IMG/VR virus record: IMGVR_UViG_3300020202_000016
Location: 1-50,021 of that record
Direction: 5' to 3' (one strand)
DNA length: 50,021 nt
Source: a virus
Lineage: Duplodnaviria; Caudoviricetes
Part shown: piece after piece, positions 1 through 50,021 of the stretch
Layout of the letters: the number at the start of each line of letters is the position of its first letter
Numbering within the stretch: position 1 is the first letter of the stretch
Made by a program: the position numbers and the translations under genes
Notes under the pieces: model-generated
What the model was told of the DNA's origin: nothing
What the model saw: the letters and a program-made list of their open reading frames with translations, nothing else
The model's database searches: none

Positions 1-127
1 AACGGCCACGAGCCGCCGACCATGTAAAATTTTTAAGATCGAACTCACCGAATGCCATAGCAGTCCAATACACGCCAGGAGAGCTCCATACATCAGTCCC
101 GTTGTGGCGCTTCGATATTTGCTCAAC
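1..127. repeat. Terminal direct repeat (identical to 49895-50021); circular contig overlap
   Basis: Exact 127-bp identity between both ends; a reading frame continues across the join. Confidence 0.95.
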
Positions 128-415
128 GGCCTCGTGAAACGCCGCCTCAGCCGTCACCGGAGAGCGGCACAAATCCCGAAACTCTGGCAGCGTTGGCGGG
201 AACTTTCCGCAAGCAGCTAAACCAGCGCGGATTTCGTTGACGGTTAGACCTTTGAGGCCGTCAGCCCAGATGTGCTTAACCCGCAATGGGGAAACGTTCG
301 TGCCATCCCATTGCGCAACGAATTTCGAACCATAACGCGCAGTCAATTCGTCGAAAAGCCACTCGATATGCGACTTTTCAGACCCAACTCGAGTTTGCGT
401 CGATTGTGTTTGCAT
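1..415 (-). CDS. Replication protein P-like (helicase loader), N-terminal part; continues across the join to 49725 (194 aa in total)
   Basis: ATG at 415: MQTQST..IEWLFDELTARYGSKFVAQW..KFPPTLPEFRDLCR; 585 nt in frame through the join; directly follows the O-like gene. Confidence 0.7.
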   Translation of the reverse strand, partial: MQTQSTQTRVGSEKSHIEWLFDELTARYGSKFVAQWDGTNVSPLRVKHIWADGLKGLTVNEIRAGLAACGKFPPTLPEFRDLCRSPVTAEAAFHEAVEQISKRHNGTDVWSSPGVYWTAMAFGEFDLKNFTWSAARGR

Positions 416-1121
416 CACGATTCCCCCCCGTCAACTCGTTCAAAAACTCAGTTCGCTTGCGGTCTCGATCCGACGAAGAATTCGAGACCGATACCATCGG
501 AACATCCTCCCAACCACGCGCATTCAGCCACGTTGCCGGGTGCGGGATGTACTTCTCCTGCTGCCAGTCAGCCGAAGTCTTGGCCCGCTCAATGGCAGCA
601 AGGATTTGCCGCAAGAGCTGCTCGTTCGGCCTGATTTTGGCAAAAGCCTTCTCTGCGTTCCCCTTCGATTTTTTTCGAGGGTAGGCTCGCCAGAAATTTT
701 CGAACCAGTGATGGTTAACTGATGGTTCAATTGATGGTTCATTGATGGTTATGGGTGCACCTCCTGCACCACTGTGGTGCGCCACGTGCACGGGTGGGGG
801 TGCATCTTCTGCACCACTGTGGTGCGGTAGATGCACTAGTGCATCTACCGCACTGGTGCGCCACGTGCACGGGTTTGTGATCTGATAAACAGTGCTTCTT
901 CCAGCTCGAATTTCATCTTTTATTAAAAAACCGGCCGCCTCAAGTTCACTAATTGCCTGAAATATAGATCGCCGGCTAAGAGAGCACTTTTCTTCCAACG
1001 TTTTTACCGACGGATAGCATTGGCCTTGATCGTTAGCGTTATCGCAGAGCGCGAGCAATACCAACTTGCGCACAGATGCAAGTTTAGTATCCCACGCTGC
1101 TGTCATTAATTTAACGCTCAC
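378..1121 (-). CDS. Phage replication initiator (O-like; N-terminal HTH)
   Basis: KLVLLALCDNANDQGQCYPS HTH N-terminus; FENFWRAYPRKKSK and YIPHPATWLN C-terminal motifs; internal iterons. Confidence 0.85.
   Translation of the reverse strand: MSVKLMTAAWDTKLASVRKLVLLALCDNANDQGQCYPSVKTLEEKCSLSRRSIFQAISELEAAGFLIKDEIRAGRSTVYQITNPCTWRTSAVDALVHLPHHSGAEDAPPPVHVAHHSGAGGAPITINEPSIEPSVNHHWFENFWRAYPRKKSKGNAEKAFAKIRPNEQLLRQILAAIERAKTSADWQQEKYIPHPATWLNARGWEDVPMVSVSNSSSDRDRKRTEFLNELTGGNRDANTIDANSSWV
709..871. repeat. Probable replication origin: six 17-bp palindromic iterons plus four TGATGGTT repeats
   Basis: RGTGCR-N5-YGCACN at 754, 776, 799, 821, 838 and 855; TGATGGTT x4 at 709-750; AT-rich tract at ~905-930. 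Confidence 0.75.
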
Positions 1122-1387
1122 TCATCTACTCCGATATCTTTCTGGATAATCTTTCAAATCGCTTAACAAGCTAATCCGAATGCCCTCTAACGATTTTCCA
1201 CGCCACACTTCCTGGCGTAAACGCCCACAGAATAATTATTGGGAACAAACATAAGCAAACAATAGGATAAAAGAGCCCTCCCACAGCAAGCCGCAGAAAG
1301 TACATGAAAACATAAGCAACCCAATCCACATCAATGCTCCCTATAAAACTCTTCCTGTTAATTTAGCCAAAAATCAGGAAAATCTAC

Positions 1388-1693
1388 TTATTTCACACCG
1401 ATTAATTTCTGCTGCCACAATAGAAGTAATGTTCTATCGCGCGCATAATCCATATACTCGATCTTCTCGTCTCGGCTCAATCGAGTACCCTGATCGATCT
1501 CGCGATGACATGCGGAACACCCGAACGCACCGAAGCAGTCGTGCGCCTTAATCCCCATTCCTTTACCATGAATTGCTTGGTTAGAATGACACCAAACGGT
1601 CGTTTCCGGGTTGCGATTGCATACACCAGAAATGCGTAGCTGACATTCCAGACCTTTGGCAGATTGAGTGAGTTTTTTATTACGGAAATTCAT
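1388..1693 (-). CDS. DUF1364/YbcO-like nin-region Zn/nuclease-like protein
   Basis: CQLRISGVC..ETTVWCH..GMGIKAHD..CSACH motif. Confidence 0.8.
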   Translation of the reverse strand: MNFRNKKLTQSAKGLECQLRISGVCNRNPETTVWCHSNQAIHGKGMGIKAHDCFGAFGCSACHREIDQGTRLSRDEKIEYMDYARDRTLLLLWQQKLIGVK

Positions 1694-1890
1694 TGGTAGT
1701 AACTTTTTAGTTCACGATAAATAGCATTGAGCTTGTCCACATCAGGCCGCTTAGATTCTGCTACCTTTATTGCCCTCAAAGCGCATTCCTTAAATTGTTT
1801 AACAGTTTGGATATACGTGCAATTGGCGACAGAAATCGGCACTCGATGAGCCAACTCTAAAACTAATTTTTGAAGCTGCTCAACCCTCAA
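1690..1890 (-). CDS. Hypothetical phage protein
   Basis: Overlapping start/stop with its neighbours. Confidence 0.55.
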   Translation of the reverse strand: MRVEQLQKLVLELAHRVPISVANCTYIQTVKQFKECALRAIKVAESKRPDVDKLNAIYRELKSYYQ

Positions 1891-2245
1891 AATTCACCCC
1901 TCTATCGGCTCCAAATGCGTAAATTAATTCAGTCAAATCAGATAACAATTTCTTACTCATTCGACTGGTTCGTTGCCCACAAATGACTGCTTCTCCGTCA
2001 ATTCCTGGTATGATTTTTGCTTTTACTAAACTTGCGGTAAATACGTCTTTCCACTCTTCCGATGAGAGCTTATTTCCATACCAATCGACTTGCTGCGAGA
2101 CTTGCTCTAATAATTTCCAGAGCAATGCGTTTTGTTTGAGGCTACGGGTTGGTTCTTTGATTTGGACTACGTAACCCAAGGGGGTAAAACGAATAGCGGT
2201 GATTGCATTCGTTCGGACTTGATCGTTTTCGATGACATAGATCAT
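1880..2245 (-). CDS. ninB: NinB/Orf recombination protein
   Basis: RSLKQNALLW..EEWKDVF..RTSRMSK..LIYAFGA motifs. Confidence 0.85.
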   Translation of the reverse strand: MIYVIENDQVRTNAITAIRFTPLGYVVQIKEPTRSLKQNALLWKLLEQVSQQVDWYGNKLSSEEWKDVFTASLVKAKIIPGIDGEAVICGQRTSRMSKKLLSDLTELIYAFGADRGVNFEG

Positions 2246-2475
2246 TTCTCCAATCCTGCATAGACGAAATCAGCATAAATTGATTCGCGTTCGCAATTTT
2301 TGTTGTAGATACCGATTAGCACATGTGATCGATCTTTACGGATTCCGTGCGGGGTAAAGCAAAATGAACCGTCCTGCGCATCGTATACAGATAGGGTTCC
2401 GTACTTTTGTAGCGCGCGTAGCAGCGTACCGGCCGCCTTAGACGCGGATTTTGCAGTTGTGCGCAGGCGTATCAT
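2242..2475 (-). CDS. Hypothetical phage protein
   Basis: ORF coupled to ninB. Confidence 0.55.
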   Translation of the reverse strand: MIRLRTTAKSASKAAGTLLRALQKYGTLSVYDAQDGSFCFTPHGIRKDRSHVLIGIYNKNCERESIYADFVYAGLEK

Positions 2476-2507
2476 TTTTCCAATCCGTAAGCTATCTGTA
2501 AGTGACT

Positions 2508-2702
2508 CTATGGTTTAATGCGGTTTTTCAGGCACGTATAGAGCCGCAAAACTTTCAAAAATCCGGGATCGGCGGTTTCTCTATATGCGATTTTTCGCAA
2601 TGTACCGAGCCGGACTCCAGATTTTTTTGCAATGCAATCCCACTCACTCCTTGGAATAGCAATAAGCCCGTCGATGACGGTATCCAATATGTTAGTTTTC
2701 AT
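2508..2702 (-). CDS. cro: Cro-like repressor (probably leaderless)
   Basis: HTH IAKKSGVRLGTLRKIA..DPG; divergent from cI; ATG at 2702 lies at the predicted pR start. Confidence 0.7.
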   Translation of the reverse strand: MKTNILDTVIDGLIAIPRSEWDCIAKKSGVRLGTLRKIAYRETADPGFLKVLRLYTCLKNRIKP

Positions 2703-2709
2703 CGACAGA

Positions 2710-2751
2710 ATTCTCTTCTCATTTATTAGATATGTCAACTCACAAATTAGA
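2710..2751 (-). promoter_or_regulatory. pR promoter with two OR operators
   Basis: TTGACA(2738-2733)-N17-GAGAAT; CTCA-N3-ATTAGA at 2718 and 2739, 21-bp period. Confidence 0.7.
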
Positions 2752-2776
2752 TGTATTTTGCGACATCATGCTAAGT

Positions 2777-3247
2777 ATGAGCGTTAAAGATATACTTGCT
2801 GCGAATCTAAAAAAGCTGATGGATTCAGACGCCCGGTTGCGCACATGCGACGCGGTGGGTCAACGTTCCGGCGTGAGTCGCAGTACTATTAATAGAGTAA
2901 CCCGGGGTTCTGGTGGTGTTTCGGTCGATCACGCCGAAGAGATCGCACAAGCATTTAAGTTAGAATTATGGCAACTACTATCACCAAATCTTGATCCGCA
3001 AGCACCCCCCGTGCTGAGCACGGGAGATCAAAATGTAATGCGACTTGCGCGCATTATCGCGAGTTTGGACGAATCGCAACAAGCGCAGGTAATTGGATTT
3101 GTTTCGGGGGTTAAGGTAAACCAGGGGTTGCGCCCAAATATAGCTATAGATGATAATTCGACGATTCAGCAATCATTGATAAGTGATCGGAGCGAGCGTG
3201 GGGGAGCTGGTTTACTTTGCGAGGCAAAGGCCCGTAAAGCGGGATGA
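2777..3247 (+). CDS. cI: CI-like XRE repressor with no S24 protease domain (start may be 2732, 2768 or 2777)
   Basis: ILAANLKKLM..SGVSRSTINRV..IAQAFKLELWQLL HTH; divergent from cro. Confidence 0.75.
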   Translation: MSVKDILAANLKKLMDSDARLRTCDAVGQRSGVSRSTINRVTRGSGGVSVDHAEEIAQAFKLELWQLLSPNLDPQAPPVLSTGDQNVMRLARIIASLDESQQAQVIGFVSGVKVNQGLRPNIAIDDNSTIQQSLISDRSERGGAGLLCEAKARKAG

Positions 3248-3446
3248 AAGCATAAGAAAGCTACTACAAGAACTGTTAAATTCTAACGAAGAACTTACAG
3301 AATTGATTTTCCGTGCCAACGGTCGCACGGGCATCGCAGGAACTTATACTGAAAAACCGCAGCTTGCAGTGCAGCATGCTATCGAAATGGCAAGCGATAT
3401 ACAGCACTGGGCGACGGAAACACACCGCCAAATCGTCACAAACTAA
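3244..3446 (+). CDS. Hypothetical protein in immunity region (start uncertain; ORF 3183-3446)
   Basis: Open frame between cI and the second HTH gene. Confidence 0.3.
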
Positions 3447-3652
3447 CGCAGCAGCTCGCACGGACTTACTTTCAACGCATCTGCGAGTGCGAATAGCGTA
3501 CTCAACTTAATGTCCGTCTCTAGACGCAATATCCGCCCTACCGTGCGCTGGTCTACCAAGCCGTGCGATGCGCGCGCGACATGTGATTGCGTATAACCAC
3601 GATCCATCATTAGCTGCCGCAAATTTTTTGAAACTACATCTGTTCCCCTCAT
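3443..3652 (-). CDS. Small XRE HTH protein
   Basis: NLRQLM..YTQSHVA..RTVGRI..LSTLFALADALKVSPCELL. Confidence 0.8.
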   Translation of the reverse strand: MRGTDVVSKNLRQLMMDRGYTQSHVARASHGLVDQRTVGRILRLETDIKLSTLFALADALKVSPCELLR

Positions 3653-3725
3653 TCCCCCATCTTGCCCGGCAGTGCTGGGAATGTGTGCCTAGTTTGATAG
3701 GTGTATTTCCTCATTATAGAAATAT

Positions 3726-3766
3726 CTCAAATATTAGTTGACATATCTCAAATATTAGATTATATT
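3726..3766 (+). promoter_or_regulatory. pL promoter with two OL operators
   Basis: TTGACA(3738)-N17-TATATT(3761); CTCAAATATTAG at 3726 and 3747, matching the OR consensus. Confidence 0.8.
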
Positions 3767-3773
3767 TCATATA

Positions 3774-3886
3774 TGGTCACTCATGACCTACATATACCCC
3801 GGCGCGCTGCGGTGAGAGCCACGGCACGAGACACCCGCAAGGGCCAGTGCGCTGTAGACAGGAATCAGAGATAAGTGTCACGGGGT
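3774..3886 (+). ncRNA. Candidate structured pL leader RNA
   Basis: Nested helices ACCCCG/CGGGGT, GCGCGCTG/CAGTGCGC and GACA/TGTC; GNRA-capped hairpins. Confidence 0.45.
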
Positions 3887-3908
3887 CGGGCTAACAGGGA
3901 GGAACATC

Positions 3909-4073
3909 ATGTTTAAGCCTGAAATGAAGTACTGGGACTGGTACAACGCGATTGTAATATTCAGGCAACTTAAAGAGCTTGGAATCCTGCACGAAAAAGA
4001 ACTACAGGACTTTCGCAGGCGCGCTGAGAGAGATTTTATTTTTCGAGCTAAGACTGAACAGTCGAAGCGTTAA
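3909..4073 (+). CDS. Small early protein (54 aa, MFKPEMKYWDWYN...)
   Basis: GGAGG RBS; first ORF after pL. Confidence 0.55.
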   Translation: MFKPEMKYWDWYNAIVIFRQLKELGILHEKELQDFRRRAERDFIFRAKTEQSKR

Positions 4074-4082
4074 GGGGGGGGC

Positions 4083-4262
4083 ATGTCAGAGACGGCAAAT
4101 GTGTTTTCGAAAGAAAACCAAACGGTTAAAGAAGCAATTCAGAGCAAGGTCGAATACCTGCATCAAGAAATTGAAAACTTAACTAAGAAATCCACTTATT
4201 TAGATAAAGAAATACTAGAAATGAAGCTGAGTGAATTTAAGCATTTTTGTTTCAGCTTTTGA
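4083..4262 (+). CDS. Small coiled-coil protein (59 aa, MSETANVF...)
   Basis: G-rich RBS; open frame. Confidence 0.5.
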   Translation: MSETANVFSKENQTVKEAIQSKVEYLHQEIENLTKKSTYLDKEILEMKLSEFKHFCFSF

Positions 4263-4264
4263 TT

Positions 4265-4445
4265 TCGCAAACACAAAGCGGGAGATGTGGAAGTAGACAC
4301 ATGACTATCGTCAATAGCGCACTGAATGATAGGGCCCGAAACCGCTCGTAGACGTACGTGAGACCGAAAGAGACGACATAACGCGAACAATGTCAGCGTC
4401 GGTAAGGAAGCTGGAGTTACGAACAGCCCCGCCCTGTGTTTGTGA
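4265..4445 (+). ncRNA. Candidate ~180-nt multi-hairpin ncRNA
   Basis: Closing helices CGCAAACACA/TGTGTTTGTG and GCGGG/CCCGC around several hairpins; intergenic. Confidence 0.5.
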
Positions 4446-4465
4446 GTTTTTACGAAAGGATTGAC

Positions 4466-4756
4466 ATGCTTGCAGTTAAATACCAGCACACCGAGTATCA
4501 AACAGACCCGGAAGAATCTCTGGTTGAAGCGCTTATTCGCGAAGAAAAAAACGTGCGTCTTGAGGTTGTCAATGATCCTTTGTGTTTTATTGGAACGCAC
4601 ATAGACGCGCCGCCGTTTTTAGCAAAAATATTCGAAAACTTCGTACATCTGCGACAAGACCCTATCAATTTTGGAAATTGGGTCTACGGATTAATAAACT
4701 CAGAAATAGGAAAAGTAGCGAAGCATTACGAAACTAACAGGGAGAGATTTGTATGA
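4466..4756 (+). CDS. Hypothetical phage protein
   Basis: AAGGA RBS before MLAVKYQ. Confidence 0.6.
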   Translation: MLAVKYQHTEYQTDPEESLVEALIREEKNVRLEVVNDPLCFIGTHIDAPPFLAKIFENFVHLRQDPINFGNWVYGLINSEIGKVAKHYETNRERFV

Positions 4757-5000
4757 AGATCGCAGCTTATGTACTCGCTTTATGTGTTTTATATGGAATC
4801 CTTGGAAACGAGGATTACGCAGATGAACAAACCACGCAACTCGCAGTCGCCGACTACGTAAAAAACTATCAAAACAATGATATTTGGTTGGCAAAAAATG
4901 ATTGACGATGGCCCGGATTATCGTCAACAAGAATGGCTAGAAGAATTGGAATTTGAAGAGGCGCACCGCTCACCGGGTGTATTAAATGAGGAGATAGAAA

Positions 5001-5627
5001 ATGGGTCTGATCGCAATGGAAACAAAAAGCAATTTCAAACAAGTACCGCAAGGGGTACATTTAGCCCGATGCTATCGGGTGATTGATCTTGGTACGCAAA
5101 TCGAAAATTACAAAGACGAAAAAAAAGCAGCGCGCAAAATTATGATCTCATGGGAGCTCTTTGGTGAAGCGGAAGATGGCTCACCACTAACGACCGATGA
5201 CGGTCTTCCATTAAGCGTAAGTAAACGCTATACGCTATCACTAAATGATAAAGCAATTCTTCGTGCAGATTTGCAATCATGGCGCGGAAAAAACTTCACG
5301 CCAGATGAGCTAAAAGGCTTTAACGTTATAAATGTAATTGATGCGTATTGTATGGTGAATGTCATACATAAAGAAAGCGGTGAAAAAACCTATGTGAACG
5401 TAGTCGGAATTACGCCGCTTCCAACTGCTTTGCGAAATAACAAGCCAATACCAGTAAACGCAAATCAAATTTTTGATGTTGATAATCCGGATATGGATGT
5501 GTTCGCCTTGTTCCACGAGCACTTACAAAAAACTATCGAAGGATGTGCTGAATGGCAATCCACAAGCATATCACCATCTCCTTTGACTTGCGAAGATGCG
5601 TATAGCAATATTGATAATCCATTCTAA
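5001..5627 (+). CDS. NGO0469-like phage replication/ssDNA-binding-type protein
   Basis: ARCYRVIDLGTQ..SKRYTLSL..LRADLQSWRG motifs; acidic DNPF tail. Confidence 0.7.
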   Translation: MGLIAMETKSNFKQVPQGVHLARCYRVIDLGTQIENYKDEKKAARKIMISWELFGEAEDGSPLTTDDGLPLSVSKRYTLSLNDKAILRADLQSWRGKNFTPDELKGFNVINVIDAYCMVNVIHKESGEKTYVNVVGITPLPTALRNNKPIPVNANQIFDVDNPDMDVFALFHEHLQKTIEGCAEWQSTSISPSPLTCEDAYSNIDNPF

Positions 5628-5629
5628 CT

Positions 5630-6124
5630 ATGAACCTATTCGAAATCGCCGAAGAATACCGCTACGCCGCTAGCAAACTTGTTGATCTTGAGATTGATGA
5701 ACAAACGGTTACGGATACGCTCGAAAGTGTGTCTGGCGATCTGGTTGAAAAAGGCAAGAACATCGCATTTGTAATTCGCAATTTGGAATCGGCTTCTGAC
5801 CAAATTACCGATGCTATCGCGGCAATGAAGAAACGCAGCGATAGCATGAGAAAGCGAGCAGACCGTATGCGTGAATTCTTACTTGCTGGAATGTCACACG
5901 CAGGTATCAAAGAAATCACCTGTCCATTTTTTACTATCCGATCACGCCAAAACCCTGAGTCTGTCGATGTTTACGAAGAAGCACTTATCCCACGTGAGTT
6001 TTATACCGACCCAAAGCCTCCTGAGCCAACTGTCGATAAAAATCTTATCAAGAAAGCTATCAAGGATGGTTATGAGGTTCCAGGAGTTAAGTTGGTTAAG
6101 AAAGCAAGACTGGAGATCAAATAA
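5630..6124 (+). CDS. Siphovirus Gp157-family protein
   Basis: Coiled-coil N-terminus; C-terminal IPREF..VDKNLIKKAIKDGYEVPGVKL. Confidence 0.85.
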   Translation: MNLFEIAEEYRYAASKLVDLEIDEQTVTDTLESVSGDLVEKGKNIAFVIRNLESASDQITDAIAAMKKRSDSMRKRADRMREFLLAGMSHAGIKEITCPFFTIRSRQNPESVDVYEEALIPREFYTDPKPPEPTVDKNLIKKAIKDGYEVPGVKLVKKARLEIK

Positions 6125-6387
6125 TGGAACCAATGAAAGAATTTTATCCGGTCGAACTCAAATCTAAACCCAACGACGGCGGAAGCGCATTCCCGTACAA
6201 GTTAATAGACCCACAACAACCGGGTGCAGAATATTACTCAAGCGGAATGTCGCTGCGTGCTTACCTTGCAGCGAAAGCTATGCAAGGAATCTTATCCAAA
6301 AATTCTGGGTTGGAGGAAATGGATATTGTCGTAGCTATGGAATCGATTAAATACGCCGACGCACTCATAGCGGCACTTGAATCATGA
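6124..6387 (+). CDS. Conserved small phage protein
   Basis: GGSAFP..GMSLRAYLAAKAMQG..YADALI motif. Confidence 0.75.
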   Translation: MEPMKEFYPVELKSKPNDGGSAFPYKLIDPQQPGAEYYSSGMSLRAYLAAKAMQGILSKNSGLEEMDIVVAMESIKYADALIAALES

Positions 6388-6680
6388 ATCATTCTCCTGG
6401 GCCATGGACGCTTACCAAAAGGAGTCCTCCTATATTCAACAGTTTCGAAATTGTTGACGCAAATAACTTCGGACTTATCAAAGAATGCCTTGATAATTTT
6501 TACACTGATTTAGATGATGGTGACTGGAAACTAATCGCAGCAGCCCCAGAACTTCTTTCCTCGCTCAAAACACTGCTAGAAACCCTCAAAGAAAACTGTG
6601 TAGTAGGAGCAAACGTATTGGATGCAATTGGTAATGCAAATTTAGTGATACGAAAGGCTGAGCATGGTTGCAATGAATGA
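6384..6680 (+). CDS. Conserved small phage protein
   Basis: HSPGPW..LIAAAPELL motif. Confidence 0.75.
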   Translation: MNHSPGPWTLTKRSPPIFNSFEIVDANNFGLIKECLDNFYTDLDDGDWKLIAAAPELLSSLKTLLETLKENCVVGANVLDAIGNANLVIRKAEHGCNE

Positions 6681-6827
6681 TTCCCGGGTTCTTTCTTACG
6701 AAGAAAAACCTACTCTCGATGAAATTGCTAAATTTCTTCATACGTGTGGCGCGCCTGAATTTGCTTGGGTTGTTGAAGAAGCCATTCAGATGTTGGCCGA
6801 TAAAAAAGCAGCTTGATCGGAGATCGT

Positions 6828-7094
6828 ATGCCATTTACTGAAGAAGACTATACACCTTGGTTTGGTGTTAAAAAACTTCCTGAACGTATCGGAATTTACA
6901 AAGTTAAATATCTAACATTAAGCGGGAAAGGCCCTTATCTTGGGCTTTCACGATATATCGGAGGATGGGGTTTAATTGAAAACTCCAGCGTGTGCGGTTC
7001 ATTTACTCACCGCTTCGAAGGAAAAGTTATAGGATGGCGCGGCATAACCGAGTCAGCTTACTACAATGAACTCAAAAGGCAAATCCATGAATGA
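6828..7094 (+). CDS. Hypothetical phage protein (TPWF..P.R.G.Y..WRG family)
   Basis: GGAG RBS; motif shared with 49076-49312. Confidence 0.65.
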   Translation: MPFTEEDYTPWFGVKKLPERIGIYKVKYLTLSGKGPYLGLSRYIGGWGLIENSSVCGSFTHRFEGKVIGWRGITESAYYNELKRQIHE

Positions 7095-7503
7095 GCAAAC
7101 ACTCGATTCAGTGACAGATAACCAAAGAGAAGGCATCGATGTGTTTAAGGAATACATCGAATCTATATGGCCTATCGCCACGCTCACCAATCGTATAAAA
7201 AACGAATGGAAACCATTATTTATGGATGGAGATAGTCAAAAAATGATTTTTAGTAAGGATGAGATTTGTAGGGTGCCATATTATGTTATTACCTTTCTTA
7301 GCGGACATTACCACACGAAATATATTTATATGATAAAGAAAGCGGCTGAAATGTGCGGTCTTGACGAATGGCATTGGCCCCTCAGAAAACAGCGAGATTG
7401 TCCAGAATATAATGAGCGCCCAAAACCGCAATCAAACTGGCTTTTCCCTGACTGGGAAATGTTTTTTATTGATGAACGGTTGGTACCGTGGGGGCTAAGA
7501 TGA
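7087..7503 (+). CDS. Hypothetical phage protein
   Basis: ORF within the operon. Confidence 0.6.
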   Translation: MNEQTLDSVTDNQREGIDVFKEYIESIWPIATLTNRIKNEWKPLFMDGDSQKMIFSKDEICRVPYYVITFLSGHYHTKYIYMIKKAAEMCGLDEWHWPLRKQRDCPEYNERPKPQSNWLFPDWEMFFIDERLVPWGLR

Positions 7504-7616
7504 ATGAGCTTACTGAATGGTTTCCGATGGATATAGACCCCGTGCGCGCGCGTAAAAATGCGAGCCGAAGCGGATGGAAAGCGCGCTGCTATCGACGCAG
7601 CTATGCGGGGTGAGGA

Positions 7617-8120
7617 ATGATTGAGCGTTTCATAACATTCACCGACGAAATGGCACGGGCGATTCTAGATGGGCAGAAAACGCAGACGCGGCGAATCATT
7701 AACAGTCAGCCAGACAAATCATTGATAGGCGCAGCCTGTCTTGTGACCGAAGTCAATCATAGCTCCTGGTGCTGGATAAACGGGTACGACGGCAGTGTTG
7801 CTGAAGAGATAGGCGGCTCTGGTATTTGTCCATACGGGCGCATCGGAGATCGGTTAATAGTAGAACCAAACAATGCCAAATGCATCACGCTCGAAATAAC
7901 CGATGTGCGTGTTGAGCGGCTGCAGGATATTAGCGAAAAGGATGCTCGCGCAGAGGGAATTGACGGTCACAGTCAAGCGCTCATCGGAACCTGTCGCGGA
8001 AATTTCTTAAGACTTTGGGAATCAATCTATGACGCTGGCATCTGCAATGCTAATCCATGGGTATGGGTAATTTCTTTTAAGAGAGCGGAGGAAAGAAGTA
8101 AGCAAATAAACATCAAGTAG
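7617..8120 (+). CDS. ASCH/PUA-like domain phage protein
   Basis: MARAILDGQKTQTRR..LEITDVRVERLQDISEKDARAEG..NPWVWVISF. Confidence 0.8.
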   Translation: MIERFITFTDEMARAILDGQKTQTRRIINSQPDKSLIGAACLVTEVNHSSWCWINGYDGSVAEEIGGSGICPYGRIGDRLIVEPNNAKCITLEITDVRVERLQDISEKDARAEGIDGHSQALIGTCRGNFLRLWESIYDAGICNANPWVWVISFKRAEERSKQINIK

Positions 8121-8285
8121 CGGTATCGGATTTTGCGGTCTGCTTACCATTGCATTAATCGTATTAAAACTGTGTAACGTCATCACATGGTCTTGGTGGT
8201 GGATAACCGCGCCGATATGGTTGCCACTGCTTGTTTTCGGAATTGCTATCTTGGTGTTTTTTAGTATTTTTTATTGGATTGACAA

Positions 8286-9056
8286 ATGAAGATTGAGATT
8301 AAAAACTTTTGGAATGCTCAAGTATTATTTAGCTTTGAATGCGAAGGCAATACGATTGCAATTACGCTAAAAGCGGCCGTCAACGCAAAAACAAACCTGA
8401 GCGATGCAGACCTGCGCGGTGCAGTCCTGAGCGGTGCAGTCCTGCGCGGTGCAGTCCTGCGCGGTGCAGTCCTGAGCGGTGCAGTCCTGAGCGGTGCAGT
8501 CCTGCGCGGTGCAGACCTGAGCGGTGCAAACCTGAGCGATGCAGACCTGAGCGATGCAGACCTGAGCGGTGCAGTCCTGAGCGGTGCAGTCCTGAGCGGT
8601 GCAGTCCTGAGCGGTGCAAACCTGCGCCGTGCAGTCCTGAGCGGCGCAGACCTGAGCGATGCAGTCCTGCGCGGTGCAGTCCTGAGCGCTGCAGTCCTGA
8701 GCGGCGCAGACCTGAGCGGTGCAGTCCTGAGCGGTGCAAACCTGCGCGGTGTGCCTTGTATTGAAAACATTCACCAAACAATTTTCGCGGCAGCCTCCCA
8801 GCCGTGCGCACTTAACATGGCTCAATGGCATACATGCGAAACCACACATTGCCGCGCCGGATGGGTCGTTGCGAAAGCAGGTGAAGCTGGCGCAGCAATG
8901 GAATACTGTATTGGTACAGCAGCGGCCGCAGCATTAATCTATTTAAAAAGTGATCCTCACTTGGAGAAATTTCCTAATTTCTACGCTAGTGATGAAGAAG
9001 CATTGGCTGATATGGAACGATTGGCTCGGTTGGAAGCGGCGAGGGTAACGATATGA
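8286..9056 (+). CDS. Pentapeptide-repeat protein with C-terminal Cys/His domain
   Basis: 24 x [VDN]L[SR]xA; C-terminal WHTCETTHCRAGW. Confidence 0.9.
   Translation: MKIEIKNFWNAQVLFSFECEGNTIAITLKAAVNAKTNLSDADLRGAVLSGAVLRGAVLRGAVLSGAVLSGAVLRGADLSGANLSDADLSDADLSGAVLSGAVLSGAVLSGANLRRAVLSGADLSDAVLRGAVLSAAVLSGADLSGAVLSGANLRGVPCIENIHQTIFAAASQPCALNMAQWHTCETTHCRAGWVVAKAGEAGAAMEYCIGTAAAAALIYLKSDPHLEKFPNFYASDEEALADMERLARLEAARVTI
8394..8753 (+). repeat. 24 tandem 15-bp repeats (consensus GTCCTGAGCGGTGCA)
   Basis: Directly visible; encodes the pentapeptides. Confidence 0.95.
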
Positions 9057-9681
9057 AATCAACTTGCCTTACCACGTCGTCGCTTGAAACTATCCGCGCT
9101 ACGTTAACGCTTGAGATGTTAGACACGACGCCAGCTAACACTCCATGCATGAAGGTACAGCGTGTGCACGCAAAGGCGGTCGATAAAGCCCCGCGTAGAT
9201 CATTAACCGCGCGCAGACCGTTCATAAATCTGAATTCAGCGTCGTACGAAGAGGATTGAACATGACTAATAATTTATTACAGCAGATTCTTGATTCACCT
9301 ATCGGATCGATTCTGTTGATGCGGGATCAACCCACCATACGTCAAGCAATTTCAGACGTATGCGACTCGATGGCGCGGTTGAAAAAAACCGAAGCAATTG
9401 ATGAACAAGCATCTTACTGCACATTAGGAAGTGAGAATCATGAAAGCATTTAGACCAAACTTAGATCGCTCCGGCGCAGTGCACCAGATGCGCCAAGATC
9501 GCTTAGCAGAACATCAAGTTCTACCGCTGCGCAAATATGCAGCAGAGCGTGCAGAGAAGGTTCGCGTGCGCGTTGCACTTCTTGGCGACGTGTTAGAGGA
9601 GTCTGTCGATAGGCTGGATAAGGTGGACAGCAAAGAAAGTTCGTTTTCGATGAGCCATGAAGACATTGTAAAAAACCTGGT

Positions 9682-10005
9682 ATGAAACTAGAGAATCCAT
9701 TTGATTGCGACGAAGGTCGGAAGGCTATACACGGCTTCGTAAGCGGCGCGCATTTTACTGTGCATCGGAGCACTGCAATTTGCACGATGCAGTTTATGGA
9801 CGGGACTGTTTTTATGTCGTTCCTGCATTTCACGGATGATCGAATCAGCAACGAAGATCGGAAGCTGATGGCTTATAACAAGGCCATCGACCGAGTAGTT
9901 AAAAGATACGGTGCTGTTGGCGCTCTTGGGCACGATAGCTTTTATTGCAACCTGAGCAAAGAACTTGGAAGGATAGTCAGTCACGCATCGAATGGGAGAT
10001 CGTGA
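9682..10005 (+). CDS. Hypothetical phage protein
   Basis: Coupled ORF in the early operon. Confidence 0.5.
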   Translation: MKLENPFDCDEGRKAIHGFVSGAHFTVHRSTAICTMQFMDGTVFMSFLHFTDDRISNEDRKLMAYNKAIDRVVKRYGAVGALGHDSFYCNLSKELGRIVSHASNGRS

Positions 10006-10095
10006 TGTGGTCCTTAATATTTTTGCTGATTATTTTATTGCTGCTAGGCGGTGTCGGCATAACATACGCCGGGCTTCTTTGGGTCAACTTTCAAA

Positions 10096-10395
10096 ATGAA
10101 TGATGCTAGTATGAAACCCTATCTAACTGACGCAGAAATTGCCGATATTTGCAAGCCTCTAACCCAGCCAGCCGCGCAATGTAAATATTTAAGATCGCTG
10201 AATTTACTAGTAAAAGTAAAGCCAGGCGGCGGCCCGCTAATAGGCCGCTCACATTTTGAAAAAGTAATGGGTGGTGCGACCACCTCACAAAATGAAGAGA
10301 GCATGTCAAAAGAAGACGAACCGGATCGATCCGCAATGATTATAAAATTTAGACAAAAGAAAGTAGCCCATGCCACCGAACGGCCGGAAGCGTAA
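10096..10395 (+). CDS. Excisionase-like protein (DUF4224-type)
   Basis: YLTDAEIADIC..QPAAQCKYL..KPGGGPLI; overlaps the integrase start. Confidence 0.7.
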   Translation: MNDASMKPYLTDAEIADICKPLTQPAAQCKYLRSLNLLVKVKPGGGPLIGRSHFEKVMGGATTSQNEESMSKEDEPDRSAMIIKFRQKKVAHATERPEA

Positions 10396-11431
10396 AACTA
10401 ACGACCTGAACTTACCGAGCCGTGTTTATTTTAAGCATGGTCAGTTTTGGTACGTGCATCGTGACAGGCGCTGGGAACCTCTCGGTGCCGATGTAAAAGA
10501 AGCCATCCGGAAAGGCAAGCTTTATAACGACCCAGACAACGTATATGGCACGATGGCATATTACCTTGATGCTTTTATCGTGCACTGCGAAAAGCGCATC
10601 GGTGCAAAATCAAACGCACTCGCACCGCGCACATACGAAGACTATAAACGCAACATCGAGCCGCTGAAAATTTACTTCGGAAAAATGACACCGGCAGCAG
10701 TGAAGCCCAACCACGTTGGAAGTTATTTGGATCTCGGCGTTGAGCTTGATCGACCTATACGCGCAAACCGTGAGAAGGCCTGCCTATCAGCGTGCTTTAC
10801 GTGGATGATTCGGACCGGTGATGCCGGCATAACAACTAATCCGTGCATCGGTGTGCGGCGCAACCCTGAAACTAAGCGGGATCGCTACGTTACCAATGCA
10901 GAATTTCATGCAGTACGACAAGTTGCACCGCTGTCAGTGCGTTCGATGATGGACTTGATCTATCGCACGTTGCAAAGACCAGAAGATATTATTGGATGGT
11001 CGCGCGCTAACATCCAAACCAAGATCGAAAACGGCACGGCGCGCAAAGTTTTGCGGAATGATCAGGGCAAAACTGGAAAAATAGTCGACATCGCAATTAC
11101 CCCCGAAATTGACAGCATTCTGCACGCCCTATTCGGCGCTGCCGGGCCGGTGGTAGGCATGACACTTATCCATCGCAAGAACGGGCGCCAGTACACCTAC
11201 AGCGGCCTCTGTACGATGCTCAAGCGAGCAATTAAAAAAGCTGGCGTACCGATGTTTGGTTTTTACGATTTGAAGGGTAAGGGCGCAACTGATATGTGGC
11301 AAAGCGGTCAGCCGATCGAACTGATCCAATTGCTATGCGGCCACGAATCATCCAAGACAACGGAGGTATATATCAAGCAACGTTGGGTTGCCACAGCAAC
11401 ACCAAATCAGGTAGCATTCGTGTCTAATTAA
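10370..11431 (+). CDS. int: Tyrosine integrase
   Basis: R(TLQRPED), K(QGKT), FYDLKGK, LCGH and Y(TTEVY) catalytic motifs. Confidence 0.92.
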   Translation: MPPNGRKRKTNDLNLPSRVYFKHGQFWYVHRDRRWEPLGADVKEAIRKGKLYNDPDNVYGTMAYYLDAFIVHCEKRIGAKSNALAPRTYEDYKRNIEPLKIYFGKMTPAAVKPNHVGSYLDLGVELDRPIRANREKACLSACFTWMIRTGDAGITTNPCIGVRRNPETKRDRYVTNAEFHAVRQVAPLSVRSMMDLIYRTLQRPEDIIGWSRANIQTKIENGTARKVLRNDQGKTGKIVDIAITPEIDSILHALFGAAGPVVGMTLIHRKNGRQYTYSGLCTMLKRAIKKAGVPMFGFYDLKGKGATDMWQSGQPIELIQLLCGHESSKTTEVYIKQRWVATATPNQVAFVSN

Positions 11432-11671
11432 GTGGCTCGAACCCGCATACAATCTATGTTCAGTTTTCGATTTGATAGCCGCGTTGTTAGACAATCGACA
11501 ATACAAATTGCTAGGTATTATGCGGCTCTCAGCATAGTTTAGGCATGAGACTGTTAATCCGCAGGTCCCTGGTTCGAGTCCAGGTTGGGGAGCCAATAAA
11601 ATCAATAACATAGGCCGTATTTAGCGGCTTCTATCCTGAACGTATTAGACATATTGTTAGACACTGTCTAA
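11421..11671 (+). other. attP: core is the 3' half of tRNA-Asn(GTT) (11549-11595), flanked by TTAGACA/TGTCTAA arm repeats
   Basis: GACTGTTAATCCGCAGGTCCCTGGTTCGAGTCCAGGTTGGGGAGCCA with no 5' half; arm motifs at 11421, 11487, 11645, 11657 and 11665. Confidence 0.85.
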
Positions 11672-12094
11672 CAAACTACTTGAAATGAACTGCCCGGAAT
11701 TGCCGGATAGTTCCAACACGCATGCACATTACGCCGGAGTTTTGGGAAGCTCGTTAGCTTGTAGTGTGCAGTCGTGTTGGTGAACGAAAAAAGGACGCTT
11801 TTTTTGGAGTGGCATTTCTCTCTATTGAATCGCAAGTTTGATTCTTGCCACTAACACATCCGCGCTGGCGATGTAAAAGACCAGCACCAACACAAAGCGG
11901 GCAGCGTGGAAGGAAAAGCGCTTACCTAGGAATAGTTTCACAAAGTGCTTGATAATTTCCGATTTCGGCGCGTTGCTTACACTCGTAGAACACGAGAGCG
12001 TTACGGACAATTGGCAAAACCGAGCGGTGTGGGCCTATCTTGAGCAAATGCCGGCAGACTGGCCGATTGTTTTGTACTGGCACTAAGGAAAAGA

Positions 12095-12412
12095 ATGAAG
12101 AAAGTATCTGAATTAGATTTCTTGGTAGCCGAGCACTTGACCACGCTAGATCAAATGATCGAACGCTTAAAATTCGCGCGCAAGAAAATCGGGCACGGCG
12201 ATGTTGCGGTATGTGTTGCAGTTCCAGGTTCCAATGGATTCACAACGCCTTACATTCGCGTCACTCTCCCCACAGTGCTTCTAGCTGAAGGCAGCACAAG
12301 AGGTACAGAAGCATTGGTGATTGGAGCTTTTCCAGCGCCGCGAAATCCTCCGATACCAACAACGTTCCCATTTAAAGTTATAGAGAAAGGCAACGACAGT
12401 GAAAGTAATTAA
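12095..12412 (+). CDS. Hypothetical protein overlapping the rtcB start
   Basis: AAGGA RBS; 105 aa ORF. Confidence 0.55.
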   Translation: MKKVSELDFLVAEHLTTLDQMIERLKFARKKIGHGDVAVCVAVPGSNGFTTPYIRVTLPTVLLAEGSTRGTEALVIGAFPAPRNPPIPTTFPFKVIEKGNDSESN

Positions 12413-13586
12413 TGAAGACGGCTCTCGTCCGATTAAAATTTGGACGGACTATGTAGAAGATTCTGCTTTAGTCCAGTTAAAAAACTTGGCGCGGCTACCA
12501 TTTATTGCCGGCAATGGCGTTGCCTGTATGCCGGATGTTCATGCCGGAATAGGTTCGACTGTCGGCACCGTCATCGCGACAAACAAAGCAATTATTCCGG
12601 CCGCTGTTGGGGTTGATATTGGTTGCGGCATGAATGCGATAAGGCTGTCACTCAAGGCTTCTGATCTGCCGGAATCGCTTATAGAAATCCGCCATCAGAT
12701 CGAACGAGACATTCCTCTTGGTGCCGGCGGTGCAAACAAAGAGCGCTGCTATCAGCAGGGAATCATTGAGAGCGGCCACTTAAGGGCCGTGTCTACAGGT
12801 ATGGGCATCATCAATGATTCTTTGATACATAAAGCAGCAGTTCAGTTAGGTTCGCTGGGTTCAGGTAATCACTTTATAGAAATTTGTCTCGATGAAAATC
12901 AAGACGTTTGGATCATGCTTCACTCTGGTTCGCGTGGAGTGGGAAATAGAATCGGGACACACTTTATCGAAAAAGCCAAACGCGACATGGAAAGGTTTTT
13001 TATCAACCTTCCAGATAAAGACCTGGCCTATCTACCCGAAGACACCGAAACGTTTAACGATTACGTTAGCGCCGTTAGCTGGGCCCAAGACTACGCTTTA
13101 GAAAATAGAAAGCGAATGATGGAAAAAGTTATTGCTGCGCTTTCTGTGCATATCCCGATTGGATTTTCAATCACACAAGAAGCGATCAATTGCCACCATA
13201 ACTATATCGCCCTAGAAAACCATTTTGGTCAAAACTTATGGGTTACACGCAAGGGCGCTATACGAGCACGCGAAGGTGATCTAGGAATTATTCCCGGGTC
13301 AATGGGGCAGCGCAGCTATATTGTGCGCGGCAAAGGCAATCCAGAATCCTACTGCTCATGCTCACACGGCGCCGGACGTAAGATGAGCCGCACGCAAGCG
13401 CGAAAAACCTTCACGATTGCTGACTTACAATCGCAAACTGAAGGTGTTGAATGCCGCAAAGACAACTCCGTATTAGATGAAATTCCAGGCGCTTATAAAT
13501 CAATTGATGAGGTGATGGCAAACCAAACTGATCTTGTCGATGTCGTGCATATATTGAAGCAAGTCTTGTGCGTCAAAGGTTCTTAA
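12399..13586 (+). CDS. rtcB: RtcB RNA ligase
   Basis: MPDVHAG, VGVDIGCGM, GSLGSGNHFIE, LHSGSRG, HHNY, SHGAGR and DEIPGAYK motifs all intact. Confidence 0.96.
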   Translation: MKVINEDGSRPIKIWTDYVEDSALVQLKNLARLPFIAGNGVACMPDVHAGIGSTVGTVIATNKAIIPAAVGVDIGCGMNAIRLSLKASDLPESLIEIRHQIERDIPLGAGGANKERCYQQGIIESGHLRAVSTGMGIINDSLIHKAAVQLGSLGSGNHFIEICLDENQDVWIMLHSGSRGVGNRIGTHFIEKAKRDMERFFINLPDKDLAYLPEDTETFNDYVSAVSWAQDYALENRKRMMEKVIAALSVHIPIGFSITQEAINCHHNYIALENHFGQNLWVTRKGAIRAREGDLGIIPGSMGQRSYIVRGKGNPESYCSCSHGAGRKMSRTQARKTFTIADLQSQTEGVECRKDNSVLDEIPGAYKSIDEVMANQTDLVDVVHILKQVLCVKGS

Positions 13587-13598
13587 ATAGACTCGGTC

Positions 13599-14129
13599 AT
13601 GAAAAAAATACTAACCGCCCTGCTCTTATTGCCGTGCCTCGCGCTTGGCGCACCGCAACCATTGCCAACCGGCGCGACATACGAGGTTGCATTCTCTCCG
13701 CGCGGACAGTCGCTGCAGATCGTCCTGAGTGGCATCAACGGCGCGCGCGAGTCGATCCTAGTTGCGGCGTACCCGTTCACGAGCAAGCCGATCGCCACCG
13801 CACTGCTCGACGCTCACAAGCGCGGGGTACGCGTGCAAATCGTCGCGGACAAGAAGAGCAACAGCGGCAAATACAGCGCGGTTACGTTCCTCGCAAACCA
13901 GGGTGTACCGGTGCGACTCAACGACCGCTATGCGATACATCATCATAAGTTCATGGTCATCGATGGCACAACGTTGGAGACCGGATCGTTTAACTATTCT
14001 GCCGGCGCGGTTAACAAGAATGCTGAGAATGTGATCGTGTTGCGCAACGCGGCACCGGTGGCGCAGGCCTATGCGCGCGAGTGGCAGCGGTTGTGGGATG
14101 AAGCCTACGAACTTAAACCCGCTTACTAG
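13599..14129 (+). CDS. nuc: Secreted PLD-family (Nuc-like) endonuclease
   Basis: Signal peptide; single HKD motif HHKFMVID..GSFNYS..NAEN. Confidence 0.88.
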   Translation: MKKILTALLLLPCLALGAPQPLPTGATYEVAFSPRGQSLQIVLSGINGARESILVAAYPFTSKPIATALLDAHKRGVRVQIVADKKSNSGKYSAVTFLANQGVPVRLNDRYAIHHHKFMVIDGTTLETGSFNYSAGAVNKNAENVIVLRNAAPVAQAYAREWQRLWDEAYELKPAY

Positions 14130-14192
14130 CAAGTCGCGCTGCATATGTTATGATGCGCGCACTGAATTACAATACAGGATAACCATCAATAG

Positions 14193-14665
14193 TGAGGTTC
14201 CCTCGATATTTCGTCCACCATCAGGTGATGTTATGCAGCGGATTTTTTCTGAGTTTGCTGATTCCTCCAGTGGTCGAGATATTGAATGGGAGATTGATAG
14301 CCAAGTGTCGAATGTTGGCGAGTTCGATTATAAAAGACTTCAATGTACTCAAAGCTGGCAGCCTTCATTTCGGTATGGGTAGCGTAACGTAGGCCATGAT
14401 ATCGCTCGTTTTTGAAACTGTTAAACCAGCTCTCGGTCGGGGCGTTGTCCCAGCAGTTTCCTTTGCGACTCATCGAACAGGTCATGCCAAATTCCTTGAG
14501 CTTGTCTTGAAACATCTGACTCGCGTATTGGCTGCCGCGATCCGAATGATGCATAACGCCGGCATCCGGCCGACGGCGAAACCAGGCCATGGTTAAAGCA
14601 TCCGTCGCAATATCGCTCGTCATACGAGGCTTGAGTGACCAGCCTATGATTTCTCGATTGAACAA
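14193..14665 (-). pseudogene. IS3-family remnant: transposase C-terminus and right end
   Basis: HSDRGSQY..GNCWDNAPTESWFNSFK..YNRTRQHSTLGY; IR-like TGAGGTTCCCTCG at 14193; 5' truncated. Confidence 0.85.
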
Positions 14666-14720
14666 ATAACCTGAATGTTGTTATGCCTTGGGAGCTATTA
14701 TTACCACCTGAACCACCCCA

Positions 14721-14933
14721 AATGAGTTTGCCTTATGAAGAAGCCGGAACAGTTGGAACCGCAACCGCCGAGCAAGAGTGCCTTTGACGATCTGTTGAAG
14801 CGAATGCTATCAACACCGCCAAAGCCGCATCCGAAACCAGCGAAGAAAGTCGCAAATAAAAAAACCGCCAAATAGGCGGTTTTTTTATTTTAGGACCGAT
14901 CGTATAGCTGGGTTTCCTTAGTACACACTTCCG
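14721..14933 (+). mobile_element. Possible IS1595-family right-end remnant with small ORF 14735-14875
   Basis: NEFA fragment followed by FDDLLKRMLSTPPKPH peptide and a putative end GTACACACTTCC. Confidence 0.4.
14858..14886. terminator. Bidirectional intrinsic terminator
   Basis: A-tract, ACCGCC-aaata-GGCGGT, T-tract. Confidence 0.75.
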
Positions 14934-14961
14934 AATTTTTTGGTTGATTGCAGATAATATC

Positions 14962-14990
14962 TTGACAAGCGCAGTTTGTGTGCGTATAGT
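14962..14990 (+). promoter_or_regulatory. sigma70 promoter of the Y RNA/rsr operon, with an inverted repeat in the spacer
   Basis: TTGACA-N17-TATAGT; GCGCA-N7-TGCGT at 14969-14985. Confidence 0.8.
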
Positions 14991-14998
14991 GCGATTTG

Positions 14999-15123
14999 TG
15001 CTTGGTGTAGATAACGGTTACTTCCATTGGGCGGAGAGGGTCGCGGGTTCGAGTCCCGTCAGTCGGCAACGACTGTAGCTCAGCGGTAGAGCATCTAAAT
15101 CTCCGTTATCGTTTGTTCCGGCA
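14999..15123 (+). ncRNA. yrlA: YrlA-type Y RNA (circularly permuted tRNA mimic)
   Basis: Stem GATAACGG/CCGTTATC; T-arm GCGGG-TTCGAGT-CCCGT, then acceptor-like CAGTCG-GCAA-CGACTG, then D-arm GCTC-AGCGGTA-GAGC; upstream of the Ro gene. Confidence 0.85.
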
Positions 15124-15131
15124 AAGTTTTG

Positions 15132-15221
15132 TGGGTAGTGTAGATTGCGGTTACTTCGGTTAGGGCCAACGCAAGTTGGCTGCTGGTTCAAGCCCAGCGT
15201 CCGCCATCGTTTGTTCTCCCA
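15132..15221 (+). ncRNA. Second Y-RNA-like ncRNA
   Basis: Shares GTGTAGATnnCGGTTACTTC and CCGnnATCGTTTGTTC with the first RNA; GCAA hairpin and T-arm GCTGG-TTCAAGC-CCAGC. Confidence 0.78.
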
Positions 15222-15259
15222 ATGCCAACATCGAGCCTCTTTTTTAATCAGGAGGCATT

Positions 15260-16579
15260 ATGCGTACTAATGTCAAATATGCAGGCGCTGAAAAAACATA
15301 CGAAGGCGCGCTATCTACTAGAGTCATGACGCCAGCCGAAGAGCTGCGCCGCTCGGTTATGGCGTGCATGCTCTTCGAAAATTCTTTCTATGAATCCGGC
15401 GCAGATGCTGCGGGCCGCATGCAGGCCCTGGTCAAGCAGGTTCCATTCGCGGATGCGGCGCAAATTGCAATCGATGCTCGCGAAAAAATGAAACTTCGGC
15501 ATGCGCCATTATTTTTATTGCGCGAACTGCTTCGGTATCATAAAGGGCGTGAGGTAGGCGATTTGATCGCTCGTGTAATCCAGCGCCCTGATGAGCTCGG
15601 GGAGTTGCTAGCTTTGTACTGGAAAGACGGAAAAGATCAACCCCTGACCTCACAGCTCAAAATCGGATTGGCTCGCGCTCTCAAAAAATTCTCACCGCAC
15701 CAATTAGCAAAATGGAATAAGGACAGCGCAGTAAAGCTGCGCGATGTTTTATTCTTATCGCACGCAAAACCAAAGAATGATGAACAGGTTAATTTATTTA
15801 AACAGTTAGCTGAAAATACCTTGCCAACCCCGGACACTTGGGAGGTTGCACTCTCAGGCGGTGCCGATAAAAAAGAAGTTTTCACTCGGCTAATAACCGA
15901 AAAGAAACTTGGCGCACTCGCCCTATTGCGTAACTTGCGCGGAATGCTAGAGGCCGGGGTATCAGAAGATACTATTCGCGACGGACTAACAAACATGGAT
16001 GCGGAGCGAATCTTACCATTTCGCTTTATCTCTGCCGCAAAACACGCTCCGCGTTTAGAGGACGCGCTAGAGCAAGCCATGTTCCGCTGTCTTGCGGAAA
16101 GCCCAAAACTTAGCGGCAAGACTGCTTTACTAATCGACCATTCCGGATCAATGCAAAGTCCTGTGTCAGAAAAATCGGAAATTTCTAGATTCGATGCAGC
16201 AGCAGCCCTAGCGATGATATTGCGCGAAACAGCCGAGCAATGCCGCATATTTACATTCTCGGATCGATTGATCGAAGTCCCGCCGCGCCGTGGCTTTGCT
16301 CTGGTTGAGGCCGTTCGTCAAGTAATTAATCCGGCAGAAACGCTACTAGGCGCTGCCGTAAAAATGGTCTATCTACAGTTTCCAGAATGCAATCGAATCA
16401 TCGTTATAACTGATGAGCAATCACGGGATCGGCCGCCCCACCCACAGGGGGGTGGCTATATTATCAATGTAGCGGGATATCGAAACGGCATTGGCTATGG
16501 CCCATGGGTAACAATTGATGGATGGTCGGAGGCGGTAATTGAGTATATTCGAGCGAGCGAAGAAACCGCTTCCCAGTGA
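15260..16579 (+). CDS. rsr: Ro60/Rsr RNA-binding protein (TROVE + vWA)
   Basis: QRPDELGELL, KLRDVLFLSHAKP, TWEVALS, ALLRNLRGM and LPFRF motifs; MIDAS DHSGS...ITDEQ; AGGAGG RBS. Confidence 0.93.
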   Translation: MRTNVKYAGAEKTYEGALSTRVMTPAEELRRSVMACMLFENSFYESGADAAGRMQALVKQVPFADAAQIAIDAREKMKLRHAPLFLLRELLRYHKGREVGDLIARVIQRPDELGELLALYWKDGKDQPLTSQLKIGLARALKKFSPHQLAKWNKDSAVKLRDVLFLSHAKPKNDEQVNLFKQLAENTLPTPDTWEVALSGGADKKEVFTRLITEKKLGALALLRNLRGMLEAGVSEDTIRDGLTNMDAERILPFRFISAAKHAPRLEDALEQAMFRCLAESPKLSGKTALLIDHSGSMQSPVSEKSEISRFDAAAALAMILRETAEQCRIFTFSDRLIEVPPRRGFALVEAVRQVINPAETLLGAAVKMVYLQFPECNRIIVITDEQSRDRPPHPQGGGYIINVAGYRNGIGYGPWVTIDGWSEAVIEYIRASEETASQ

Positions 16580-16733
16580 CATAAAAGAAGCGCGGCTTGC
16601 TGCTGGCTTAACGCAACAGCAAGCCGCTGAATTGATCGGTTATTCGCGTCGTGCATGGCAAGAATGGGAATGCGGTCGTCGCAATATGCGGTTCTTGGTT
16701 TTTGAAGCATTTAAAATTGCTACGGAAAAATAG
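16539..16733 (+). CDS. XRE-family HTH regulator
   Basis: IKEARLAAGLTQQQAAELIGYSRRAWQEWECGRRNM; overlaps the rsr 3' end. Confidence 0.85.
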   Translation: MSIFERAKKPLPSDIKEARLAAGLTQQQAAELIGYSRRAWQEWECGRRNMRFLVFEAFKIATEK

Positions 16734-16759
16734 CTGTTTTTACAGATCGATTGTCAACC

Positions 16760-17041
16760 ATGACCTACTTATTTGAAGATCGAGAACCAGATTTTGTCAA
16801 CGAGAAAGGGGTTAAATGGTGGCTAGATAAAGCAATATCGGATTACGCACAAAAAGCAGATCAGAACGGTATTAAGGTTGATGCAACTGGGTTTGTGATC
16901 GAGATGCAAAATGGTTTTCGTAGTTATGTGTTGCTATCGAAGGGTGGTAAGATTTTAAGCGATGACCAGAAGCTGGAAGCAATATATTGTAAAATTGACA
17001 TACTAAAACTTGCTGAGAAATATGATCGCCAAGACGCGTGA
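16760..17041 (+). CDS. Hypothetical phage protein
   Basis: ORF downstream of the XRE gene. Confidence 0.55.
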   Translation: MTYLFEDREPDFVNEKGVKWWLDKAISDYAQKADQNGIKVDATGFVIEMQNGFRSYVLLSKGGKILSDDQKLEAIYCKIDILKLAEKYDRQDA

Positions 17042-17419
17042 GGAGGAATTCATGAACATTAAGTATGTTGTAGTGCCGGACGAACCAATTCAAGGAATAA
17101 CGGCGGACAATATGATGGAAAATTCTTAGAGGATTTTCTTGATTACGATGGTGAGCCCTCTCTTTATGTAAGATTATGGCATGTCCTTTCGCGGGAAGAG
17201 ATGATGCAGCTATCTAAAGACTGTGTAACCTGGAGGAATCCGCAGGATGAATATATCAGGAAACGAATATCGAACGCTGGCAGAAATCAGTTTGATTATG
17301 AATTCAGGCGAACGATTCACTTCTATCCAGAGCCTTTTGATGCGAAATAAGTGGATATATACAGAAGGTATACATATCGAGAATGATATGTATAGAAAAG
17401 TCGATTTTTTAGATACATC

Positions 17420-17495
17420 GGGCAGGGAGCTCAAAGGTTAGAGCAGGAAACTCATAATTTCCAGGTTGTTGGTTCAAGTCCAGTTCTGCCCACCA
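17420..17495 (+). tRNA. tRNA with CAT anticodon (Ile2 or elongator Met)
   Basis: 76-nt cloverleaf: GGGCAGG/TCTGCCC, GCTC/GAGC, GGAAA-CTCATAA-TTTCC, TTCAAGT T-loop, encoded CCA. Confidence 0.88.
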
Positions 17496-17722
17496 AACAG
17501 AGGTAATTATGTTAAGCGGCCTATATTTAGCAATGCTCAATCCTATGATGACGGATGATGGGCTCTCTCAAATGACGAGGGGAAACCTTTAACGCAAAAC
17601 TAAAAATGATAAAAAGTGTTGAAGATGGACTGGAAGGCTTACGGGGAGAAGAAAAGCAGGAATACATCCGTATTGTGCTTCCACAGCTTATGACTTTAGT
17701 TTTGATGTAAACAGAGGCGCGA

Positions 17723-18130
17723 ATGAAAACACTAGAACAGCATTTTTGTGACTGGGAATGTTCGGCCTTTGGGTTTGGCTACGGAACAGGCGAGGAGCAT
17801 GTTATTGGTGCCTTAAAGTCATTCTTTGAGCTATGCAATAAAGGAGACGGGCTCCGCGCCTACGATCACAAAGATATTGAAAAAGAACTCTCTCCGGCAA
17901 CGGCATGGCTTCTTATCAATAAACTATGCAGCTTAGATGCCATTGAATACGGAACCTCGCCTCGCTATGCATGGCTCACAAAAAAGGGAGAAAGACTCAA
18001 GGAGTTTTTTGGAAAACACTCGACAGAAGAGCTTCTTAATATTTTGTGGGAGAACTTTGAAACTTGCGGCGACAGTTCACCGAAAGAAGATAATCCGCCC
18101 ACAAACCCATTTTGGCATGACAGCATATGA
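17723..18130 (+). CDS. Hypothetical phage protein
   Basis: GAGG RBS; FGFGYGTGEEH..IEYGTSPRYAWLT. Confidence 0.65.
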   Translation: MKTLEQHFCDWECSAFGFGYGTGEEHVIGALKSFFELCNKGDGLRAYDHKDIEKELSPATAWLLINKLCSLDAIEYGTSPRYAWLTKKGERLKEFFGKHSTEELLNILWENFETCGDSSPKEDNPPTNPFWHDSI

Positions 18131-18345
18131 ACACTGAATTTGAAATCCTCATGTCCTCACACCTAAGTAAAGTGACAGGTAGAGACCATAACGGAATGCT
18201 TGAAGTCTACGTAGACAACATACATGGCGATCACTTCTTTTATCTACGCGAAGTCGATGCGTCAGATTTAATAATTTCCCTCTCTCAATGGCTGAAAACT
18301 AAAGCACTTGAGCGAGAAGAAGATAGCAAGCTAGGGCCGCTGTAA
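18127..18345 (+). CDS. Hypothetical protein
   Basis: ATGA coupling to the upstream gene. Confidence 0.55.
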   Translation: MNTEFEILMSSHLSKVTGRDHNGMLEVYVDNIHGDHFFYLREVDASDLIISLSQWLKTKALEREEDSKLGPL

Positions 18346-18514
18346 GAATGATCGGTAGACCCCTAAACTCAATGGACAGGAAAACCTGGATGCTCACAAT
18401 TATGAAATGTTACGGATCAGTTGTAGTCGCAACCGTAGTGACAACATTAGAGCAATATATGCTTGACAATTTAGAGAAAATGGTTAACGCTCACGATGTA
18501 ACCAGGGAGAAGTG

Positions 18515-18733
18515 ATGAAAAAGATAATCTTAGTATCGATGTTATTGTTATCGGGCTGCGCTAACGAAATGTATCAACGCGAATATACACCGGAGGAGCG
18601 GGCACAGCTTCAAGAGGCTGTAATGCGGTCTAGAATAGAGCCTGTGTTGCTCCCGATGCCAGCGCCTGTTAAACGTTCGGTCAACACGCAGTGCTATACG
18701 TACAATAACCAGATGAACTGTACAACGCGATAA
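18515..18733 (+). CDS. Small lipoprotein (moron)
   Basis: MKKIILVSMLLLSG-C lipobox. Confidence 0.75.
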   Translation: MKKIILVSMLLLSGCANEMYQREYTPEERAQLQEAVMRSRIEPVLLPMPAPVKRSVNTQCYTYNNQMNCTTR

Positions 18734-18936
18734 TTCTGTATTTTGAACCAGATGATAAGAAATTGGGAAATTGACAGACTACGTGCGTTAGCGATGTGAA
18801 TTGACCCCAGTTTACTAGACACCAGTAAGCCTATAAATTTAGGCCACTAGGAGGTGTCATTGTAACCCTCCCGTAAAATCAGTCCAAGCATAACTAGAGG
18901 TCTTTGGGCAAACTATGTAGCCAAAGGAGGCCTCAA

Positions 18937-19203
18937 ATGCGCAAGAGCAGATTCAACGAGACCCAGATCATGGGGGTATTAAAGGCGGTCGAAGCAGGTC
19001 GAACTGTCAGAGAAGTATGTAGGGAGCACAGCATCGCGGAAGCGACGTACTACCAGTGGAAATCGAAGTATGGCGGCATGGAAGCGGCTGACATCAAGCG
19101 CCTGAAGGAACTGGCAGACGAGAACCGCAAACTCAAGATGATGGTGGCGGACCTAAGCCTAGAGAACCGAGCGTTCAAGGAAGTCATAGGTTTAAAGCGT
19201 TAG
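18937..19203 (+). CDS. IS3-family orfA
   Basis: MRKSRFNETQI..TYYQWKSKYGGM..ENRKLK. Confidence 0.9.
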   Translation: MRKSRFNETQIMGVLKAVEAGRTVREVCREHSIAEATYYQWKSKYGGMEAADIKRLKELADENRKLKMMVADLSLENRAFKEVIGLKR

Positions 19204-20042
19204 CCCCCGCCCAGAAGCGCTGGTATGCGGAGCAACTGCAAGCGCAAGGCTTAAGCCAGCGGCAAGCCTGCAAAGCGGTTAGGCTGTCGCGCTCGGTGTT
19301 CTCGTACCAGCCGCGCAGCGAATCCGATGAACCGATCATCGTAGTGCTGCAGGAATTGGCGGAACGCTTTCCGGAGCGGGGGTTTAGCAAGTATTTCAAG
19401 GTGCTGCGACGGCGCGGGCATGGCTGGAATCACAAGCGTGTGTATCGCGTATACCGAGCGCTGGGATTGAATCGTCGCCGGATGGGTAAGAAACGGCTGC
19501 CGGCCAGAACGCCAAACCCGCTGGTGGCGCCGGAACAGATCAACCGGAGTTGGTCAATGGATTTCATGAGTGATGCACTGTGGTGTGGCCGGCGATTTCG
19601 CACCTTCAATGTGATAGACGACTGCAGTCGTGAAGTGTTGGCAATCGAGATTGATTTGAATCTTCCAGCCACGCGGGTGGTTAGGGTATTGGAACGGATC
19701 GTCGCCTGGCGCGGCTATCCGGATCGGATTCGCATGGACAACGGCCCGGAGTTTATTGCGGCGGCGTTGGCCGATTGGGCGCAGCAACATGGCGTAACCC
19801 TGGAGTTCATCGAACCGGGGCGGCCTATGCAAAACGGTTTTATCGAGCGCTTCAACCGCAGCTACCGCGAAGGCGTATTGGATATGTATGTGTTCAGGAA
19901 CCTAAACGAGGTGCGCCAACGGACCGAAATATGGATGACCGATTACAACGAGCAGTTACCCCACGATTCCCTCGGCGATCTCACACCCGTCGAGTATCGT
20001 GTTCTTCACCAGCCCGAAACCTCTAGTTTTAACTGGCACTGA
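19191..20042 (+). CDS. IS3-family orfB (DDE), entered by -1 frameshift
   Basis: WSMDFMSD, DNGPEF and NGFIERFN motifs. Confidence 0.9.
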   Translation, partial: FKALAPAQKRWYAEQLQAQGLSQRQACKAVRLSRSVFSYQPRSESDEPIIVVLQELAERFPERGFSKYFKVLRRRGHGWNHKRVYRVYRALGLNRRRMGKKRLPARTPNPLVAPEQINRSWSMDFMSDALWCGRRFRTFNVIDDCSREVLAIEIDLNLPATRVVRVLERIVAWRGYPDRIRMDNGPEFIAAALADWAQQHGVTLEFIEPGRPMQNGFIERFNRSYREGVLDMYVFRNLNEVRQRTEIWMTDYNEQLPHDSLGDLTPVEYRVLHQPETSSFNWH

Positions 20043-20126
20043 TTGGGGGAGGTTTACAATGGACGTGTCTCTATATATAGCTGGCGATGTATATCCGGCC
20101 CGAATGAGTCTCACAAAGGGTTTCTC

Positions 20127-21202
20127 ATGAAACAAAACTCTCCGCAAATATTAAAAACCGTGCTTGAGCGAATACATACGTTTGAGCCGGATAAGCTAAT
20201 GCCTTTTACAAAATTTCTGCCATTGAATCAAAGTAAAAAGAATGGTTTACATTCTGTGGAGATATGCGCAGGGGCTGGTGGTCAAGCGCTTGGGCTCGAA
20301 CTTGCAGGGTTCAATCATGCAGCTTTGGTGGAAATCGATCGTGAGGCTCAAAATACGCTTAGATTGAACCGCCCTCATTGGAATGTCCTGGACAATGGTG
20401 ACGTTTGTCAGTTTTCCGGGAGAGATTACAAAGGTGTTGAGCTTCTTGCGGGGGGGTGCCTTGTCCTCCATTTTCCAGAGCAGGGAAACAGCTAGGCCAA
20501 GATGATGATCGTGATTTATTTCCCGAGGCTGTAAGAATTGTAGATGAGTGCCGTCCAAGCGCAGTCATGCTAGAAAACGTCCGGGGTTTGCTTGATACAG
20601 TCTTTGATGAGTATAGAGCTAAGATAATCAGAGATCTTAAGAAATTAGGATATGTAGCTGAATGGCGGCTTCTCAACGCCTCCGATTTTGGGGTTTCACA
20701 ACTCCGGCCAAGAGTTCTGTTTGTTGCAATTCGTAAAGATCTGACTGAAGGATTTTCTTGGCCAGAAGGGACGGGGAGAAGACCTCCAACGGTCGGTCAT
20801 CTCTTGTATGACCTAATGGCGGAAAGAAATTGGAAAGGTGTGAAAGCTTGGCGCGAACGTGCTTGTGATATTGCCCCGACGCTTGTAGGCGGCAGCAAAA
20901 AACACGGAGGCCCTGATCTTGGGCCGACACGGGCTAAGCGCGCGTGGGAGAGCCTTGGGGTAGATGGGAAAGGGCTTGCTGATCTTGCGCCCGATACGGA
21001 TTTTGTTGGGTTGCCGCGCCTTACGGTACGGATGGCTGCAAGAATTCAAGGTTTTCCTGACTCCTGGAAATTAAGCGGTAAAAAGACCGCTGCTTACCGT
21101 CAAGTTGGTAATGCGTTTCCTCCGCCTGTTGCGCAAGCGGTCGGGCAGCAAATTGCTGCCGCTTTATTTGCGGCCTCAAAAAGAAAACTTCAAAGGGCTT
21201 AA
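20127..21202 (+). pseudogene. C5-cytosine DNA methyltransferase (M.NgoMIV/M.NaeI-like), frameshifted at a G7 tract
   Basis: EICAGAGG, (GGV)PCPPF, ENVRG, QLRPR, TLVGGSKKHGGPDLGPTR and QVGNA motifs; split at 20450-20456. Confidence 0.88.
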
Positions 21203-21204
21203 AA

Positions 21205-21546
21205 ATGACGCAACGGGGAACAGGGGCAAGAGCAAAGCTGCGTGCTCATTTTCTTGCGAATGTCGGCAGAGTAATGAATTCTGATGAACTTTTCGAAGCA
21301 TCAGGCAGAACTAGTGAATGGGGCCGCCGTGTTCGTGAGCTGCGAAATGAGGAAGGTTATCAAATACTGACTCATAATGATAGAAGCGGCCTTAAGCCAG
21401 GCGAATATCTTCTGGAAACCACCAAACCGCAGCCAGCTTTTTCCAGGTCAATAAGCAAAGAAACAAGAGCGTACGTTCTTGACCGGAACGGCTTTACTTG
21501 TCAGATGTGCGGGGCAGTAGCGGGGGAACCTCACCCTTATGAATGA
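21205..21546 (+). pseudogene. HNH-type endonuclease, truncated before the HNH core
   Basis: WGRRVRELR..RAYVLDRNGFTCQMCG..GEPHPY, then fused to IS3 orfB. Confidence 0.75.
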
Positions 21547-22393
21547 GGGGTGCTATTCGGTGCGCCAACTCTGTCACGCGATGGAAGTTCATCCAAGCGG
21601 ATATTACGCTTGGCGAATTCAGCCCGATTCGGCGCGTGCGCTGGAAGATCGACGCCTGGTAGGCAGAATCAAGCAATCATGGCTCGAAAGCGGAACGGTC
21701 TATGGCTATCGTAAAGTGCACGACGATTTATTAGAACTAGGTGAACGCTGCGGAAAGAACCGAGTGTATCGTTTGATGCGCACTCATGCGATGCGTGCAC
21801 AAATAGGTTACCGGCGCCGTCCTCATGCACAGACAGGAGCGGCATCCGTAATTGCAGAGAATCGTCTACAACGACAGTTTAACGTCGCTGAACCTAACCG
21901 CGTGTGGGTTACCGACATTACTTATATTCATACGCAAGAAGGTTGGCTGTTTCTGGCCGTAGTGCTCGACTTGTTCTCGCGTCAAGTGATCGGTTGGTCG
22001 ATGCAAGCGCGCATGGATCGCGAGCTGGTACTCAATGCGTTACTAATGGCCGTCTGGCGTCGACAGCCTCAGCAATCTGTGATCGTGCATTCGGATCAAG
22101 GCAGCCAGTTTAGCAGTCACGATTGGCAGAACTTCCTGAAAGCGCATAACTTGCAACCCAGCATGAGTCGGCGCGGCAATTGCCATGATAATGCGGTTGC
22201 CGAAAGCTTCTTCCAATTACTCAAACGCGAACGGATTCGCCGTAAAATTTACCGCACTCGAGAAGAGGCGCGCTGCGATATATTCGATTACATCGAAATG
22301 TTTTATAACTCAAAACGTCGTCACAGCCATAGTCGTCGGCTCTCTCCGGTAAACTATGAGAAGCAGTACTTCGAGAGGCTTGCGCGTGTCTAG
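21539..22393 (+). CDS. IS3-family orfB transposase lacking its orfA
   Basis: WVTDITY, HSDQGSQF and GNCHDNAVAESFF motifs. Confidence 0.9.
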   Translation: MNEGCYSVRQLCHAMEVHPSGYYAWRIQPDSARALEDRRLVGRIKQSWLESGTVYGYRKVHDDLLELGERCGKNRVYRLMRTHAMRAQIGYRRRPHAQTGAASVIAENRLQRQFNVAEPNRVWVTDITYIHTQEGWLFLAVVLDLFSRQVIGWSMQARMDRELVLNALLMAVWRRQPQQSVIVHSDQGSQFSSHDWQNFLKAHNLQPSMSRRGNCHDNAVAESFFQLLKRERIRRKIYRTREEARCDIFDYIEMFYNSKRRHSHSRRLSPVNYEKQYFERLARV

Positions 22394-22437
22394 GAAATCG
22401 GGGTCAATTCAATGTATAGCATATTTGTGGTGGGAAT

Positions 22438-23511
22438 GTGAATTCTGATATTCAGAAATTAAGAGCGCTGGCGGTTATTCTTGTAATATTTGGACATATG
22501 CAAGGAAGTTTATTCCATAGCCCAAACATCCTCACAGAGTTTCTCTCGCACTTTTGGCTGGGTGGTGGCGTTGATCTATTCTTCTGTATTTCTGGTTTTG
22601 TTATAAGTAAAAAAATAGTATCTATCATTGATAATCACAAAAACAATCAGAATGAACAGTGGCAAATAATAAAAGAATTCTGGATAAAAAGGGCCTTTCG
22701 TTTATTGCCATCAGCTTGGTTCTGGATGTTATTTCCACTAGTCGGCAGTCTCTTCTTCAATCAGTCCGGTGTCTTTGGACTGGAGGCAGCAAACCTTAAA
22801 AGTGTTGCGGCGATCATTTTATATGTTGCGAACTTTGCGCAGGCGTTCGGGCCTGGGCTTGGTGCAAACGGGTCATATTGGAGCTTAGCACTGGAAGAGC
22901 AATTTTACTTTGCATTCCCGTTTTTTCTGCTATTCGTCTCAAAACGCGTGCGCTGGTTGATCCTACTGTTAGCCATCATTGCACTAACAAGCCACTGGCC
23001 TTCGTATAGCGTTTGGAGGTTGGATTCAATCATTTTCGGCGTATTACTATATTTCTTCTCAAGATCGGTTGGATCTAAATTGTTCGAACCGCGCGTCATG
23101 GAGACGCGCTGGGTTTCGTTTTCGATAGTCGGAATACTTGTATTGAGCCTAACTTTAATAAATCAAGCTATCCCAGGAGCTCAATATAAATACACAATTG
23201 TTGGCTTCTTTACCGCGATTCTTGTATTTATGGCCTCTTTCGATAAAAACTACATTCTTCCGTCGAAAAGACTAAACGCGGCTTTACGGTACATCGGCAA
23301 TCGTAGTTATGCGATTTACCTGGTGCATATGCCAGCATACCTACTAACAAACGAAATTTGGAATAAAAAAGAAGTAGGCTCATTAACAATCGCAATAACC
23401 GGACTCTCTCTTATTTTTGCTTTTTCTGAATTAAGCTATAGATTTATAGAATCGCCGATGAGAAATTTTAAGGGGCGCAGAGAACCGAACGCTCTGCTTG
23501 TGGATCGATAG
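22438..23511 (+). CDS. Acyltransferase-3 (OafA/Oac-like O-acetyltransferase)
   Basis: LRALAV, GVDLFFCISGFVI, RAFRLLP, WSLALEEQFY and SYAIYLVH motifs; multi-TM. Confidence 0.9.
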   Translation: MNSDIQKLRALAVILVIFGHMQGSLFHSPNILTEFLSHFWLGGGVDLFFCISGFVISKKIVSIIDNHKNNQNEQWQIIKEFWIKRAFRLLPSAWFWMLFPLVGSLFFNQSGVFGLEAANLKSVAAIILYVANFAQAFGPGLGANGSYWSLALEEQFYFAFPFFLLFVSKRVRWLILLLAIIALTSHWPSYSVWRLDSIIFGVLLYFFSRSVGSKLFEPRVMETRWVSFSIVGILVLSLTLINQAIPGAQYKYTIVGFFTAILVFMASFDKNYILPSKRLNAALRYIGNRSYAIYLVHMPAYLLTNEIWNKKEVGSLTIAITGLSLIFAFSELSYRFIESPMRNFKGRREPNALLVDR

Positions 23512-23872
23512 AAGAAGCGCCAAACCAATCCACAGCCTCATACCAAGCGGTTGCTCTCCACCACCACATTCCATCCTCTTTGAGACGCTTGTATAGCTCT
23601 TCATCGGCTTGTTGTTTATACGCATCCGCTAATAAACCTAACCGTATCATCTGATAGAGAGCGTCATGAACCAATGATGCTCGAATAGAACTTTTTGTGT
23701 CGAATGTTGGGCCACTTGCGCCGTCCCATGCGTAGCCTTCTTTAATAATTAGATGACCCAGCGTGGTTAGAATAATATAATCATGGCACACTGGGTATTC
23801 TGGTTTAATATCAATATCGGTTAGGTGATCCTCTGCTAGCTGGTATCGATACCCTTCCCTGTATTTGACCAT
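23468..23872 (-). CDS. DUF1353-like protein
   Basis: WDGASGP..ASLVHDALY motif. Confidence 0.75.
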   Translation of the reverse strand: MVKYREGYRYQLAEDHLTDIDIKPEYPVCHDYIILTTLGHLIIKEGYAWDGASGPTFDTKSSIRASLVHDALYQMIRLGLLADAYKQQADEELYKRLKEDGMWWWRATAWYEAVDWFGASSIDPQAERSVLCAP

Positions 23873-24252
23873 TAGAATACCCTCTTTTTAGAAGGGGGTT
23901 CGGTAGTTTGCACGTGCACCCATCGTGGGGTTCTTTCTGGACTTTCCATCCACAAACCAAGTTCTTCTAATAAATCTTGATTGAGTAAACAAAAAGCAGT
24001 TAAAACGCGATCACGATCATCTATATCAGCCGCACGCGCCGTGAGATGCCGAGAGGTTTTGGATGCGCCTTTTGTTCTTTTGTTGACCGCGACCGGCCTC
24101 CAGCCGGAAGTTAATTGTCTGTCTTGGCCAAAAACACTCAAAAGCTTATTGACTGTTTCCACCGTATGCTTACCGTTTTTTTGAATTTCTTCCGTAAATT
24201 CTGGACGGAATTTCTTTTCGTATCCCCTCCAATATTCTTCTAGCGTTACCAT
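23872..24252 (-). CDS. Endolysin, peptidase M15 family
   Basis: SGWR..SRHLTARAAD..WVHVQ. Confidence 0.8.
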   Translation of the reverse strand: MVTLEEYWRGYEKKFRPEFTEEIQKNGKHTVETVNKLLSVFGQDRQLTSGWRPVAVNKRTKGASKTSRHLTARAADIDDRDRVLTAFCLLNQDLLEELGLWMESPERTPRWVHVQTTEPPSKKRVF

Positions 24253-24464
24253 TTAATGTGATCCCGCATCCAGTAAATGGCCCCCGCGACAATGGCAGCA
24301 GTGGCTGGAATAGCTTTCGCCATAGAAAGCTGACCTTTTCTTTGTTCCATAATCGAAATTAACTGAGTGAGCTTTGGGTTTATTTCTTCGTGCCATTTAA
24401 GATGGTAGTTGAGTTTTTCGTCAATGCGAATTAAAAGCTCGTGAATATCATCTAAATTTTTCAT
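24246..24464 (-). CDS. Possible holin or small membrane protein
   Basis: C-terminal hydrophobic segment; directly precedes the endolysin. Confidence 0.45.
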   Translation of the reverse strand: MKNLDDIHELLIRIDEKLNYHLKWHEEINPKLTQLISIMEQRKGQLSMAKAIPATAAIVAGAIYWMRDHIKW

Positions 24465-25951
24465 GCGCATACGCTACCGGAAATTCCGGATTGGAATATA
24501 GTTGGCGTGCCATTATCCCCGTACCAAGTAGTTGTCCCGCCAGTGCCCTCGCCGTTTTCTAGCCAGGTTAAGGTATGCCTTCCAATTCCAGGAAAACCTT
24601 TCCACGCCCCACCAATTTGTGCTGGAACGTTTGCAATAAAAAATGCTTTGCCGTTACTAATAAATCCAGATGCTAATGCATTGGTAACATCCAGACCAAC
24701 ACCAGCCGATACGTTAGATGCGCCGACACTATTTGCTGCGTGGTGATTGACTATTGCATAAACCTCGTCCTCAGATAGACCAATTACTATATCCAATTGG
24801 TTTGCTGAGCTATTATTTGCCTGCCTAAGTGCGTTCGTGTTATATGTCCAGGAATCTGTCGATTCGACTACACGCATTGGCCTGTCGACTCGATTATAAT
24901 TATTCCAAACATGACGTTTAGCAAATGCATCATTAATTTGCGCACTACCATCCGACCTCATCGTCCCGACAAACAAACCAAGTCTAGCTCCAGGCCCATT
25001 GGTGATTGCAACCTTATTAACGTATCTGCCTTCAAATAATTCAATCTCAGTGGTTCCAGCGCCAGTTCCCCTCGAAGTATCCGAGCTCCAAGCCGGGCCG
25101 CGAGTTGCCCTTAATGTTCCAGAATCATTCCAGGCAAATACGTCATAGTTAGAATTATTAGCAACAGATGCGGGTGACTTTGTAATATCGGTAGTGGCCT
25201 GAGAAAGCTCGGTAAATACATAATTTACCCAAACAGTTCCGTTATAAATAGAGATTTGATTCCCTTTATATGGCGTGAAATAAACCGTTGTTGCACCCGA
25301 GACATCGCCTGTTGTAACGGCTGCTCCGCTGGTTAAGGTTAATCGCCCATTACAAATCGGTGGAGAGCCAACGGCAGAAACCGAAGAAACATTGACAAGC
25401 TGGAATTGCGTGCCATCATATTCAACTTCGGCCATCGAGTTTTGTGTTAAGTCGCCAGCACCTAATGCAAAATTCCCTCGCTTAGTAATATTTCTCGCGC
25501 CGAGACCTGAAACATCTAGAGTGGTCGCGGCAGTATTCGTATTGGCAACAATAAAACTAAATCGCTGGCCAGCAATATAAAAGGTAAGCGCTGGAGTGGT
25601 CGTTGCGGTAATGGTGTTAGTTCCGCTAACCGTATTTAAAAACGTCAAACTACCGTTCTGAGCTTGCGTAATCGATGCGTAGGTGATCGCAACTACATTA
25701 TCCTGACTATAAATAAGCTGATTACTCGAATCCCTAACTTCGATGTAGTAATAACCATCCCAAAAAATAGAGGCTGAACCTGTTCCATCAAGTACAACAG
25801 GATTAGCATTCGGCACGCCGCCCGTGGCAGTTGTGTAAGTTTCTTTTGGAACGACCGTCCCCGCCGCATAAGTGTAGATTTTTCCGCCAGACAAAAATCC
25901 ACCAGTATTATTAAAATACTGCTGCTGACCGTTTGGTATTAAAATTGCCAT
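24461..25951 (-). CDS. Tail fibre/spike protein
   Basis: N-terminal GGKIYTYAAGT..NANPVVLDGTG virion-attachment domain. Confidence 0.75.
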   Translation of the reverse strand: MAILIPNGQQQYFNNTGGFLSGGKIYTYAAGTVVPKETYTTATGGVPNANPVVLDGTGSASIFWDGYYYIEVRDSSNQLIYSQDNVVAITYASITQAQNGSLTFLNTVSGTNTITATTTPALTFYIAGQRFSFIVANTNTAATTLDVSGLGARNITKRGNFALGAGDLTQNSMAEVEYDGTQFQLVNVSSVSAVGSPPICNGRLTLTSGAAVTTGDVSGATTVYFTPYKGNQISIYNGTVWVNYVFTELSQATTDITKSPASVANNSNYDVFAWNDSGTLRATRGPAWSSDTSRGTGAGTTEIELFEGRYVNKVAITNGPGARLGLFVGTMRSDGSAQINDAFAKRHVWNNYNRVDRPMRVVESTDSWTYNTNALRQANNSSANQLDIVIGLSEDEVYAIVNHHAANSVGASNVSAGVGLDVTNALASGFISNGKAFFIANVPAQIGGAWKGFPGIGRHTLTWLENGEGTGGTTTWYGDNGTPTIFQSGISGSVCA

Positions 25952-26010
25952 TGCTACCCCTCAAATAAAAAAAAGCGCCCTAAGGCGCTTTCGTGCTATT
26001 GATTAAACTA

Positions 26011-26340
26011 CTAAACTATTTCGATACCAGACATTGTCAGAGTAAGACCATTACCAAGAGCCTGAACAAAACCACCCGCCTCGATCACTGAATTAATTAT
26101 TTCCGGGCAGTTATAGGTTTCGCCCACCGCGATTGGTTGCGCGCTAATAAAAGTATTTGTTACGCCAGCCGTGCCGCTCAATGGAACCAGATACAAAGTG
26201 GCGGAAATTGGAGCTGCCGTAGTGTTGGTAAGCTGCGCCGATTTAATGACTGCCTTCGTTAATGTTGGAGCGGTGTAATAAGTCGTGGCCGATCCGGTTA
26301 ATTGCGATCCGGATATCATTCGCTTTGCGGTTGTTGTCAT
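26011..26340 (-). CDS. Structural protein (tail accessory)
   Basis: Beta-rich ORF in the tail module. Confidence 0.6.
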   Translation of the reverse strand: MTTTAKRMISGSQLTGSATTYYTAPTLTKAVIKSAQLTNTTAAPISATLYLVPLSGTAGVTNTFISAQPIAVGETYNCPEIINSVIEAGGFVQALGNGLTLTMSGIEIV

Positions 26341-26395
26341 TTCGTTTGCCCATAAAAAAAGCGCCCTAAGGCGCTTAAGAATTTGTTTTTTAAAA

Positions 26396-27256
26396 CTACC
26401 AACTAATAATAATTACGATACCGTCCCCGCCACGCCCACCGGCTCCGCCCGTGGTTCCAGCACCGCCACCACCGCCGCCGCTTCCTACTCCTCCGGCCCC
26501 ACCAGCGCCCCCAACCACTACCCCGCCGCTACCGCCACCGCTTCCGCCTGTCGCACAAAGCGGCGCGAAAGATGTGTTGCCTAAATTTCCGGCACCACCT
26601 GGGTCGGCTCCGGCGCTAACGTTTTGTAGATAATTGGTTATGCCGGTGACTTGTCCACCCGCAGTAGTGACATCGAGCACACTGACTCCCGCACCGCTTG
26701 CACCACCGCAGGTGATCCCGGTAGCCAGCGCAGCAGAATCGGCACCCACGCCGCTTACTCCACCAGCGGGGCCGTCCGAACCGGCATAGCCAACAAACAG
26801 GCCCATGTTCAAAAATCGAGTTGCTGTAGTTGGCGCGGCAACAATTCCAGACGCCGCGCCACCCGCTGCACCAGTTCCAGTTCCACCCGCATTCCCACCT
26901 GGCCCATAAATCAAACTCGGGGACGACGCAGATGGATAAAACGACACGACGCTATCCACACCAGCAATAGTTGCGAGGCCGCCTGAACCTACAAACACGT
27001 ACAAAATATCGGGCAGCAGATAGGCTGGCACCAACAACGTTCCGATTCCAGCGCCACCCCCACCGCCGCCGCCACCGCCCTGAACCCCTGACGCGCGGGT
27101 AAAGCCATTTCCACCGCCCCCACCGGCTCCAATCGCTTGGATGTACACCATGCTCGCGCCGCGCGGTTTGGCCCAAACCTGAGGAACGGCAGAGGCAGAA
27201 TTAAAAGTTTTAACGTTCGAACTATACGGAGACGGGATATGGCTAAAGTCAAGCAT
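26396..27256 (-). CDS. Glycine-rich tail-associated protein
   Basis: WAKPRGASMVYIQAIGAGGGGG..GGRGGDGIVII. Confidence 0.75.
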   Translation of the reverse strand: MLDFSHIPSPYSSNVKTFNSASAVPQVWAKPRGASMVYIQAIGAGGGGGNGFTRASGVQGGGGGGGGGAGIGTLLVPAYLLPDILYVFVGSGGLATIAGVDSVVSFYPSASSPSLIYGPGGNAGGTGTGAAGGAASGIVAAPTTATRFLNMGLFVGYAGSDGPAGGVSGVGADSAALATGITCGGASGAGVSVLDVTTAGGQVTGITNYLQNVSAGADPGGAGNLGNTSFAPLCATGGSGGGSGGVVVGGAGGAGGVGSGGGGGGAGTTGGAGGRGGDGIVIIISW

Positions 27257-27669
27257 TAATACTTCCCGCCAGAAACCGAAACGTAATAGCCAGCCGCGAC
27301 CGCTGTTCCTAGAGTCACGTTTATTTTGTAACCAGGTGGCAGTGCGAAGTTAAGCGGCAGCTCAACACCGATTAATGCGCTGGTTTCAGACAGCGTTGTC
27401 GCTGGTAATGTCACCTCCGCAAAAAGAATATTGTTTGCCGGTGTAGCATTAGTACTGCCGTTGTTGATAAATATCCGCGCTACGGTCTGGATATTGGTAC
27501 CCGCACCCCTGAAATTAATTCGCCCAACGTAACCACCGTTGCTTGCGTCAGATGTAAACACAGTGGTTACAGTACCTGTCCCGTCCTTTGCTGTGTTAGC
27601 GGCTGATACGACTGCTGCGCCCCACTGAAAGTCGCCAAGCCTGGAATAAATTGGATGTATGTTTGCCAT
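27256..27669 (-). CDS. Structural protein
   Basis: Tail module; coupled ORF. Confidence 0.6.
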   Translation of the reverse strand: MANIHPIYSRLGDFQWGAAVVSAANTAKDGTGTVTTVFTSDASNGGYVGRINFRGAGTNIQTVARIFINNGSTNATPANNILFAEVTLPATTLSETSALIGVELPLNFALPPGYKINVTLGTAVAAGYYVSVSGGKY

Positions 27670-27671
27670 GA

Positions 27672-28019
27672 TTAAGGGAGTGCTAAATTGTTTTTAAGAG
27701 CCAGAATCTGGCCGATGCTTGATATGCTCTTGATCGTTTCGGCTAATAAAGCTGTGCTATCAGGGGCTGTTGCAACGGCTACTGCTAGATCGTCGATTTT
27801 TTTTCTCATCTCCGCGCTTTGAGAAGCCTGATCGCTCGCGAACGAACTCTCGATAGTGCCTTCTGAAATCAATTCGATAACCTGGGTCAGGGTGATCGAC
27901 TCGACCCCGCCTACGCGATTAAGCAATTGCTGAAAATACCTAACCCAGTCTCTTGCAATTTTTCCCGTGCGCTCGTCGAGAAAATCGACGCGCGGCTCAG
28001 GGAGGTTGACCATGCTCAT
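27672..28019 (-). CDS. Tail needle/accessory protein
   Basis: PRVDFLDERTGKIARDWVRYF motif; follows the gp10-like gene. Confidence 0.55.
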   Translation of the reverse strand: MSMVNLPEPRVDFLDERTGKIARDWVRYFQQLLNRVGGVESITLTQVIELISEGTIESSFASDQASQSAEMRKKIDDLAVAVATAPDSTALLAETIKSISSIGQILALKNNLALP

Positions 28020-29461
28020 GAACTTCCGAGCCTTATCTTTGCATGCGCACCAGTGATCGCGCGCTTCACGGGGTCGGTAATCGTTATCCTCAATACCCGA
28101 TCACGCGAGCGCCCCATTCGAGTGATGAATGCGCGATTGCGATACTTGCCAACCCGACCTATCGATATTTGATGTTTGTTCCCAAACACATGGCCGCCAT
28201 CATCCGACCAATCTAACAATATTTGCGGATCGCTTCCTTGTCCGGTTTGCAACCCGACGCCACCTTCGGCTTGAATCGTTAAGCGATCCCAATACATCCA
28301 ATATTCATCTGGGTTTGAAATGTGAGGAGTGGTACGAATAGCGGGCAATGGATCGCCGTTATCGCTGTAATAATCTAGATCGAGCGCATATAAATTACCG
28401 TTTTCAAAATCACCGACAATGTGCTCACCGCCAAAATACATGTGGCAATTCGAACGATGACGGTTGAGCGTTGCGTCGCTCGGATTACGCCACGCGCGCT
28501 CATGCCAAACATTTTGCCCGAGCGCCGCCGATACGCCTGCGTCATAAACCCAAGTTTTATTCGCAGTTGGAAAAGTTAAAACGTAGAACGAATGGCCTTC
28601 GTCTTGATACGAATATGCGATAGCATCATCGATGCGCGAATAATTTTGAATGGCAAACTCAAGAGCTTCAGTCGAAGCGCGGACAGGGGTATAGCCATTG
28701 GCCTTCCACACAAGCCCAGGCCCCTGTTTGTCTTGCCCTACCCACATAATTGAATTGTCAATTTTGCAAACAGAATAAGGCGCAGCACAGCCCACTTCAA
28801 TCGCAGTATCTGTACGAACAAACGGAAAATCACCGCCGCCACTATCAACGAATAACGCAGTTGAAACCGTACTAAATATCCATATCTCTCGATGGTCTAC
28901 AAAATGGGTTACGATGTTTCCAGGCTCACCATCCGAGCTTGCAAAATCAAGCGCATCGAACGTCACAGTTCCAAGACCTGAAATATAAAATTGCTGCGTA
29001 TCTGGTCTTACGAAAATGTAGTAATTGTCTAAGTAGTGAACTTGCTTTGAGCCATAAAATGCAGCATCGACAATCTGCGCAAACGAGTTATCCGATAAGT
29101 TGATGCTATAGCCATTTGGCCCGTCAACAATAACCGCACTAGCACCATTGGTTTCAATTGAAACCGGCCCATTTGTAGATAGCAAGCTGCCAACGAACGT
29201 GGCGGCAAAATTATTGTCCAGCATAAATACGCTGCTACCCTGCACCGCTACAGCGCTAGTGCTAGTGAGCTTAAGCATCCCACGAACGCCACCGATACCC
29301 GTCAAAGTTGACAGTAATCGAGTGCCGGGCGTACCATATAACGCCTTAATGCTTTTACCTTCTCCGCTTTCATCAATGACCGGGTACAGGTTGATGCAGT
29401 TTTGGCAATCTAAGTTTGGCGACCGAACGGTGTAAGCTGCGCCAACAAACGGGATATTCAA
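28016..29461 (-). CDS. P22 gp10-like head stabilisation/tail hub protein
   Basis: CINLYP, GHSFYVLTFP..TWVYD, WHER, WSDDGG and GRSRDRV motifs; TTG start. Confidence 0.85.
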   Translation of the reverse strand: MNIPFVGAAYTVRSPNLDCQNCINLYPVIDESGEGKSIKALYGTPGTRLLSTLTGIGGVRGMLKLTSTSAVAVQGSSVFMLDNNFAATFVGSLLSTNGPVSIETNGASAVIVDGPNGYSINLSDNSFAQIVDAAFYGSKQVHYLDNYYIFVRPDTQQFYISGLGTVTFDALDFASSDGEPGNIVTHFVDHREIWIFSTVSTALFVDSGGGDFPFVRTDTAIEVGCAAPYSVCKIDNSIMWVGQDKQGPGLVWKANGYTPVRASTEALEFAIQNYSRIDDAIAYSYQDEGHSFYVLTFPTANKTWVYDAGVSAALGQNVWHERAWRNPSDATLNRHRSNCHMYFGGEHIVGDFENGNLYALDLDYYSDNGDPLPAIRTTPHISNPDEYWMYWDRLTIQAEGGVGLQTGQGSDPQILLDWSDDGGHVFGNKHQISIGRVGKYRNRAFITRMGRSRDRVLRITITDPVKRAITGAHAKIRLGSS

Positions 29462-29510
29462 TAGTTTTCCTAAAAAACAAAAAAGCCGCTCTTGGCGGCT
29501 TGGAGGAAAG

Positions 29511-29738
29511 ATGAGAAAAACGAACAACTTTTTAACTAATATAGAAACAGGTCAAACGACCACAAAACAAACCTTTGCGTACCTCGGAATAATTTTTGCG
29601 TTTTCATTTTTATTTGTTGCCATGAGCCGCCTCTTAAATATCGAGCCGACATTCGTAAACTTTTTATGGGTCAAGGGTGGGGTTGTACTAACCGCCGCAG
29701 TTCTTTACGGAACTTGGAAAGTAATTACTGGGAAATAG
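29511..29738 (+). CDS. Small two-TM antisense membrane protein
   Basis: GGAGG RBS; two hydrophobic segments. Confidence 0.55.
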   Translation: MRKTNNFLTNIETGQTTTKQTFAYLGIIFAFSFLFVAMSRLLNIEPTFVNFLWVKGGVVLTAAVLYGTWKVITGK

Positions 29739-31701
29739 CGACCGGGGCAGCACGGGAAAGCGCTGGAGCAGTTCTATCCAAAATATTTTTAAGCAAGGCA
29801 TTCCCTTCCGGTGTATTCATAATTCTTATGAACTCTTTTTGATCCAGAAGTGCATTCCCCATTTTTTCCATGATTTGTTTATTCGCACTTCCGTAAGGAA
29901 GTTCGAGCACACGCCCAAGCATATTAACAGCAGGAGAAGAGCCACCTATCTTTTTCCCGAGCGTGTTAAGCAATATGCTGTTGGTACCTAATTTCTGGAC
30001 AGTATCAGAGCCAACAGATTTACCAGCATTCATTGCGAGCTGGGAAGCATTCAAATCGGCAGAAATATTACGAAGTAACGTTAATTGCTCCGGAGAAAGC
30101 TTCTTGGTCAAATCAGGGGTTTCGTTTTTCAAAATATTGTTTAGCTTCGCAGCAGACAACACCGCATTTCCACCCTTATCTACCGTACCAGTTTGAATAC
30201 GCTTTAACAAGTCATCCAACAATTCCATCTGCTCAATTGGCTTGCTCTGCTTCGAATATTCCTGCAAATACTCTTTCCATGTCGGTACAGGGCCTTTATT
30301 ACTTTGCGAAGTGATCGTACCAACACTCGAACCAACAGGCCCAACCTCACGCGATGAACTCTGTTTTACTAAGCGACTCGCCTTATCGATTGCATCATCG
30401 ATCACTTCTTTTGCGTTGATAAGCTGCCCGGAGGCATATCGTAAATTACCTGCTTCACCCTGTAGTTTTCCGCTCAAAGAATCGTTGATATCTTTTCTAA
30501 TCGCATACAAAGCCTTCGCATCGATTGCGCCATTCGAAGAAAAATTAGCAATTCGGTTACGCACTTCGGATAAGGCTTGTTGAGAAATTTTTCCCGCGTT
30601 ATCTGGCTTGCTTAACAATTTATCAATCGATTTAAGCACAGGCTCAGAAGAAACACCTCCGGCACGCGACAGCACATCTTCCCGCATCGATCCGGTAGAT
30701 TCATCGCGCGCCTTTTTGGCTAAATCTAATTTTCCAGTGTTACCGGCATAGTCTTCAATCGCCGAGGTTCTTGCCGCATTTTGAGAGGCTTGCTTTGCAA
30801 CTAAATCGGAATTGTATTTTGGATTTATGGTTTGCATGCTGCGACTTACCCCAGCCAATCCGGTGTCTCCAGAAGCCATCACTGTAGTAGGGGTGGACCC
30901 TGGAATTATTTCAGGAATCTCTCTGGCAAGAGAATTGGGATTATCGGCCAATTCTTGAAAAGATTTTTTCAGAATATTATCTTGCCCGCGATTGAAAAAC
31001 GGCCGAACCAAACTATTACCTAACCTGGCCGTGCCGCCAATTAATGCGCCCCCAAACGGAATCGCACCACCAACAACCGCGCCCGTCCCAGCGCTTTCCG
31101 GATCGACTAAAGCATTGGAAGCAAAGCCGGTTCCGGCGCCGCCTGCGATCCGTGTAAGTAAGTTTTTAAACCCAGGCGTATTGCCCGCTCTAAATCCACC
31201 GGAACCCAAAGCATTTGCAAACGCTACCGCACGTGGCGACTGGGATATAGCCCTAACGCCATTTCCAAGCGCACCGCCTACGCCAGATGTACCAGCAACC
31301 TCAGCACCAGTTTTAAAACCACTGTAAGCCAAACTGTTTTTATCGGCCCCGAGCTGAGCTAAAGCCCTGTCCATGTCTTCACGGCGCTTGTTATTGGACT
31401 CTAACGCGCCCTTACCTCGAAGCAGATCATAAGTTATATCCAGCGGAGCAAGAAGCGTAGCGCCAATGCTACCAGCGCCACGCACAAAACCAGCAACCGA
31501 ATTGGCGATATCTTGTGGTAATTCGCTATTAGATTTTGCATAAGCTGCGCTGACTTTATCATCTAGCGCTTTTTTAGATGCCGCCTTTGTTGAGCCAGAA
31601 CTTTCCGAGTTCAACTTCTGCAAAATAGCCGGGTCTTCGATATATTTTTTGCCGCCGTTTAGCTCAGATAAAAGTGCTGGGTCGGTAATGTAGTCAGCCA
31701 T
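29725..31701 (-). CDS. DNA ejection/internal virion protein
   Basis: Third gene of a P22-like ejection trio; Ala/Gly-rich, helical. Confidence 0.7.
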   Translation of the reverse strand: MADYITDPALLSELNGGKKYIEDPAILQKLNSESSGSTKAASKKALDDKVSAAYAKSNSELPQDIANSVAGFVRGAGSIGATLLAPLDITYDLLRGKGALESNNKRREDMDRALAQLGADKNSLAYSGFKTGAEVAGTSGVGGALGNGVRAISQSPRAVAFANALGSGGFRAGNTPGFKNLLTRIAGGAGTGFASNALVDPESAGTGAVVGGAIPFGGALIGGTARLGNSLVRPFFNRGQDNILKKSFQELADNPNSLAREIPEIIPGSTPTTVMASGDTGLAGVSRSMQTINPKYNSDLVAKQASQNAARTSAIEDYAGNTGKLDLAKKARDESTGSMREDVLSRAGGVSSEPVLKSIDKLLSKPDNAGKISQQALSEVRNRIANFSSNGAIDAKALYAIRKDINDSLSGKLQGEAGNLRYASGQLINAKEVIDDAIDKASRLVKQSSSREVGPVGSSVGTITSQSNKGPVPTWKEYLQEYSKQSKPIEQMELLDDLLKRIQTGTVDKGGNAVLSAAKLNNILKNETPDLTKKLSPEQLTLLRNISADLNASQLAMNAGKSVGSDTVQKLGTNSILLNTLGKKIGGSSPAVNMLGRVLELPYGSANKQIMEKMGNALLDQKEFIRIMNTPEGNALLKNILDRTAPALSRAAPVAISQ

Positions 31702-32963
31702 TATTGAACCTTGTACCAGCCGTTACCATCATTTTCGTATGTAACGCCGCCAATTTGTTTTTGATTAGGCTTGGTCGCAGTTTCATTTTGGGGCGCAGAA
31801 AAAGCCGCTCTCCCCGCATTGTTTTTAAATCCCTGTATTGCCAATTTTCTGTTTGCGGATTTTTGAGCAAGCACGTCTTTACTATCGCCGGGCTGTGGGA
31901 AATATTGTTTCTTCCCGTTATCAAATTCAGTAGCGCCAATCGCAGCCCCAGATTCTTGACGAAGCACGGCATTAAGAAAGTCACGCTGCGCTTGCTCGGC
32001 CTTTTGAGCATCTTTCGAAAGTAACGCATTAGCCCCCGCTTCCAAAGCACCTCCGACAACCCACACATCCCCAGCAGCCTGTTTAGAATTTACCGCCGCA
32101 GGAGAGTATTTACCGTCTAAGTCGCTAATTATTTTATCGGCCTGTTCTGCCCTTGCGCCGTAGGTGGCCGACTTACCTTGAAACTCTGTTGGAGCCTTTT
32201 CTTTCGCGCCCAACGGTATGCCGCTCGCATCAAGCACAGGACGCGCAACCCCCTGGCGATCAACCATCAAGCCACGCTCAGAATCATAATGGCCCTTGCT
32301 ATTCGCATCTCTTGCGCGCGCATCCGTCATATTCTGCCCACGCATCGCGACAGCATTATTCGCCAAGGTATTTGCGTCGGCTTTGAGATAACCCATCTGC
32401 TCTTTCGGAGCCATTACACCGCGTAATTTTGATTCGAAGTACGCACGCCGTCCTTTTTGGTCTGACTCTGGCGGCATCGCTGCAACGCCTTCCATAATAC
32501 TGCCTGGGTCGGCACCCGGAAACTTCATCAAGTCTTGCGCAAAAACCGAAACGGCTTTATCGCTAATAACAGGAAGGGCCAATATGCCAGTCATTTTTTG
32601 CACGCCATAATCGGCTCGCGCCTTGGCTGTTTCGAAGTCTATTTTTCCGGTTTCAGCTTTTGTTTTTCCTAGCGCAACCTCTTCCTTGTCAACATCAGCG
32701 AACTGCTTTTGCAATGCGGGGAGCTTCGACCCCATCCCACCCTGCGCAACCCCGGTGTAAAGTTTGTTGCGATCTATCTTTCCGTCATCATCTAACGACT
32801 CTTGATAGATGCGATTCAATGCATTTGTTTGTTCGCTCTCAAGCATCTTCTCTCTGTTTTGATTGTGAAGTTGCTGAACTTGCAAAGCATTTCCATACAT
32901 CGTCAGCGGATTTTCGACTTGTGCGGGTCGCAGTTGTAAAGCAATACTTGGATCAATAGGCAT
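31701..32963 (-). CDS. DNA ejection protein
   Basis: LRQESGAAIG..QYFPQPGDS motif; synteny. Confidence 0.7.
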   Translation of the reverse strand: MPIDPSIALQLRPAQVENPLTMYGNALQVQQLHNQNREKMLESEQTNALNRIYQESLDDDGKIDRNKLYTGVAQGGMGSKLPALQKQFADVDKEEVALGKTKAETGKIDFETAKARADYGVQKMTGILALPVISDKAVSVFAQDLMKFPGADPGSIMEGVAAMPPESDQKGRRAYFESKLRGVMAPKEQMGYLKADANTLANNAVAMRGQNMTDARARDANSKGHYDSERGLMVDRQGVARPVLDASGIPLGAKEKAPTEFQGKSATYGARAEQADKIISDLDGKYSPAAVNSKQAAGDVWVVGGALEAGANALLSKDAQKAEQAQRDFLNAVLRQESGAAIGATEFDNGKKQYFPQPGDSKDVLAQKSANRKLAIQGFKNNAGRAAFSAPQNETATKPNQKQIGGVTYENDGNGWYKVQ

Positions 32964-32972
32964 CGTTATCTT

Positions 32973-34142
32973 TCAAAAATCAAAGTTGCCAGCGGACTGC
33001 CAACCACCAGGATTCCCGGTATTTGCATAGGATGGGACATATGAAATCAAGGAACTTTGCGGTTGCCTGAAAGAATTCAACAAACTATTGGCCTGATAAC
33101 TATTAACGCCCTGCGCAAGACCACTTCCTAACGCATTCGACGCGCCGATATATCCAGACGCGCGCGCATTCCCCATTCCCGTTTGATTGTCGGCTATTTG
33201 ATTTGCGGTGTTTTGACCTACTCCAGCAAGTAAACTATTTGCGGTTTGGCCTATGCCTGCTATCGTCGCATTTCTATTGAACGAAGTGGTTTGGTCGTTG
33301 TTATATCGGTTGTAAGCGTTACCGTACTCATTCGATGCAGTATCTTGATTGAATCGATCCAACGCTTTTAACATTGCTCCGGAATATAAACCGCCTTTCG
33401 CATTTACAGCCCGACTAATTGCCTTTTCACCCTCAGATTTTCTGAATTCATAACCAGGATCGGCTTGGAAATCGGCCATCGAGAATTTTCGATCCAATGA
33501 TCCATAATCAGCATCGTTAGACGCACCGGAGGGTGAACCCTGAGATCGCGATAATGCATTGGCGTATTCTCGATCAACGGCTTGATTAAGTGCAGACTGA
33601 TTGCTACTGCCCTGCTGATACGGATCAACCCAATCAAGCTGTCCCCACTGTGCCGCCGCTTGTTTGTACTGCTCGGGCGTAAGCGTAAGCCCTGCTGGAT
33701 TAGTTACACTGGAATGTTCGCCCCCGCCTGCACCGGTCGGAATGAAAAAATCACCTGCTATTTTAATATTTCCACCATCTAAAACAGTCGCTCGCGCGCC
33801 CCCGGGAACCAAAAACTCACGCGGCGCTTGGGAGGTATATTGCGATGCGAGCCTGTTATAAATTTGATCGCGCGATTCTGCAGGGGTCGCCGTCCCTCCT
33901 GAGCCACCCAAACCGCCAGGGGCGCCGCCATACCCCATCCGATATCTTAATCTTCTGATTGCCTCATCGCCGATTTGCCGTCTTTCAGCATTATCATCGC
34001 GAGTCTGGTTGTACATCTTGAGTTCGGTTTCGTTCGCCTTCTCCCCAGATGCAACCTGCTCGTTAGCAGCTTTGTCCGCAGTTTGACTGTTGCTATATGC
34101 CGAATAAGCAGCAATACCTGCTCCCACCCATGCTACAGACAT
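32973..34142 (-). CDS. DNA transfer protein (gp7-like)
   Basis: DPGYEFR..SGAMLKAL..GNARASGYIG. Confidence 0.75.
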   Translation of the reverse strand: MSVAWVGAGIAAYSAYSNSQTADKAANEQVASGEKANETELKMYNQTRDDNAERRQIGDEAIRRLRYRMGYGGAPGGLGGSGGTATPAESRDQIYNRLASQYTSQAPREFLVPGGARATVLDGGNIKIAGDFFIPTGAGGGEHSSVTNPAGLTLTPEQYKQAAAQWGQLDWVDPYQQGSSNQSALNQAVDREYANALSRSQGSPSGASNDADYGSLDRKFSMADFQADPGYEFRKSEGEKAISRAVNAKGGLYSGAMLKALDRFNQDTASNEYGNAYNRYNNDQTTSFNRNATIAGIGQTANSLLAGVGQNTANQIADNQTGMGNARASGYIGASNALGSGLAQGVNSYQANSLLNSFRQPQSSLISYVPSYANTGNPGGWQSAGNFDF

Positions 34143-34642
34143 AACACCTCCGGCTTAAGTTCTATTTGGATATTCATTGCTTCATAATTCTCACAAGACA
34201 AAGTTTCTTCAAGCTTTTCTACATCGGTTTCGTTCGTTAGAAACACGTTGATGAAAATCGTATCTTCATGCGCAAAGCCAACCTTCTGAATACCGGCCGG
34301 AGAAACCACCGTATATCCAGCAGTCAAGCGCGCCGATCCGGTTTCGGTAAGTACAGAAATATCGCCCTTTGCGACGATGTTCATGCACTCTTGTTTGTGG
34401 ATTTTGCCCACCAAAATAGTGCCTTTTGGGATGTACAATTTGCGCAGGTACATCCCACCAGCAAATACATGCTCACACTGCATTTCGGTACGATCTTCGG
34501 GCGCCATTTTTAGCAAATCATCTTTAAGCTGCAATATTTTTGCGCGGATAATCAGCGGGTCTTCCCCTGTATAGTTAAGCGATACACTGCCTGTTTTTTC
34601 ATCAAAAACAACCAACGAATCTTTCTGAACTGTAATGTTCAC
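34133..34642 (-). CDS. Cupin-like protein in the virion module
   Basis: HVFAGGMYLRKLYIPKGTILVGKIHK. Confidence 0.7.
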   Translation of the reverse strand: MNITVQKDSLVVFDEKTGSVSLNYTGEDPLIIRAKILQLKDDLLKMAPEDRTEMQCEHVFAGGMYLRKLYIPKGTILVGKIHKQECMNIVAKGDISVLTETGSARLTAGYTVVSPAGIQKVGFAHEDTIFINVFLTNETDVEKLEETLSCENYEAMNIQIELKPEVLCL

Positions 34643-35340
34643 GGTAAAAATCCATTAAAAATATTTCCCGCCGCGTTTTGACCAGAAACAAATTCGCTCC
34701 GCATCACCGGAATATTTGAGTTAAGTGTTTTGATTCGCTCTACCGCAGATTCAGCCAAACTGATCTGCATTTGATTCGCCTCACCCAGGCCCTCAGCGCC
34801 CATACGCACCATCAGCGCATATAGAATCGCTTCTTCATATCCAGGCGCTAACGTAACGCTCGTTGTTGTGTCAGAAAATTGCGCGAGCTGTTTTGGCGAC
34901 TGAATAAACAATGTCATGTTCGCTTGTGGCAGCGGCCAAATATTGATCGTTCCACTCGGCAATGTTGGGTTGTAATTCAGATAGCACGGGTAGCCCGCAT
35001 AAAACGATTTTTGCGCGATGTTAGCAAAACCACTATCGTTGATAATTTCTATCCCATAATCGATACCCGACACACGCAAGAACGATTTAGTAATTTGAGT
35101 TGGTCTTGTGGTATTGAATGTCGCGCCAGAGCCAATAAGATAGGTTCCCAAATTCGCGGTAAGCGCAAACGATTCTTGGAACATTTGAAACACATACAAC
35201 CTGTCCGTACTCCACGAATCGAGCAAACGATTCAACGAGCCTAACGCAGACTGCATATCAGATGCCGCTATAGATTCGCCGGGCGAGATATTCCCCACCC
35301 CTTGAAGTGCAGTGGTAATCATGGCCGCAGCAGTTGGCAT
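34639..35340 (-). CDS. P22 gp4-like head-to-tail adaptor
   Basis: ALGSLNRLLDSWS..PGYEEAILYAL; synteny. Confidence 0.75.
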   Translation of the reverse strand: MPTAAAMITTALQGVGNISPGESIAASDMQSALGSLNRLLDSWSTDRLYVFQMFQESFALTANLGTYLIGSGATFNTTRPTQITKSFLRVSGIDYGIEIINDSGFANIAQKSFYAGYPCYLNYNPTLPSGTINIWPLPQANMTLFIQSPKQLAQFSDTTTSVTLAPGYEEAILYALMVRMGAEGLGEANQMQISLAESAVERIKTLNSNIPVMRSEFVSGQNAAGNIFNGFLP

Positions 35341-35594
35341 TATTTAACTTTCGCAGGCCGACCGCGTTTAGGTTTTTCTACCAGAGTCTCATCCGGTGAA
35401 CCTTCATCGGACACGGACTCTTCTTCAGCGGAATTCGCTTCATCTGCTTCAACGGCTTCAGGTAGCTCAACCCGAGCTTCATCCGAAACAAGCGCAGGAC
35501 TATCGAACCACGTGCCCCCTAACGCATCTTCTTCTTGCCGATTCTTTAGTAAAACCGCGCCACTTTCGCTATACAACCATCTTGGATATGTCAT
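35340..35594 (-). CDS. Small acidic protein with C-terminal KRGRP
   Basis: YPRWLY..EEDAL..W; position after the coat gene. Confidence 0.65.
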   Translation of the reverse strand: MTYPRWLYSESGAVLLKNRQEEDALGGTWFDSPALVSDEARVELPEAVEADEANSAEEESVSDEGSPDETLVEKPKRGRPAKVK

Positions 35595-35686
35595 AAGACC
35601 TCAAAAAAAATCCCCGCTGGGCGAACCATGCGGGGAGATTTAGACGAAAAAAAAGACGCTCGCGCGCCCATCGTCAATTACAAATA

Positions 35687-36937
35687 TTACCCCTGAACAA
35701 TGACCGCATTTTCTGGTCTTTGCGCAGTAAAGCCAGCCAAGATATCGAAGCGGCAAATACGACGGTTATTGAGAACGTCATAATCGCGAATGAAGCGAAG
35801 AGCAATACCATCGCTTGCAGCGCGAGAGGCCATATCCACACCATTTGGTATTTCCATATCCACAGTTGCCAGAGTAAAGGCTGATTTGTGGTATGCAACG
35901 TTTTGCGGATTCGCAGTCGAAGCAGTTCCAAGCAAGGTGATCGCCGCATTGTCAGCAGGCAACGCAGTTACGTTTTGGTATGCACCACCCGCGATAATTG
36001 CAGGAGAAATCACAGCAGTTAAATTACCCGAACCATCCGAAGCAGCAACAGCGGTGACAACAAACTGACGTAGATAACCTAAGTCCTGCTTGTTATCCGG
36101 GTTGACGGCATTTACACCGGCGATCGTGAAGCGATCACCAATTGCTAACCGATTCGCTACCGCAGCAGTCCAACCATCGGTAATCAATGAAGTAGTTGCC
36201 GCGTAAGGGTTATCAGTTGCGCCGACATTCGTTGTGCCTTGATTCGAACCATTAACCAATGGCGTACCACCCCAAACACCGTTGGTGTGCGTGACTATAT
36301 TTTGCGAACGGATAAAATCGAAACCAAATGCCGAGCCCATCATGCCGGTTCGATATTGTTTAGAAATCGAATCGTTAGGATTAAACATGGTGGACATCGA
36401 AGCAACCGACTTAGCATTCGACTGTGGGTTCAGCAACATATAACGCTCATCTGGCGGCGCTGCATTGTCATCCAAAACCGCGCCAGCATTCGTCATTAAT
36501 GTAGCAATACCTGCTTGCGTGGTTGGGAATGAATTGGGCGTTCCGGTAGAGTTACCGACCGAGTTAACCAAAGCCGCAACACGCATGTCCAATTCAGTTG
36601 CCAACCGTTTAGCAGCGGGCTCTAAATAACGCGACGCAAATTTGTCGATAGACAAAGTTAAATCAACATCACTAAACGACCAGTCGATACCGAAAGGTAG
36701 ACCGATTGTTAATGGAGTAGTGGTTTCATTGATGTCCTGTAGAGACGCAGTGTTACCGCTCCGAATCGTGTATTGAACCGGGCGACGAATGGTAATCGTC
36801 GAACCGACCTTAGCGCCAGTTTTAGCGAATGTATCGTCATATTGACGGTCAATGGTGCCAGCTAAACCTAACTTGTTATGCAGAATCGCCAACGTAGTGT
36901 TGGTGATGATGCTACTGGTAATAATGTTATTGCTCAT
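35687..36937 (-). CDS. Major capsid protein (P22 coat family)
   Basis: RQYDDTF..AKVGSTITIRRP; GDRFTIAGV; CRFDILAG. Confidence 0.92.
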   Translation of the reverse strand: MSNNIITSSIITNTTLAILHNKLGLAGTIDRQYDDTFAKTGAKVGSTITIRRPVQYTIRSGNTASLQDINETTTPLTIGLPFGIDWSFSDVDLTLSIDKFASRYLEPAAKRLATELDMRVAALVNSVGNSTGTPNSFPTTQAGIATLMTNAGAVLDDNAAPPDERYMLLNPQSNAKSVASMSTMFNPNDSISKQYRTGMMGSAFGFDFIRSQNIVTHTNGVWGGTPLVNGSNQGTTNVGATDNPYAATTSLITDGWTAAVANRLAIGDRFTIAGVNAVNPDNKQDLGYLRQFVVTAVAASDGSGNLTAVISPAIIAGGAYQNVTALPADNAAITLLGTASTANPQNVAYHKSAFTLATVDMEIPNGVDMASRAASDGIALRFIRDYDVLNNRRICRFDILAGFTAQRPENAVIVQG

Positions 36938-36976
36938 TTTTGCTTCCTATAGGCGAAAAAAAAACCCCTTGCGGGG

Positions 36977-37813
36977 TCATTTAGAGTTGCGCTTTTCGGC
37001 CTGTTTGGCGTTGTAGACTTTGATCCACTCTTCAGGGTTGGCCTGAAGCTTTGGATCATATAAATCTGAACTTGGGGCAGAACCCCTTGCACCAACCGGC
37101 GTAATAGGCGCGGGAGTTTGAGATACTTTTTTTGCTACAGGAGCTGAAAGCTTGACTTCCAACTTCCCTAATTCGACTGCCTGACGTGCGGGAGAAGAAA
37201 TAGACTCGATACGCTCTGCGTCACTTTTGTTAGTTAGAAGATGCGCCGCAAGCTTGACACGCAACGGACTATCCAACATGGCCTCAATGGCCGCATCAGA
37301 TAATTTCAGTCGCACAAGCTTGTCGAAATTAACATTCGGAACATCTTCCAAATCTTCCTTAAACTCATTAACGCGGGCACTAAAGCTCCTTTTTGCTTTT
37401 TCAGCGTCAAGATCATTAATGGCCCTGACTTGCTCATCAATTTTCCAGTTCGCCAAGGCTTCGGCGTAGGCTTCTGCATCATTGTCGAACTGTGATAATT
37501 GCGGCTTGCCCGCTAATGGCTGCTTCGGACGTAATTGCGCTAACTCTTGTTCATGAGCTTCGCGCCGTTCTCTTTCCTTGTCTCGCTGTCTTGCAATTTT
37601 TGCTGTTCGCTTTTCGAGAATTTCATCAAGCTCTGCTTGAGTGAATGTTTTCTCTGCCTGAGTTTTTTCTTCCTTCTGAGCCTCAGTGTCTTCAGAAGGA
37701 GGCGTAGTTTCTTTCTGAGCGGTTGACTGGTCTACTTCCAAATCAACTTCATTTGCTACCACTTCGTTTTCAACAGGCGTAACAACGCCTCCAGAGGTTT
37801 CCTGGATTTCCAT
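36977..37813 (-). CDS. Scaffolding protein
   Basis: KTFTQAELDEI; ELGKLEVKL; PAPITPVG; directly upstream of the coat gene. Confidence 0.85.
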   Translation of the reverse strand: MEIQETSGGVVTPVENEVVANEVDLEVDQSTAQKETTPPSEDTEAQKEEKTQAEKTFTQAELDEILEKRTAKIARQRDKERERREAHEQELAQLRPKQPLAGKPQLSQFDNDAEAYAEALANWKIDEQVRAINDLDAEKAKRSFSARVNEFKEDLEDVPNVNFDKLVRLKLSDAAIEAMLDSPLRVKLAAHLLTNKSDAERIESISSPARQAVELGKLEVKLSAPVAKKVSQTPAPITPVGARGSAPSSDLYDPKLQANPEEWIKVYNAKQAEKRNSK

Positions 37814-37876
37814 TTACATTTCCTTCTAAGGGATTGCCTTTCGGCAGGCTCGGTGAAAACGCACCGATACGTTTTG

Positions 37877-38269
37877 TTAATCTAGAATGTCGCCGAATAT
37901 AAAAATGTCGGCGGTGCACGCACCAGTTGATCCGGTGGTTAAACTTAAGTAAGGAATTGCGGTCGCAGCATCGGCAATCGCTAACGAGAAGTCAGTGATC
38001 GTCACGAGCTTTCCCGAACCCGATAGGTTGATCCACGATTGAGAAGATGGGACAAAAGCATCACCCGATTTTGTTGCGCCACTATAAATTCCACCCACAC
38101 ACGCAACCGAGACCGCCCCCGTTTTTCGAATCGCAATCACACGATTCATAATGTAGTTCGTGAAAATTTGATTCTTGACAAACTGTTGGTCAGAAGTGCT
38201 TTGCATATTCGCAGAGCGCAACACAAACAACAGCGGATTAACTCCCGCGCTCGTTCTAACGATAGTCAT
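37877..38269 (-). CDS. Structural/decoration-like protein
   Basis: Coupled to the repeat protein; TADIFIFG C-terminus. Confidence 0.55.
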
Positions 38270-39234
38270 TTGTATAGTCCAAAAAATTGGCAATCAGCCG
38301 AGCCAATGGTTTTAGTCTCTGCAGTAGAAGAGTTACAGGCCACAATTCCCGTCGAAAACGCCATCCCATAAACGCCATAGTCGATGCTGAAATTTTGAGC
38401 AGCAGCAACATAAATATTAGAAAGCGGTACAGTGCCATTGGCGGGAAGAGAAGCAGAATTATGAAGCTGAATAAATTGTCCTGGCCCAGAGTTATAACCA
38501 GATATCCCGTAAAGCGTTCCTGCCGATGCTTTGATTACACTATTGGTTGCATACGCCGCTTGAGTAGAATTGGTTGGCGCGCCAGTATTCGCAACCGGGG
38601 CCAAGTTATATAAGGCATTCGTCGCAGGTGTAACAGATAACGAACCCGCACTAGTCGTTGCTCCCAATGCAGCAGGCAATTTCGCCGACATCGCTGCTAA
38701 TGTTGCTTCAGTCGCCGCCCCCGTTGGCAGCGCGGAAGAAGAAACTACCACAGCACCAGTATTGACAGCCGTGACCTTCGCATTTAATGCAGACAACGTT
38801 GCTTCAGTCGAAGCGCCTGAAGGTAAGGCCGAAGAAGAGACAACGACGGCCCCGGTATCGACAACTGTCACCTTCGCATTGAGTGCCGATAAAGTCGCCT
38901 CGGTCGAAGCGCCAGTAGGTAACGCTGAAGAAGACACAACAACAGCGCCAGTGTTAACCGCTGTCACCTTTGTATTGAGCGCTGAAAGGGTTGCCTCCGT
39001 CGAAGCCCCCGTCGGAAGCGCGGAGGATGCAACCACAACCGCGCCGGTATTGACAGCGGTAATCTTGCCATCAATCGATGACAACGACGCATTACCAGTA
39101 ACTTGCAGCGCAGCAGTTGCAGCCCCAACTGGCAATACAATCGTTGCTGAAACAGGTAAAGGATTTGCATCTGAGACCTGTGTAGTTGATGTTCCATTTC
39201 CAGCTTGATCGACTGTAATACTGTAATTGGCCAT
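38266..39234 (-). CDS. Repeat-containing fibre-like protein
   Basis: 32-aa repeats [32 protein letters not shown]. Confidence 0.7.
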
Positions 39235-39236
39235 AA

Positions 39237-41414
39237 TTATTCAGACATAAAAGAAGCAGATTGCGGAATTTGTTCAGGCGAAAAAAAACCGCCTTCTGGC
39301 GGTTGATCTGGCTGCATCATTTGTTGCGGAGGTTGCTCCATCATTTGCGGAGGAGGTTGCTCCATCGGAACTTGTTGAATCATCGGCGGTACCATTGGAC
39401 GTTGTTCTGGTGGTGGAGGATTACGCAACACCTCTTCCAGAGTTTGCACAACAACCGCTTGTATTTCCTGTGGCCCAAAAGTTGGAGCTAACGCTTTCAT
39501 ACGCTCGGTTTTAGCTTTATATTCATCCACCTTCACTTTGCGGAAATCGATCTCTTTACTTTGCTCATACTCAGCGATCTTGCTTTCTGCTTGATCCATT
39601 TGACTGCTAGCGTTTTGTAACGCTTGCTCAAGCTGTTGCATTTTCTGTTGAATTTGCGGCGGTATTTTTTCATCGCCACCACTTGCAATCTGAGGCGGCA
39701 GTAACGCTTTCAGACGCTTAGCAATTTCTTCGCTAAACGGCATGTCCAGTGATTTAAAGTACAAGTCCCCAATGACTTTCATCAAGTCTGGATTGCCCTG
39801 CAAGATTTGCGTCATCGCATCGGCAGCTTCCATACGCTTAGTGTTATAGCTTGGGCCAACGGTTACGGCTACATCATAAACACCAACACCAAGGTTATAG
39901 ATTTTCTTAACCGAACCATCTTCATCCACCGTCTCGGCAACCGCTTGAGGTTGATCCGGATCGATGTGAGCGAAATCTTCCGTGCCATCCTCTCCAATGA
40001 TTCTAATCACGCGCTGAGTATCGTATACCTGAGGAATCATCTGGATTAAAACGCGGCCTAGATGTTCCAATGTGCGACCCATGTTATCGGAGTAATGGAA
40101 AGTACTCGTATCGCCTTCTTTTTGTCTTGCAAGAATGGCGCGCCCCGATTTCTCATTCGACTCTTGGCCTAACGATGCTTTGTACATTCCCATCGCAGAT
40201 TGAATATCCTGCTCGGCGATATTCATATCTTGCTGTAAGCCAGCAGGTATTCCTGCGAAGGGTTGGCGCTGAGGCGAACCCACGACTGTTCCACCAAGCG
40301 CTATGGGCTTGTATCGCAGTACACTATAGTTTTTAATGTTCGCATCTTCCCACTCCGCGAATTCTTCTATCTGCCCGGCGGCTGCAATATATGGGGCCTT
40401 GGGAGCCAGCGTAACCATTTCTGTAAATGCGCTGCGTGTGTAATTGTATTGACGCTGCGGGTCTTTTGCCGATCTAATAATTCCTGAAAGCTGACGTCTG
40501 CCACTGACAAACCCTTCATTGCCTATAACCGGAAATATCGGAATATAACGCGCCGGGAAAGTCCCCTTTTCTAGCACTTGCTTACCGTTAAGTTTGGCCC
40601 ACATACACTGATTGAGTGTAACTTTTCTGCTCTTAATGATCTCAGGCATTTCTTCGTTTTGTGCACGCCGGTTGTAATCTTCCCTCAAGATACTTGAGCC
40701 ATCTGCCAACGCAAGGAGTTCTTGTTCTTGCTCTTCCAAGTAATAGTAATCGGCTACAACAACTTTTTTGTCACCGAACCACTCTTGCTCTCGGTCGGTT
40801 TCAAAATCTATTTTTTCAGCATTAGGGAAGGCCGCTTCAAAATCCTCCTGAAGCATTGCCTCAGTAATGATCCCCCATTTGTAGTCCGATCCATCGGGTT
40901 GAGTAGAGATCTCATCAACCGTAACCGAATCATTATCCAGCACACGATCAATACAAATTTCCTGCTCGAACGAATCTTGACTAATGTAATCGGTCTTGAC
41001 GCGGAAATAGCCCAGTCCGCAACGAACCGCTAATTCAGCCGCCCAATCGTAAGCAATCGCCGCTCTAGATCGTTGCTCGATATGTCTTAGCAACCCTTGA
41101 TATTTCTCTGCGACCTCATAATCCGCTTCATTGTTCACCCCACGAGCTTTAAGTGATGGGCGATTCTGACGTATATCGTTTACTACCTGACGCACATACT
41201 GATTGATCTTATCGACAACTAAACAAGGTCTCGGGCCATTAGGATCATTTTCACGCGACTGTTTAATCGCTTCTGGCCATTGCTCGAACAAGATACTAAA
41301 CTTAAGATCGTCGAGCTGCGCCTGTCTTTCTTCGTAGTTGAAATCGCGGGCGCGCTTGTATCTTTTTTTTGCTGTCTCTAATAATTTTTGATCACCCTGT
41401 TTCTTCTTGGCCAT
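39237..41414 (-). CDS. Portal protein (P22-like)
   Basis: [25 protein letters not shown]; [13 protein letters not shown]; [11 protein letters not shown]. Confidence 0.92.
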
Positions 41415-41614
41415 TAAATACGCTCGGTCTTATATAGATGATCTATCTCACGCACACGATTGATATCCACAACCTCGTGACCGTCTAGCATCTCTACAAT
41501 AACGTGATGCATCGGAATAGAGTATTGCTCATCACGATAGCTAAACAAACGCATGTCATCAACAATAGAAGATGATAAGGCATAGCCCTGATCGTAGATT
41601 TCCTGATTAGTCAT
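41414..41614 (-). CDS. Hypothetical protein
   Basis: Coupled to the portal start. Confidence 0.45.
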   Translation of the reverse strand: MTNQEIYDQGYALSSSIVDDMRLFSYRDEQYSIPMHHVIVEMLDGHEVVDINRVREIDHLYKTERI

Positions 41615-41902
41615 GGGTTCCTATAGACGTAAAAAAAGCCGCTGGTGGCGGCTTGTGTAAGCTTAAAGTAGATGCGAATCATCCCAAACTAACGGCACTC
41701 TTTCAGAAATGCTGCCTTTGCTATGGGTCGATACGCACCTATTGCATCCATGCGGCGTTTGGCTCGATTACCTACGCCGTAGTCATCTTCTACCACAACG
41801 AAGACAGCTTGATTTTTCCCAAACATGTGGCCCTCAGAAGTCACCGATCTTTATCGGAGGACTTTACACTTTAATGTAACCACCCACCAAGTGCTGATTA
41901 TA

Positions 41903-43420
41903 TTAACCACCCATCCATCCCGCAACACCGCGATTCTGTCCGAGCGGTCTAGCCCTTTTAACTACCGTCAAGAATGGCTCAGCAAAAGTTAACCCAAGCG
42001 CATCGGCCATATCTGGCGATCTAAAACCGCGCTTCTTCATATCCTCTTTGCGCTCCATCTTGAGCGCAGAATTACTATCGTATGCGAATCTGATCTGCGT
42101 TAAATCAGCTTGTAATTCGTCACTATCCGGAATAGACGCAGGCTGTGCAATTAACCATTCTTTTACCTCACCCCACATCTCAGCGCGCTTGTTCGTGTAT
42201 TTGGTCGCATTTAATGGGGACGATGCACTATTAACCGATACCACCTTACATGATGACGTATCGACCACTTCTAGCAATCGATCATAAACACCAGCGCCCA
42301 ATCCGCCGACATCAATTGCACACTGATTCGCACCTACCTCTTCAATTGCCAGCTTCACAATACCGACAACTTCCATCGTATCTTTTTTGCTGTAGCTTCT
42401 AATCCAGTGAACCTTTCGACCCTCACGGAAACAGATCGATGTTCTATCATCACCAAATCTTGCAGGGTCAACGCCAATTAATTTAGGCCCATATGCTTCC
42501 GCATCCGTCTTTCTTGCCGTCATAACAAGCTCAGCTTTTATATACGGATCAAGCCCTGAAACCTGAAACGCCTCAGCCGCTGTTGCTGGATATTCTTGCT
42601 TAAATAATGTTTCATCCCTCAGCTCAGCGATCTTGGCTCTGCGCCAAACCATTTGCTCAAGATCAAGACCATAAACCGCGCAATATTCTTGCTCTTCGTC
42701 CGTCAGCTTAAATCCTTCTGGCAAAACTTTACGATATTCTGGCTGCCAATACCACGGCACGAATATCGCAATGTAATCAGACTGCCCAGCTTCAGCCGCT
42801 TGCCATTGTTGGTGAAAGAAATTACCCACACCATTCGCGGTGGACTCTAAGAACGCTTCCGTTCCATCAACATCTGGGATCGCTTGCAATATTCCAGCAG
42901 CATGCTGTTGCGCATTCGGCCAAAAGCCAACCTCCGAGCCGTGGAAGAACTGAACTGTTGAGCTTCGCCCTACCGCTTTATTTCCGGCCGTCCCAACCTT
43001 GTAACCAGAATCGAGCCGATTGAAATAAAGCTCTTTCGCATTTGCAGCGCTTGTGCTCGGCTTAACGGGCGCGGGACAGTTCTCATGATAGCGATTAGCG
43101 ATCTCAAATAAATTATTTGTCGCCTCTTCTTCGTGCGTGAGAATAAATGCGCGCACGCCTTTTGTGTGGGACACGCGCCAATAGAACCTACCCTCAACAT
43201 ACGTCGAACATCCTTGCTGACGCCCTTTTAAAATTAGCGCCCTCACCCTTCCGGTTCTTGCTCTCTGCTCTTCTACACGCTCATGTATATATTGTTGCGC
43301 AACGTTAAGCTCGAAAGGTAAAACCTTTCCAGATTTAGCTCTTATTTTTAAACACTTTGACGCGTAGTGCTGAAAATCATCCTTTAACTTTTGACGTATT
43401 TCTTTTTCAGCAGGACTCAT
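41903..43420 (-). CDS. terL: Terminase large subunit
   Basis: LKGRQQGCST Walker A; HGSEV; ESTANG; GVDPARFGDD; SPDMADAL. Confidence 0.93.
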   Translation of the reverse strand: MSPAEKEIRQKLKDDFQHYASKCLKIRAKSGKVLPFELNVAQQYIHERVEEQRARTGRVRALILKGRQQGCSTYVEGRFYWRVSHTKGVRAFILTHEEEATNNLFEIANRYHENCPAPVKPSTSAANAKELYFNRLDSGYKVGTAGNKAVGRSSTVQFFHGSEVGFWPNAQQHAAGILQAIPDVDGTEAFLESTANGVGNFFHQQWQAAEAGQSDYIAIFVPWYWQPEYRKVLPEGFKLTDEEQEYCAVYGLDLEQMVWRRAKIAELRDETLFKQEYPATAAEAFQVSGLDPYIKAELVMTARKTDAEAYGPKLIGVDPARFGDDRTSICFREGRKVHWIRSYSKKDTMEVVGIVKLAIEEVGANQCAIDVGGLGAGVYDRLLEVVDTSSCKVVSVNSASSPLNATKYTNKRAEMWGEVKEWLIAQPASIPDSDELQADLTQIRFAYDSNSALKMERKEDMKKRGFRSPDMADALGLTFAEPFLTVVKRARPLGQNRGVAGWMGG

Positions 43421-44010
43421 GCAAGATCGTCAATCGCGGTTTCGTGCGCACCAAATCTTGCAGTAGTATCAATTCCAAACGCCTCACGCTCAAGCCCAAC
43501 CAAAGTTTTCAACGACTCAGTCAGACTCTTCATTGTTCCGGAACGACTGTTTAGCGAAATAGCTTTGTTAAGTAATTCATTTCGCTTATCGAAAGCTTTG
43601 TCATCTGAATCATGCAGCAATTCAGCTAATTGATGGTACAGCTCAACATTTTCTGTTTGATACTCAAGCTCGCACAATAAAGACATGACCAATTTACGCG
43701 AACGTGTAATGTCCGATCTTTGTTCACGCCGAACCAAAGCTTGCAATTCAGCATTAGCCTCAACGATTTGTTTTTCGGCGATTTTGGTTAGTGCGCTAAC
43801 TTCGTCACTAACCGCATCCGCACTAACCTTCGCATCGGCCTTCGCTTGAATACGTAACGATAGATCACGATCCCATTCATCACGCTTTGCACGCTTAATA
43901 ATTCCAGCGTCAGATACACCAAACTCAGCACCGATGGCTTTTAAAGATTTAATCCCACACCGATATTCAAGCTCTACCGCCTTCCAATCAATTTGTTTTT
44001 TTTCAGTCAT
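43417..44010 (-). CDS. terS: Terminase small subunit
   Basis: IDWKAVELEYR..IIKRAKRDEW..LEREAFGI. Confidence 0.85.
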   Translation of the reverse strand: MTEKKQIDWKAVELEYRCGIKSLKAIGAEFGVSDAGIIKRAKRDEWDRDLSLRIQAKADAKVSADAVSDEVSALTKIAEKQIVEANAELQALVRREQRSDITRSRKLVMSLLCELEYQTENVELYHQLAELLHDSDDKAFDKRNELLNKAISLNSRSGTMKSLTESLKTLVGLEREAFGIDTTARFGAHETAIDDLA

Positions 44011-44050
44011 GTTTTATAGTTGGGAAGATACGCATACCTTCCCTTTATCA

Positions 44051-45415
44051 TTAACTAATACGATACACAGACCAAGCCGCCGAACCTGTTTTTCGAAGCC
44101 TTAATTGACCTGACGAATTCAAACTTCCAGCCGCGCTGTAAGCATGAAAATCCATACTGCCGACTAGCGTCAAACCCGTATTAGTCGTAACAGAAGCATC
44201 TTCAGCATCAACAGTCGATATATTAATAACCGAAATATCAAATGCATCGCCTGCCGCAAAATCTGGTAATGCAGTATCCAAATCAGCCGCAGTCGGTAAT
44301 TGCTGCGCAGACGTTGCGCCACCACCTTGATTAATCGTAATAATCCCAGCCAACACCTCAGCAACTGTAAGCGTTGCCGACGTTGTTTTGGCAGTAGGTG
44401 CGCCTTGTTGTACAGATGTGACGCCACGATTCAGGATAACGCCAGGCCGGCCGACCGTACCGCCCGAAGAAGTTCCGCCCGCACCAACAGTTAAAGTGAT
44501 CGTGCCACCAGGGCCACCGTTGCCAGTACCTGCGCTTGCAGCACCCCCCGCACCTGCGGTGATCACTAAATCACCACCTGCCCCGCCCGCATCTGAACCG
44601 CTCGATGCGGTTGCGCCACCTGCCGCCGCGATGACCGAGGTTGTACCTCCTGCGCCGCCTGCTGCTGCGCCGGTTCCGGCTTTTGCACCGCCCGCGCCAG
44701 AAGTTAAACTCGCTGCACCGCCTGCACCGCCTGCCGTAGTAGTTGCGCCTGCTGCACCAGCGCCGCCCGTAACAGACGATGCGCCACCCGCTGCACCGGT
44801 GCCCGTACCAGCACCACCCGCAACACTGCCTACACCGCCCACGCCGGAGGTCGCACCGCCTGCACCGCCGACAACAGTCGCCGCACCACCTGCACCAGTT
44901 GCCCCGCCTAAGCCGCCAGTTACACTGGCCACACCACCTGCCGCGGAACCTTGACCGGCTCCGCCCGCAACGCTTCCAATACCACCGGTTGCATTGCCTG
45001 CTGTTCCTGCACCGCCAGCTAGAGATGCGACGCCCCCGTTTCCGGAAGTTGCACCGCCCGCTGCTGCGGCGAGCTTTACCGCACCGCCGACCCCAGTTGC
45101 ACCAGGTGTGCCACCGGTTGCGGTAATTGCGCCGCCAGCGTTGCTCGATGTGCTGGAAGTTCCGCCAACAATTTCAATTGCACCACCCTGAGCCGCCGCT
45201 AGGCCAGTTATACCGAGCGAAGAATCCGATCCGGTAATCGCACCCAGGGCAATCGTATTAAGATCTCCAGCCGACCCGAGAATAACAGCCGCACCCGCAG
45301 TTGCAGTCCCGGCAGTAACATCCGCAAGAGCCTGGATGCTACTCGAAGCAAGCTGATCTTCTTCGTTGACCGTTAATTGATGACCGTCCAACGTTTGTAT
45401 TTGTACATTTGACAT
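44051..45415 (-). CDS. Glycine-rich (GGxG/GGAG) protein with decoration-like C-terminus
   Basis: Long Gly/Ala region; ATLTVAEVLAGII..LPTAADL..GDAFDISVIN. Confidence 0.7.
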   Translation of the reverse strand: MSNVQIQTLDGHQLTVNEEDQLASSSIQALADVTAGTATAGAAVILGSAGDLNTIALGAITGSDSSLGITGLAAAQGGAIEIVGGTSSTSSNAGGAITATGGTPGATGVGGAVKLAAAAGGATSGNGGVASLAGGAGTAGNATGGIGSVAGGAGQGSAAGGVASVTGGLGGATGAGGAATVVGGAGGATSGVGGVGSVAGGAGTGTGAAGGASSVTGGAGAAGATTTAGGAGGAASLTSGAGGAKAGTGAAAGGAGGTTSVIAAAGGATASSGSDAGGAGGDLVITAGAGGAASAGTGNGGPGGTITLTVGAGGTSSGGTVGRPGVILNRGVTSVQQGAPTAKTTSATLTVAEVLAGIITINQGGGATSAQQLPTAADLDTALPDFAAGDAFDISVINISTVDAEDASVTTNTGLTLVGSMDFHAYSAAGSLNSSGQLRLRKTGSAAWSVYRIS

Positions 45416-45427
45416 GATTTTTCTCGA

Positions 45428-45991
45428 TTAATATAGATAGACAATCGGGCCTTTGTCGGCCGTGAAAGACGTTGGAACGGTGAGCGCAGGCAACGTACCG
45501 AAAGTTCCGGTAGCAGATGCGGCCAAATTTAAATAGGTACTTGCAGCGATCTTCCGGGTTTTTGTAGTCGTACCGTTACATTGCAACAGTACGAAATATT
45601 TGCCCGCAGGAGCGGCATAAACGGAGGTTAGATCGATCTCTTGGAATGCATCCGTACCAGAAGCCGTGACGCCTGCGAGTGCAGTATTGGCGACCAGCAC
45701 ACCAGAAGAATTGTACAAACCGAGAATTAATTCATCGGTGCCAGCAGTGGTACCATTTAATACCGCGATGCCGGTTACAGATTTACTGTAGTCCAGCATT
45801 AATTCAGAAACGTAGATCGTCCCTGCCACATGTACGCCATCGGTACCCAACGAACCGTAGGCAACCGAGCCAATGGGGATATTCGAATACTTAGCCAGCG
45901 TCGATAGCGCAATACCGCCCGCGCCAACAGTTAAAGCGCCCGTCGAATCATCAACGGTTGGGCCAATCCCAGAAATAGTTAATGCAGTCAT
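45428..45991 (-). CDS. Beta-rich structural protein
   Basis: GGAG RBS; ILGLYNSSGVLVA..GKYFV. Confidence 0.6.
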   Translation of the reverse strand: MTALTISGIGPTVDDSTGALTVGAGGIALSTLAKYSNIPIGSVAYGSLGTDGVHVAGTIYVSELMLDYSKSVTGIAVLNGTTAGTDELILGLYNSSGVLVANTALAGVTASGTDAFQEIDLTSVYAAPAGKYFVLLQCNGTTTKTRKIAASTYLNLAASATGTFGTLPALTVPTSFTADKGPIVYLY

Positions 45992-46064
45992 TTTTGAAAC
46001 TCCAATAAAAAACAATAGACGTAAAAAAAGCCGCTCTTGGCGGCTTGTGAATTTGCTGCTTAAA

Positions 46065-46286
46065 TCAAAACTTCTCGATCTCTTTCAAAATCCCTCGCAG
46101 CAGTTGATCTGCCTTAGTTTTGCTTTCGACAGACAGCGCTTTGAAAGCAAGCGCTTTGATAGCATCCAAACAATCCATGACGCGATCCCTATTACAGAGC
46201 CTAGGGATTTCCGAGATTACATCCACATCAGTCGATCTGGAAGCGTGACCGAAAGATATCTTCCCAACTAACGTTTCGCGATGCAT
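46065..46286 (-). CDS. Hypothetical protein
   Basis: ORF in the late direction. Confidence 0.4.
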   Translation of the reverse strand: MHRETLVGKISFGHASRSTDVDVISEIPRLCNRDRVMDCLDAIKALAFKALSVESKTKADQLLRGILKEIEKF

Positions 46287-46456
46287 TAAATAGTTTCACG
46301 TGAAAAACAAGGTTTCCTGCCTTTACCGGGTTTCGGCGCTGGCTTTACTGGTTTTTTCATTCCCAATTTATTCCCCCAAGGTTGGTAATCACTATCACCG
46401 GATAGTGCATAAATATCACATCATTGAAAATAGTTGCAAAATATAACAAATACCTG

Positions 46457-46485
46457 TTGACATGTCTACGTAGACGTTATACTAT
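46457..46485 (+). promoter_or_regulatory. Moron promoter with palindromic operator
   Basis: TTGACA-N17-TACTAT; perfect GTCTACGTAGAC at 46464-46475. Confidence 0.75.
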
Positions 46486-46535
46486 GCATACATCGACACA
46501 GCAATTGTGCTGGTCGAGATACCAGGGAGATAGAT

Positions 46536-46682
46536 ATGAGCCGCGAGCAAATTGCAATTTTCATTACACTCAACGGCAAAACCTACTCTGCGTCATTTGA
46601 AACAGAAGCTGAACGTCAAAAAAAATTACAAGCAGAAGAAAAAGCCTTCGACGAATATGTTGCTGCTTTATCGATTAACTGA
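46536..46682 (+). CDS. Small moron protein (48 aa)
   Basis: GGAG RBS; MSREQIAIF... Confidence 0.5.
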   Translation: MSREQIAIFITLNGKTYSASFETEAERQKKLQAEEKAFDEYVAALSIN

Positions 46683-47047
46683 GGAGAGAGTTATGCTTAA
46701 AAAAGGCGCACACGTTATGACCGATTTTGGTCTTGCAACCCTAACAGGCGAAAAAGAAACCACACTTCGCCCACAAAATCGCAAAAATTCGTGCGGGCAA
46801 TTGAACTAATAATCGACTACCGCATTCAACAAGCGCTGATTCTATACAGAATTTACCAACCACCAACCCACAGCGGCAACTAACATGGATAAATCAAAGA
46901 ACAACTTAATAAGTTATGATGATCTTGTTAACAAAACAAGGTTGTTTATGGAAAAAACTATAAAAAAACTTCAATTCTCAAAATTTATGAAGAAAACAAT
47001 CAAACGCCACGCTATCAGACGAAAATCCATTACAACGGAGAATCCCA

Positions 47048-47335
47048 ATGACTAAGTCACCCTTTCACCTCTTTCCACTTGAAGAGGCCGAAAAATTCTC
47101 ACTCTATATTCATCAACAGGTCAAAGACATGGAAACGCGCAGAAAGACTACCTCCACCCAACGCAACAAACGCGCTCACGCAGCTTTAAAAGAGGCTGGC
47201 GGCGCTCGCATCGAAATACTAGTAGATGCTGTAACACTCAAGCTTGTGGATCAACTCGCGTCCACATCCAACACGTCGCGTAAAGAGGCGATTATCTGGT
47301 GCATTCGGAATGCGTGCGAGAAGAATAGCAAATGA
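47048..47335 (+). CDS. RHH/CopG-like DNA-binding protein
   Basis: KEAGGARIEILVDAVTLKLVDQL..SRKEAI. Confidence 0.6.
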   Translation: MTKSPFHLFPLEEAEKFSLYIHQQVKDMETRRKTTSTQRNKRAHAALKEAGGARIEILVDAVTLKLVDQLASTSNTSRKEAIIWCIRNACEKNSK

Positions 47336-47577
47336 ACAACTGGCCAAAATTCAATGTTGGAATAGATTTACCAAAATTCAAAATTGGAACAAAATTCAAC
47401 ATGCCATATGAGACCGTTCCGGCAGCCGAGGTCATCGAAATCTACAGTACATATAACAACGCCGGAGAACTGACTGGAATCCGCTATGCCGCGCAATTTG
47501 TCCGCCGCGGACACAAAATGATTGATTTTCGCGTGAAAGAAATAACGGTCGAACACGGCTTAATTACGCAGGAATAA
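47332..47577 (+). CDS. Hypothetical protein
   Basis: ATGA coupling to the upstream gene. Confidence 0.55.
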   Translation: MNNWPKFNVGIDLPKFKIGTKFNMPYETVPAAEVIEIYSTYNNAGELTGIRYAAQFVRRGHKMIDFRVKEITVEHGLITQE

Positions 47578-47615
47578 AAACCCCTCACGCTACACCAGGG
47601 AGGCGGACGCGAGGG
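47576..47615 (-). terminator. tR'-like terminator
   Basis: CCCTCGCGT/GCGTGAGGG stem plus T tract on the minus strand. Confidence 0.65.
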
Positions 47616-47690
47616 CTAAACTTGGAAATTTAGGGCGAGCTCTATCAACAGTAGAAAGCGGCACAGCCGGTAACGCTCAAATTAGCGTCA

Positions 47691-47718
47691 ATCATAATGT
47701 ATGTTTTCACTTTGTCAA
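47691..47718 (-). promoter_or_regulatory. Late promoter pR'
   Basis: TTGACA-N16-TATGAT at the 3' end of the Q-like gene. Confidence 0.65.
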
Positions 47719-48231
47719 GTCCAATTTCACAGATAATTTTGCGATTGCCCTCCCGCCCGCACTGACAATTCTTTCCTCAAGATTCGAAATCATATCCAAA
47801 ATAAAATTACGCAAACCAGCATCGCAAATCAAACTCCTGCGCGCAGTCCCATTGCAGGCATTGCATGGCGCATCACCAAGTACTGGCGAGTTCGCAAGCT
47901 TCGCAACTCCGTGCCCACTACAAACCGGGCAGATATCAAATAGCCAAAATTCAAATGATAGGTTTGCAACCTTCAACATATCCTCGGCCGACAACTCCCA
48001 GCGACGCGCCAGCGCCTTTTTCTCCACAACCTCTCGCCAACGGTCTAGCGTAGGTGCATAGGTCGCCCTTTCGTTTGCATACTTCAAACGAAATAACTTG
48101 CCGCCAAATTCAGAATCAGACCACGCAATAGCCGTTAGCCTATCCGTATCATCTGTGTATTCCCGATGTCGTAAATTGGAGCTATGAGTAGCGCACGCAT
48201 AACTTTCAGCGATAGTCCTTCGATTAGTCAT
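47707..48231 (-). CDS. Q-like late antiterminator
   Basis: CPVCSGHG..CNACNGT zinc finger; position before pR'. Confidence 0.7.
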   Translation of the reverse strand: MTNRRTIAESYACATHSSNLRHREYTDDTDRLTAIAWSDSEFGGKLFRLKYANERATYAPTLDRWREVVEKKALARRWELSAEDMLKVANLSFEFWLFDICPVCSGHGVAKLANSPVLGDAPCNACNGTARRSLICDAGLRNFILDMISNLEERIVSAGGRAIAKLSVKLDLTK

Positions 48232-48557
48232 TCCTTAGCCTTTTCCGCTGGCGCTAACTCAATCTTATTGATCTTGCCGATGAGACTATTCAGCGTTTCT
48301 TCATATCTGTATACACCATCCCTCCACATTTCCAACATTTCTCTTGTGTTAGCATGCGTCCGCTCCTTATGCTCTAATAATTGATCGCACATGCTCCGCA
48401 CTTCGTGCACCCATTTCCTCGAATAGCAGGCGATAACACAAAACGAAATCACCAATAGCATGTAAGCAACTTCCAACCAACTTTTTATATAGATTGCATT
48501 AACCAACCCCGGTAAAAAACAACATGGGACCCAATAATACTTAAGGTAATTTTTCAT
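48228..48557 (-). CDS. Membrane/coiled-coil hypothetical protein
   Basis: Hydrophobic N-terminus; coupled to Q. Confidence 0.5.
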   Translation of the reverse strand: MKNYLKYYWVPCCFLPGLVNAIYIKSWLEVAYMLLVISFCVIACYSRKWVHEVRSMCDQLLEHKERTHANTREMLEMWRDGVYRYEETLNSLIGKINKIELAPAEKAKE

Positions 48558-48566
48558 TACAAACCC

Positions 48567-48920
48567 CTAATAAGAAACTTTATTTACACCACATTGACTC
48601 AACAATTCTTCAATCTCATCGATTGCCTTCCCAGACTTAATCGTTTTCATGCCGTACCTAAGCAGCCTCCAGCCTAATAGGGTGGCCGCATTGTATTTCT
48701 CCATGTCTTTCTCGAATCCATCCTTACGCGAATGCCTTCCATAGCCTGCCGCGCCCTCACATTCGATAGCTATTTTTTGAGCAGGAAATGCAAAATCAAA
48801 TCTCCAGTTTCTCGATAGCTCAAACTGATATTCGCGCACCGGATAAATAGCCAAAGCTCGCATATGCAGCGCTAGCGTTTCTTCCAGAATCGAAATATTT
48901 ACTACATTACGTAAGCTCAT
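48567..48920 (-). CDS. PD-(D/E)xK-type (DUF559/Vsr-like) endonuclease
   Basis: EYQF..RNWRFDFA..IAIECEG..DMEKYNAATLLGWRLLR. Confidence 0.8.
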   Translation of the reverse strand: MSLRNVVNISILEETLALHMRALAIYPVREYQFELSRNWRFDFAFPAQKIAIECEGAAGYGRHSRKDGFEKDMEKYNAATLLGWRLLRYGMKTIKSGKAIDEIEELLSQCGVNKVSY

Positions 48921-49075
48921 TTGCATTCACTTTCAGAATAAAATCACCTTTCAGCGCAAACAATGATTGATCTCTCATATTTCTAACAATACTTTTAGAA
49001 ACTTTTAACAACTTTCTCTTTTGTATTTCAGTCAGAGTAATCTTCGTACCTTTCGCATAAGCAGGAAATTTAACC

Positions 49076-49312
49076 TCACCCTCTTCCATTTTTTATTCCC
49101 CGCCAAAACAATGGCTCAAACTCTTCAAAGAAAAACAATGCGCAGATCGCCAATCCCGGTGTATTGTATGACTTACCCCAACTTCCATTCATAAATCGCT
49201 GGAAACAGCCGGGGTATGTTTCATAAACCCCATTTCTAATCGGAGTACCATCATTAGCGACTGAATACCATGGCGTTAGTTTCCAATGACGGATAAAAAT
49301 ATTTATATCCAC
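49076..49312 (-). CDS. Hypothetical protein (TPW..P.R.GVYE..WRG family)
   Basis: Motif shared with 6828-7094. Confidence 0.6.
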   Translation of the reverse strand: MDINIFIRHWKLTPWYSVANDGTPIRNGVYETYPGCFQRFMNGSWGKSYNTPGLAICALFFFEEFEPLFWRGIKNGRG

Positions 49313-49313
49313 G

Positions 49314-49532
49314 CTACCTCCATTTCAACGCTGTACGCATAATTTCCATCTGCTTTGAATGATCTCCAAGCTTCGTTCCCCACTCGATTCCATTCTCGCT
49401 AGCCCAAAATACAGGCTCGCCATTCCCGCCTCGCTTGATCTGCGTGTTGATGTCGTCAGTACCAAATGCGGCTCGCATAGCGTCAATGAATACGGCCACG
49501 TTAGGCATTTGCTCTCGCAGACTCACGCACAA
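49314..49532 (-). CDS. Conserved small phage protein
   Basis: LREQMPNVAVFIDAMRAAFG..FWASENG. Confidence 0.65.
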   Translation of the reverse strand: MCVSLREQMPNVAVFIDAMRAAFGTDDINTQIKRGGNGEPVFWASENGIEWGTKLGDHSKQMEIMRTALKWR

Positions 49533-49724
49533 GCTCCAAAATCAATACCCCATATTTCCGGATCATCCCTGACACTGCTTGAAATCCACATCGGTTGTTT
49601 ATTCTTATATATAAACCTAAAATTAAAAGCAGCCAAAATAACCCTCTTCATAAAAACTGCGAATTTTATTTCACCAAAATTATTTGTATTAAAAATAAAA
49701 TAATTAAATTTCCTTTTGCGTATT

Positions 49725-49894
49725 TTAGTCATGCCCGCCACCAACAACTTTTGGAGCCAAAATTTGTAGAATATTCGACAGATTTTTACGGGCAGTTTCT
49801 CTATCCGTTATCGCTTTACCAGGGGCCGGCAATTCAACCAACTTCTTCGGGACTGGGTCAGTCTTTGTTTTAAATTTTTCGAAAAGATGCACCC
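49725..49894 (-). CDS. C-terminal part of the P-like protein (joined to 1-415)
   Basis: In frame across the circular junction. Confidence 0.65.
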
Positions 49895-50021
49895 AACGGC
49901 CACGAGCCGCCGACCATGTAAAATTTTTAAGATCGAACTCACCGAATGCCATAGCAGTCCAATACACGCCAGGAGAGCTCCATACATCAGTCCCGTTGTG
50001 GCGCTTCGATATTTGCTCAAC

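Follow-up and report, generated by a model that had tools for sequence, protein, structure and literature searches.

A P22-like temperate phage carries rtcB, a Ro60–Y RNA cassette and a tRNA(CAT) gene in a probable accessory island next to attP

The window analyzed here, i.e., the whole stretch of DNA, represents a complete 50,021-bp temperate phage of soil origin. A previous sequence-only reading had labeled it P22-like, and this assignment is supported by the portal (phrog_156), head closure Hc3, ejection protein, terminase, O-like replication protein, NinB and CI-like HTH genes. When we searched for backbone relatives of this phage, none were found (integrase at most 55% identical, no megablast match). 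An accessory segment (11.6–17.5 kb) is flanked by attP and int on one side and by tail genes on the other. All elements named by the sequence-only reading were present downstream of int and attP, and they are co-oriented on the plus strand. The following features were located:

10370–11431, plus strand: int, tyrosine integrase (PF00589, 51.7 bits; phrog_1 integrase, 137.5 bits)
11549–11596, plus strand: attP core, 3' half of a tRNA-Asn(GUU) gene from the anticodon loop to CCA (read directly; matches to chromosomal sites)
12095–12412, plus strand: ORF105, function not assigned, 14-nt overlap with the rtcB start (ORF list)
12399–13586, plus strand: rtcB, intact ligase joining RNA 3'-phosphate or 2',3'-cyclic phosphate to 5'-OH (PF01139, phrog_1075)
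13599–14129, plus strand: nuc, intact nuclease of the PLD (HKD) family that has a signal-like segment at its N-terminus; imported DNA (PF13091, 94.4 bits)
14231–14665, minus strand: remnant of an IS3-family OrfB transposase, C-terminal half only (partial rve, rve_2 and rve_3 matches)
about 14857–14887, no strand assigned: bidirectional intrinsic terminator-like hairpin (A-run, CCGCC/GGCGG stem, T-run; read directly)
14962–14990, plus strand: sigma70-type promoter, TTGACA-17-TATAGT, 14 nt upstream of Y RNA 1 (11/12 consensus matches)
15004–15119, plus strand: Y RNA 1, YrlA-like, with T-arm, capped acceptor-like hairpin and D-arm within the closing stem (RF02553)
15137–15217, plus strand: Y RNA 2, shorter, sharing the closing stem and flanking motifs of Y RNA 1; it has a GC hairpin and a hairpin resembling a T-arm but lacks a D-arm (signature pattern, MFE fold)
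15260–16579, plus strand: rsr, phage-type Ro60 of 439 aa, TROVE HEAT ring plus vWA with a DxSxS MIDAS motif (PF05731, PF25045, phrog_850)
16539–16733, plus strand: XRE-family HTH protein of 64 aa, 41-nt overlap with the rsr 3' end (HTH_31, HTH_3)
16751–17041, plus strand: ORF96, function not assigned (ORF)
17420–17495, plus strand: tRNA with anticodon CAT, encoded CCA and paired G1-C72, tRNA-Ile2-like (ARAGORN; Rfam, 60.1 bits)

The attP core shares 94–96% identity over 47–48 nt with sites on the chromosomes of Neisseria and Acinetobacter (9 records), and its borders (11549 and 11596) are the exact junctions of metagenome contigs that carry real tRNA genes. The proposed position of the cassette beside attP proved correct. 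At 18.9–23.5 kb there are two further IS3 elements, an O-acetyltransferase and a Dcm-type methylase that is split; altogether, three IS elements or remnants and this methylase lie within 12 kb. Contigs from a second soil study show the same island arrangement with no base differences from the window where these are listed; the sole exception is a single base missing at 14873 in one contig.

The rtcB gene scored 426.1 bits with PF01139 (cut-off 27) and 513.2 bits with phrog_1075. All metal- and GMP-binding motifs align with the solved structures 2EPG and 4DWR, and these data confirm that rtcB is intact, but the protein scores under the NCBIfam equivalog cut-offs. Its closest relatives (at most 77% protein identity) are singletons in viral contigs lacking Rsr, and the nucleotide identity to the gene of Bordetella phage PHB04 is 68%. 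The neighbors of RtcB are not conserved, the biggest neighbor cluster comprising 7 of 80 loci. ORF105 had no match in Pfam, PHROGs, NCBIfam or PADLOC, its Atlas scores were all below 0.8, and no homologue was found in any fetched viral or metagenome Rsr or RtcB locus, including the 80 RtcB relatives. The promoter scan found no promoter for ORF105-rtcB, and no sigma54 promoter was found. As the sequence-only reading had stated, rtcA and rtcR are absent; PF01137 and PF06956 gave 0 matches in the whole record.

Downstream of rtcB, the GC content rises to 0.58 in nuc, compared with 0.46–0.50 in the surroundings (0.46 in rtcB). Matches of nuc to NucT and DrmC were weak and all under the cut-off. 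The transposase remnant is 46% identical to residues 145–273 of the intact transposase at 21539–22393. The suggestion that nuc and the IS debris represent a later insertion fits the GC difference and the truncated transposase, but the second soil sample has the same arrangement; we consider a later insertion plausible. The terminator-like hairpin was missed by a simple terminator scan and drives several weak Rfam terminator-type matches, and the promoter at 14962–14990 is the only strong plus-strand site within 11400–18000. Together with the foreign DNA, these signals divide rtcB-nuc from the Y RNAs into two predicted transcription units. A pattern search recovered the promoter-leader layout in 9 of the 15 loci examined, the window included.

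Two tRNA-like noncoding RNAs had been proposed directly upstream of the TROVE-vWA gene, and both were recovered. For the first, the YrlA model RF02553 matched at 15014–15124 with 50.5 bits (E 1.5e-9); since the gathering score of this model is 69, Y RNA 1 is missed in gathering mode. Y RNA 2 gave no Rfam match but shares the signature. The pattern GYGTAG-N8-WMCWTC occurs at exactly two places in the window (expected 0.07), and these are the two Y RNAs. The full signature of this clade reads GGYGUAG, stem, WMCWUC ... stem, CGYUUGUUCC. In Y RNA 2, 6 of 7 closing-stem positions are paired and the outermost 5'/3' pair is changed from G-C to A-U (read directly). A consensus fold of 9 Y RNA 1 homologues revealed compensatory changes in 17 of 23 pairs, and in the closing stems of 22 Y units, which have 21 different sequences, 144 of 154 positions are paired. 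In 70 of 73 matching loci the 5' signature lies on the plus strand upstream of rsr; the remaining three matches are on the minus strand (one RtcB locus, two Int loci).

The assignment of a TROVE-vWA gene was confirmed by family matches of Rsr (PF05731, 42.8 bits; PF25045, 29.2 bits; phrog_850, 150.5 bits) and by a full-length match (E 2.7e-29, residues 11–433) to the Ro60 of Thermus phage phiLo (9KOP/9L5Y). With the bacterial Rsr equivalog model it scored 18.8 bits at a cut-off of 900. The predicted HTH regulator corresponds to the 64-aa ORF (HTH_31, 33.3 bits; HTH_3, 27.7 bits; repressor family phrog_2328). ORF96 (96 aa) was also considered as the HTH gene and was rejected, since it had no family match (Pfam, PHROGs, NCBIfam, PADLOC) and the HTH lies in the preceding ORF; tblastn found no match to it in any fetched viral or metagenome locus. 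Among the Rsr loci, an XRE orthologue overlaps rsr in the same way in 7 of the 80 viral ones and in 11 of the 47 from metagenomes. The closest Rsr genes (73–79% identity) lie in phage contigs with the same promoter and Y array and with unrelated upstream context. Relatives in other phage and metagenome contigs repeat the promoter, the leader GTGCTTGGYG, 2–5 Y units, rsr and the overlapping HTH gene, all of this without RtcB. Thus, promoter, Y RNAs, rsr and XRE gene move as one self-contained cassette. The XRE protein probably represses its own promoter. In the window the candidate operator is a weak one, and only loci L124 and L183/L196 showed perfect 7-bp dyads.

ARAGORN and Rfam both recovered the predicted tRNA(CAT) gene. 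When its matches in E. coli genomes were sampled across the ranking, 12 of 12 were annotated as tRNA-Ile. In 44 ORFs, AUA accounts for 128 of 689 Ile codons. Lambdoid phages have rare-codon tRNAs of the ileZ/argN type, and the tRNA of the window, Ile2-like with anticodon CAT and borne by a lambdoid temperate phage, resembles them. Judged by its similarity to tRNA-Ile2, the tRNA is more likely an AUA codon supplement than a spare for cut tRNAs, and its proposed role in replacing cleaved tRNAs is not favored. Lysidine modification of this tRNA is presumptive. In a relative (L006/L117), a tRNA(CAT) is paired with tRNA-Arg(TCT) downstream of rsr-HTH, but this tRNA(CAT) is unrelated in sequence to that of the window (44/76 identical). 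Genes for tRNAs flank 29 of 80 Rsr loci, where 219 of 221 share the orientation of rsr, and 17 of 80 RtcB loci, where 68 of 72 are co-oriented, compared with 0 of 12 integrase loci. Since phage rsr and rtcB are each often found beside co-oriented tRNA genes, the shared tRNA theme is real.

The sequence-only reading had proposed one RNA repair and surveillance kit, and it had named beforehand a lack of rtcB-rsr linkage in related phages as a finding against it. We quantified this linkage among relatives of the two genes, as opposed to relatives of the phage: RtcB was found in the flank of 0/80 viral (reached by profile), 0/13 genome and 1/47 metagenome Rsr loci, and Rsr within 8 kb of 0/80 viral RtcB loci. 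For the closest Rsr genes (73–79% identity), RtcB was present within 8 kb in 0/6 viral contigs and PF01139 in 0/5 whole records of the carriers. The sole metagenome case (L215) has, in series, YrlA, RtcB, an AAA ATPase resembling BCS1 and an Rsr of phage type. In jumbo phages with both genes, rtcB and rsr are 61 kb (CcrPW) or 40 kb (Brevundimonas phage Gurke) apart. Conserved linkage is therefore absent from the loci covered, and the adjacency of rtcB and a Ro60-Y RNA cassette is new for phages and is not conserved. The gene and RNA identities of the proposed kit stood, but the kit reading found only partial support, considering the lack of linkage among these relatives and the separate units split by foreign DNA.

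We favor, with a probability of roughly 0.6, the reading that the segment is an attP-proximal accessory (moron) island with three separately acquired RNA-metabolism modules and not a co-evolved operon. Insertions at a hot spot would have gathered three modules of known kind, each mobile by itself, and imported junk would lie in between. The first, ORF105-rtcB, may seal 2',3'-cyclic phosphate or 3'-phosphate ends to 5'-OH ends, the kind of ends that anticodon nucleases and many ribotoxins leave. The second runs from the sigma70 promoter and leader through two Y RNAs and rsr to the overlapping XRE gene. Its Y RNAs would bind the Ro60 ring via the conserved closing helix and, by analogy with Deinococcus, Salmonella and phiLo, may link the ring to an exoribonuclease of the host, such as PNPase, that acts on structured or damaged RNA. 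The third, the tRNA-Ile2-like tRNA(CAU), would supplement AUA decoding. Acting in parallel on tRNA and other stable RNA, the modules might sustain translation in the infected, induced or lysogenic cell; these biochemical roles in this phage, and a benefit to phage or lysogen, are what we infer from the parts.

A co-adapted repair kit, in which RtcB religates tRNAs, the Ro60-Y RNP scavenges or acts as decoy and the tRNA replaces targeted species, appears rather unlikely. Such a kit would defeat tRNA-cleaving defenses or give the lysogen ribotoxin tolerance, as a phage analogue of Salmonella rsr-yrlBA-rtcBA with XRE control instead of RtcR. The parts are indeed adjacent and co-oriented, rtcB and rsr are both intact, both families lie near phage tRNA genes, L215 is a second RtcB-Rsr neighborhood within this Rsr clade, and Salmonella prophage induction has been tied to Rtc signal generation (PMC9879122). 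However, the missing linkage, the terminator, separate promoter and foreign DNA between the units, and the lack of rtcA, RtcR and a sigma54 promoter argue against it. Moreover, the tRNA(CAT) looks like an AUA reader, and the YrlA-type module has no anticodon arm in its predicted structure, so that it would hardly be a simple decoy for anticodon-loop nucleases.

The literature background of the sequence-only reading agrees with what Hughes 2020 (PMC7790460) and Chen 2014 (PMC4201824) describe. According to the former, rsr, Y RNAs and rtcB are repeatedly linked in bacteria and, in Salmonella rsr-yrlBA-rtcBA, co-induced by cleaved tRNA. This precedent favors the kit and counts against separate tools, since the adjacency in the phage may then be selected and not accidental. 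The L215 order (YrlA-RtcB-AAA ATPase-Rsr), the weak XRE operator in the window and the failure to find an ORF105-rtcB promoter also count against separate tools. The locus resembles that of Salmonella Typhimurium in having a Ro60 orthologue, two Y RNAs (one tRNA-like, one shorter) and an adjoining RtcB on one strand. However, the Salmonella operon is controlled by RtcR and sigma54, whereas the phage locus lacks rtcA, RtcR and a sigma54 promoter. The order also differs (rtcB ... Y RNAs-rsr versus rsr-Y-rtcBA), and the phage-borne locus consists of two transcription units split by terminator, sigma70 promoter and foreign DNA, with an XRE gene coupled to an rsr that fails the bacterial equivalog.

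A further reading is that the phage took over a bacterial rtcB-(rtcA)-Y RNA-rsr locus in one piece and that nuc/IS later took the place of rtcA. It would agree with L215, where RtcB lies upstream of Rsr, but is very improbable, considering that the closest Rsr genes sit in phage contigs with the same promoter and Y array, different upstream context and no RtcB, that the closest RtcB genes are viral singletons lacking Rsr, and that Rsr reached 18.8 of the 900 bits set for the bacterial equivalog. Least probable is hitch-hiking cargo without current function in a dump of decaying insertions: the three IS elements or remnants, the split methylase and the missing rtcB promoter would fit, but none of rtcB, rsr, nuc, the HTH gene and the tRNA is truncated and all keep their catalytic or binding motifs, pairing is kept in both Y RNAs, and the second-soil-study contigs match the window, where differences are listed, apart from the one base.

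Relative to known phage systems, the modules are of familiar kinds. Like T4 Pnk and Rnl1, which repair PrrC-cleaved tRNA-Lys (PMC7824862, PMC4933390), RtcB is a phage RNA ligase able to undo anticodon nuclease damage, but it joins 3'-phosphate or cyclic phosphate directly to 5'-OH with no end healing, and the target nuclease here is only hypothetical. RtcB and TROVE proteins of jumbo phages have been described as RNA repair tools (PMC7824862). Stand-alone accessory RtcB without rtcA is found in other phages (phrog_1075; PHB04; Pseudomonas, Caulobacter and Brevundimonas jumbo phages), but that of the window has a Ro60-Y RNA cassette as its neighbor and follows the overlapping ORF105. Phage Ro60 with its Y RNAs is reported to bind host PNPase (PMC12135203), and the Ro60-like gp130 to counter the Ppl defense (PMC11482910). 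Two Y RNA genes directly upstream of a Ro60 gene of about 440–500 aa are shared with phiLo (Yrl1/Yrl2) and with the loci reported for mycobacteriophages, CcrColossus and Bacillus phage G (Chen 2014). In contrast to these, the clade of the window has its own Y signature, lacks the published GNCGAA motif and scores under the Rfam gathering threshold, and the window adds the overlapping XRE gene, a temperate attP-proximal island and, 1.4 kb ahead of Y RNA 1, an RtcB. Xanthomonas phage MET23-P3 and CcrPW likewise gave Y RNA matches upstream of rsr.

The RNA-related genes of this phage are members of known families, assembled in an unusual but unconserved arrangement. They are located in an accessory region of 12 kb between attP and the tail genes, which runs on the + strand throughout except for an IS remnant.

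Features of the integration site and the accessory region (positions in the window, strand in brackets)
10370-11431: tyrosine integrase gene (int), directly before the attP core
11549-11596: attP core, by direct reading the 3' half of a tRNA-Asn(GUU) gene from anticodon loop to CCA
12095-12412 (+): ORF105, no family, overlaps the rtcB start by 14 nt
12399-13586 (+): rtcB, PF01139, 426 bits
13599-14129 (+): nuc, intact HKD nuclease gene, GC 0.58 vs 0.46 for rtcB
14231-14665 (-): IS3 OrfB transposase, C-terminal half
about 14857-14887: terminator (A-run, hairpin, T-run)
14962-14990 (+): promoter TTGACA-17-TATAGT, 11/12 consensus matches
15004-15119 and 15137-15217 (+): two Y RNAs
15260-16579 (+): rsr, the phage-type Ro60 gene
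16539-16733 (+): 64-aa XRE HTH gene, 41-nt overlap with the rsr end
16751-17041 (+): ORF96, accompanied by more small ORFs without family matches
17420-17495 (+): tRNA(CAT)
18904-23511: two IS3 elements around a split Dcm-type methylase gene, then an O-acetyltransferase gene

The window takes in an entire virus record of 50,021 bp with direct terminal repeats (IMG/VR class) and is 100% complete according to the CheckV estimate. On its - strand we found P22-like structural genes coding for the portal (phrog_156), the head closure protein Hc3, an ejection protein, the major head protein and the large and small terminases, and the P22-type portal, head-closure and ejection profiles matched were phrog_156, phrog_578, phrog_598 and phrog_283. 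The early region is lambdoid (O-like replication protein, NinB, Gam-like protein) and a CI-like HTH protein is encoded divergently from the early genes. The sequence-only reading had called the phage P22-like, and with P22-type portal, head-closure and ejection genes plus integrase, attP and repressor module all present, the window is judged by its genes to be a P22-like temperate podovirus. The segment 11549-11596 shares 94-96% identity with chromosomal sites in nine Neisseria and Acinetobacter records, and metagenome contigs with real tRNA genes join phage sequence exactly at 11549 and 11596. The segment is an attP core, made in the customary way from the 3' end of a tRNA gene. In a plasmid search, the sole match was the 47-48 nt tRNA-Asn core. 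A megablast search with 22 kb of structural genes against phage records returned nothing, no match to E. coli genomes was obtained in the search for backbone relatives, and the integrase relatives in viral contigs (at most 55% identity) have only an Xis-like neighbour in common. No backbone relative of the phage was found in these searches.

The sequencing runs holding the window are two soil metagenome DNA runs from two studies, with no RNA run among them. In the second study, the listed contigs agree with the window base for base over this region, except for one base omitted at 14873 in one contig. They bridge rtcB-nuc, nuc-IS-terminator and rsr-HTH-ORF96 in the same order as in the window, and a variant free of nuc and the IS piece was not seen among them.

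RtcB matched PF01139 over its full length (profile positions 1-426 of 426) with 426.1 bits at a cut-off of 27, and its motifs MPDVHAG, GVDIGCGM, GSGNHFIE, LHSGSRG, CHHN and SHGAGR align with their counterparts in the solved structures 2EPG and 4DWR. From the Pyrococcus RtcB structures, we take these motifs to supply the metal-binding Cys/His/Asp residues and the GMP-accepting His. With all of them aligned and the profile covered completely, rtcB is intact, as had been proposed. The protein scored below the NCBIfam equivalog cut-offs (PRK09588.1, 178.8 vs 407; release_rtcB, 141.7 vs 271.8), and its top NCBIfam match was partial (433.9 bits in two stretches vs 1050) and fell on the exteins of an intein-containing RtcB relative. 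On the basis of this match, we place the window RtcB in a subfamily apart from E. coli RtcB and the PrfH-linked RtcB2. The reported lack of rtcA and rtcR holds for the record, which gave 0 matches each for PF01137 and PF06956. Sigma54-type patterns occurred at chance frequency (53 found vs 54.3 expected); the intergenic stretches ahead of ORF105-rtcB and of the Y RNAs held none on the + strand, and the promoter scan found no promoter for ORF105-rtcB. ORF105 itself returned no family match and Atlas scores below 0.8. Among the viral RtcB loci there was no conserved neighbour, the largest neighbour cluster comprising 7/80 loci. PADLOC gave no match for RtcB, Rsr or the small ORFs and only weak generic PLD (DrmC) and HTH matches; nuc was rejected as a DISARM component, its DrmC match being only of this weak, generic PLD kind.

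Rsr consists of 439 amino acids and passed the profiles PF05731 (42.8 bits vs a cut-off of 23) and PF25045 (29.2 vs 27.7). Its residues 11-433 align (E 2.7e-29) with Thermus phage phiLo Ro60, for which a crystal structure exists, and at the MIDAS motif (DxSxS) the sequence LIDHSGSM is aligned with LVDVSGSM of phiLo Ro60. Thus, the assignment as a TROVE-vWA gene was confirmed. The family is phrog_850, and the bacterial Rsr equivalog NF041674 scored 18.8 bits vs a cut-off of 900; by these scores, the window Rsr is a member of a divergent phage-type clade. Relatives of about 50% identity were present in 83 phage records, which include crAss001, Caulobacter and Brevundimonas jumbo phages and 43-kb Xanthomonas phages.

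An orthologue of the 64-aa HTH protein overlaps the rsr stop in 6/6 first relatives, in 7/80 profile-found viral loci (the best 80 of 478; all seven with Rsr at least 62% identical) and in 11/47 metagenome loci. The promoter and a leader ending in GTGCTTGGYG were found in 9 of the 15 loci examined by pattern, window included, and the Y arrays hold 2-5 units. From promoter to HTH stop (about 14.96-16.73 kb), the cassette behaves as one mobile unit. Perfect 7-bp dyads occur in the promoter spacer of the relatives L124 (GCACACA-C-TGTGTGC) and L183/L196 (GCACGCA-C-TGCGTGC), and the window spacer holds a 4-bp dyad only. The XRE protein may repress the promoter at 14962-14990, a proposal in which we have low confidence. 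A 64-aa XRE homologue of 49% identity is also encoded on contig L109 (12232-12396), about 1.1 kb downstream of a related integrase, and this contig is without Rsr.

The Rfam YrlA model (RF02553) matched positions 15014-15124 with 50.5 bits and an E-value of 1.5e-9, which refers to a 4.3-kb search. This score is below the gathering score of 69, so that a default Rfam search misses Y RNA 1, and the phage relatives scanned in the same way were likewise below (30-52 bits). In Chen et al. 2014, YrlA is defined operationally by E < 5e-5, a distance of at most 4 kb from Ro60 and the same strand (PMC4201824). With its E-value of 1.5e-9 and a position 136 nt upstream of rsr on the + strand, Y RNA 1 falls within this definition. 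Upstream of rsr, Y RNA matches were obtained in Xanthomonas phage MET23-P3 and Caulobacter phage CcrPW among three loci scanned, and the third (L002) gave a tRNA call only. The YrlA motif published for the region near the 5' end, GNCGAAN0-1G (PMC4201824), is absent from the window; by direct reading, the position holds UUACUUC in the window and WMCWUC in the clade.

On comparing the units of the window with those of six viral contigs (Rsr identity 73-79%), we found the order GGYGUAG, variable 7-nt arm, WMCWUC, variable module, complementary arm and CGYUUGUUCC end. Over 22 units, 144/154 positions of the closing arms were paired and 21 different arm sequences were present. The consensus fold of nine aligned long units has 23 predicted pairs, 17 of them with compensatory changes, and contains a closing stem, a T-arm-like hairpin (GGUUCGA loop), an acceptor-like hairpin closed by a short loop and a hairpin resembling a D-arm. 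This predicted fold is the permuted tRNA-like module described for YrlA (PMC4201824). Y RNA 2 is shorter and has no D-arm; its closing stem is paired at 6/7 positions, and a GC hairpin plus one resembling a T-arm are retained. At its outermost positions, the consensus G is replaced by A on the 5' side and the consensus C by U on the 3' side, changes that would preserve a terminal pair. Single-sequence folds of the two RNAs were no better than those of shuffles (z -0.45 and -1.11), and these energies are unremarkable; the structures are supported by covariation and not by energy.

The signature GYGTAG-N8-WMCWTC matched the window twice (0.07 expected), exactly at both Y units. Both units lie 43-256 nt upstream of the rsr start codon on the same strand, and together with the YrlA match and the closing-stem pairing this substantiates the claim of two Y RNAs directly upstream of rsr. 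Matches were present in 73 of 241 fetched loci; 70 of these are Rsr loci, including MET23-P3, CcrPW and acidobacterial MAGs, with the match on the + strand and mostly just upstream of rsr. Outside the Rsr loci, the signature was seen only on the - strand (1/80 RtcB loci, 2/12 integrase loci). Thus, by pattern matching, the signature marks units upstream of rsr throughout the phage-type Rsr clade, and the YrlA scores of 30-52 bits in scanned loci vs the gathering score of 69 leave this clade under-annotated. Just upstream of rsr there is also a conserved hairpin, (A)GCCUY ... GGAGGC(U), at 15228-15262 of the window and in L004, L007, L008 and L009. It can pair the rsr Shine-Dalgarno with an upstream anti-SD, its loop length differs among the relatives, and it may serve translational control of rsr.

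The sequence-only reading had combined RtcB, the Ro60-Y particle and the tRNA into one linked repair and surveillance kit, and on this point the linkage test that it had set went against it, as far as relatives of the two genes can tell. For the closest viral Rsr loci, RtcB was absent from all 8-kb flanks (0/6) and from the whole records behind five of them (0/5; three records at least 95% complete). The profile-found viral Rsr loci (best 80 of 478; 60 with at least 5 kb upstream and 56 with at least 5 kb downstream) gave 0/80, the genome-contig Rsr loci, all from Acidobacteriota MAGs, 0/13 and the metagenome Rsr loci 1/47 (17 with at least 2 kb upstream). In the reverse direction, no Rsr was found within 8 kb of viral RtcB loci of 42-77% identity (0/80). 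The sole positive is the 4.9-kb metagenome contig L215, where a YrlA-like RNA (46 bits) is followed, between 370 and 4863, by RtcB, then by a BCS1-like AAA ATPase and last by a phage-type Rsr. Among named phages with Rsr, MET23-P3 and RsoM2USA are without RtcB, and where both genes are present they are 61 kb (CcrPW) and 40 kb (Brevundimonas phage Gurke) apart. These tallies indicate that linkage of rtcB to this Rsr clade is rare, in a survey of gene relatives and not of backbone relatives of the phage. In the window itself, imported DNA, a terminator and a promoter intervene between rtcB and the Y-rsr unit. Neighbouring genes in a moron island should not be taken for an operon.

The tRNA(CAT) gene is present on the + strand as claimed. 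Since G1-C72 is paired and the anticodon stem lacks a run of three G-C pairs (direct reading), an initiator type was ruled out. The gene matched 5,216 records among 5,426 E. coli genomes, and 12/12 rows sampled across the ranking were annotated as tRNA-Ile (79-82% identity over positions 9-64 or 9-76). A tRNA-Ile with a CAT anticodon is the lysidine-dependent species. In 44 phage ORFs, 18.6% of the Ile codons (128 of 689) are AUA, and we read the gene as a tRNA-Ile2-like, putatively AUA-decoding supplement. The idea of a conserved partner tRNA was rejected; the tRNA(CAT) of the relative L117 is unrelated.

A shared neighbourhood emerged from the tRNA genes called by ARAGORN in the flanks of the fetched loci; calls in the 500 nt ahead of the anchor gene were discarded as possible Y RNA modules.

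tRNA genes in the flanks of Rsr, RtcB and integrase loci
Rsr loci (n = 80): tRNA genes in 29, within 2 kb in 18, at least five tRNAs in 12, co-oriented 219/221
RtcB loci (n = 80): tRNA genes in 17, within 2 kb in 10, at least five tRNAs in 4, co-oriented 68/72
Integrase loci (n = 12, 188 kb, a small control): tRNA genes in 0

It can be seen that phage rsr and phage rtcB both tend, in these loci, to sit in co-oriented phage tRNA islands. This habit offers a plain reason for their mutual proximity and for the nearby tRNA without a dedicated partnership, and it points to tRNA maintenance as a common theme. In the viral contigs L126, L128, L136, L150 and L170, rsr is located inside co-oriented arrays of 22-31 tRNA genes, which suggests that Y RNAs and phage tRNAs may be co-transcribed or share processing. 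CTA-anticodon tRNAs (amber suppressor type; ARAGORN label Pyl) were seen in the rsr phage contigs L132 (1149-1223) and L135 (2009-2083), and tmRNA genes in L132 (3295-3630) and L136 (8699-9092).

RtcB ligates RNA ends carrying a 2',3'-cyclic phosphate or a 3'-phosphate to ends with a 5'-OH, and Y RNAs dock onto Ro60 rings through a conserved helix; PNPase is a partner of the resulting complex in Deinococcus, Salmonella and phage phiLo (PMC7790460, PMC4201824 and PMC12135203 jointly). In the prophage, ORF105-rtcB would follow a regenerated, co-oriented tRNA-Asn gene at a distance of about 500 nt, and read-through from it could express rtcB. The Y-rsr-XRE unit has its own strong promoter and may be autoregulated. 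In such a scheme, RtcB, the Ro60-Y unit and the tRNA would shield the translation machinery, or tune it, while the phage infects, is induced or persists as a prophage. Since prophage induction generates an Rtc-activating signal in Salmonella (PMC9879122), action during induction is, by analogy, an attractive scenario for this phage. For phage Ro60 and Y RNAs, the literature proposes PNPase hijacking in a Thermus phage (PMC12135203) and countering of the Ppl defence in Bas63 (PMC11482910). We give a chance of roughly one in five to the reading that the island serves lysogenic-conversion RNA protection, that is, a phage-made, RtcR-independent Rtc/Ro60 response in which RtcB and an XRE-gated Ro60-Y RNP would together preserve tRNA and rRNA function, the Ro60-XRE cassette being a mobile plug-in for tRNA islands. 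If true, it would provide cover against anticodon nucleases and ribotoxins in an attacked lysogen and in SOS-triggered prophage induction.

Phage Ro60 with Y RNAs is already established, and phages with RtcB and jumbo phages with both are also in print (PMC4201824, PMC12135203 and PMC7824862). No small temperate phage with rtcB at most 1.5 kb from a Ro60-Y cassette was found in the literature searched or in 160 viral loci, and for the coupled XRE gene and the clade-specific Y RNA signature no description was found in that literature. Burroughs and Aravind 2016 (NAR 44:8525), who reportedly surveyed repair systems linked to Ro, and the supplement of Chen 2014, said to list 22 phages, may bear on these points, and either may already include a phage with neighbouring RtcB and Ro60. 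The comparison yields a usable signature for a Y RNA clade that the Rfam YrlA model scores below threshold. For experiments, the window also provides a compact model: some 1.9 kb hold the promoter, both Y RNAs, rsr and the coupled XRE gene, with an RtcB gene and a tRNA adjoining, in a small temperate genome.

At the distal end of the accessory region, IS3-family orfA/orfB pairs at 18904-20042 and 21205-22393 flank a Dcm-type cytosine methyltransferase gene, which is split into two ORFs (20043-20495 and 20456-21202). Beside the tail genes, an O-antigen acetyltransferase-like gene (phrog_3333; 22438-23511) occupies the usual P22-like lysogenic-conversion position.

Follow-up and report, generated by a model that had tools for sequence, protein, structure and literature searches.

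A second Y RNA gene ahead of a phage rsr probably joins a Ro-docking scaffold to a minimal tRNA elbow

The term window is used here for the whole stretch of DNA, a complete IMG/VR virus record that is 50,021 bp long and carries direct terminal repeats. Among its products are portal, major head, terminase and DNA-ejection proteins together with an integrase, and the combination of structural genes with an integrase marks the window as a temperate tailed phage. In front of its rsr gene, which encodes an Ro60 ortholog, lie two Y-RNA-type units on the same strand, RNA1 and RNA2 (Table 1), the second of which ends at 15222, 38 nt from the rsr start at 15260. The setting of RNA2 is that of an RNA-repair-type island. 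The rsr product matches PHROG 850, annotated as 'RNA-binding protein' (1.4e-43), among solved structures the Ro60 of Thermus phage phiLo (9KOP/9L5Y, E 2.7e-29) is the closest to it, and it is presumed to be the protein partner of both RNAs. Across the whole window Rfam at its gathering thresholds finds the tRNA-Met alone.

Table 1. Coordinates in the window of the genes and elements around RNA2
Feature	Positions	Strand	Details
Integrase	10370-11431
RtcB ligase	12399-13586		Pfam 2.4e-127
PLD-family, NucT-like nuclease	13599-14129
Integrase-core (rve) remnant	14231-14665	-
Sigma-70-type promoter (predicted)	14962-14990	+	TTGACA, 17 nt, TATAGT; 11/12 consensus positions
RNA1, YrlA-like Y RNA	15000-15124	+	permuted tRNA-like domain: T-arm, closed acceptor-like hairpin, D-arm
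U-rich spacer AAAGUUUUG between RNA1 and RNA2	15123-15131	+	from sequence
RNA2, 'GG linker - hairpin - T-arm' Y RNA	15131-15222	+	model R1, full length
Terminal stem, 5' strand (UGGG, bulged U, AG)	15132-15138	+	pairs with 15216-15221
Helix S1, 5' strand GAUUGCGG	15143-15150	+	pairs with CCGCCAUC 15201-15208; one U-C mismatch
Conserved UUACUUC	15151-15157	+	near-invariant in A6; at the position of the published GNCGAAN0-1G motif
GG linker GGUUAG(G)	15158-15164	+	read as a remnant of the tRNA D-loop 3' half (G18 G19 .. A21)
Hairpin GCCAAC-GCAA-GUUGGC	15165-15180	+	anticodon-arm position; 6-bp stem, tetraloop
T-arm GCUGG-UUCAAGC-CCAGC	15182-15198	+	5 bp; T-loop consensus UUCRANY, G-C closing pair
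Helix S1, 3' strand	15201-15208	+
Conserved GUUUGUUC	15209-15216	+
Terminal stem, 3' strand	15216-15221	+
Hairpin GCCUC(N12)GAGGC	15235-15256	+	pairs with the rsr Shine-Dalgarno AGGAGG 15250-15255
rsr, Ro60 ortholog, 439 aa, TROVE + vWA	15260-16579	+	Pfam TROVE 5.2e-11, vWA_Ro60 1e-06
tRNA-Met	17420-17495		ARAGORN

The sigma-70-type site is the sole + strand promoter-like site within 14600-17600 and lies about 10 nt 5' of RNA1. A TTGACA box stands at the equivalent place ahead of the first unit in related arrays and, judged from its sequence and placing, the site probably drives an RNA1-RNA2-rsr transcript. RNA1 itself aligns to model positions 1-114 of the Rfam YrlA family (RF02553) with 50.5 bits (E 1.6e-10), short of the gathering score of 69. 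The U-rich spacer that separates it from RNA2 has look-alikes between the units of four related arrays (L003, L004, L007, L008), and may be an endonuclease processing site.

RNA1 and RNA2 share sequence at both ends, as the earlier note had claimed. The 5' motif GTGTAGATnnCGGTTACTTC (20 nt) has just two exact copies in the 50,021-nt window, 15005-15024 and 15138-15157 on the + strand, and allowing up to 2 mismatches it was matched nowhere in 100 dinucleotide shuffles. The 3' motif CCGnnATCGTTTGTTC has exact copies at 15103-15118 and 15201-15216; it is weak evidence by itself, because one more match with 1 mismatch lies at 5699-5714 on the - strand and 0.64 matches are expected by chance at 2 mismatches. 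The insert between these motifs is laid out just as had been described, with GGUUAG, a GCAA hairpin and a T-arm. Both the MFE and the centroid folds of 15132-15221 return the hairpin, the T-arm and two closing stems (15143-15150/15201-15208 and 15132-15138/15216-15221), a single nucleotide (U15181) parting hairpin from T-arm. The fold energy is ordinary (z = -1.3, with 18 of 200 shuffles equally stable), and so support for RNA2 comes from its relatives and not from thermodynamics.

Two of the usual marks of a Y RNA are seen in RNA2: a long, covarying stem joins its 5' and 3' ends, with a second module at the opposite end, and it adjoins the Rsr gene on the same strand. The third, the conserved Ro-binding sequence, is missing. 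Bacterial YrlA and YrlB are described as carrying the motif GNCGAAN0-1G, with GGUCCGA as its vertebrate counterpart, and the motif is thought to be involved in Rsr recognition (PMC4201824). Neither GNCGAAN0-1G nor even CGAA occurs in 14996-15230, an interval that spans RNA1 as well as RNA2, and CGGUUACUUC fills the position of the motif in both RNAs. That RNA2 has no such motif had been correctly noted at the outset; since RNA1 does not have it either, its absence does not set RNA2 apart. In the Rfam YrlA alignment the RNA1 sequence GGUUACU is set against a family consensus of GGCgaAU, and clade-wide the sequence at this position is CGG(A/U)UACUUC, of which the UUACUUC part may well contribute to Rsr binding.

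Phage records were searched for distant DNA matches to the 321-nt region, and just one, 55 nt long and T-arm-like, turned up, in Vibrio phage BONAISHI; with so weak a return, the Rsr protein and the scaffold motif served as the routes to relatives. Protein relatives of Rsr are abundant. The loci taken were six close viral ones, nine found via the scaffold motif, and the best 80 each of 576 metagenome, 557 species-representative genome and 386 IMG/VR confirmed matches. Upstream of rsr in these loci stand arrays of 2-5 units, usually with a TTGACA-type promoter ahead, built on one scaffold with the pattern 5' GGYGNAG-N-S1-(A/U)UACUUC ... S1'-GNUUGUUCC 3' and with inserts that vary from unit to unit. 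Scaffold matches number about two per rsr locus, reaching five or six.

A covariance model, R1, was built from seven relatives (alignment A5) from which the window was deliberately excluded. It aligns to RNA2 over positions 1-90 of its 90, with all four helices, at 56.9 bits (E 4.8e-13), and on both strands of the whole window it has just one other match, the RNA1 scaffold at 26 bits. A second model, R2, rebuilt from 32 aligned members, scores RNA2 at 68.1 bits. Over 85 viral sources R1 gave 183 matches, nearly all on the rsr strand, and over the best 80 of the 557 genome loci, mostly MAGs labelled Acidobacteriota or Terriglobia, it gave 160 scaffold matches. Nearly all of the family members from the genome and metagenome loci likewise share the strand of rsr. 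RNA2-type and short scaffold-only units overlap in R2 score at 46-55 bits, for which reason length and a T-loop are required as well as a score. By such rules the RNA2 type is present in 20 of 80 genome loci (R1 at least 56 bits, 86-107 nt; best 80 of 557), in 13 of 80 metagenome loci (R2 at least 57 bits, 88-109 nt; best 80 of 576) and, as a T-loop-bearing unit among the matches of at least 76 nt that were inspected, in 10 of 80 viral loci (best 80 of 386) besides the window. Altogether the layout recurs at 43 of 240 rsr loci, from phages, Acidobacteriota MAGs and soil metagenomes. The covariance-model search of rsr neighbourhoods thus recovered a conserved family. RNA2 belongs to this variant of Y RNA, which is widespread, lacks annotation and is Yrn1-like in architecture.

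Where the RNA2 type sits in its array is not fixed. It is the second of two units in the window, and elsewhere the second of four, third of five or first of four, its distance to the rsr start running from the 38 nt of the window to about 1350 nt. Cultured phages are among its carriers. Caulobacter phage CcrColossus has a member at JX100810 108985-109088 (62.1 bits), which is absent from the three putative YrlA intervals of Chen et al. 2014 Table S2, and in Xanthomonas phage MET23-P3 a member of 57.4 bits lies inside a five-unit unannotated array. Some other units of middling size have two hairpins and no T-loop consensus. Across 16 loci with the RNA2 type no Rfam family was found on those units at E ≤ 0.001; YrlA-like units are present in 10 of these 16 loci, every one under the gathering threshold.

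Covariation was examined in an alignment of 32 sequences, A6, whose rows are related and seven of which were the seeds of R1. Within it 95.0% of cells are paired, as against 74.7% in column shuffles, and none of 500 shuffles reached 95.0%, a control whose significance the relatedness of the rows overstates. Sliding the partners by 1-3 columns reduced pairing to 41-53%. At 19 of the 24 pairs both sides have changed, although A6 was aligned to the model and such counts lean towards the structure. The terminal stem (helix 1; 7 pairs, 97.8% of cells paired) has 6 pairs changed on both sides, S1 (helix 2; 8 pairs, 96.9%) has 5, and in the hairpin (helix 3; 96.8%) all 4 have changed. The T-stem has 4 of 5 pairs changed on both sides, its two loop-proximal pairs being G-C in 30 and 31 of the 32 sequences, and GGUUCRA is nearly invariant. 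RNAalifold on A6 predicts the same helices. Hairpins of the relatives have stems of 4-8 bp and loops of GCAA, UUCG, GUAA, UUAA or longer. MAFFT alignments of 6, 10 and 16 units (A2-A4) were rejected as seeds, being out of register in the hairpin and in the 3' strand of the T-stem. Taken with the shared motifs, the covarying stems bear out the earlier note in placing a second Y-RNA-type gene on the scaffold of RNA1.

The GG linker and the T-arm go together. A regex and pairing detector, used solely for sorting module types and for this table, gave 405 distinct units, of which 78 are mid-size (insert 30-70 nt) and have either a T-arm at the end or none. All 25 units with a terminal T-arm have GG(N1-3)A within the first 14 nt of their insert, compared with 20 of the 53 that have no T-arm (Fisher 3.5e-8, a value inflated by relatedness, as with the shuffle control). 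The detector is noisy in its loose form, with 469 matches on the + strand, 100 on the - strand and 34 in shuffles, and in the genome set it found 9 RNA2-type units against the 20 of the covariance model. Where RNA2 has GGUUAG, many relatives have GGUAGA or GGCAGA, and in longer modules the linker is GGUAGAGC, that is a D-loop 3' half plus a D-stem strand which pairs with GCUCA at the opposite end of the insert. This reading of the longer modules makes a D-loop remnant the best reading of the RNA2 linker too. A contact of the linker with the T-loop, an elbow of the G18/G19-psi55/C56 type, would follow the tRNA pattern; the GG and T-loop bases are invariant, so covariation cannot probe their tertiary contact. 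RNA2-type units have 0-1 nt between hairpin and T-stem, where a tRNA has its variable loop, and with so small a gap the hairpin is predicted to stack coaxially on the T-arm. Stacked in this way, hairpin and T-arm would look less like an anticodon arm than like the acceptor/T-arm half of a tRNA.

Among the relatives there are also intermediates. In some the RNA2 module has an extra hairpin 3' of the T-arm, in others (L059 1313-1422 and L149 1314-1423 among them) a full cloverleaf is opened at the D-loop, and at one locus (L207 1387-1460) a scaffold unit encloses a complete tRNA-Met-like gene, called by ARAGORN and scored by the Rfam tRNA model at 53 bits. A tentative proposal, which we hold less probable than its alternatives taken together, is that in rsr loci of phages and bacteria modules cut to graded degrees from a tRNA are mounted on one Ro scaffold, in up to about six RNAs, and that these make up a programmable adaptor set for a single Ro ring, provided that every module has a partner of its own. 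The series would run from a tRNA-Met-like cloverleaf through a cloverleaf opened at the D-loop, the YrlA type opened at the anticodon stem and the elbow of RNA2 to a bare hairpin.

RNA2 is neither a tRNA nor a YrlA. With tRNAs (RF00005), D-arm-lacking ones included, it shares the T-arm consensus, the GG..A and the order D-loop, stem-loop, T-arm, but it has no acceptor end, no anticodon loop of 7 nt and, at 0-1 nt, no variable loop. ARAGORN makes no call and RF00005 no match at E ≤ 10 in 14850-15300, and the tRNA assignment was rejected. YrlA, as known from S. Typhimurium and M. smegmatis, has the same kind of scaffold, stands in arrays beside rsr and shares the T-arm GGUUCRAnYCC. YrlA, whose tRNA-like domain is treated in a structure paper (10.1101/312249), has a permuted order in which the T-arm is followed by a closed acceptor-like hairpin and a D-arm, the scaffold replacing the anticodon stem, whereas RNA2 has neither D-arm nor acceptor-like hairpin and its own hairpin precedes the T-arm. 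The YrlA model has no match on RNA2 (15131-15222) at E ≤ 10, nor on the RNA2-type units of 16 related loci at E ≤ 0.001; with no RF02553 match and no permuted domain, RNA2 as a YrlA was likewise rejected. The earlier description holds in that RNA2 keeps the order of a tRNA, a D-loop remnant being followed by stem-loop and T-arm, and departs from the T-AS-D order of YrlA.

The nearest likeness seems to be with Yrn1 of D. radiodurans, for which there is a literature in Chen et al. 2000, 2013 and 2014. Yrn1 is described as lying, like RNA2, upstream of rsr on the same strand and as having a long stem of its 5' and 3' ends with the Rsr site (PMC4201824; 10.1101/312249). The published model gives it D-loop features but neither a D-stem nor a variable arm; its 'anticodon arm' has 5 bp and a 6-nt loop and precedes a T-arm (PMC4201824), and the T-arm is reported to carry psi55 (PMC4201824; 10.1101/312249). 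The layout of RNA2 fits this order of tRNA parts, a likeness of architecture as the papers describe it. Differences are also apparent from these accounts, the Yrn1 module having three stem-loops (10.1101/312249) where RNA2 has two, and Yrn1 having a metazoan-like Ro-binding helix that overlaps a GNCGAA motif where RNA2 has CGGUUACUUC. Yrn1 is reported to tether Rsr to the S1/KH domains of PNPase (10.1101/312249).

Other second Y RNAs also bear on how new the layout is. For the M. smegmatis YrlB, a second Rsr-bound Y RNA, Chen et al. 2014 describe a possible T-arm (PMC4201824), and the likeness to RNA2 rests on that description. The name YrlB is given there to the second RNA of a species and does not denote a homologous family, relatives of the S. 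Typhimurium YrlB being reported only from S. enterica (PMC4201824). In the phiLo phage two Y-RNA-like genes, Yrl1 and Yrl2, lie upstream of the phage Ro60 as RNA1 and RNA2 do here, and the phiLo Ro60 is reported to bind both and to form a RYPER-like complex with host PNPase (PMC12135203). The available text of that paper defines Yrl1 and Yrl2 by CGAA motifs and a stem-bulge-stem fold, with no mention in that text of a tRNA-like module, and R2 has one weak match on the phiLo locus, of 26 bits, downstream of the gene. Titles and abstracts from literature searches describe no subclass of Y RNA made of a hairpin plus a T-arm, and no Rfam family matches RNA2 at E ≤ 10. To speak of an undescribed subclass, as the earlier note did, is too strong given the reported Yrn1 layout and the possible T-arm of YrlB (PMC4201824).

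Overall RNA2 is best explained as a genuine second Y RNA that joins a Ro-docking scaffold to a minimal tRNA elbow, a joint reading to which a probability of roughly 0.7 is given. On this explanation RNA2 would probably be co-transcribed with RNA1 and rsr from the 14962-14990 promoter and then cut from the precursor; in M. smegmatis and D. radiodurans the Y RNAs are reported to be processed from one precursor, and in each of the three bacteria studied at least two Rsr-bound Y RNAs are described within about 2 kb of rsr (PMC4201824). The scaffold common to RNA1 and RNA2, made up of the terminal stem, an internal loop in which GUGUAG faces GUUUGUUC, helix S1 and UUACUUC, would be the docking site on the ring of the phage Ro60/Rsr. 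At the other end of RNA2 would be a three-way junction, with the tetraloop hairpin, 1 nt from the T-arm, probably stacked on it coaxially and the GG of the 5' linker pairing into the T-loop, as G18/G19 of a tRNA do with psi55/C56. The outcome would be a tRNA 'elbow' with no D-stem, acceptor stem or anticodon loop. RNA2 may then tether Rsr to an effector, or gate the Rsr cavity, or both, in the manner of Yrn1, YrlA and the phiLo Yrl RNAs. For the effector the best precedent is host PNPase. The module offered by RNA2 would be smaller than the full L-shaped mimic of RNA1. The sequence, the fold, membership of the family, its covariation, the synteny with rsr and the coupling of GG to T-arm are observations on which this explanation draws; transcription, processing, binding by Rsr, the elbow and the identity of the effector we infer.

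Several other explanations have been weighed. The T-arm could instead be a handle for tRNA enzymes (RNase P/Z, TruB, the CCA-adding enzyme) that serves to mature or stabilise a polycistronic Y RNA-rsr transcript and binds no effector. Precedent is seen in the M. smegmatis YrlA, which is reported to be cut by RNase P and to receive CCA, and in the tRNA-type modifications described for YrlA and Yrn1 (PMC4201824), and the relatives whose scaffold units enclose a complete tRNA-Met-like gene, as at L207 1387-1460, point the same way. Yet the hairpin of RNA2 is closed by a tetraloop, RNA2 has no acceptor-like end to be cut or extended, and the same arrays contain short scaffold units with no T-arm, from which it follows that not every unit requires one; we consider such a role unlikely as the whole explanation.

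A role apart from Rsr, with RNA2 as an elbow decoy or sponge for a host factor during infection, perhaps a defence nuclease that targets tRNA or a protein that modifies or senses tRNA, would suit a neighbourhood of RNA repair and counter-defence in which an RtcB ligase, a PLD-family nuclease and a tRNA-Met gene are found. This seems very unlikely, given that the RNA2 type is at least as common in bacterial as in phage rsr loci (20/80 against 10/80), that the family always carries the Ro scaffold, and that a tetraloop at the anticodon position cannot mimic the substrate of an anticodon nuclease.

Proximity to rsr raises the question of whether RNA2 is a cis-acting leader, for attenuation or translational control of rsr, and not a stand-alone RNA. 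The two are 38 nt apart with no terminator-like site between them, and RNA2 is followed by the hairpin at 15235-15256 that pairs with the rsr Shine-Dalgarno sequence. That hairpin has AGCCUY...RGAGGCU equivalents ahead of rsr in five related loci (L003, L006, L007, L008, L012) and by its pairing may control rsr translation, but it is a separate element downstream of RNA2, which has a complete closed scaffold and a covarying terminal stem of its own. Elsewhere the RNA2 module takes varied places in the array, as far as about 1350 nt ahead of rsr and separated from it by further units, and this variability of position and distance argues against a cis-acting leader, an idea that is now highly improbable. 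That RNA2 is a decaying, functionless duplicate of RNA1 which has lost the acceptor-like hairpin and the D-arm, as might be suggested by the 5' and 3' motifs common to both, by the U-C mismatch in S1 and by a 3' tail that differs (UUCUCCC, against UUCCCCC in relatives), is scarcely credible when 43 of the 240 rsr loci conserve the layout, each of the four helices showing compensatory changes, and when simple deletion from the T-AS-D order of RNA1 cannot place a hairpin before the T-arm.

A second Y RNA with a scaffold and an elbow is thus the preferred reading, and what it means for Y RNAs is in part familiar. That one Ro protein works with swappable effector modules was put forward in the earlier note as an implication of RNA2, but it is already the standing model of the field (PMC4201824; 10.1101/312249), Y RNAs having been described as modular tethers (10.1101/312249). 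The Y RNAs of this clade escape standard annotation, the YrlA-like ones by falling below the Rfam threshold and the RNA2 type by belonging to no family. Occurrence in the cultured phages CcrColossus and MET23-P3 makes the RNA2 family accessible to experiment, and a 90-nt construct of the RNA2 type suits binding, probing and structural work on the tRNA mimicry of Y RNAs. The RNA2 family is a natural and widespread stripped-down Y RNA, of a T-arm, a GG linker and one stacking hairpin; that only these parts are kept on the Ro scaffold suggests that what counts is the tRNA elbow. On the tentative adaptor-set proposal, with a separate partner for every module, RNA2 would define the minimal determinant, T-loop plus GG, that is read in Y-RNA tRNA mimicry.

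Among the modules on the Y RNA scaffold in Acidobacteriota-type loci are some that run from GGUAGAGC through an anticodon-like hairpin, a variable loop, a T-arm and a closed acceptor-like hairpin to UAGCUCA. In these the D-loop is where the tRNA cloverleaf is opened, a permutation different from that of YrlA. At L207, which shares its contig with L009 910-1018, a complete, non-permuted tRNA-Met-like cloverleaf with the anticodon CAU lies within a single scaffold unit (1363-1488). It is called by ARAGORN and reaches 53 bits with the Rfam tRNA model; the unit would thus consist of a tRNA held inside a Y RNA scaffold.

ARAGORN also calls 'tRNA-Thr' and 'tRNA-Asn' within scaffold units of L207 and L258. 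The annotated 'tRNA-Gln' of phage CcrColossus (L260 1134-1201, JX100810 109217-109284) falls within 109117-109288, one of the putative YrlA intervals given by Chen et al. 2014 (PMC4201824), and no tRNA was called by ARAGORN at that site. Given this unsupported annotation and the calls inside scaffold units, tRNA annotation in such arrays is unreliable.

Some phages carry their scaffold-unit arrays 3' of rsr, the Ro60 gene, instead of 5' of it. At the locus of Thermus phage phiLo the sole scaffold-like match of R2, the covariance model of units like the window's second Y RNA, is L259 3485-3546 (26 bits), just 3' of the Ro60 gene and overlapping the start of phiLo_25; the published Yrl1 and Yrl2 (PMC12135203) lie 5' of the Ro60 gene.

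Features of the Y RNA loci and of the window
Feature	Locus	Position	Strand	Remark
D-loop-opened cloverleaf modules	L059; L149; L136; L153; and others	1313-1422; 1314-1423; 1188-1296; 1157-1279
Scaffold-unit arrays downstream of rsr	L221; L239; L188; L231; L255	2860-3176; 2838-3225; 2786-3097; 2838-3129; 2927-4366
Terminator-like hairpin and T run	L004; L005	final ~70 nt 5' of rsr; L005 about 2935-3000
Shine-Dalgarno-pairing hairpin, GCCUC(N12)GAGGC	window	15235-15256		read from sequence
RtcB RNA ligase, then directly PLD-family (NucT/DrmC-like) nuclease	window	12399-14129		5' of Y RNA-rsr unit
Truncated integrase-core ORF (rve, rve_2, rve_3), IS remnant	window	14231-14665	-
tRNA-Met	window	17420-17495		same island as RtcB and PLD-family nuclease
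Two more transposase-like ORFs	window	19296-20042; 21539-22393

The window's rsr has its Shine-Dalgarno AGGAGG at 15250-15255, across which GCCUC and GAGGC can pair, and counterpart AGCCUY...RGAGGCU pairs stand 5' of rsr in L003, L006, L007, L008 and L012; such pairing may control rsr translation. In L004 and L005 a terminator-like hairpin and T run, GGCCTGCGCC..GCAGGCC TTTGTTTTT, separates the last Y RNA unit from rsr, which points to attenuation of the read-through that reaches rsr in these phages.

The IS remnant of the window has the PLD nuclease gene on one side and the Y RNA promoter on the other. The region of RtcB, the PLD-family nuclease and tRNA-Met is a phage RNA-repair or counter-defence island.
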